Positions 1-44,617 of a stretch of DNA of 44,617 bases are shown here, one piece after another. Position numbers and translations under genes: made by a program. The stretch covers positions 1 through 44,617 of the forward strand of contig DF237623.1 of assembly GCA_000708835.1 (NCBI GenBank), given 5' to 3'. The DNA is from Klebsormidium nitens. Taxonomy: Eukaryota > Plantae > Klebsormidiophyceae. Position 1 is the stretch's first letter; the number at the start of each line of letters is the position of its first letter. A model generated the notes under the pieces. The model did not search any database. It saw only the letters and a program-made list of their open reading frames with translations, and was not told the origin of the DNA.

Positions 1-246
1 GCACATGTGAAGTAGACAGGCAGCGTGTGACCCTGTCCAACCGTCACAAACTTACACTTTGTAAAGATCTGAAGGCTAGCGAGGAAGACGATCATTCGAG
101 TAGACCTCGCGAGGCATTGACTTGAGTCGACACAATTGAACTTGTTGCTTGTTTGATTGCTTGTTTGAGAGGCGCTTGCTTCTAGTAGCGTTTTGGTTTG
201 GGACACTTGTCTCCGTAGCGTTTGGCTGGCATTTCTGCGAGTATTG

Positions 247-691
247 CATACTTGGGCGTGGTCTCAAAACAGATTTGCAGTCACTATGAGAACGCCGACA
301 ATTTGCCAGCCGCCGGGCCCCCACCCCCCTGAATTTTCAGCCAAATTTGGGGCCAGCCGCCGGGCTGCCCCCCCCCAAAAATTGGGAACAAAATTCCAAA
401 AACTGAGGCTATACGGAACTTTTTGGGCAACATACGGCCGGGAATGCACAAAGAACTATTTCCTATGTTTCATAAGCGCGTGGCGGCTGCGAAAACCGCC
501 GGCATATCTTGGAATCATGCAACTTTTGTTGGTTTGGAACCCGGGCATGTTTTCCCCGAGCACAGCCGCCGGCCGCCAGACCCCTGGGCCGCCGGGCACT
601 TTCGCCAGCCGCCGGGCCCCCACCCCACTCGAGCAAATGTCGGCGTTCTCGCAGTGGCTGTAAATGTGTTTTGAGACCACGCCTAGGTGTG
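247..691. mobile_element. MITE-like non-autonomous element with ~55-bp imperfect terminal inverted repeats
   Basis: 255-306 (ggcgtggtctcaaaacagatttgcagtcactatgagaacgccgacaatttgc) is an imperfect reverse complement of 633-683, with looser pairing out to ~247/691. The internal 14-mer gccagccgccgggc recurs at 305, 352 and 604. No coding capacity and no clear TSD. Confidence 0.6.
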
Positions 692-1251
692 AGATTGTCA
701 GGCCTTCCGGGACGCCTTAAGCCCCGCAACGACGTTCTCAGCCTCATACCCTCTCGCAACCTGCCATATCACTTGGTTCTGAGCTCGATCAGACTTCACC
801 GCGAATGTACAACATTGCAACGTGGTGAATGCACAGTGGCCCAGTCAACGGGAGCACAGTGCCAGTGGTGAGCTTGTGCGAGTTGTAACTGTTTGTCTCG
901 ATTCGTCACTTCACATGACTGCTAGCTGGAGTGGTTTGGGACACTCCCCTGTGCAATACTTCTCGGTAGTATCGCACTTGTCCGGTTAGCTTTGCATGGG
1001 CCCAACGCTATATTCCGCTGCCTGCTAATCGATAGTTAAGTTGTCTGTAGCTCCACGCTGAGTTACGCTGACAGTTAGCTGTGGGTTAGTATAACTCTGA
1101 GCCATACGGGAGTGGGAACTAGGAGTGGTGTTTATTGTAGACTCCTGCTAGTGGTCCCAGCGTTCCGGTGGTCTTCCTAGTGCAGTACAGAGTGCCCCTA
1201 TAATACCCCCCTTCGCTTGATTTTCCACGGAAAACATTGTGCCCGGGGGAC

Positions 1252-1331
1252 GTCGACCTAGCGTAGTGGTAGTGCGAAGTGTCCAAGGCCTCAAAACGGA
1301 GGCTCGAATCCGTCAAAAACTTCTACTTTTT
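1252..1331 (+). ncRNA. tRNA-derived sequence (SINE head or tRNA pseudogene) with Pol III A and B boxes
   Basis: A-box TAGCGTAGTGG at 1259-1269 matches TRGCNNARYGG. B-box GGCTCGAATCC at 1301-1311 has one mismatch to GGTTCGANTCC. Spacing is tRNA-like, a D-stem GCGT/GTGC can form, and TTTTT follows at 1327-1331. Acceptor and anticodon stems do not pair, so it is not a functional tRNA. Confidence 0.45.
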
Positions 1332-1723
1332 GGGTGTTCCGCAGAGCGGCGCATGCAGTATCACAGTAAATTTACTCGAGCCGATCACCTAGGAGTCTGA
1401 AGAGTCGAATCCGGACCTTTCAAATCAATTCGGGGTACGCCCCGGCGACTCCGGCGCTTTGCGGCGCAGGTCTCTAGATTTTCACAATGACTTGTGATCT
1501 CCCCGTGTCCTCTGGACTCGAAGTGGACAGAGTTGCGAATCACCGTACGCCGGTGTCATCAGTTTCAACCGAGCACCGACTTTCGAGTGACAAGCGGTAT
1601 GTAGAGTGAACCGCGTGAAGTTGTGCGATCGACGGCGAGATTGGTGACGGGTCGTGACCGCCGGCTGCCGGTATCTGCTTAGCGTCCGGCGTCACGGGTT
1701 ACAGAACGCCCACTTCAAGATGT

Positions 1724-1948
1724 ACAGTTACAGGTACAGTTACAGTTTTAGTACAGTGTACAGTTTCATTTATAATAACACTTACAGTTTTGATTTAACG
1801 GTTATTGTCACACTCAAAACTACGACATGACTCTGGATAAGTTGCAACTTTAGTGGAGTGGATCGTGTACAGCCATGGTTAAAACGGCACAGACAAAGTT
1901 ACAGAGACCAGTCACAGTTAAAGTTACAGTTACAGTTACAGCTACAGT
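1724..1948. repeat. Degenerate (GTTACA)n hexamer repeat blocks (continues at 2601-2632 after the LINE insertion)
   Basis: Runs of gttaca/gctaca/ggtaca at ~1724-1790, ~1897-1948 and 2601-2632. Confidence 0.75.
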
Positions 1949-2600
1949 ATCCAAGAAATTCGATCTTGGTTCGGTGATATGATTTCGATCTTATATCCGA
2001 CTCTCGATTATCATAATCTAGAACTCCCCGTACTCTTATTTGGTTACAATACACATATACCCGCTCGCGACATTGCCCCGTGGAAACTTCTTCACGCAGA
2101 AACCCTCCGTGCAATATGGTTAGCGCGCAATGAAAGCATTTTTGAAGGAAGGACTGTATCTCTGAACGAAACCATTGCTCTTATCAAATGCCGCATTCTT
2201 CAATCTGCACAGATTTACTATTATAACATTCGCAATTCACATGCTAAGAACAAGAGACGTCGCATTAAAAGATTCCTGCATCTTTGGACAATCACTGTCC
2301 CCATTTGCATGCTAAATAGTAAAGGCTATCTTGCTTTGAACCCTCTTCTGACGACTTAGCCTAGCCGCTATATACCGCACATATAATCAACGGATCAGCG
2401 CTATCTTATACATGTTCACCACAACGTGATTATCGCGGTCTTTATTGTTCGATAAAAGGGGGTGGCCCGGGAGCATAACCCGGTCTGTTTTTAAGCATCC
2501 TGTGAACCCACGAGCTAGTGCGGTTTCTTAGGAACCCTAGCTCGGTGGGGGATGCCCACCTTCCTCCCTGCGGGGAAAGAAAAAAAAAAATAAAACAAAA
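1949..2600 (+). mobile_element. 5'-truncated non-LTR retrotransposon (L1/Tx1-like), ORF2 C-terminus + 3'UTR + poly(A)
   Basis: The frame is open from the 5' junction (1949-2359) and encodes WKLLHAETLRAIWLARNESIFEG (W-x-x-RN-x-x-x-F motif of L1/Tx1 ORF2 C-termini) and a terminal FLHLW. An A-rich tail lies at 2576-2601. A 15-bp direct repeat agttacagctacagt at 1934-1948 and 2601-2615 acts as the TSD. Confidence 0.85.
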
Positions 2601-2777
2601 AGTTACAGCTACAGTTACAGTTATCTGCTTACATAACAAATCTAACCTTACCCGGTTGAGGTTCACTACGTATATGCAGAGCTCGGTTCATCATCGTGGG
2701 GGGTGCCGCGGGAAAATTTAGACACAGGTAATCTATTGAAGTTCCAAAGCTACGGTCAAAATCGTCCGGGAAATCGA

Positions 2778-2819
2778 CGGGCCTGGATTGTCGGGCCTGG
2801 ATTGTGCGGGCCTGGATTG
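2778..2819. repeat. Three copies of 13-mer cgggcctggattg
   Basis: Copies at 2778, 2792 and 2807. Confidence 0.85.
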
Positions 2820-3950
2820 GTACTCTCCCTTCTAGGGCGGCTCAGTTGAGAGGAGATATAGAGGTGCTGTGTCAAGGCCTCGAATATGTGCGTACTGACT
2901 CTTACCAATCTAGGGTGCCGGGTCACTTTGAACTGGCGCATGCACCCCCTAATCGGTATTCTGTTCAAATCTGTTGAAGGGAGGGGGCTTGGGTTGCTTC
3001 AAAGTTCAGCGGCCAGCCAGACAAAGGTGTGGATGAGCAGTGAGGGGGGGACTTGAGGCCTTTGGCAGGCTTCAAGGCCGCGAGCTAAGCCCCAGCCGGA
3101 TTTCAGCTGAAGAACATACATTAATACATACGGTATGCTTCCGGCTCTGCCCTTCGTAATAGGTAGCAAGGACATTCATATGCAGCCGATCAGGCTCCAA
3201 ACCGCTGTTGAACCACCGACAAGAGAAGGCATTGGCAAATCCCAAGTTTTTCCCATGATGCCGCATAGTTCATCATCTGTACCACCCGGGGTGACCAATT
3301 CGATGAACATCTATGTAGGCCGGCGATATCGACCCACACATGTGGTCCAGCTAGCTCTCCATGCAAGCTTATACGCCACATTGGCCACAATACATAAGCA
3401 TATAACCCCGGGGCACAATAGAAACTAAGTTGGATGAGTACGATCTAGGCTGCTCCCCCATGGGCCAGGCTTGTTCTCACATGTGCCAGGAACTCCCTGG
3501 TCTCCGCATATGTGGCTCGAAGGACAGGTAGAGACACGGGCTCCATAACTCGGGTCAGACCGGCGGCCTCGGAGGACCCCGGCCCTTGGGCCCAAGAACT
3601 CATTGCAAGAGTCGTGACTAAAGCGACTAGGTTTGAATTGGATTTGAACCCATGACTCGAAATGTGATTTGTGACGTAGGACTTAACACTTGAATGCCAT
3701 ACTTCCACCTTAATGAGCATCCGATCACATGTTCCCAATAAAATATACTGGTTGGTACACGGACAGAGTGAAAACGGTATGTCCATAATCTGCCAGCCTG
3801 CTCCTTCTTCGTACAAAATTCCACCGATTACCCCAGCTTTCAAAAAGACATAGGTTCTGACTAACTGTGCGCAAGCTGATTTGGACTCGTGGTTTTATAA
3901 ATGGCCAGAGCTCATTCGTTCTATTTACAGAAAGCAAGAGCTTATGGGAG

Positions 3951-6900
3951 CTAGCCCATGGTGTATGATGCACTTGGAAGGTTGATCACTGTGCTCTTTG
4001 TCTTGGTCATCAACAGGATGCTGTTTGGGATACCTTGAGTGCCAATACCTGCAACAAAGAGGAGACCATGCCATCAATTTTGCAATCAGTAAACCCTGCG
4101 AATATAACACTGTCTCCATCCAATGCATTTTTTCGAACCCTCTAAGCAATCGACTATAGTACTACCAGCTGCTTGTAGCCTTTTCAAACACAGGCGTGCC
4201 TGCATCAGGTTGCGACCGCACACAATACAAGAAACGCATGACCAACACGCCCGCTCTCTCACAACGTGAAGCTTGCGCTCAAGGAGACGCTGTGCGGCAA
4301 GCACGAATTCATTTCTCACCGGAGTCCCTGATTCCCTGGAAAGGGAAGTGGTCGGGTCCTCGCGCAGGGGCGGAGTTGATCTGCACGGTGCCCGTCTCCA
4401 TGGCATCGCTGATGAACATGGCCTTGTTGATGTCCTGCGTAAAGATGCAACCCTGCACAGCACGGCAAAAGAGGTCAACGATCCGACATCGTCCGAGATG
4501 AGCAAGACGTTGCCGCTCTAAGCGGTGTGCACTCTTTGTTGCTGATATGAGCCTTTGAACCCAGAGAAGACGACGGCGTCTGGCAACCACCGTTTGTGAC
4601 AAGTGCTTCCCAACGGCTGACACCAATATGGACAGACACAACCCAAAAGTACTAACAGCAGACGGCCCTGCATGTGGCGACATGAAGTAGCTTTTTGCAG
4701 CAAATTTGATCTCAAGGCGGGGCTAAGCGAGCCGATCTCGTAAGGTGGGCGCGCGCTTGCCTGCAGGCCGAACTGGCTGGCGTTGCAGTGGTGGATCGCC
4801 TCCTCCACGGTCTTGACCCGGATGACCGGCAGGATGGGCCCGAACGGCTCCTCCCACGCGATGCGCATCTCCGGCTTCACGTGGTCGATCAGGACCGGCC
4901 AAATCAGGTTGCCCTCGCGCTTGTACGCCTGTGGGGCACACGCACGCGGGTGTTAAGGGCACAGTCAGGGGTACAAGTTGTTGTCTGTAGATGATTGTCT
5001 AGGGGAATATATGCTTAATCTAGACCTTTCTGATGCTGCATCGCTGTTGAGCGTGAACAATTGTCCGGGCGGACTACATAACTGACCCAGATCTTTCTGA
5101 CGTTGCAAACGCTGCTGACGGGACAAAGCCTTTTCAAAAGCTTATCTTTCTGCAGCAGATACTGAATCCAATGCTGAGTCTTCGTACACTGTACGGACAC
5201 CTTCTCCAAAGTGCACATGCACCGGCCGCTTCTAACATTTCAAAACAGAGCTGCTATAGGAGTTCCTTGATGGTCAAAGATCCGGCTTCTCGTGCTAGGA
5301 TTTCATCCCTGCCCACCCGCAAACACGTCCGTGAGCAACGTGTGCAGCGGGTTACCTGGCAAAGCGTGGCGCCCTTGGTCTCGGCGTCCTTGACGAGGCC
5401 CTCGATGAAGTTGGCGCTCGACTCGGTGACGACGGGCGTGATCTGCGCGTCGTCCTCGGGCATGCCCACGCTGAGCTTGGCCACCTTGGCGTTCACCAGC
5501 TCCACGAGCTTGTCGGCAACGCTCTCCAGCACCAGCACCACCTTGATCGCAGTGCACCGTTGCCCACTGCGCGCGCCAGGCACACAAATACGTGAGCAAT
5601 TAGACTGACAAATGCGACCGACTCTTGACCAATCAATTTTCTCCATCCATGAGCCGCATTCTCCCCAGAGCTACCCTTGAAAGTTATGACGAACGACGGA
5701 CAGTGGTCGAGGCCGCCGCGTGGTGAGAGTACATGTTCGGGGCAACCCCCTGCGGAAGATCTACAGTCAAATTTTGATCGACAATCAGACATCTCGGCAG
5801 CAGTACGAGGCCCTGGCGACGTTTGAGGGCCGACAGACGCCCAGAGCATCCTTACGAGGATGAATTGGGGGCTAATTGGTGTTGCAACACTGGGGATGGC
5901 ACATGCGGGACCCCTTAAACACTTTCAACATAGTTTGTGGCGGTCACCTGTAGGAGAAGCCCCCCTTGATGATGTTGGCGGCCACCAAGTCGAGGTCGGC
6001 GTCCTCCAGCACGATGCACGCGTCCTTGCCGCCCAGCTCCATCTGCATCGGCACCATGCCCGCCTTGCGCGCAATGCTGATGCCCGTGTCGCCGCCGGTG
6101 AAGCTGCGGGACACAGGTATAACATCTAGGGTCAGGCACGTCCACAGCGACTGCTGTAAGAGGGTAGCCATAAGCGTGCCGAAAGAATGGGATACCTGCT
6201 AGAAGCAACTGGTCCGTCTAACCAAGCACTCGTTTGCAAGGGTTATAGGGGATCGTCAAGGTCAGAAATCTCGCATAATTTGAAGGCTGTCGCTCACGCG
6301 AGATATCGACACTCGACACACAAAGAGGACAACTCCCATCAGTGGCTGCCTGCTTTTCGGAACTATTCAGAAGCACTGAGTGATACATCCCCCAAGATAC
6401 AGCGCTCAACGACTACCTAGCGTACATCTTCAATCTGGACTACTGAGCATACCTGATGCAGTTGACGCTGGGGTGAGTGGTGAGGAAGTCGCCGATCTCG
6501 GAGCCCTTGCCGGTGACGCAGCTGAGCAGGCCCGGGGGGAAGCCCGCCAGGTGGAAGCAGTGCACCATGTGCAGCCCCGACACAGCACCCTGTGCACAAC
6601 ACAGCGTCAGGGCACCCTCAAAGCAGGAGTCGAGGCCGGAAGATATGTAGTGCTGCGGCCTAGATCACAGGAGCCATGTCAAAAGACAGACTGGGAGAAG
6701 CAACAAATTGGCGTCGGAAGGAAGCTACGAGGGGTTCGGTAAAGCCAAGCGTACGCCACTCACCTGGGTGGGGGGCTTGAGGACAACGGCGTTTCCAGCA
6801 ATAAGGGCAGGGGCGATCTTAGAGACAGCGAGGTTGACGGGGTAGCTGCAGGGCAAGGAAGATACGCAGTTGCAGCTTCCCATTTCGTCTACCAGGTCAA

Positions 6901-9360
6901 TCAAAGATGAGTCGAAGTGATTGTCTTGTCACGTTGCTTCAGCTCAGAGGGCGCGATTGCTAATCAAAGGGGCAAGGGTATATGTCAAGCACACATTTCT
7001 AACCATCCATAGAAGCTGGGGAACAAAGTTGAAGCGTGACTGGCTTACTTGAACGGCGGGATGCAGAGGACTGTGCCCAAGGGAATCTGCAAGTGCCAGG
7101 AATACAGGAGTCAGCTCTTGCATCGGTCAAACCTGATAATCAGATCGACCACCTCTAAAAGCTTCAGACCAGCCGCTTTACACTGACGAATCTAAGGATT
7201 GAAGCGCATGATCCTTGGCCACCGCCTTTCCTTGCAGGAACTCTTCATGGGTCAGACTATACAGTAGTGCGCCAACAGCTCACAATCCCAGAAAATACAT
7301 TGCGGACCACTCCGGATATGAGGAGTCAGTGACTTTGCTGTCCTGGCAAGTACGATGCTCACCTTTGATGCCAGGCACAATTTGTTGCGGTCAGTTCCAG
7401 GGAAGCTGTCCGACATAATGAACTTGCCCTCGCCAAGCAGGCGCACTCCCTCCTCAGCACAGTACGAGATCAGGTCTCCCGAGCGCACAACCTGTGCGGG
7501 GAGTGGGGCACAGAATCAGGTCAGTTAACCATCCAAAGCGGCTGCGTCCTACTTACTCGCGTCCTACTTACTCCCGTCCTACTTACTCCTCCTGAAAAAG
7601 TAACATTAGTGCATGAGTATATTTGTGCACCAGTTTATTGATGTAAGGCGCACTCAAACAAAGCATTTCTCTAACCAAGGAGTGTTGTTGATGATCCAAG
7701 CAAGCATGCCTGAAAGTCAAAGCCATGCTTGGTGGTGCGCACCTCAGTCACGGCATCCTTTGCTGGCTTGGCAATCTCCTTGACCAGCGCGGCTGCGATG
7801 GGCGTCTTGTGCTCCTTGAGCATCGCCGCCGCCTTGTGCAGTAGCTCCGCACGCTTCCACAGTGGGGTCTTGGCCCATGCCTTTTGCGCCACCTTGGCAG
7901 AAGCAAACACCGCATTCACCTCGTCCTGGGTGCACGCTGGACAAGCAATGTGGCACGTCAGCACTGGCAGAAACTTGACTCGTTGAGCAGAGGTTCCTGA
8001 AAAGGTTGGATGAAACGTGCAAAGGAGACACCGTTCTTCCTACAAACAGATTGCTAAGAGCACACAATTGGGAAGCATATATTTGACTGCCACCTTTTCG
8101 AAATTTGCGCAATCTGGACCTGTAATCAGCCAGACAATTTCTGATCATCGTTGTTTCGCAGACACGAGTTGAAACTACTTGACAAAACATGCTTGTCAAG
8201 CGCACCATAGTCGTTTGATCAGGATGGACAACACCATGCGGTGAGCCGCCGTTCCTCCTACGAACAATTTGCTAAGAGCATAAAAGAGGAAAGCAGATAA
8301 GTGGCTCTTAGACTGCCACCTGTACTTGATTGCGGTCTGGACAAGCAACCACGTTTTTCTGAGGCAGCTAATAAAAGATCATCACATGTTTCTCACGCCA
8401 TGTTTTGAATCTACTTTAAGAAATAGGTTCTACATCTGTAAGCGGCTGACTGTAGATCGCCACCTATGGGTTTAGTGAGAAGCGCCATGCAGCAGAACAT
8501 GTTAAATTGCACAATAACAAAGTATAAAGGACCTTCCAAGCATTTCTGATCGTTCAAAGTTTGCAAAGAACCACCCTAAACGCCCGAGTCAGTTCATGAC
8601 AATGTTCATGACTCAACATAAAGTGCTTCTATTGTTGTCATGGCAATACTCGCCCCATTTGTGGACCACTTTGCACTTGGATAGCTAAGTATGTAAAACA
8701 GCAATGTCAATGCAACTAAAGCCAAGGGGTGCATTGCATGCTCCCGCACAACTCGAGCTCTTCCAAGGACATCTTCCATCCACATGATTGTAGTACCACA
8801 AGCTTTGCAAACTGAGAAGCTAAATCATCTGAGTTAAGCCTTGAGCTTTCATTGCTCCTTCATTGATAGCTTTCATTTGGAGAAAGCAAAGGATTTCAAT
8901 AAAGGCCTGAATGGGACGCAAGCAGAAAGCCATGAAAGTTCTCTGAACGCATGGCAGGACCGACTACGACGAGGAGTCTCCTGCTGCAGATCTTCTGATC
9001 CTCTTTGCCTCAGATCTGACGTAGTGAGCAGGACTATGAATCACAAAAGACGAAAGAATTACGCTGCAAGCGCTGATGTGCTACTGAGTTGCTCAGATCA
9101 ATTGTGCGGACAACTCTAAATGACGAGTACATCATTTGCTAGCTTGCAATCAGTGACCAAGGAAGCCAGATCAAGCAAGCGAGATAAAGCTCGGATCCAT
9201 CAGAGTCCGCACCTTGCACTTTGTATTGGACCTTTTGCGTGCTTGGGTTGACCACATTCACGGTCTTCTTCGAGGCCGACTCCTGCCATTTGCCCTCCGA
9301 ATAAAACTTGAAGGTATCCTCCCCAGCCGCAAGATCTTCGAAAACACCCGTGCCCGCCAT
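3951..9360 (-). CDS. GAPN: NADP-dependent non-phosphorylating glyceraldehyde-3-phosphate dehydrogenase (ALDH11), 11 exons, 497 aa
   Basis: Exons 9213-9360, 7743-7936, 7363-7491, 7049-7086, 6764-6845, 6453-6589, 5948-6103, 5356-5566, 4761-4928, 4320-4452, 3951-4048 sum to 1494 nt with consistent phases. Motifs [34 protein letters not shown] (catalytic Cys), [15 protein letters not shown] and the C-terminal [12 protein letters not shown] match plant GAPN. Confidence 0.97.
7545..7589. repeat. Intronic tandem repeat, 3 x 15 bp (cgtcctacttactcS)
   Basis: Units at 7545, 7560 and 7575 in GAPN intron 2. Confidence 0.9.
8030..8440. repeat. Diverged ~218-bp tandem duplication in GAPN intron 1
   Basis: ccgttcttcctacaaacagattgctaagagca...gactgccacct (from ~8031) versus ccgttcctcctacgaacaatttgctaagagca...gactgccacct (from ~8249). 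Similarity continues through gatcatc...tgtttc and ctacttt. Confidence 0.65.
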
Positions 9361-9602
9361 GATCCTATACCAAAAGACCAACGCCAAGCCTTTCACAAGT
9401 TTCAGCTGCTGCCACAGACCCCTTGTTCTTCCTCAACTTCAAGTTCAAGCTGACGTTTGAGATACCCGAATAAACTTCGCAATGTGTTCAATCTCGCTGC
9501 TTCGCAAGCCAGTCCCGCAAGCACTTGCAATCCTCAACTCTCGCAAAAGTTCTCAGCAAGACGTTGCGTATCAGTCATGCAGCACAGCCGCGCCCTGCAT
9601 GC

Positions 9603-9707
9603 ATATGTAAAGGTTATCCAACGAGTGCGAGAGAATGGCCCCGAGTGGAATATGAAGCTCGAGTTTGACGCGAAATCTTCGATATTCTCTCGCACTCGTT
9701 GGATAAC
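9603..9707. mobile_element. Fold-back derivative (right end' - partial hairpin - right end) of the hairpin repeat family
   Basis: gttatccaacgagtgcgagagaat (9613-9636) is the reverse complement of attctctcgcactcgttggataac (9684-9707). The interior matches the hairpin apex and the 19-bp IR seen in the copies at 9907 and 11472. Confidence 0.8.
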
Positions 9708-9709
9708 TA

Positions 9710-9901
9710 CCGTACTGCTATTTATTCTCGGCAAAAAATAAATAATTATCCGGGCCTGCCGAAAATTTCAGAAAATACTTTGAGGCGATAATGGTTCGAT
9801 AACGGTTATTTTAGCAGGTAACCACTGGTCTGCCGAAAGGATAGAAAGTTTCATAATTAATTATTCGGCGTCGAAGGTGCTGAAATCAAATAGCAGTACG
9901 G
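9710..9901. mobile_element. 192-bp MITE with 14-bp perfect TIRs and TA target-site duplication (Tc1/mariner-type signature)
   Basis: ccgtactgctattt at 9710-9723 and aaatagcagtacgg at 9888-9901, with TA at 9708-9709 and 9902-9903. Confidence 0.8.
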
Positions 9902-9906
9902 TACTA

Positions 9907-10295
9907 CTTATCCCACGACCGGTTTTTGCGCTCAGCCATTTCGGCGTTGAGTATTAGTAAAGTTTCGGCGTCGAACTTAATCGGCGACCCAGGCGTTGAA
10001 TATATATTTTTATTCAACGCTCAGCGGTGGAATAAACGCGAGACCCTTACCAGGTTCGACGATACATCGGAGTCCGGTCGTGAGATAAGTCGGTTACCCT
10101 CACTCCTGCTCGAGCATATCGAAGATTTCGCGTCGAACGAGAGCGGATATTCCACGAGGGCCTCCGAGGCCCGGGTGGAATATGAAGCTCGAGTATATAT
10201 ATTCAACGCCTGGGTCGCCGACTAAGTTCGACGCCGAAACTTTACTAATACTCAACGCCGAAATGGCTGAGCGCAAAAACCGGTCGTGGGATAAG
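9907..10295. mobile_element. 389-bp element with 101-bp TIRs (left-end/left-end' derivative of the hairpin repeat family)
   Basis: 9907-10007 and 10195-10295 are reverse complements with one mismatch. 9907-10134 is near-identical to 11472-11699. Confidence 0.9.
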
Positions 10296-11166
10296 AGGGG
10301 ACAGGAGTCAGGACCACAAGTCACATGCATCACATGGCGGGGCAGGCAAAAGCTGGGCAGGCAAAAGCTGCCTCTGCAGGATGGCCGGGAAGCTGCGCAC
10401 TGTGCTGCACTCGCACTGTGCACAGTCTGCTGTCTGCAGACGGTGTGCAGTGTGCACGAATCTTCTCATAAATCTTGATCGGCCATCGATTGATTAAACA
10501 TCCTGCTTCGACGGTCAGCTTTGGCCGTCTGTATCATATCGGACGGATGTTGTATTCACGGAAAGAGAGAAGAACACGCGGCAGCACAGCAATCGATGAA
10601 TCTCATATAGAATCTTTACGAGATCCGACCATGCAGAAGGGATAACAGAATTGCAATTCCAGGCATGCCAGGACCGTCGGTCAATCAATACCGGTAATCA
10701 AATTCCTCAAATTCAAAGACGAAGTTTGACTTGATAGGGTTCTAGGGTCGAGTCCGATCGGCTGACATAGTCTCCAAGGTGATTGGCATGTATCACATTA
10801 CATTCTTCATTCAAATACATTATACAAATTCGATGATTGCGGGCCGCTCATGATTTTCTGATCGTCTTGTTGCGGCACCGCCTGGCATATGTGGTGCATC
10901 ATTCTTGGATCGAATGAAAACGTGAAGCATGAATTCTCATCTGTGCGCCGCCGGCCGTCTAACGTACGTGTCACTCCTAGGTAATGATGGTAGACTGCAT
11001 AGGACGTAGCATGTGCAATTCGTCACTATAATGCTCTTAGCTAGGAGGAGCTAATGCACGTGCCGCTGGCCGGGCCGTCGCGTCACCAGCATAGCAATTT
11101 ATGTGCAATTATGATATGTCCGGATCGCTACCTTTTCAGTAATTCAATGAAGTACAGGGTCGAAAT

Positions 11167-11391
11167 TCAGCTACCTAGTACAACGCAAGTGCAAGCACCT
11201 ATGGACCATACTAGGTTTCCAATACACATCCTTTCTGTTATTGGATGTGTGAAGGTCTCTTCACATCGAATTCCTCGCAACCGAGTGCAAGTACTTGCAT
11301 TGACTTCAATTGTAAGTACAAGGGCAACTGCCAACGTGATCAGACACACCGTCGAGATCCCAGGTTTTGTTCCTACCTTAGCGGTGGGCAT
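11167..11391 (-). CDS. Candidate small secreted cysteine-rich peptide (74 aa)
   Basis: True ATG at 11391 with A at -3. Basic N-terminus, hydrophobic stretch CLITLAVALVLTI and a V-N-A|S cleavage-like site. The 42-aa mature region has 5 Cys ending in CxC. No expression or homology evidence is available. Confidence 0.4.
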   Translation of the reverse strand: MPTAKVGTKPGISTVCLITLAVALVLTIEVNASTCTRLRGIRCEETFTHPITERMCIGNLVWSIGACTCVVLGS

Positions 11392-11471
11392 ACTAGATCT
11401 TTTCTACCTAGCGTTACTGAATTTGACGCATGCCACCTAGCTGGAGGCAAAACATTGTCAGGATATAAGTT

Positions 11472-11811
11472 CTTATCCCACGACCGGTTTTTGCGCTCAG
11501 CCATTTCGGCGTTGAGTATTAGTACAGTTTCGGCGTCGAACTTAGTCGGCGACCCAGGCGTTGAATATATATTTTTATTCAACGCTCAGCGGTGGAATAG
11601 ACGCGAGACCCTTACCAGGTTCGACGATACATCGGAGTCCGGTCGTGAGATAAGTCGGTTACCCTCACTCGTGCTCGAGCATATCGAAGATTTCGCGTCA
11701 AACTCGAGCTTCATATTCCACTCGGGCCTCGGAGGCCCTCGTGGAATATCCGCTCTCGTTCGACGCGAAACTTCGATATTCTCTCGCACTCGTTGGATAA
11801 CCTTTACGTAT
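11472..11811. mobile_element. 340-bp asymmetric hairpin-rich non-autonomous element (most complete copy of the family)
   Basis: Same left end as 9907. Internal inverted copy of the left end at 11639-11654 (15/16). Long imperfect hairpin at ~11657-11802. A short imperfect inverted repeat links the ends (ttatcccacga 11473-11483 versus tcgttggataa 11790-11800). Confidence 0.85.
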
Positions 11812-11948
11812 CAAACTCGACTACTTTTAATGGTCGCCATAAGCAGCGCAATCTATAGGTTAGACTGAGCAATCGGTGCTCAGGAGCTCACTAGTCAGTT
11901 GAACAATCTACATGTGACCGCCTCCTCGCGCCTCAAAGCGTCACATTC

Positions 11949-14900
11949 CTAGTGACGAGACGGCTCATGTCCCGGTTGCCTTCCCTCAACCTCCCCTTCC
12001 GTTTCTACCTCTTCCACGTTGCTTTCCGTCGCTCCTCTCTCCTCCCTTTCATCCCCCTCCTCTCTGTCCTGGCGCGGCGCTTCCAACTCCCTTTTCGCAG
12101 CTACTTCCAAGCGCGGCCCCACGTGGGCGTCCGATCTTCCCTCCTCGCGGGCACCGTCCGGCTTTGCCGTCCGTTCCTCCTCCCCGTGCGAGACATTTTG
12201 ACCGCTGCCCTGCGGGGCCGACTCCCCGCCGCCCAGCCTTTGCATCTCTTTCCGTTCCAGCCCCGCGCGCCGTCGAATATCAAGGATTGTTTGCTCGAGG
12301 CCGGCCCGCTTGGCCTGGCCCGCGCCCTCCCGCGCCTGGTCGCGCGCCACCTTTTGCGCCTCCACGCGTTGCCGCGCCGGCTCCAGCTTCTGCATCTCGC
12401 TCTCCGCGCGCTCCTTGTCCTCGCGCCGCGAATTCTGCCGCGCCAGCCGCTCCATCTTGTGCGGCGTCGGAGGGGTCGTCAGCGGCGCGCTCAGGGGTGC
12501 CACCTGCACGGCGGGCACGACAATGAGTGCCGCAGGCCAGGGGGAAGGTGGTGTGCAATAAATTGGATGGCGAAAAGGCTGCTTTATTGGAAGAAGGCCG
12601 CTCAGTAAAGCAAGCTCAAAATGTGTGCAAGAACAGTAAGTGGTTCGGCAAAGCAGCACGTTGTTTTGGGACCGTTTCAAAGAGGGGGTTTGCAGCTGGC
12701 CACTCCGAGCAATTAATAAAGACGACCCGACCCGCTTGGATTAATAGGAGCGTCCACAATCCTGGCCAACCCCAGCCCCTCTTACGAAGATTACGCTGCA
12801 AGAGCGCGCGTCCGTCGTGGGACGGTGCTCACCACCATTTTCTCCGTGAGTGTGTCGATGAGCGCGGTGAGATTGTGGTCCACGAAGGTGCTGGTGGTGA
12901 TGACCACCCGCTCGAAGCGGCCCTTCACCGGCACGCCCGTCAGCAGCTTGGGCGGGGGGTGCCACCTGCACCAGCGCAAACCCCCCAGTTTAGAACGGCC
13001 GCACTCGCACCTTGGTGCTTGCCACAAAATGTGACGAGCCCTTTCCTTCAGTGCAACGGTTTTGCGCGATCCAGATTTGACGATCCCGGGCAAACGCAGG
13101 GGTGAACACTTCCAGGAGAAAAGGAAGAATGCCTTTTCGTCCCGGGGCGTCCTGGGGGAAGGGGTCATTGAGACGAATTGCAAATGTCGAAGGAAGAATT
13201 GCCAAGGATGCGGCTCGCCTTGTGAAGTCCAAAGACCTTCGAACGAAGGCACCCCCAGATGCCCCCGTGAAATTACATGCTTTCGAATGTCTCGGACTCC
13301 CTGGACTTTGCTTCCCTCGTTTCAATAAGGTGCCTCAAGTCGATAAGGTGCCTCACTTATGAGCATGCCAAGCAGAGTAGCTCGCGTTTTCAAGGGAAAG
13401 AGGCAACGGCAGCAACCATCTCACCTCCACGGCTCTTTGACGACCACGTGGTAGAGCCGGCCAGCGGGGTAGAGCCGGCGCGGGTCTTTCAGCCGCCGGC
13501 TGTCCGAGATGCACGAGTCGCGCAGGCACCGCGGAATGATGAAGCAGCAAGCACTGCACACAGCAACCACGCAACCACGCATTTCACCGGTTTGTGGACT
13601 GCCTACAAATGCAGGGTTTTCACGTTGGAAATCATACTATCCTGCAAGGCCTTCAATGATATCATTTCCAGTGTAAACCTATGCCGAGCAGAGCGTGGGT
13701 GCAGCCTCCAAGCACAGTCAATAGTATATAAAACCTAGATCTGGGGCCGCAACCTGGACTCTTCTGTAGAAGCAACGAGCGGAGGGCCGTACCAGGTGAT
13801 GCCGTAGCGGCAGAAGCAGGAGGTGCGATCGGCGACGGGCCAGATCTTGGCGATGGTGGTGGTGCTCATGCGAGGCAGAAAGTCGTCCTGCACGAGGGGG
13901 AAGCTGGCGCATGAAGTGTAGAAGCATCCACGGATAAGAAGTACGAGGAAAAAAGGCCGAAACTGAAACCCTGGAACAATATGGGCAGAAAAACTATTTG
14001 GCAATAGAACGTGCGAAGAAAGCCATCTTGACTCTGGGTCTTCGGACATCAAACTTTCGGTTTAATCAGTCGATCAGGAAAAATTTCTATATAGCACAAT
14101 CTCGCGCTTGTTTTTATTCGATCCTGACGAGGGTGTGAAGAGCAAACGTTACATATGAGGATGACTCAAACAACGTACAGCTATAAGCGTCGAACCTGCC
14201 ACCGAGTTCCAAACGCTCTGAGCATGTTTATCGATCTTGGATCGTCCACTGACCGACCATGAAGGCATCGGACGGGTCGAAGAGGAACCGCGCTAGGATT
14301 GTTTGGAATCCAACCGCAAGTCTGACACGATCATCCCTATCAGGGCTTTCATGTTCGACATAACAAGGATCAGGAACGAAGAAAGAATTGCATATAGTGC
14401 TGGGGTGCTCTTGGTGACACTCTTTACTCCATAAAACGCCGCTCCATCCATTGGGCAGGATACTGCACGCGGAGTGCACCCCCCCTCGAAACCGTTTTTA
14501 CAGAGTGAGTACGGCTCCTTACCTGGAGGACGACGCCATTGACGACGTCCGCGTACTTGACGGCCAGGTCCAGTGAAACGGCGCGCGGGGGCGCAATGCC
14601 ATAGCCTTTCAGGCGGTCCCTGCTTATGCCCCCTACCCGGCTGCCGTCATCAGCGACCAAGATGGTGGCCAGCATGGCGATGCCTGCACCAGGGAGGACG
14701 GCTAGAAGTCCACACGAGGCTCGGCCGCTTTGGCACCAAGGCTCGGCTTGAATCATTCACTGATATTGTGAAATTATGAGGGGTGCAAGCAGAAAGGAAG
14801 CATCGAAGCATGCTCCTGGAGCGCTTCCAAAACAACCATACAATTTCTTCTTCTTTGGCAAACGTTTCTGTAGAACAGTCCAGCAGGCCACATTACCCGC

Positions 14901-16327
14901 TCGGAGAAGCAATTCCGGAAACGAGTTTTCAAAAACGATGCGTTAATCAACTCGAAAAGATGCAGCGAGGCTTGTGAGTGCGCTGACCTGCGCCGAGAGA
15001 GTGCCCCACAAAGACGAGGTGGTAGTCAGGGTGTTTGGCGAGGAGGCCCGCCACATACTCACCCTCCATCTTGAGCAAGCACTCCGCAGCCTGCAGCCGT
15101 GAAAGGGCGCGTCGAACGCCTTCTGAGCATATGAAACGTATGGTCAAAGGGACTTGATAACATGAGTGTGTAACACTGAGGGGAGGAAATCCATCCTCCG
15201 AGTACTATTCTACGAAGCTTCTTTGTTGGTTGAATCGACACAATATTGATACTGAAGCTGGGCTTACCTGCAGCAGGCCATGGTGCACGTAGCCCCCTTG
15301 GTACATGGTCTTGCCCTTGTGGTTGTCGCACAGGGTGCGAAAGTCGTAGCGGCTCCCCATGTCAAGCCTGGAGGGGGGCACACAGAACTCCTCAATCAAA
15401 GTGACTTTCGGCCTAAGTAGGTTCAACAAGATTAGGACGTGCAATCCAGCAGGCAACGAGAGCCTCGTGAGTGTCGAGGAAGCTACAAAAGGGCCACTTT
15501 CTGAGATGCTTGAAAATTGGCACAATTGTCTTCCTGAAGTACTCTGATCAGCAGTAACTCGAAGCTGAGGGCTGTTCTTGGAGCTCACCCCCGTACCGCC
15601 ACCACCACTGTCGTGCGATCATCGTCCTGGTAGATGATCTGTACAGACACGCAATGCGATAAGCAGAGTCCAGGAACCAGAGCAAACAACCTGCCGAAAT
15701 AAACAGTTTAGCAATTGCAGCAAGCCCGAATAGTAGGAGTGCGTGTCCCTCTGTCATGTGCACTGCCCTGGTTACAAAGGCTCAGTGTAACATCACCAGG
15801 ACTGGACCAAAAATTGTCAAGAAGGCGCCGCCCCTGGCATTCTCAACCGAACCAGCGTCCATTCACAGGCAAGGATTAGAGCAGCTCACATGGGCGGGGC
15901 AATGCTGAGTGCCTGCCACCAGCCTTGGCTCTGGAGAATAAGCCACCACCTCCCCAGCATCGCGAACGGCCTCCTTGGGGCTTGCCGCGTAAGCTCCCTG
16001 CCCCAATTGAACAAGACGAGCAGATCATCAGGCTTTCATTGGAAATGAGCTGAATTGTTTTGGGGGCAAGAAGCGGTCGCTCTTTTGACAATGATGACAG
16101 CACCTGAAAAAAAAGCAACTTCTGATCTAGAAGTACACTCTGAAGCCCCTTCAACCAAGAAACCATACCATGTTCAGACGGGCAAAGTGCAGTATCTCCT
16201 GCGCCTCCTCCATGCTGGCCGCCTTCCACTCCTCCCCGCGGCTGTCGGCAGTGCCGCTGCGGCACAGCCGCGACCCGCACCAGCCCGCGCACCATGCCCC
16301 CAGCACGTACGGCAGCAGGGGGCACAT
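11949..16327 (-). CDS. Lipase class 3 / mono-diacylglycerol lipase-like protein, 10 exons, ~512 aa, with charged low-complexity C-tail
   Basis: Exons 16169-16327, 15890-15997, 15589-15638, 15268-15367, 14988-15090, 14523-14683, 13793-13887, 13425-13499, 12833-12965, 11949-12503 sum to 1539 nt in frame. Motifs GGYVHHGLL, GHSLG (nucleophile elbow), VLQDDFLPR, LKDPRRLY and GRFERVV...DH are typical of plant class-3 lipases. Confidence 0.9.
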
Positions 16328-16586
16328 CCGAGCAGGTGGCGCAAAGGTAGGGGGGTCACAAGCGCATCGCAGCCCAGCGGCCAAACAAAGCGCGTTTTCC
16401 TATCAACAGAAGAGGTCCTCTCAGCTGAAGCTAGTCCAACTTCAACTCAAGAGTCAAAGCAATGCGCCCTCACCTGACCAGCATTGCCCAGGCCGCTACA
16501 AGGGAAGAAAGCAATGGGAAGATACGCTTTCATCGACATTGTTCTGAAAAGTTGCTGAAAGCACCTGCCAAGAACATTCCGGGCTC

Positions 16587-16633
16587 AAAACCCTAAAATA
16601 GAACTTGAGTTGAGGTACTTGGGAACCCTAAAT
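16587..16633. promoter_or_regulatory. Telo-box motifs (AAACCCTAA and a near match) in the 450-bp head-to-head lipase/TypA promoter
   Basis: aaaaccctaaaa at 16587-16598 and gaaccctaaa at ~16624-16633. Telo-boxes are established in plant promoters of translation-related genes, which fits TypA. Confidence 0.5.
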
Positions 16634-16776
16634 AAACTTTCGGCACAGCTCCTGTTTACGTTTGCAAATGCTTCTGAAGTGTATGCCTCCACGAGGCGCT
16701 CATCATGCTTGCAGGTCTCATTCTGCCCCTGAGCCAGTGGGCATCTGTGATTTGAGAAGACTGCCTCGCAGCAGCG

Positions 16777-19700
16777 ATGGCGGCAATTCATCTGTTAAGG
16801 GCCGCGGCGCGGCAGCTGCTCAATGCAAAGCGGCTGCCACCCTGGAAACCCTTGGCGCCTGCCTCATCAAATGCCACCACTACTTTCAAAACACTCTTTG
16901 ATTATGGTCCCCATGCAACGGCGCGAGCCCGCTTCTCCCAGCTTGTGTTTGGCAGATCTTACTCGAGCGTTGCAGCTGCGGTCCCGGAAGCAGATGACCA
17001 GTCGGGCAGCGAAAGCGCCAGCGTGCGGGGGCCGGAGGGCATCCGGTGCTTTGCAATCATCGCGCACGTCGACCATGGCAAGACGACGCTGCTGGACCAG
17101 CTGCTGAAGCAGGTCGGGGACTCACTGACCACGGAGCGCGTTATGGACAGCATGTCGCTGGAGAAGGAGCGAGGGATCACCATTGCCGCCAAGGTGAGCG
17201 CGAGCCGCTGGCCCAAATAAGCTGTTCGCCTGTGATAGGGATTAAGTGGCCAGCAATGCTGTGTCTAGTAGTGGCTTGCGTCGCCGTTCTGCTTGGCACA
17301 CCCTGCATCGCCACCTTTCACAATTACTCATCAAGTAACTACTAAGGAGGGCCGCTTGGCTTTTCTGTGCGATGGATGGGTGGTGCAAAGTGATTTGCCC
17401 TCTCTGGCAGTCATGGCTGGCCTACAAGAAATATGCGAGACATGTGCAATAGATCGGGGAACAAGAGCTCAATTAGATAAGTATCCCTGAAGCAGCCCTG
17501 GCGCCCACCCTCTTTCAGATTCCAGACGTTTTTATCCGCGGGAAATGGTCTACTGGACGTGGCAATTTGCCCAGGTTCAAAGGGTCTCCCAACAGTAGTT
17601 TCTGCTGGACTTTGTTGTGTGGAAAACAATGCTGCGTAGAAGGATCCGTGCATCATGCGGGTATATGCAGTGAGCTAAGTGAAGTCGCTTTTCTGCATCT
17701 TCGTGACTACTACTACCCGAGTCCTGTACGTCTGTCATGGCGTTTGAATCTTCTGTGCATTACAGCAAGGTATCTCTGCTTGCAGTACACATCTCTTCCG
17801 TACAAGGGCTACACACTGAACGCTGTCGACACGCCTGGTGAGGCTTGATTATGTGTGACAGGTTTGAATGCACAATGAGTCGTTGTCCCTTCAATACAGC
17901 AATACAATCAGGCTATGCAAATGAACGAGAACCTGCAGGATGAGCAACTATCGTGGCTTCAGATCAGGGTGAGGCTGCCCACTCTCTGTCTCTCCTTCTG
18001 CTGACTGCTTCCCCACTTACAGATGTGCATTCTTCTTTCTTCAGTCCATGGCACGCTTATCACGTTACACCTATCTTCTCATGCTCATTGGCACTCTCGT
18101 GTTCACCGGCTTCCAAGCGGGGATCTAAAAGCTTTCCAAAGTGCCCTTTAACTGGCCCCCTTCCCCATGCCCACATAGCCTTTTCATAGTTAAATGATTC
18201 CTTATACCTTGCCCGCAGGCCACGCTGACTTTGGCGGTGAGGTGGAGCGCGTGCTGGACATGGTGGACGGCGCGGTCCTGCTGGTGGACGCCACGGAGGG
18301 GCCCCTTGCGCAGACCAAGTTTGTGCTCTCCAAGGCGCTGCGCCGCGGCCTGCGGCCCCTCGTGCTCTTCAACAAGGTCGACCGCCCCACCGTTACTGCG
18401 CAGGTCAGGCCAGGCCGACACGAACTCTAGTAAAAGCGCTGCAATGATTGCTTGGATTCGGGTAATCTGAGATCCGAACGAAGGGCTGTCAAGGAAAGGC
18501 GGGCCATAGTCAGCCGTTACGGGCTGAGTACCCACTCCCGCTGCATCAGTTGCTTCCAAAAGCGCTACTTCTTTGTAAGTGGCTCTGCAATAATTGCATT
18601 GACGTTTGCCTGTTTATGGGCGGGATCGTACGCCCAATTTGAATCATTCTCTTTGCGCGCCTCACTTCCGCCGCCCCTAGTTTCCATGACGCCTCCCTGA
18701 CGGTGCGCATTTGCATGTCACAGCGGTGCAGCGAGGTGGAGAGCGAGCTATTCGATCTGTTTGCGCTGCTGGGCGCCACGGACGAACAGCTGGACTTCCC
18801 GGTGCTGTACGCGTCTGCCAAGGAGGGCTGGGTCACCGCGCGCCTGCCGTCCGCCGCCGACCCGCTGCGCCCCGAGGAGCGCGTCATGGACCCGCTGCTG
18901 GACAGCATCCTGCAAAACGTGCCCCCACCGGCAGGGGACCCGGGGGGGCCCTTCAAGATGCTGGTGAGGGTCGAGAGTCGGAAGGGCGGAGAAATGGAAC
19001 AGTATGGGAAACTCTATGCAGAAGAGAGATTCTTCGTTACTTCGTTCAGACAATCACGGGCATTCTTCTGAGACGCTCGATTGATTGTCAGGATGAGCCG
19101 GAAACGTTGTAACCCTCTTGTTACAGAAGTAGCATCCTCGAAACTTTTTGCCTTCTGGTCTCTGATAAACCTTGCTGGCCGGTCGAGAGTAATCTTCTTG
19201 GGCGCTCCTTCATCTACGGGCAGCGTCCCTGGTATGCGATGCGTAGAAACCAACTCCTTGCCGACTTCAATATCTTGTGACGCAGGTGAGCATGACGGAA
19301 CGGGATCCCTTCCTAGGCCGCATTCTGACCGGCCGGATTGCCTCGGGCCGCGTGCGTGTGAACGACCGTGTTCATGCGCTGGCGCTCAAGGGCGACGGCA
19401 GCCCACACGACGACGGGCGCGTCACCAAGATCCTGAAGCGCCTGGGGGGGCTCGGGCGGGTCACCATGACGGAAGCAGGCGCGGGGGATATTGTCAGCAT
19501 AGCGGGGCTGGAGCGAGCCGGGGTCACGGACACAGTTGCGGCGGTAGAGGTTAACGAAGCATTGCCAGCGACGCCGATTGACGTGCCGACAATTAAGATG
19601 GTGATGGGGGTGAATGACTCCCCGTTGGGTGGCCGGGACGGGACACACGTGACGGGGAGTAAGATTGGAGAGCGGCTGATGTCGGAGGCGGAGAACAACG

Positions 19701-21883
19701 TGAGTATCGTGGTGAGCGCGATCGAGGGCGGCGCGGAGTCGTACGAGGTGCAGGGCCGCGGGGAGCTGCAGCTGGGGGTGCTCATCGAGACCATGCGCCG
19801 GGAGGGCTTCGAAATGTCCATCTCACCACCCGCAGGTAAGCGCTGCGAACGGACGTTTTACTGGGCCGTGAGCTCGTGACTGCGCGCCGTCCTTTGTAAG
19901 GCCTTCCTTCGTGTTACTTGCAGCGGCGTGCAGTTGGGGTCCCATCGCAAGTGCTGACGCCTGCCTTTTTGCACGTTCCGCCGGCTCAGTTCAGAATATT
20001 TTGGCATTACCTCCGCTGCTTCCCTTTCGTGAGCACTCAGTTGAATGGTTCACGATGTCTGCTCGTAGCTTCACCTTTGCAAAGACCCGGTTGTCGGCCA
20101 CTCTCACCGAGCAGAGCCGAACATTGCTCTCTTTCCTCTTCCGCTCACAATGTTTTTGGTGGCTGTTGCCCTGAGACCGTTGCCCTTTGCCCCGGCCTCT
20201 CACGTCCGCTGTTTGCGCGCGCGTGCAGTGCTGTTGCAGACGGGCGAGCGCGGCGAGAAGCTGGAGCCGATTGAGGAGGTGGTGGTGGAGGTGGACGTGC
20301 CGTACATGGGGATGGTCATCGAGGCGCTGACGCTGCGCAAGGGCGAGCTGGAGGAGATGCTGCCCGACGGCGCGGGGCCCGGCCGCGCGCGCCTCGTGTT
20401 CACGTGCCCCTCGCGCGGCCTGCTCGGCTACCGCTCCGTCTTCACCACCGACACGCACGGCACCGGCGTCATGCACCGCGCCTTCCGCGAGTGAGCGCAT
20501 GCGGCCGGCATAGAGTTTTTGGGCGACGTTGCGATTGGACATGGCGTTTCACCGTAGACAGAGCGTGGGATTAGAGTGCGGCAGCTGCCGGCGGCCGGCC
20601 TCGAAAGCGCAAAGCCGAGACTACTTACCAGTTTCATTTCCTCTTCCGATCCTGGATACAGAGCAACCTGCACATTCTCTCAAGTGTTTGATGGCGAGAC
20701 ACTTCGATCCAAAGGAGAGAAGTGTGGAGAAGAGCTCTCGAGAGGCGGCGTCGCCGTTTTGGATCCTGCTCTGTTCCGCAGTCCTGACTTTCTGCTGCGG
20801 TGGGTGGCAGGTACGGCCCGTGGCGCGGCGGTCTGGACCGCGTGCGCAAGGGCGCGCTGGTGTCCATGGCGCAGGGGCCCTCTACCGCGCACGCGCTCGG
20901 CAGCCTCGAGAGCCGCGGCGTGCTCTTCATCGCGCCGCAGGAAGACGTGAGTCCGAACACGCACCGCCCCTGGAACGCTTTTACATCCAATACTTGCGGA
21001 TCAGAAGAAAGCGAGCACTTTGGCAGCAGGAGTGGCTGCGGAAGCGGGCTGCGATTGTCGTGGCCAAGTGCGTCGTCCTCGACTAGGCGGTCACGGCAAG
21101 CGCGCGCGCGTCCATGTGCTACCCCTGTTCGATTGATGCCAACGACCAAGGCAATATCTGAACCAACGCAAGCCGCATGGGGGTGAATTGGGTCCCAACT
21201 TCTGCTCCGTTTTTCCCACAGTGCTACGACGGTATGATCATTGGCGAGCACAGCCGCGGCGAGGACCTGGAGGTGAACCCGGTGCGCGCCAAGCAGCTGA
21301 GCAACATGCGCGCGAGCGGCACCGACGAGAAGGTACGCCTGCAGCCGCCGCGCGCCATGACGCTCGAGGAGGCCATCGGATACGTCGCGGCAGACGAGCT
21401 CATCGAGGTGAGACAGACGCGTGCCGGGGGAACGGGGCCGGCCCCTCTTGTGTTCGTACCTCTCGTGCTTAAATCGAATTCTGCTGTGGAGATTGAGATG
21501 GTTTCGGACCTTGTCTGTTTCGAAACGGCAGGTAGTCTGGGATGTGCCAAAAAAAACGCCACGAAGTAAGGCGTGCCACGTAGCCACGTGGCAGGGCTCC
21601 TTAGATCCGGTATGCAAATCTGGGTAACGTTTGTGCAGCAATAATTGGATGAATCGTGCGGGTCTCGAAGCAGGTTCTGTCTGCTTTCAGTTGTCGTTCA
21701 ACAAAGACGGGTCACTGCCAGGGATGCTTGGGCTCGCTTGGTCAATGTCGCGTGCTGTCGCTGGTGCCATTTCTAACTTATGATTCCTCGTCGGTGCAGG
21801 TTACACCGAAGTCAGTGCGATTACGGAAGAAGTATCTGAACTCAAGTCAGCGGAAAAACAGCAAACGAAGGGAATCGAGTTGA
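16777..21883 (+). CDS. TypA: TypA/BipA translational GTPase, organellar (probably mitochondrial), 9 exons
   Basis: Exons 16777-17193, 17786-17837, 18219-18403, 18724-18963, 19286-19835, 20229-20490, 20811-20946, 21222-21407, 21800-21883. Motifs [56 protein letters not shown] and [14 protein letters not shown]. The N-terminus is Arg/Ala/Leu-rich like a transit peptide. Confidence 0.95.
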
Positions 21884-23476
21884 GTGTGTTCGATGGTCAA
21901 ATTAAGCTCGATAGAGGTTTCTTTTGCACGGTCGCGTGCCATTCTTTTGTTGCAGCAAAGTGTACAATATTGCAGAAGCATTGGGAGAATTGCATTACGG
22001 GCAGACGCCGGTTCGATAACAAGGTGCCGCAGGAGCTTCTTGAAGCGCTACCACTTACGCCCGCCGTCTATGGACGGTATGTGGCCCACCGAATCCGACA
22101 CATCCGGTAAAGGAGCGATATTGGGGCTACAGGTCCGGAATTTCAATAATCGGCTTGAAGTCGGGCCGTGGGCCGTGGATAATCAAAAATCCTATATAAA
22201 CCTTTGACTTTGTCAACTTCACCCGCATGACTCGAAAGTCAGGGTGTACGCATAATATGATGTTCAGAGTTGGAGTGACGGTCACTGAATCATTCGGATC
22301 CACTTTGAAGTTAACACAATTCTAGCGCACCATGGCTGCGGCGGCGCCACATCTGACCAAGCTGTCAAGTTAATATGAAGCTTAATCATTCTATGCATGG
22401 GCGGGAAGTACGTGTACAGGCTTTCCGTCCCGGTCCGCCTGAGCCTGGCCGGCGCGTGTTGGTGGCAGCAACTGAGTTGCGGCAATCCGATTCAACATAT
22501 AGAGCTGCAGCGCACCCCCGCGTACACTGGTGATATTCTGAGTTCGATCTATAATTCAGTGCATTCATTGAAGGGTAAGCTGCCGGGTGCATGCAATCAC
22601 TTATATACCACGTCTAACTCGATCAGTCCGATCAGACCGTCTGACCCGGCCGGCCAGGAATGGATGCATGGTTTCTGCAGTGCACCCTGTATATACGGTA
22701 GTAGGCTCTTAGTCCATTCAACGTCAGTCGGAAGATCATAGCGGGGCCCATGGGCTTACTGTCGGAGTGCTGCCAGGCTGTCATGTTGTAGTTTCGTGTT
22801 GGGCATGCACTTGAGAAGATCGAACGGATCTCCAAAACTCAAACGTACGATGTATGCCACAACGCGCCCAGCGACGGTACGTGGCCGGCCGCCCGGACCG
22901 ACGCACTGCAATTCCAAAAACGTATGCTACCCGTCCAACAGGTATATCGACATATCAACATATATATATCGACGATCTGACAGACTTAGACCCATCCTCG
23001 GAAAGATTCAACTCGAAGTCATGTCGCTGTCGAACTGAGGAGCGTCTAATGCCCGCTCAAGAAACCCATGGCTGCGTAAACGAAACTTTGTCTGACCCTT
23101 GCAGAATTTTCCAAACTTAGTAAGTCCAAAATCTAGAGCGGCTTCTGTACATCTGTTGACCGTGGTCTTATGAGGACGAATCCATTGCCAGCACTTGAAA
23201 GGACCAGGGACTTCTGCTGTAGCGAAGCGTATAACTTTTGCAAGCTGGGCCTCATAAGCCAGTCTCTGTTGAAAGCATCATCTTTGCCGGTCGACCGTAA
23301 AAGATGCCTACTGCGGCGATCAAAAGGGTCGGTCTGGCCAGCTTCAACCATAACTTAAGGCAACACGTGTTCAAAACACAACATACTTTACGTCCTGAGA
23401 ACTGCACTACTTCGGGTGTTCATCGGTAGAAATCTGCCTTCCGCTCGCAGGCGGGCGGCAGTGCGATTCATGTCCT

Positions 23477-26400
23477 TTAGCAGGACTGGCTGTTACAGTA
23501 GGTGGGCTTGGGCCGCCCCCCCGGGCACAGGTTCTGTTCGATGTCGTACCCGATGGCGAACAGGTCGCCCTCGTTGTAGGGGTACCCGTGCAGCGTGATG
23601 CCCTGCGGCAGGCCCACCGCGTTCACGCCCAAGCACGGCACCGTCAGCCCGGGGAACCTGCGGGAGAGGGGGGTGAGAATGGTAAGATCGTGACATACAG
23701 GGTATCTGCTAAGGCATACGTATGTCGTCAAATCTTTGGAGAACACTCTTCTCGAACTAAGCAACCCGAGAAAGGAGAAAGGACTGGAGACGAGGGTTCT
23801 ATACATGAAAATGACAACCTACTTCGCTTGAAAAGGAAAAACGACGTGTCCTTGTAGGATCTTTGTCAAATGAATAATAGACGGAGGGGAAAGAGAGAGG
23901 CGACGACGCAGACGAAGCATGAAACGAAGACAAGCAAGGATGCTCTTGCAACCATTGTTAGCGGCAATACTAGTCTCGCAAAACTTGACGCTGCTTGTGG
24001 TGTAGAAGCGTTTGCCGCGGCGCTCACCCGATGCGCGCCCAAGTGCCAATAAGGTTTCCGTTGCTGGCGACGGCGTCGTAGCTGTTGCTCTTGAAGAAGT
24101 CGCTGATGCTCGCAGCGATGATGGAAGAGTTCTGCGCGCGCACAAGCCACAACCAGATGATTCTGACGATAGCCGGAAACTGCGACCGTTTATGAGCTTG
24201 CAATCCACCAAAGCAACTCCGGGTGATTAAGGGCGGAGCAGACGTCTTTAGCGGTGCTCGTATCCCTCAAGCATCATCCAGAGACTTCGCGACAGTTCAA
24301 TAGCTTTTCGCGTTGCTCAGGACAGAAGTCTTCATTGCTGACGAAAGCTTCGGGTCTCGCGCGCGCACCGTCCTTGCGCTGAGGTAGGCGGCGTCCCGCT
24401 TGTCCCCGGTGGCCTGGCTGGCCTCCCAGCTCTGCTGGTACATGTTGGCGTACGCAGGGTCGCCGCGGCAGCACACGCCGCCCTGGAACTCCAGCTCGTA
24501 GTTCTGCAAGCAACAAGGAACAAAACAGAGGGCCCTCACTTCGTATAGATCTGAGAGCTGCTGACGCGAGCACGCTCAAATGAGCACGTGGTCTGCATCG
24601 AGGATGAATTGATGGGGAAAAAGAGATAGAATTCTGTTAGGTGAGTAAGCTGCGGTTTGGCCAGAAATTTCGAGCGGCCGTACCTTTTTGTTGTACTCAA
24701 TCATGTCCGCGAGGCTCTTCTGCACCGTGTACCCGGCCTTCCACGTGAGCTCTGCAACAACAAAGGGCAACGGCTGCGGGTGAAGGAGCATGAAACTTCG
24801 AAAAATTCTCGTTAATTCAGCAGAGCTTGAGCATTGCGTAGTGGGAGCGCAGATTGAAAGCGAGTTTTCGCAAGTATAAACGTTTCGACGTGGGCCAGAG
24901 CGGTACCCTTGCGCACTTTCACCATCCATGAGGGAGATCCTGCCTTAACGAGAATCACATCACTACCATTCAGCAACTGTTGGAGAATGCGGGGCCTCAC
25001 GCGAAAGGTAGAGGTTGATGTCGACCTTGAAGTCGCCGTTGAACAGGTTGCCGCCCAGGGTCAGGAACGCGAAGTTGGACGGTAAAACGTCTACAGTGGC
25101 GCCGCGAGACCTACACAGATAATACATTCAACATTGACTGCATGGAGCACGATTTCTGCCTTTCTCGACAAGAAGCAGAAGGGACCACGTCACTCCCGTG
25201 ATAGATCCGCATGAAGAGAAAGCTTTGCAAAAGCGCGAAACTTGAGAATGCCCCATTTTCACCTTGTCTTAACCAATATCAGCTTTCATTCTTTGTGGAA
25301 GAAGTACTGCCTCGAAAAGAGTACTGCCTCTGCTTTTCAAAGCAGAGATACTCCGACAACAGGATTGAAGGGCTTATCGGCCTGGTACAGTTCCAGGTAG
25401 TCATTCTCCTCCAAACGCGCGGCCTGAGACTAGCAGGACCAAATTGACACGAGTACGAGATGCTGACCTGAGCAAGTCTGGCAGCGCGGCATATGCCGCA
25501 ACAGCGGGTCCAGTGGTGGTGGCGGGCAGCGGGACGACCGCGATCTTCTTGCCTGCACACGCAGCGTTCCCGAATGACGGAACCGTTCAGCAGAATGGGG
25601 AAAGCTGTCGTAAGCACATAAGTAAGCTCGCATGTCCTTTATTAGCTACAAGGGCTTGATAGGAAGGGAGATCAGCGTCCATACGACGCTCTCGAGAAGA
25701 TTTTTGCAAGGTCGAACGAGATTACGACATTTGGAAGCGGCAGATTCGTGCTGTAGACCCGAGGAAGTAAAGGAACATCCTTGTCAGCGCGGAAGGCGTT
25801 CCGTGCGCGCGCTTACCCGCGAGGCCGTCCTTTTTGAGGTACGGCAGGTAGCCCCCCGCGGGGCGCGTGTAGGGCGGCAGCCAGGGCGTGGCCCCCGAGT
25901 GGATGGGGTCCGCCAGGTCATCGTACGCCATCGCGTCGAACATGTACAGGCAGTCCGCCACGTAGCGGCACATGGGCCTGCCACAAAGACACGAGGGGGC
26001 AAGTCGGCTGCATCGACTGACTTCGAGTTAGACAGTGGGAACGCATGTTCGAAAATACTGCTTGGGGGGAATTAATGGAGGAGGCAGTTGGGGTTCATCA
26101 GGTTGTACCAGACTGGTTGTCAACCTCCTGCTTTGACGTGACTCGCTTGCGAGATCTAGAGCAACTCGAAAGGTTCTGAACAGCATAACCGAAAGCAAGT
26201 TCAGAACCGACGTACGCGTGAGGTATCCAAAGACAACCATCTCATGAGAAATTGATGTTGTCAACAAGCAGCGAAGACTTCGTCGAGTGGCAGCTGCACA
26301 AGAGCACACTTTTGCTGTGCACAGTCTGCAGGATTCTGGACGAGTAGCGCGCGCGCACCCTGCGGTGTCCTGCGTGGCCCCGAGCGGGACGATGCCGTTG

Positions 26401-29400
26401 CGGCTCATGACGCCCACAGTAGGACGGAAGCCGACGATGCCGTTGTTGCGGGCGGGCAGCAGCACGGACCCGCCAGTCTCGCTGCCGACCGTCACGGCGA
26501 CCTGGAGAAAGAGGCAGATTTGGGCTAGGCGCTGATACTGGGCCGCTCTCCTGCATGCCGATGTTCGTCTTCTTTGAACCGCTTTGAACGCAATCGAAGG
26601 CGGCTCGTTCACTTGTAACGCCTCTCCTCTCGCAATTCAGGGATCGGAGCTTCTTGTTTCAATCGCTTGGCAACACAGACGAGTGTGGTATTTCACAAAG
26701 GTGAGGAGTTATGCAGCTTTCGAAATTATCTGATCGAACAAGGTAAGGACTGAAAAGCTTACAAGCCCTCCAGCCAACTCTCAAGCAGATTGACGACAGG
26801 GCTGGCGGTTTCTCTTTCGGTAAGACGTACACGTATGCGTCGTATGAGGAAGGGTTCCAATCCGACAAGTACGGAAAGCTCGGAACATTGTTTTCGGGCA
26901 AACACCTACTCAAACGAAAAGGCCTTCAAACTGCGGACGAATCCAGTTCACCGCCGTTCAGTGTGAGAGGGATCCCCCGACTTTTCGCATCTTGTGCTCA
27001 CCATGTTGGTGGCCGTTCCGGCTCCTGATCCGCCGGAGCTGCCGGACACGATGGTGGGGCTGTTGACGGCGGTGAAGACGGAGCCAGCGGGAATGGCGCT
27101 CGGGACCTCCGGGTACGGACTGACGCGCGCAGTGATGTTTACGGGCTGGTACCGCACATACGGGTCCTGGCAGCAGCGAGGGTGAGGCAGGCTGATACGA
27201 CATCGAGCGTACAGCGGACGGATACAAGTCGTATTACAGAATGTAAAACAGGGGAAAGAAGGTATGCTGCATTCGATAGACGAAAATGGAGTGTGTCGCG
27301 TGGATCTGGTCGAGGCCTTGCATCAATACAGGCTGACGTCAAAGCAAGGCAGAAGGGAGACTCAGGAAGGGAGAAAGTTAGGACTGGGGATGTACCCAAA
27401 CAGGATCTGTACGAAACACTTGGCACACCGACTCAACATCACCAAATTTGTATTTGGGCCTTATCGACTTACGTAGACTTGTCCTCCGCGACCGGACCAG
27501 CCCGAGACGACGGCATTGGGTTCCACCCCCGCGCGGAAGAAGGCCCACTCGGAGAGGCCCATCTTGGCCATGATGATGCCGCCCGCCGCAATCAACAGGT
27601 CCACGATGGGCGCCTGCTTATGATACGACCCCAGCAGGTTCCAGGACCCGGCGGTGGCGTTCATGCCGTCCGAGTTGATGTTGTCCTTGAGCCCGATGGG
27701 CACGCCGTGCAGCTTGCTCAGCGCACACTCCGGCAGGCACGCCATGCGCTCCTGGTCGCGGGCCTCGGCGATGGCCAGCACGTCGGGGTCGATCTCCAGC
27801 ACGCTGTTGATGGCGTACGGCGCCTGGGGAGGAGGAAGAACAACAACGTGTCAATCAATTGATCACTGTGCATAACCGTGTGCCTACTTCAAGGCAAGAA
27901 GCATGCTGCAGACCTGATATAGACCTCTTATAGGAAGGAAGAGCGAAGTGGTGCCCAATGTTTGACGATCGGCCGAAAAGGTCTACGGCTTTGCATTTAT
28001 TGAATGCTTCGAAACGAGAGGGACTGGCCTGTTCCACCCTCTGAGGACCTGAGGATTACTGTTTGCAGGACCTTAGAGGCGCCAATGAAAGACGGATGGC
28101 ATGAAAAGCGTGCTGGCTTAGATCTAGATTGGCTTGTTTTCAACCTTGTCCTGACAGCCTTGACTAGATATTTCCAGCATTGCATAACCCTCTTACAGAC
28201 AGCAGAACCTTAGTGCTTCGAAAACTTCTGTGCATATGCAGTACTGCATTTCCATGTTGACAGGACCTCAAGATGATAATTCAAAATATCTGAAAAAGAA
28301 GTCATTACTTTGGCACTTGGCAAAATATTCCTTCCCGCTGCTTCCAGCTGACTTCCCCTCACCATTCCTGCAAATGTGGCAATGCTGTCGTAGTCGGCAA
28401 TCCTCTTGAGGTAGCACTCCACGAGCGCGCGCGACGTGAGCTGCCCGGACATGAACAGCTCCTGGATGGTGTCCAGCCCAATCTCGATGATGGCGCCACA
28501 CCCGAAGTTGGACGGCTGGCTGGGGAAGGAGCCGTCGGGGCTCTGCTTGTAGCATGCGTAGCCGCTGCCGGGGAAGCAGGAGTAGCCTGCCGGGCAGCAG
28601 TAGGGCGTGGCGGTGCCGGGGATGGTGCACGTGGTGGGGTACATGGCGCTGGCGCAGAAGCCAGACGAGGGGGCGGGGATGCCAATGGGGGCGGTGCCTG
28701 GGGGGGAGGTGTAGAAAGGAGGGGTGTTGATCAGGGCCATTCGGTAAGATGGAAAATGTCACACTGATCCGATCAGGCGGGCTGACTGCAAGTACTGGTG
28801 GCTTGAAGTCTGGAAGTCAGTTCATGAAGGTCCAGATGAGACCGCTACATAAACGGAAGGAAAAGATGCGCTCTGACCAAAACTCTAGCGCATCAATGAA
28901 ATTTTCCTACCGTGTTCTTGAAATGGTGTGTATGACTATCAAGCCACTGGCCGTCTCCACTTAATGTGGGCCACAGAAGTTTATGTCAGGTTCTACATAG
29001 CATTGGTTGCTTCCAGCTTCAATGTCATCCTCATACGGCTCTCACCAGCATTGTCTCCAGATGGACCAGATCACCTGCTTTGCATGCTTGTGGCACACAA
29101 TCTGGTTACTCCCGTGCTGTTTTCAGTTGTGGGCTGACTCTCACCATCTGTGGAAGGTGGCACACTGGCGGCTGTCTGCAGCAGCTTGCGCACGGGGTCC
29201 TGCCTGCCGCGCAGCTGCTCTGCCACCTGCAGGGGCAGCCGTGACGACGCACACACCGCCTGCACCAGCAGGGCCACCACTGCATCGACGCAAGAAACAA
29301 GCAGGAGGTCAGGTGCTCGCTCGCTTCCGACGGTTGACAAGAGGTTGAAGAGATCTACATTCTTGTCAACATCACTTAACAGCAATAGGATTTTCGCCAA

Positions 29401-29471
29401 AATAGAGGAATGGTCTGCAGCTCACCTGTGAGGCGCCAGAGCACCGACCTGGCTGCAATGCCTGGACCCAT
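23477..29471 (-). CDS. Secreted amidase-signature family enzyme with N-terminal Cys-rich module, 13 exons, ~672 aa
   Basis: Exons 29426-29471, 29145-29279, 28363-28697, 27473-27823, 27002-27166, 26359-26501, 25817-25977, 25468-25552, 25001-25110, 24684-24751, 24369-24503, 24028-24131, 23477-23657 sum to 2019 nt. Motifs LHGVPIGLKDNI (Lys), SGSSGGS, VGSETGGS (Ser), GFRPTVG and GFPGLTVP. A signal-like segment reads LWRLTVVALLVQAVCA. Confidence 0.9.
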
Positions 29472-30004
29472 GGGCGCCGCAATAAGCTCGGAGGCTGCTG
29501 CCACAGAAAATTGGCGAATGCCCCTCACGAGAAGAGGCTGTGACCACGCAAGAAAATGCTCGTAGGGGCGATAAAGTTGACGATCCAGGGGTTTGAAGTT
29601 GTGGGCTGCATTAGCTGGGGGCTTTAAGTTTGATTGAAAGGCGACAAGCTGCTGGGAGACAGTAATCTACCTCCGGTTCCATCAGTACATTCCTTTGTCC
29701 GACTTCCCAGCTGCCGTGATGACCCTTTGGCCCCAGGCTGGCAGGCTGTCATTGGCAAGTGCGGCCTTGAGTCTGGGTTGAACTCACCGTTTCATGATGC
29801 CATTTTGGCGCAGGATTCCGTCCTCGGCCACTCTGAGTCTGTGGACTTTGGAGGCCGCAGTGGAGCAGAGCTGCAGCCCAGCTAGAGCCCTTTCGCTGGA
29901 GCACCGTGCTTTGCACGAGCCAGTCAGTGCGGTGATTGGTGGGGGGAGCGCTGCAGAGCGCCGCATCCCGTTTCCAGGCTTGAAGTTACCACGTAAGGCT
30001 CGAG

Positions 30005-30106
30005 GTACCTAGGTACTACCGGTAGGTACTGGTGTGTACCATGCGAGAGTCAGTGAGACTACGGTATACGAAGAACTAGCAAGTACCTATGGTACCCATG
30101 TGGTAC
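30005..30106. promoter_or_regulatory. Cluster of 7 GTAC motifs (several as GTACCTA/TAGGTAC) upstream of the amidase
   Basis: GTAC at 30005, 30013, 30026, 30036, 30083, 30092 and 30103. The regulatory function is only inferred. Confidence 0.35.
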
Positions 30107-31336
30107 ACTGCGATGCAGCAGGTCGGGTTGTCTGACGACATTTGAACCACATGTTTCACATGTATACCAAAAAATTCCTATACGGGGGGACTTGTTGATA
30201 TCAAAAAATTGCCCCCCCGAAGACGAGGGGCATCTGAAAGCATCTTCTTCGATGTCGTCAGTCATTACTGCAGGCGATATTTGCAGCCGCCAATCATTCA
30301 ACATACTCGATGAGGTTCGTAGAACACCATGACCGTTCGATGCGTTACTAAGACGATCGGACGGGAAAATGGCAGAAGTCGGTCCAAGGCGCGCGCGTGA
30401 AGGATGGGGGTTCCGTTACCAAATTGGGCAACAAAAATAAGGATCAGCAGTACATACCGGCAACGTCCTCGTCAACTTCGTCACGATTGGACTCTTTGCT
30501 GATGACAATGTTCAGAATGCCAGGCAGCGCCCCTACGATAAGAAACGTGAGTCTGTTCAACCACCCTCCTTTCCTCACTGCTCAGGCTGCTTTCGGTACA
30601 GCATTTCTGAATAGGTATCTGAATATCCTATACGCACCATATCTGCAGTACCTGTGGTCAGTCAAATCAACGTCAGCTAAAGCGACCTGCCAGTGGTCAA
30701 GGTCGGTGGTCGAATCACCTAAGGCTCGGCAATATGCAGCTGATATGACTGATAGCACTTAGTAGGAAGACGCGCGCACAATGTTTCCAAACTCCTCGCG
30801 GCGGACCAAAAAGCTGGAATGAGTCCAGGTCCTGACGTCAGGAGAATGGCCCAGGGCCCAGCAGGGCCAGACTCTATTGTGATAGTAAAATACGTTCATG
30901 GGATAGCTCGCCGGAGGATTGCAGTCAGCATGCAGGTTGTATGCCCCCTGTACGCGCTGGAAGCGTGATATTTGAGACACGTTTTCTGTCAGAACTAGCT
31001 CCTTAAAGCCAGAGGGCGATGACTGCGAATCGCTGGGAAACACGGAACATCGTCAAATAAAGCCGGCCCAGTTTCCGGTTCCCGTATCCATTGGCCAATT
31101 TTAAACTTCAACGCTGCAAATCACTGACTCACTTGACTCTCTGAAGAGCAGCTATGCTGGCCTAGTACTAGCGGCGCCCGCATCTGAACTTCGGAAGGAC
31201 TCTTTGCAAAGAAACCTTCCTCATCTAATTGTAAGGAAGCACTGGCTTGCCGGGCCGCCTTGGACGGCGCCGTCGGTCACTGGCAAGGTCTTGCTTCCTG
31301 TGGGTGCTCGCCAAACGAGCGAACGCATGAAACGCA

Positions 31337-32997
31337 ATGGACCGCACAGCATTCAACACTCAGCAGGTCAATTTTCTGAAGGAGATATACTCTAAGGAAG
31401 AAAAGTGAGCCCTCGTTCGTATCATTCTGGTGCCCGAGCCCCAAGGAGGGGGACTCGTCATCCTGCGTGCCTTGAATCCAGCTGCATCAGTACATTGAGA
31501 AACAGTTTAGATTTCCAAGTAAACAGTAGGCCAGATCTTTGCTGCACGACGCAGACAGCCTATTCAGCAAAGCCCTTCAACTGTGAAATTGCAAACTACT
31601 ATACGTGCTGGACTAGGTTGGGCAGAGGTCAATCATTCAAATCTCAGTTCTCGATTGCACGACAGGAAGCTCCCCCGTGTGATTCTTCTTGTCACGCTCA
31701 TTTCTGACTAGTTTCCCGCTGCTGTTGCTGTGTTGCAGGTACCGCAATGAGTTTCTGGACAAAGTAGATGCCGCAGAGCGTGCTGCAGGGGGGGGCACCG
31801 CCGACTTCGAGGACGATCTGGAGGAGACCCCCCACACAGGAAGAGGGGGGGCAGCTACCAGTGTGAGCAGCCAAAGCCGGCGGGGGTGTGAGCCCAGGTC
31901 AGCAGAGGAGGCCATCCAGGGGGAGATCTCTAAGGTGCGCGGCCAAGCTGGGCCGCAACGCGCAGCAGGGCTCTACATGCTCAGACGAAGCATAACAGGG
32001 ACATCAGAGAAGACCTGCTTGTAGATACTGCCGTACCAAGCATAAAACCCTAAGCTCACAGTCGTTTCCCTTTTTGGTCGGTCAGCAATTAAAGAGTTGA
32101 GCATCTTTCGAAAGGATGGAATGGCGAGCCACACCCCGCAGGATGTCGGAGTGAAACAAACAAAAGACTCATTGTTTTAAAAAGGAGCTCGCTTCCTCTC
32201 GGAAATCATTTTATTGATAGGCGCTCGCCCAAAAAGCGAAGAAGGAAAAAGAGTCTTTTTCAGCAAAGAGCCACTCGGCGCAGGGAATTGGAGCTAGTGT
32301 GAAACCTTCAGCGCCTTCAATTTTCCAGAAAGATTCGTTGTGTTTTATCTGCTAAAAATAAGTAGCGAAGAGAGCTCGCTGCGCTTAACAAGAGTTCAAA
32401 TAGCAACCGTGTGAGAAGATCAAGCACTTTCACACTGCCGTTTTGTGCTTTTGCAGAACCTTTGGCGGCGTGTGAACCCCGGGTACGTGGAGCCGCGGCG
32501 GGACCAGATGGTGAGCACCGGCAAGACGGCCTTCGTGTATGAGCCCGACGAGGTGAGCACTTCCGGTCGACCACCGTCTGGTGAAAATGCGGCTGTGGCG
32601 TCACACTATCGTGCGGCTCTCTCTGACAGCAATTATGAGTGTAAGCTGACTCCGCTATGCCATTCCGGGCCCTTTTGAAATCCTTTTGAAATTCTCATTG
32701 CAACCAAGACGTGCTGGCGTCTCGCCTAGTGCTTGCGATCAGCCAAAAACGTGAGCTGCGGCAGGACCACACTCAGACAGCACGAGATCGATCTGCGGCG
32801 TGGCCCGTGTGCAGATCGAGCCTGTGTCGCGCGAGCACTTCCGCAAGCGCGACACGTTCACGCAGTACGTGGAGGCGTCCTCGCGCTACAAGCTGCTCAT
32901 GAAGGCCAAGGGAGCCGACGCCGGGCCGCCCTCACCGCCCGCAGCAGCCCGCGCACCCGCCCAGCCGAAAGCGGCAGACAAGCCAGCAAGCGCGTAG
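31337..32997 (+). CDS. Hypothetical protein, 5 exons, ~188 aa
   Basis: Exons 31337-31366, 31555-31616, 31739-31934, 32457-32552, 32815-32997 have canonical splice sites and consistent phases (567 nt). The last exons have GC3-rich codon usage like neighbouring genes. The first exon and start are less certain. Confidence 0.7.
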
Positions 32998-34589
32998 CTA
33001 GCATGCTGCCCCTTCGTCTCACCTTAAGTCGTGTTGGTCATCTCAAATTCTGTATTCTCGACAGTTAAGTAACCCCATTTAGACCAGACCAAGGCAGTTC
33101 CGCCCGGCTAGCTGTCCACCGCCACGCAGGCTGAGTCGAGATCTCATACAAGCATGGCTCGTCGATGCTTCTTGCAACGGTTCTCACTCACGTGCTCTGC
33201 AGGCCTTGCCACATGAGCCTCGATAGTTTTGTCAAGTCAGGTTGACTTCTTTGTGCGGTTTGTATGACTCAGCTGTACAGCGATCGGATGATCACGTATG
33301 TGCAGATCACATTCAAAGACGGCTAGCTAGCCTAGGCGGCCGCCGCAATTGCGCCCGGCCGGCCTGGGGCACAGAGCGCTACTGTAGCCTGGATGGTGTA
33401 CGTTTGAGATCAATGGTCCAACTTACAGCACCTAGAGCTGCCGACAACCAGTGCGCATACCGTACACAATGACGGTGTCATGATCGCTGTTCCTGATGGT
33501 GTATATACATCTTAAGCCATGAATGTAGAATTACCATGATACATGGAGCTGCCGCCGGGACTGAGTGAGACGTTGATCATATTCATGGCCATCATTGGTG
33601 CGCAATGAGAATGAATCACCTTCAAGAGCATGATTTGTGGAACGGATGACTTGATAACGTTTGATTGAAAGCTGCATATAAGCGACAGTGCACATGTGTG
33701 ATCGACACATTAGGCTTTCATTTTCTTGAATCATCGATCCACTAGTACTGCACCATGATGGCCCTAGAATTTCGAACGGATATACTATAATTCGTGGCTA
33801 CGGTAATGCATGTGCAACTTCGATCCAGCGCACGCGCGAGTGCTATCATTAGGTATATCCTAGTATAGTACCTAGTCAAGCAATATAGATTCATCATGCA
33901 TGAGATGCATGTATGACCGATCGTCGATCTGACGGCATCATTCGTTTAAGGCATTTCCACCGGTACGGTAGCTGTGCTCTTGTTCTCCGAACTCGATTCA
34001 GAGTAAACTCTGCATGCAGCAAACCGTACATGCAGCCGGGTGCTCCTGAGCGCGGGATGTTCAGGCTGGCCGCCCGGAAAGCCACTGGCAACGTTGGATC
34101 GACAACAAACGTACACCAGCACGATGAGCTCCGCCGGGACTGCTTGTACCGAACACAGTGTCGGACGGCAAATCATCATTCGATTCAGAGTGAGTCAGGC
34201 TTCGAAGACGCTAATCTAACTTAGAAAAGGCTCGTGTTCATTTGATCGGAAAACCGTACAACTCTAATAGATTGGGGGCACGTTATTTGGCTTGATCAAC
34301 ATCGACTTGTTCCCACCAACTTTATTGTAGCTTTGTCTAGTTTAGTGAAGGTAAGTCATCTGGACCCCGTGACTGGTCTCCGTCCTTGATGCTGCAATCA
34401 ACTACGGTAAAATAACAATCACAACGTAACCACTATTGTCAATTATAAGCTATGTATGCGAGCAGTAATGATGCATAAAGCAGATGCAACCCCCTCTACA
34501 AGGCGCCGTTATTTATGTTCCGACCTTTTTGAGTCCTACATATCCTACTTCTGCGCGTGCCCTTGTTCCGTTGTCCTCTACTGTTCCGC

Positions 34590-37500
34590 TCAGCCCTGCT
34601 TGAGATGGCGGTACAGCTGGAGGTAGTCCTGCGCGGAGCGGCTCCAGGACCAGTCCTGCCGCATCGCGCGCGGCACCAGCTGGCCGTGCCACCACTCCCC
34701 CGCGTCGCGGTACGCGTCGATGGCGCGCCGCAGCACCGTCTCCACGTCGGCCTCGGACTTGCCCGCGAACGTGAACCCGTTGCGCTCGTGCTCGGGGGCG
34801 CCGGAGTGCGCCACGTCGCGCACGGTGTCCGCCAAGCCACCCGTCTGGCGGCATACGGGGATGGTGCCGTACCTGCGCCCGAAACGAGGCGGTATCAAAG
34901 CAGAGCTTGAAGTAACGCGGGTTTTGCTAGAGCATTTCGACGACTACCAAGCGTGCACACATGGATAGTCTAAGTATGGCAGTTGGCGTATATTCGACAT
35001 AATACCCCTCGCCACAGGCCAGGGGCGTCAATCGACGAGCGACAAGATGGAACATCCGGGAGAGTGCCACTCTTGACAGAGAGTCGCGCTTGCCGCAGCG
35101 TCTCTCCCCTGCCAGGCTGGCGTGAGCGCGCTGCCGCACTGACCTGAGCGCGATGAGCTGCGTGAGGCCGCACGGTTCGAAGAAGGAGGGGATCAGGATG
35201 GCGTCCGCGCCCGCGTAGATGCGGTGCGCGAGCGCCTCGTCGTAGCGCAGCACGAGCCGCCCCGCGGTGCCGCCCGCCAGCTCGGCGGCCCACCGCTCGA
35301 AGCCCTGCTGCACCGCGGACTCGGGTGCGCTGCCCAGCACGCAGAACTGCGCGCCCGCCTGCTGCGCGACGCGCAGGCCGTGCAGGATGAGCGGCAGCCC
35401 CTTCTGCTCCGTCAGCCGGGACACCACCTGCGGAGTAGCGGGGGGGCGCGCCATGAGCGCGAGCAGCAGGCAAGAAGGACATTCTTGTTGCTTCCAGAGG
35501 CCACGAAGAAAGGCCGCGGGGCAAAGATCCATCCTTTGTACTGAATTCTTTGATCGACTCGCAATACCTGGGGTGACACGTCCAGGATTTCTACAGCTCG
35601 GTCAAGGCAGCCGGAGTCGTCGAGGTCCTCTGAAACATCAGCTTTTGTAATGCATAAATACAACAAAGGGGGAACTGCGGACAAGATTGCTTACTGCAAT
35701 GAGCGGCGTGTTAGGCTTTGCGGGCAGGCCCAGCTCGGCGAGCAGCGCGGCCTTGCAGACGGCCTTGCCCGCGGTGTCGGCGGCGGTGTAGTGCGCGGGG
35801 AGGGCGGCGTCGGTGGCGGGGTCCCACATGTCGGGGTCGATGCCGTTCAGGATGCCGCGGAACTTGCCCGCGTGCCGCCCCAGCACGCCCTGCAGGCCCA
35901 TCCCAAACTCGGGCGCGAATACCTCGCGCGCATACGTCGGGGACACGGTGGTCACCGCGTCCGCGTACACGATGCCGCCCTTGAGCAGGTTGATGTCCGG
36001 CTGCGCGGCCGCGAAGCCCGGCCGCGTGTCGTCCAGCAGGCGCTCCGGGGTGTAGGCGCCCGCGCGGGGCAGGCCCATCAGGTCCAGGTAGTTGGGGGTG
36101 AGCCACCCCTGGAACGCGATGTTGTGAATCTGGGCACCCAACAGTAGAATGTCCCGTCAGAAGCAACGGAGAGAAATCTTGTGCCAACGTTCAGGTGGCA
36201 TCTCGCTGTTTGGAAGAATCAAGAAAGGCTGAAACTCGGATTTTTCGCTAAAGGCAGACACATTCTGCAAAGGGGGCGGCTCCCAATCCGTAACCGGACC
36301 GACTAGTCGTCGAACGAGTGCCTCCTCTCTACTGAAATCAAGGTCCGATTTCACGAGAAGGTCCTCGGTGAGATTCACGTACACAATTAGAGCCTTCTTC
36401 GCTCAGATCAGCAATCAACCTTGAAAGCCCCTGGATTTTACAGCCCGTTCGATGCAGAAGTTCTGGTGTGGATACCCTCGGGAGATTGTTAACCTTCAGT
36501 TGACATGAGCATTCTCACTGAATCTGGGGAACTTGGGGAAAAGAAGTTTAGCCCCAATACATAAAGCGCCCAGGTGATTACCGCTGTGCAGGCCCGCGCA
36601 ACTCTGTCCTCCTGCGGGGATACCTTTTTTCGCTGCCTCACCGTGAGCACGACTCCGGGTCGCGTGAGGCCGCGCGCTCTGTACTGTTCCTTGAGCAGCG
36701 GCGCAACTGCGGCGGACTGCCAGTCGTGGATGTGCAGCGCGTCCGGCTGCTTGCCCTGCGTCTCCTCTTCCCACACCAGGAACTCGAGCGCTGCGCGCGC
36801 AAAGAACAGAAACCGCTCCGCGTCGTCCACCTCGCCTGCGCATCGGAGGGAAGAAACAGCATGGGCAGAGGGCCCGCAAGCTGGCCCGAAGAACGACTTA
36901 CAGCGCAGACGTCTTCTGACGTGTACACCCAAGGGATACGTCCCGTCGGAGGCGGAGACTAAAGTCATGATCACTTATTGCCCAAGACGTTTACCACGAA
37001 GGAAAGATGGCAATGTGCATTTTGCTTAACCCGGGTCCGGAGTTCTCAAAGGCCAGTCAAGATGCATGTGCGACGAGCTGTGCGGGTGCGCTGACCGTAG
37101 AAGCGGCCGCGCCAGAAGAAGCGCTCGCGCGAGTAGGGCTCGACGAAGTAGACGGGGAGGCCCTCCGCGATGCCGGCCCACACGACCGTCTTGATGGTGC
37201 TGCCGCCCCACGGCACCTCCAGCTGCACCAGCTGCCGCAGCTCCGCCACGTCGGCGTAGCGGATGCAGTCGTACTTGGGCAGGATGATCTCCGCGAGCGT
37301 GCCCGCCGCCTGGTGCGCCTTGGCCAGGCTGACCACCACGTCGGCCAGGCCGCCCACCTTGGCCAGCGGCGCCATCTCGGACGCGATGTGCACCACGTGC
37401 AGCCCGGGGCGCCGCAGGAAGCCGCAGCGCGACTGCAGCTCCCCAACCACCTCCGAGTCCGCCTGCAACCGCACCTGCACAGGCAAGAAAGGGGGAAGAG

Positions 37501-39816
37501 GGGGGCAAGGGGGTTGAGACGAGGGAGGAAGGAAATTCGTATTGGTAGTTTTCTTCTTAGACGAGGGGATCCGCCTATTGTAGTTGGAAGTGTTTGTTGC
37601 AACAGCTTCTGAAGAATGTGAGGACAATTGCAGCTTCCAACATCTTTCAATGGGTTGCGGCTTACTGGACCTGTCCAGCCTCGGCACCCCGTCTGGCGCA
37701 CTTTGTAACGCCAGTCGCGAGTCTAAGCAACCTGGACACTGGTTCAAGGTTGGTGACACACGCAGCAATCTATCTTCAGGGGAAGTTGTTCTGCTCTGCG
37801 CAAGGAAAGGCCTGCTCTGCTCAGATTGAAATAGTCATTTAAGTGCTGAAGGATGTCTACAGACTGCTTCTCCTGTTGGATTGCATAACCACAGGCTTTT
37901 TTCCAAGAATCATTGCAGCTCCTCTGCAAATACGTACATCTGTCTTTCATTTCAAACAATCCAGTCAAAATCTTTCGGTGAAAGCTGGACAAGGCCGATC
38001 CAAAAGCTCCCCACAAGACAGTGTTACTGCAGACTGCATTAACCTGGCCACAACCGCCACTGCTACACTGTAGCGCTGCACCAAAACTTCCAGTCAGCCG
38101 CGCTGCACGAAGCTGCTGGGTACAAATTACCAATTTCACTGGTCTTCACTCCCCAGATTCAGGTGCCCGGTTGAAGACTCTGCCAGATCTAATTTGATAG
38201 CTGCTCCCGACATTTGTGACGAGCACGCACAATCCAGAGTCTGACCGGGGACGGTCCGCAGAAGCAAGCGATATTATTTGTTTCCCCAGAGCCTCACCTT
38301 TTTGTATGCTTTCAAGAGCTCAAAGTCACGCTGCCACGCAAGCGTCCGCAGGAGAGACCCCTGCTCCGGCGTCAACAAGCTCTGCGCAGCCAAAGCTGCA
38401 AAGCCCAAAGATAGCCGGTTGAGACCTCTCAACAACATGGTTTCAAGATTCATCTGGAGACAACCAGAAAGCTGCTTTAGTTCTGATGAGCTGACAAATG
38501 GGACTGCGAGCAGGCGGCATGTCAAGACAAGACATCAAAAAGCCTTAATGTGTAGGTGTGCCCACCTTCGATACGGAGGAGCAGGCTGGAGACGAGGTCG
38601 CGTGGGGGTGGCTCAGGACGCACTGCGAGGAGGCCCTCCCCTGGCGCCAGCTCGATGGCCAGGCTCCAGTTGGCGCCGCCGTTGTTGTCCCAGCGCTCCT
38701 CGTCTGCCACCACGCCCTTGAACGCCAGCTGCACCTCCAGGTGCGCCAAGCTGGACAGCGCAGCCAGCGTCACCAAGTACACCCCACGCCACGCCTGCAA
38801 GGCACACCCACAGCGTTGACGTAAACTGAGGTGGACATGAGGCAGCGTGCGCGGAATTGCTCAGCTGCTTGTAGAAGTGACAAAAGCACTGATCAGATCC
38901 AGGCATGCAACTTGGTCTGCGTTGCAAACAGTGCAAAGAGGGTTCCCGATACTCTGCCCCACAGCGCAGCCAGTACGCATGCGGCGCACCTGAGGCCCTG
39001 CACTCTGGAGCTCCACATCCAGGGTGTCCTTCCAGCCGCTGTGGCCAACGTGCGACCAGACACGCTGCGCACCCTGGAGGCTGCGGTTCTGGCCCTCGTA
39101 CAGGATGTGCACCATGTACAGGGGGGGCGCTACCGACACGGACAAATAAGGGGCCGCAGCGATGTGCACAGTGCCAGGGGCAGACACCGCAGGGGCCACC
39201 ACAGGCAGCTCCTGCGCAGAAGAGCAGCCGGGGACATTAGATCTATTAGCACTGGAGCTGAGGTAACCAAAAAGAGCTTCACAGATGTAGCAGCGAAATG
39301 AGTCGTTGTCCATCTGTTTCTTACGTTACACAGATCAAGCGCTCTTCCCATACAGTCTATAAATCCTTCCTGATTGTCTTTCTGCTTCAGTTGGCAGCTT
39401 TCTGTTGTCAACACATGGATCTAAGCGTCATCATCAAGAGTAGGACCAGAGGAATTGCCAGAGCAACCAGAGCGAAGCTTCTGATTGATTTGATGACAGA
39501 TAGCCATCAGGAATAAGCTCACCGGCACACGGGTCGACGGCAGATTCTGCTGTGGTCGGCACACCTCCTGTAACAAGGAAGCAGATGGTATCGTGCTGGC
39601 AGCCCGCAACCGATTGTGCATCTCACCACCAATTCCCCATGGTGGTGCGCTTGCGCGCTTCCTGATCTTTCCAGCAATGAGATCTCCATGTGTCTTCTGT
39701 CCACATAGCGTCCCTTGTTGACTCCTCCGATGCGATCGGTGGCCAAGTAGATGGTCTGGATAGTGACACCACAGCTGGTAGGTGCTCCCAAGGACTTGTG
39801 CACAGCCGAGCGACAT
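34590..39816 (-). CDS. Starch synthase (GT5) of the SS4-like clade with one N-terminal CBM53/CBM25-like domain; 5' end uncertain
   Basis: Exons 34590-34872, 35144-35427, 35695-36129, 36642-36835, 37096-37474, 38298-38395, 38566-38794, 38990-39211, plus 5' exon(s) ending at ~39521 and probably starting at ATG 39816. Motifs EMAPLAKVGGLADVV, HIHDWQ, IHNIAFQG, LNGID, SRLTEQKG, PSFFEPCGLTQLIALRYG, TGGLADTV and DWSWSRSAQDY. The CBM shows LY..R.L.G...VWSHVGHSGW and WDNNGGANW. Confidence 0.92.
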
Positions 39817-40072
39817 CGTGGGTGCAATTGTCGACGTTCACTGCTCAGCTGAACCTTATGGCAGCTTCCGTTCAACCATGCTTCTTCCAGCTCAAAGCAT
39901 CAAGCTCCCTTCGACCAGTATAGCAGTTCAGGAAATCAAGAACACAGTGATCGACCTTGTAGGAGTGCTCCCTCGCCGGGCCTCGCCCATTCTTGTCCTT
40001 CCAGGTCGAAACGGCGTTCAGATCTGAGATCTGCGGTGGTGCTATGCTATGCGATCTGATGATTCTGATCAT

Positions 40073-40265
40073 GTACCTATGCGTCCATGATCCCACGGGC
40101 AATTTTTGAAGTACCTACAATTGATTAGGGTACCTACCAGATGCACGGACATGGACGGTACCTACTACCGTAGTACTACCGTAGTAACGTACACCGACTC
40201 GGATGCAGCCTAAGTGACAATTGGCGCGCGGGATCCCGTGGTAATGCTTCAGTGTGACTCTGTAC
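40073..40265. promoter_or_regulatory. Second cluster of 7 GTAC motifs (four as GTACCTA) in the starch synthase/kinase divergent intergenic region
   Basis: GTAC at 40073, 40111, 40130, 40158, 40173, 40189 and 40262. Confidence 0.35.
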
Positions 40266-41100
40266 CATTATCACTATCAGCAGCGGTGCGCGCGCAGTGG
40301 TGCTGTTTACTGGCATCGAACGGCTGCAGGAATTGCCAGAATTTTGATTGACGGTCATATGCAGCTGGGGCGAAACTTCTGATAACAAGAAGCAGTTGTA
40401 ATATGCATGGCGGTACGTGTGTTGCCTCGATCCGACTCGAGGCTCATGAGCGGGGCATGAGCGCACACAGCCGGGCAGGATGCGCACAACGGCTGGCGCC
40501 TCTCTATTCTGATTCCAATTGCAACATGAATGAGGGAGCCAGGCTGGGACTACACAGGCTGGGCCATACAATGTAGGTAGCCTGGTGCTTCAGGACTACA
40601 GCTTCTCCCGAGCAACCTGCTAGTTTTAGTGTCATCTAATTTAGACTAATTTCACTCACAAACAGACTGACTAAGTTATACTAATATTTTCACTAAAACT
40701 AGCAGGTTGCTCGGAACTAGCTGTACGTCCGGTATGCCAAAGAATATGATAGACCGCGAGTACCAACATTGGAGCTTTTGTAGGCTTGAAATTTGGTGCT
40801 CGGGGCCCGGGGATGTTAGAGTACACGAAGTAATCATCAAGGTGCCACTGAAGTCTGTGTTCAAGTTGTTCCCATTGAATGCCTGGATTCCCTTCAATGC
40901 GGTATAAGCACTGTGGCACCCAGGCAGCTTGTTATTCACTTGCCTGTCAGGCTGATTTGTGGAGCAATGCTGAGGGAACATTGACTTCTTCCGACGTAAT
41001 GAGAAGGCCCTGCTCGACCTTGCAGCAGAAGCGTGTCAGATTGAAGGCTGTCAGTCCAGTACTACAGAAGGGAGTCAATCGGGAGTGAAGACGTGCAGAT

Positions 41101-41110
41101 TTTAGGGTTT
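41101..41110. promoter_or_regulatory. Telo-box (reverse orientation) just upstream of the kinase ATG
   Basis: tttagggttt is the reverse complement of aaaccctaaa and lies 43 bp before ATG 41153. Confidence 0.4.
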
Positions 41111-41152
41111 ATCAATCAGCGCACCTTCTTGGAACAGAAGCGGTCAGGCGCC

Positions 41153-43797
41153 ATGGGGTGTGCGGCCTCCGTTGAGGCTGTGGCCAGCGACGGCAAGCGC
41201 CTGCTGCCGGAGGGCGTGGCCAAGCTGGACAGCAAGGCGCCGCAGGCAGACCCCCCCGCCACCAAGGAGGACGGTGCACCCAAAGCAGGTCCCCCCGCAA
41301 GCAATGCCAGCGCGCCCGAGGCAAAGCCCACTCAGGGAAAGAGCCCCGCTGATGCAACGGGGCCCACCAACGGGTCTTCCCCTGCAACCAACACAAGTGT
41401 TGCCATCAAAGAAGCAAATGCAGAGCGCTTCAAGGACGGCGAGGCAACTGTTGTGTTTGTTCTGGGTAAGTCAAAAACTCACAAATGACTCACAGATCAA
41501 ACCTAGTCTGCAAGGATCTGAGCCCCCCTTCAGATTCTCTGCAAAGTGGCTCTCTGCAATATGGATTGGGCAACAACCATTTGGGCAGATCCTGTGAGAT
41601 GTCGATGTTCACCAGTGCTAGCAAGAGGGCACTGTTGATGACGTTTCTCGCTACAGTTGGATGTTTTCAGCGTCGCTGTCAGTCACTAATGGAGTGGGGT
41701 TTAGGATCCAAAGGGACCGTTTCGAAAGAGATCTGCAGCTCGCTCCCAGTTCACCTCCTGGTTGTTGCTTCTCTTTGACCAGCTTCCGACTCAATCGTCC
41801 GTCCCTGGCCCTGATTGTTTGATCTGAGTGTGATGACATTATTCTCTGGCGCGTAGGCGGGCCTGGCTGCGGCAAGGGCACCCAGTGCGCGCGCATGGTG
41901 GCAGACTTTGGCTTCCAGCACCTCAGCGCGGGCGACCTGCTGCGCGCCGAGGTGCAGAAGGGCAGCGCGCTGGGGCAGCAACTGGATGCCACCATGAAGG
42001 TAAAACGTTTGCAGTTTGACAAAAGTGGCCGAACCACACACTGGGGAATGGTGGCCCATCAGCCTGCAGCCCTGAAATCTGCCGTGACTGGAGTCATGAC
42101 CATCGAGCTACATCAGCAGTAGCTTCTCAATCCGTTCGAACAGCGCTCGGGCACAAAGAGTAAAGGCAGAGCCAGTAACAAAAGGTGCAGAGGCAACAAA
42201 GGAGGGGCGCTTGTTTCCTCTTGACCAGCATGCAGTACTCCGCTCCTCTCCTGCCTGTGCTGACGTGTGCCCCCTTATTCTTTCCTGCTTGCCAGGAGGG
42301 CGGCCTGGTCCCCGTGGACGTGACGCTGGCGCTGCTGCGCGCCGCCATGAAGGCGTCCCCCGTGAAGCGCTTCCTCGTGGACGGCTTCCCGCGCGCCGTC
42401 GACCAGGCCGTCGCCTTCGAGGCCAGCGTGGCCGCGCCCAACCTGGTGCTCTTCTTCGACTGCCCCCTCGTGAGCCGCCACCCACTCAAAGCACACGACC
42501 CGAAAATGGACAGTAGGCCAGGTTTTTAATGGAGACTGCGTCACACACTCATGGCAGAGGCTTGATATTTTTTTTTGGACTTCCATGAACGAGTTTCTGC
42601 TTCACCCTGCCGTTGGTTCTCAATCAAGAGTCGCATTTTAAGAGCAAAACTGTACGCTACAAATCAAACTGCGAGCCTGAAGGCAAAGGGATTCAAAAAG
42701 ACAAGTGGTGACAGCCATTCTCGACGAGTCCTTCCTCTTTTGAGCTTGGAAGTTCGCCTCGTGCACACGAGTAAGAGTAGAGAAGAAGCTCAGAATCGTC
42801 ATTCTATTTTGGCTGCGCACTCCATGTACCAAATTCATTTTGCCCTCTTGGTATGTCTCAACGACTTTTCAATGAACGGTCTTGCGCAAGGCCCCTCGCC
42901 TGACTATCCGCGCCCCTCCTCTTGGATCGACAGGAGACGATGCAAGCGCGGCTGATGAAGCGCGGCGAGAGCAGCGGGCGCGCGGACGACAACCCCGCCA
43001 CCATTCAGAAGCGCTTCGACACGTTCCTGAGCCAGAGCCTGCCCGTGCTCGCGCACTACCAGGCCGCCCTCGAGGCCGACCCGCGCGGCGCCACCGTGCA
43101 CAAGATCTCCGCGGTGCCCCCCCCCGACCAGGTCTACACCGAGGTGGCCGCCATCCTGCGGCAGTGCCAGCACACCTTCGTCCCCGGAGCTGCCCCCGCG
43201 CCCGCCCCCAACACCGACGAGCCCGCGCCCGCTGCCCTGCTTGCGGCGCCGGCGGCAGTCACGGCCCCCTCCGCCGCTAGAGAGGCGACCAGCGCACTTC
43301 CGGCGTCCGTGGTGGCAGCGGCAGCCGGGGAGACGAAGCCGTCTGCCCCGATGACAGCCACGGCTGCGGCAGTCGCACCGATCGTTGCCCCTGTCGCTGG
43401 CAGCGGGGCGCCGGCCAGCCCGCGTGCACCCGCGGTGGCAGAGGCGGTCCCCGCAGCACCAGTGGGGACGGCTGCAGCGACGGAGGTCAAGGCAGGGGGG
43501 AGTGCGGGCGGCGCAGGAGTGGAGGAAGCGAACAAGGGCGCCGCTGAGAGTGGGGCATCTCTGCCTGCATTGGCAGCCACGCCGGTTGCACAGGAGGCCG
43601 TACCGGCCGCCGCGGCAAACAGCGCGCCCACTCCAGCGGAAAGCAAACCAGCAGAGGCAGGAGGGGACGGCAAAGCTGAGGACGATAAGAAAGCGGACAA
43701 GGGCGCAGCGGGTACTACTGTGGATGGGCCGCAAGAAGCAAGAAGCGAGGTGCTCATCGCAGCAGTGACGTCGGAACCCAAGCAAGAAGCTCAATAG
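41153..43797 (+). CDS. UMP-CMP kinase / adenylate kinase family protein with MGC N-acylation motif and long Ala/Pro-rich extensions, 4 exons, ~497 aa
   Basis: Exons 41153-41465, 41857-41999, 42296-42469, 42934-43797 (1494 nt). P-loop VFVLGGPGCGKGTQC, HLSAGDLLRAE, FLVDGFPR and GRADDN...IQKRF. Confidence 0.92.
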
Positions 43798-43855
43798 AGA
43801 CACTTAAGGTCTTACGAGGCGGATCTGTTTCATCTTGCGACCCAGGCTTATGTCG

Positions 43856-43929
43856 AAGCCGTACCTTTCTTAGGGGCTTTGAACCTGGGTTTAAGCCGTA
43901 CCTTTCTTAGGGGCTTTGAACCTGGGTTT
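43856..43929. repeat. Perfect 37-bp tandem duplication in kinase 3' region
   Basis: aagccgtacctttcttaggggctttgaacctgggttt at 43856-43892 and 43893-43929. Confidence 0.95.
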
Positions 43930-44617
43930 AGAGCGCACGCAGTCTAAGTTGTTTTAATTCTTCGCGGGCTATCAAGTGTTCGTTCCTTGTGAAATCAGCA
44001 ATTCGTTCTCCAATTCTTTCGGCAATAATAAGTAATACAAGCACAGCCGTCCAACTATCGTACAGCTAAATTGTAGATTGCGGCAGTCAAATTGAACTCG
44101 CATGAGGCGATATTTAAGTCTGAGCGGGAGCCTGATCCGACTGTAAGATAGATTTATATCCAAAAACGATCTTACTAACATAGCTTTTCGGACCGTCTCG
44201 ATTAACTAGCTGACAACGCAAGCTTTTGTCTAGAATGTTGCATACAATCCGACACTCTCCTAGGCTAGTAGTGGATCGGAAAAATACCCAACTCAAAGAA
44301 TGAAGCTTTGGAAGGGAGGATTTACAAATCCGACACCGCGTGGAAATCGCCTGCGGCTCGCCCGTGACGCCAAATGGATTCAAGACCCTTGGCCCGTGTT
44401 CATTCAGTTGGTGGGTTTATTCAACATGAGCCTGACGTCAACTTATAGCTCGATCAGCGGCGGCCCCCCGCGCCGAGGCATGCAATAGCTACTATGCATG
44501 ATGATGTTACGATCGACCGTCAACCTTCACTCGATCTCGTTAATTACTTGGCAAGCTTGGCGCATCTTATGGCGTGAGTACGTCTGATGACTTACATGGA
44601 CTCCGCGCGAGTCATGT

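Follow-up and report, generated by a model that had tools for sequence, protein, structure and literature searches.

Both orientations of a hairpin apex in a repeat cluster of Klebsormidium nitens, probably the two edges of one inversion

The locus and its repeat unit

The window, that is, the whole stretch of DNA that was analysed, comprises the 44,617 nucleotides of Klebsormidium nitens contig DF237623.1. A split starch synthase gene lies on its minus strand at about 34.9–39.3 kb, with GT5 in three pieces and a weak, sub-threshold CBM53 match, and ORF fragments of a TypA/BipA-type GTPase and of an amidase, also from split genes, were found as well. Overall, the window has the appearance of nuclear DNA from an alga of the green-plant lineage, with no sign of a human or animal-virus origin. 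A Logan protein shares 94% identity with the TypA piece, whose best named matches are from land plants, at <60%; the contig of the Logan protein (L004) is syntenic with the window at 16.7–21.3 kb only, with 72–92% DNA identity. Pfam analysis of 30 window ORFs (including 24 of the 33 that reach ≥150 aa, the longest being at most 335 aa) found no Rep/HUH, tyrosine or serine recombinase, polymerase B or transposase domain; a first, sequence-only reading of this DNA had named a Rep/HUH, tyrosine recombinase or polymerase B gene as a possible partner of the repeat described here. Two window ORFs submitted to exact look-up were not on record. The tRNA search of the window gave no hit, and the Rfam search gave nothing at gathering score; a sub-threshold match to a miRNA family (22 bits versus a cut-off of 70) was dismissed as chance. 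A bacterial promoter/terminator scan stayed at background level.

Self-comparison of the window revealed that all the repeats considered here are confined to 9603–11811, with none elsewhere in the 44.6 kb. When mapped onto the intact copy at 11472–11807 (copy 2), the local copies all fell within 9607–11807, a 2.2-kb cluster. The intact copy was used as the reference for an orientation map, in which each local piece was scored in both orientations. The pieces, which include those of two further copies, a and b, are as follows.

9607–9636, minus: right-end piece of copy a, corresponding to 11807–11778 (30/30 in minus orientation)
9640–9666, minus: final portion of the copy a hairpin apex, corresponding to 11726–11700 (27/27)
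9667–9685, minus: 19-mer at the left breakpoint, complementing the left-arm 19-mer with 0 mismatches; switch from minus to plus
9686–9707, plus: right-end piece of copy b and first part of the inverted block, corresponding to 11780–11801 (22/22)
9708–9906, no strand assigned: unrelated small TA-flanked element with inverted-repeat ends, inside the block between copies b and a
9907–10115, plus: module 1 (9907–10090) and outer left hairpin arm of copy a, last part of the block, corresponding to 11472–11680
10116–10134, plus: 19-mer at the right breakpoint, 0 mismatches; switch from plus to minus
10135–10194, minus: hairpin apex of copy b (the flipped copy 1 of the sequence-only reading), corresponding to 11761–11702 (58/60)
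10195–10296, minus: first 101–102 nt of copy b, corresponding to 11572–11471 (100/102)
10297–11470, no strand assigned: single-copy spacer from reverse copy b to direct copy 2, with no recognisable gene
11472–11655, plus: module 1 of intact copy 2, a weak foldback, palindromic and AT-rich at its centre, with 16–17-nt terminal inverted repeats
11657–11802, plus: module 2 of intact copy 2, an imperfect hairpin of about 145 nt, made up of the outer arm, the 19-mer (11681–11699), the apex (11700–11761), the right repeat (11762–11779) and the right end; the element extends to about 11807

The repeat unit is about 336 bp long (11472–11807) and consists of two hairpin modules, at both of whose ends the motif TTATCC(C/A)ACGA occurs in inverted form (8 sites versus 0.86 expected). 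The outermost bases of the element are asymmetric, the right end having about 6 extra bases, and no clean terminal inverted repeat is apparent. As a possible target-site duplication, TAC is present on both sides in copy a and in the outside copy described below (2 of 4 observable ends); on the left, copy 2 has TTC and copy b has CTC, and the TAC on the right side may be part of the element itself. The inverted repeats of module 1 were recovered by self-comparison (I18, I8 and I13), and the module folds with z = -3.9.

Module 2 (11657–11802) folds as DNA at -42.2 kcal/mol (z = -8.0; 0 of 200 shuffles folded equally well), in agreement with the imperfect hairpin of about 145 nt that had been read below the apex. 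The opposite strand is more stable as DNA (-49.7 kcal/mol, z = -10.5), and as RNA the complementary strand reaches -94.6 kcal/mol versus -76.1 for the plus strand; this better-folding complementary strand carries tandem G/A mismatches. No perfectly paired stretch of the hairpin is longer than the 19-mer, and the right repeat of copy 2 is one base shorter than the left 19-mer. The hairpin ends 5 nt before the right end of the repeat. TC faces TC in 4 of its 10 mismatch blocks, and every two-base mismatch has that polarity; its plus strand has 9 CTCG versus 2 CGAG, compared with 208 versus 201 in the whole window. The mismatch polarity suggests that one strand is constrained or that a mutational process is directional, and the asymmetry could reflect protein-binding motifs in the same direction on both arms, use of the hairpin on one strand, or repeated tiny inversions of the spacer.

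The translated ORF crossing the intact copy led to protein P0001 and through it to an 804-bp metagenome contig (L003; ENA ERZ23789742), which holds the sole outside copy found. This full-length copy (L003:330–669) is 94.4% identical to 11468–11807 over 340 nt and has unrelated flanks; the stretch equivalent to the element is L003:334–669. The two loci differ at 1 of 146 positions in module 2 (L003:519–664) and at 16 of 185 in module 1 (Fisher p = 0.0007): the hairpin module is near-invariant, whereas the rest of the element has diverged by about 9%. Word and exhaustive searches of 1.84 billion representatives found P0001, the ORF of the L003 copy, as the only credible relative; the other 68 protein matches were weak, multi-stretch matches to long repeat proteins and were rejected as true relatives. 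An exact scan with the 19-mer gave 0 matches in viral_contigs, and those in metagenome_contigs (2 loci) and genome_contigs (3 loci) extended over only 19–21 nt and were attributed to chance. Scans of viral_contigs with the module-1 start and with the apex pattern also gave 0 matches.

The open frame across the element had no Pfam hit, and since it has no credible relative in the protein searches other than P0001, the unit is, judged from its sequence, non-coding. The proposal that it is a small, repeated and probably mobile eukaryotic element gains from the independent full-length copy at 94% identity with unrelated flanks. It belongs to a known kind, the small hairpin-rich non-autonomous repeats; on sequence grounds we regard it as a small non-coding eukaryotic repeat, probably mobile, and MITE-like or foldback-like, known from four copies in all.

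Orientation of the local copies

In the whole window the exact 19-mer occurs at 10116–10134 (plus), 11681–11699 (plus) and 9667–9685 (minus) only, with none expected by chance. With each piece mapped both ways on the intact copy, the observed order of orientations is minus, minus, 19-mer, plus, plus, 19-mer, minus, minus. The inversion bounded by 19-bp inverted repeats that had been read from the sequence is therefore present, and the map places its breakpoints in the 19-mers at 9667–9685 and 10116–10134.

At the left edge, the reverse right-end piece of copy a lies within inverted repeat I5 (34 nt at 97%) and the apex piece that follows within I4 (56 nt at 95%); about 51 nt of the element (around 11727–11777) are absent between 9636 and this apex piece. 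The two right-end pieces on either side of the left breakpoint form a perfect 24-nt inverted repeat (9613–9636 and 9684–9707, I7). Inside the block, 9708–9906 has 26-nt arms (9708–9733 and 9878–9903) that are 85% complementary (I9) and showed no meaningful match to the intact copy in either orientation. The remainder of the block, 9907–10115, scored 97/101, 81/83 and 23/25 in plus orientation and belongs to direct repeat D1 (238 nt at 97%).

Beyond the right breakpoint, 10135–10194 matches 11702–11761 at 58/60 reversed versus a direct score of 28, and 10126–10194 is 99% complementary to 11702–11770 over 69 nt (I3), so that the inverted apex reported after an identical 19-mer was found as described. 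Copy 1, as that reading had delimited it, is without a right arm: its apex abuts the reverse-oriented first 101 nt of the element (10195–10296), which form I1 with the intact copy (102 nt at 99%) and, as 10195–10295, a 101-nt inverted repeat at 99% with 9907–10007 (I2). About 129 nt (around 11573–11701) are absent between 10194 and this start piece of copy b. In copy 1 the outer left arm still has its left-arm form, at 23/25 direct versus a score of 9 reversed, and the 19-mer matches the left-arm form at 19/19 direct; the reversal is confined to what lies inside the 19-mer. The spacer at 10297–11470 has no other match in the window, and its ORFs had no Pfam hit. The three local copies are about 98.7% alike.

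A third copy at 9640–9707 had been taken to carry the flipped apex followed by the same closing repeat as copy 2, and so to confirm the inversion on both flanks. It does match copy 1 (9640–9664 against 10170–10194, 24/25, D8), with a 19-mer and the right end after it, but the closing repeat is instead the exact complement of the left 19-mer. Nor is a full apex present: the piece holds only the last 25–27 nt or so, starts 3 nt after the reverse-oriented right end at 9607–9636, and is not flipped relative to that left neighbour.

The apex has the same orientation in the two intact copies, window 11472–11807 and L003:334–669, a very small sample (n = 2). The inverted form was found at this locus only, with one outside copy as the reach of the comparison; the sequence-only reading had held that such a confinement would refute its own proposal.

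A single inversion and its rivals

As to the origin of the inversion, we infer, with somewhat better than even confidence, that the flip/flop appearance represents the two edges of one ordinary inversion of about 430 nt (9686–10115) in a three-copy repeat cluster. The neighbouring copies a and b would originally have stood in the same, reverse orientation, each carrying one internal deletion (about 51 and about 129 nt, respectively). A single inversion of 9686–10115 may then have occurred, with breakpoints in the left-arm 19-bp repeat of copy a and the right-arm 19-bp repeat of copy b, which are mutually inverted because the module is a hairpin. This would put a direct-oriented block amid reverse pieces, and a 60-bp apex would appear in both orientations.

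When the block is turned back, by coordinates only, copy a reads 11807–11778, a gap of about 51 nt and 11726–11472, and copy b reads 11801–11702, a gap of about 129 nt and 11572–11471. Across the 19-mers, 11726–11681 then joins 11680–11472, and 11801–11780 joins 11779–11702. After turning, the apex of each copy would have the same orientation relative to its own ends. One inversion of 9686–10115 accounts for the flipped apex after a left arm and the flipped half-apex before a right arm, as well as for repeats I7 (perfect, 24 nt) and I2 (101 nt). The two flipped junctions, for which a micro-invertible switch had been offered as one possibility, lie 430 nt apart in one cluster and bound the same inverted block.

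Likely routes to such an inversion are polymerase template switching between inverted-repeat arms and homologous exchange, both of which would be favoured by hairpin-forming DNA; homologous exchange between the 19-mers would yield the same product as template switching. In yeast, template switching between inverted-repeat arms inverts the spacer and homogenises the arms, with spacers of a few bp (PMC8604942). The ends of the deletions coincide with the two hairpin tips and with a repeat edge next to a 19-mer, and both deletions may stem from the same replication accident, as multiple switches.

Some observations count against a single inversion. Two further internal deletions, of about 51 and about 129 nt, are required; the confinement of the flipped form to this locus is judged against n = 1 outside copy; and the un-inverted arrangement is a reconstruction. 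With regard to the one-base difference between left and right 19-mers, the left-arm type is found at both junctions, which a simple reciprocal exchange does not predict and which needs mismatch correction or a copy b with already perfect arms. The same one-base discordance arises if only 60 bp were flipped.

Such a flip, a true inversion of the 60-bp spacer in one ancestral copy by template switching or intramolecular exchange, followed by local duplication and truncation to give 9640–9707 and 9907–10194, we consider unlikely, if still to be reckoned with. It would place the breakpoints within the 19-bp repeats, as observed, and would explain the near identity of the two flipped pieces (24/25, D8); template switching offers a precedent, but with much shorter spacers (PMC8604942). 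It leaves unexplained the reverse pieces 9607–9636 and 10195–10296, for which at least 2 more inverted duplications would be needed, together with repeats I7 and I2, and neither of the two intact copies is flipped.

Chimeric reads and mis-assembly are a common hazard with palindromic or inverted-repeat DNA. An artefact, in which a mis-join or a chimeric fold-back read conceals a real locus with copies in the same orientation, would fit the coincidence of the breakpoints with repeats common to the copies. The junctions, however, are clean and both are present, and between the segments designated A in copy 1, A' and A in copy 2 the differences are of a single base each; such single-position differences among the three local copies argue for real, separate copies and against collapsed or duplicated reads. 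We give this explanation little credence.

In a programmed flip/flop, the element would be copied by way of a nicked terminal hairpin (rolling-hairpin/HUH), or a site-specific recombinase would invert its apex at the 19-bp repeats, the enzyme being supplied in trans from an autonomous partner. In favour of this, the right end of the element is within 5 nt of the hairpin, which is conserved far above module 1 (1/146 versus 16/185, p = 0.0007), the excess of CTCG over CGAG (9 versus 2) would suit strand-specific recognition, and both breakpoints fall in the same 19-mer, where homology-driven events are nevertheless also to be expected, the 19-mer being the longest perfect pairing of the hairpin. 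In copy 1, neither the asymmetric mismatches of the outer arm nor the one-base bulge within the 19-mer were swapped, and the unswapped mismatches indicate that the hairpin was not transferred as a whole. Furthermore, the flipped pieces all belong to the rearranged copies of a single cluster, the two intact copies are oriented alike, and Rep/HUH, recombinase, polymerase and transposase domains were not found in the window. A programmed flip/flop is accordingly most improbable; the rolling-hairpin/HUH replication suggested earlier gives way to one inverted block with an unswapped outer arm, a single orientation of the two intact copies and no enzyme domain found among the 30 window ORFs. Overall, a hairpin-processing or switching mechanism behind the flip is without positive support here and hardly to be expected.

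A related conjecture, which we rate as very unlikely, is that the 145-nt hairpin module is a cis-site recognised strand-specifically, as single-stranded DNA or RNA, at which an enzyme encoded elsewhere would cut or exchange strands at the 19-bp repeat, the inversion being a by-product. If true, this would be a type of hairpin-processing mobile element that is not known from green algae.

Two further arrangements were rejected: a solo hairpin module inserted backwards at 9607–9707 is equivalent on the left and leaves copy 1 unexplained, and a snap-back palindrome at the apex with asymmetric deletion is possible for copy 1 and less economical for 9607–9707.

Comparison with known systems

Caution is called for with palindromic repeat clusters generally, where a single inversion with its ends in hairpin arms can mimic the flip/flop of hairpin transfer. 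The two can be distinguished by whether or not the orientation of the flanks is kept on both sides of each flipped piece. Our literature search found no paper on flip/flop in the hairpins of transposable elements.

Parvovirus flip/flop hairpins and poxvirus telomeres resemble the present repeat in having an imperfect palindrome near the end of the unit, with an asymmetric tip in two orientations. In contrast to these, the two orientations seen here probably mark where one chromosomal inversion begins and ends, there is no exchange of arm asymmetries, and no nickase gene was found among the 30 window ORFs; the intact copies are in one orientation, and the element is known here from chromosomal sequence only. 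The switches of Hin/Gin and Fim type likewise have an inverted segment between short inverted repeats, as at 9667–9685 (minus) and 10116–10134 (plus), but no recombinase domain was found in the window's ORFs, the host is eukaryotic and the repeats are the longest paired stretch of the hairpin.

Inversions by template switching (quasipalindrome mutagenesis; PMC8604942) share with this locus the breakpoints in short inverted repeats, the precise inversion of a block and further breakpoints at hairpin tips. They differ in scale: the block here is about 430 bp and spans two copies, whereas the yeast spacers are of a few bp and lie within one repeat.

The element differs from MITEs and foldback elements in its apparent want of a clean terminal inverted repeat and in that TAC, as a possible target-site duplication, lies on both sides at 2 of 4 observable ends. 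It is like them in being short (about 336 bp) and non-coding, in the dominance of hairpin inverted repeats, in its inverted end motif and in the existence of an independent copy with unrelated flanks (L003). Foldback elements typically cluster locally and rearrange, and the copies of this element do likewise.

Conservation and mismatch polarity of the hairpin module

The hairpin module, an imperfect hairpin of about 145 nt within the repeat that carries the flip/flop apex, was compared between the window (11657-11802) and an independent full-length copy of the repeat in an ENA metagenome contig (L003:519-664, ERZ23789742). The module is near-invariant across the two loci, with 1 difference in 146 positions; the module adjoining it showed 16 differences in 185 when the same two loci were compared. 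All two-base mismatches of the hairpin module are TC opposite TC, and on one strand CTCG occurs nine times versus two for CGAG.

Other repeats and small elements

9708-9906: separate small element of about 195 bp, terminal inverted repeats of 14-16 nt
40593-40730: small palindrome of 143 nt (72% self-complementary) whose arms measure about 38 nt
10340-10370: perfect 15-nt tandem duplication within single-copy spacer
247-330/601-691: 60-nt inverted repeat (85%), close to the window start
8025-8095/8243-8321: 79-nt direct repeat (73%)

The element at 9708-9906 is distinct from the hairpin repeat, lies between two copies of it and has TA on either flank; it looks like a Stowaway-type MITE insertion. 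Self-comparison of the window found a 23-nt similarity (74-78%) between this element and module 1, the weak foldback of the hairpin repeat. The palindromic element at 40593-40730 has no sequence relation to the hairpin repeat.

Genes and an open reading frame

16716-21262: TypA/BipA-type GTPase gene, several exons
34927-39313, minus strand: starch synthase gene, split by introns
42922-43797: ORF whose opening part gives way to a long low-complexity tail rich in Ala and Pro

The start of the 42922-43797 ORF, judged by eye only, resembles the final portion of a nucleoside-monophosphate kinase; a Pfam search of this ORF returned zero matches. The region is GC-rich, and the opposite strand is also open. 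A Logan contig (L004, SRR23617307), probably from a related alga, is syntenic with the GTPase region at 72-92% DNA identity. Three ORF pieces of the starch synthase gene matched the GT5 catalytic domain, and one piece gave a weak CBM53 match (23.9 bits, just under the Pfam cut-off of 27.6), which may indicate a class III-like enzyme.
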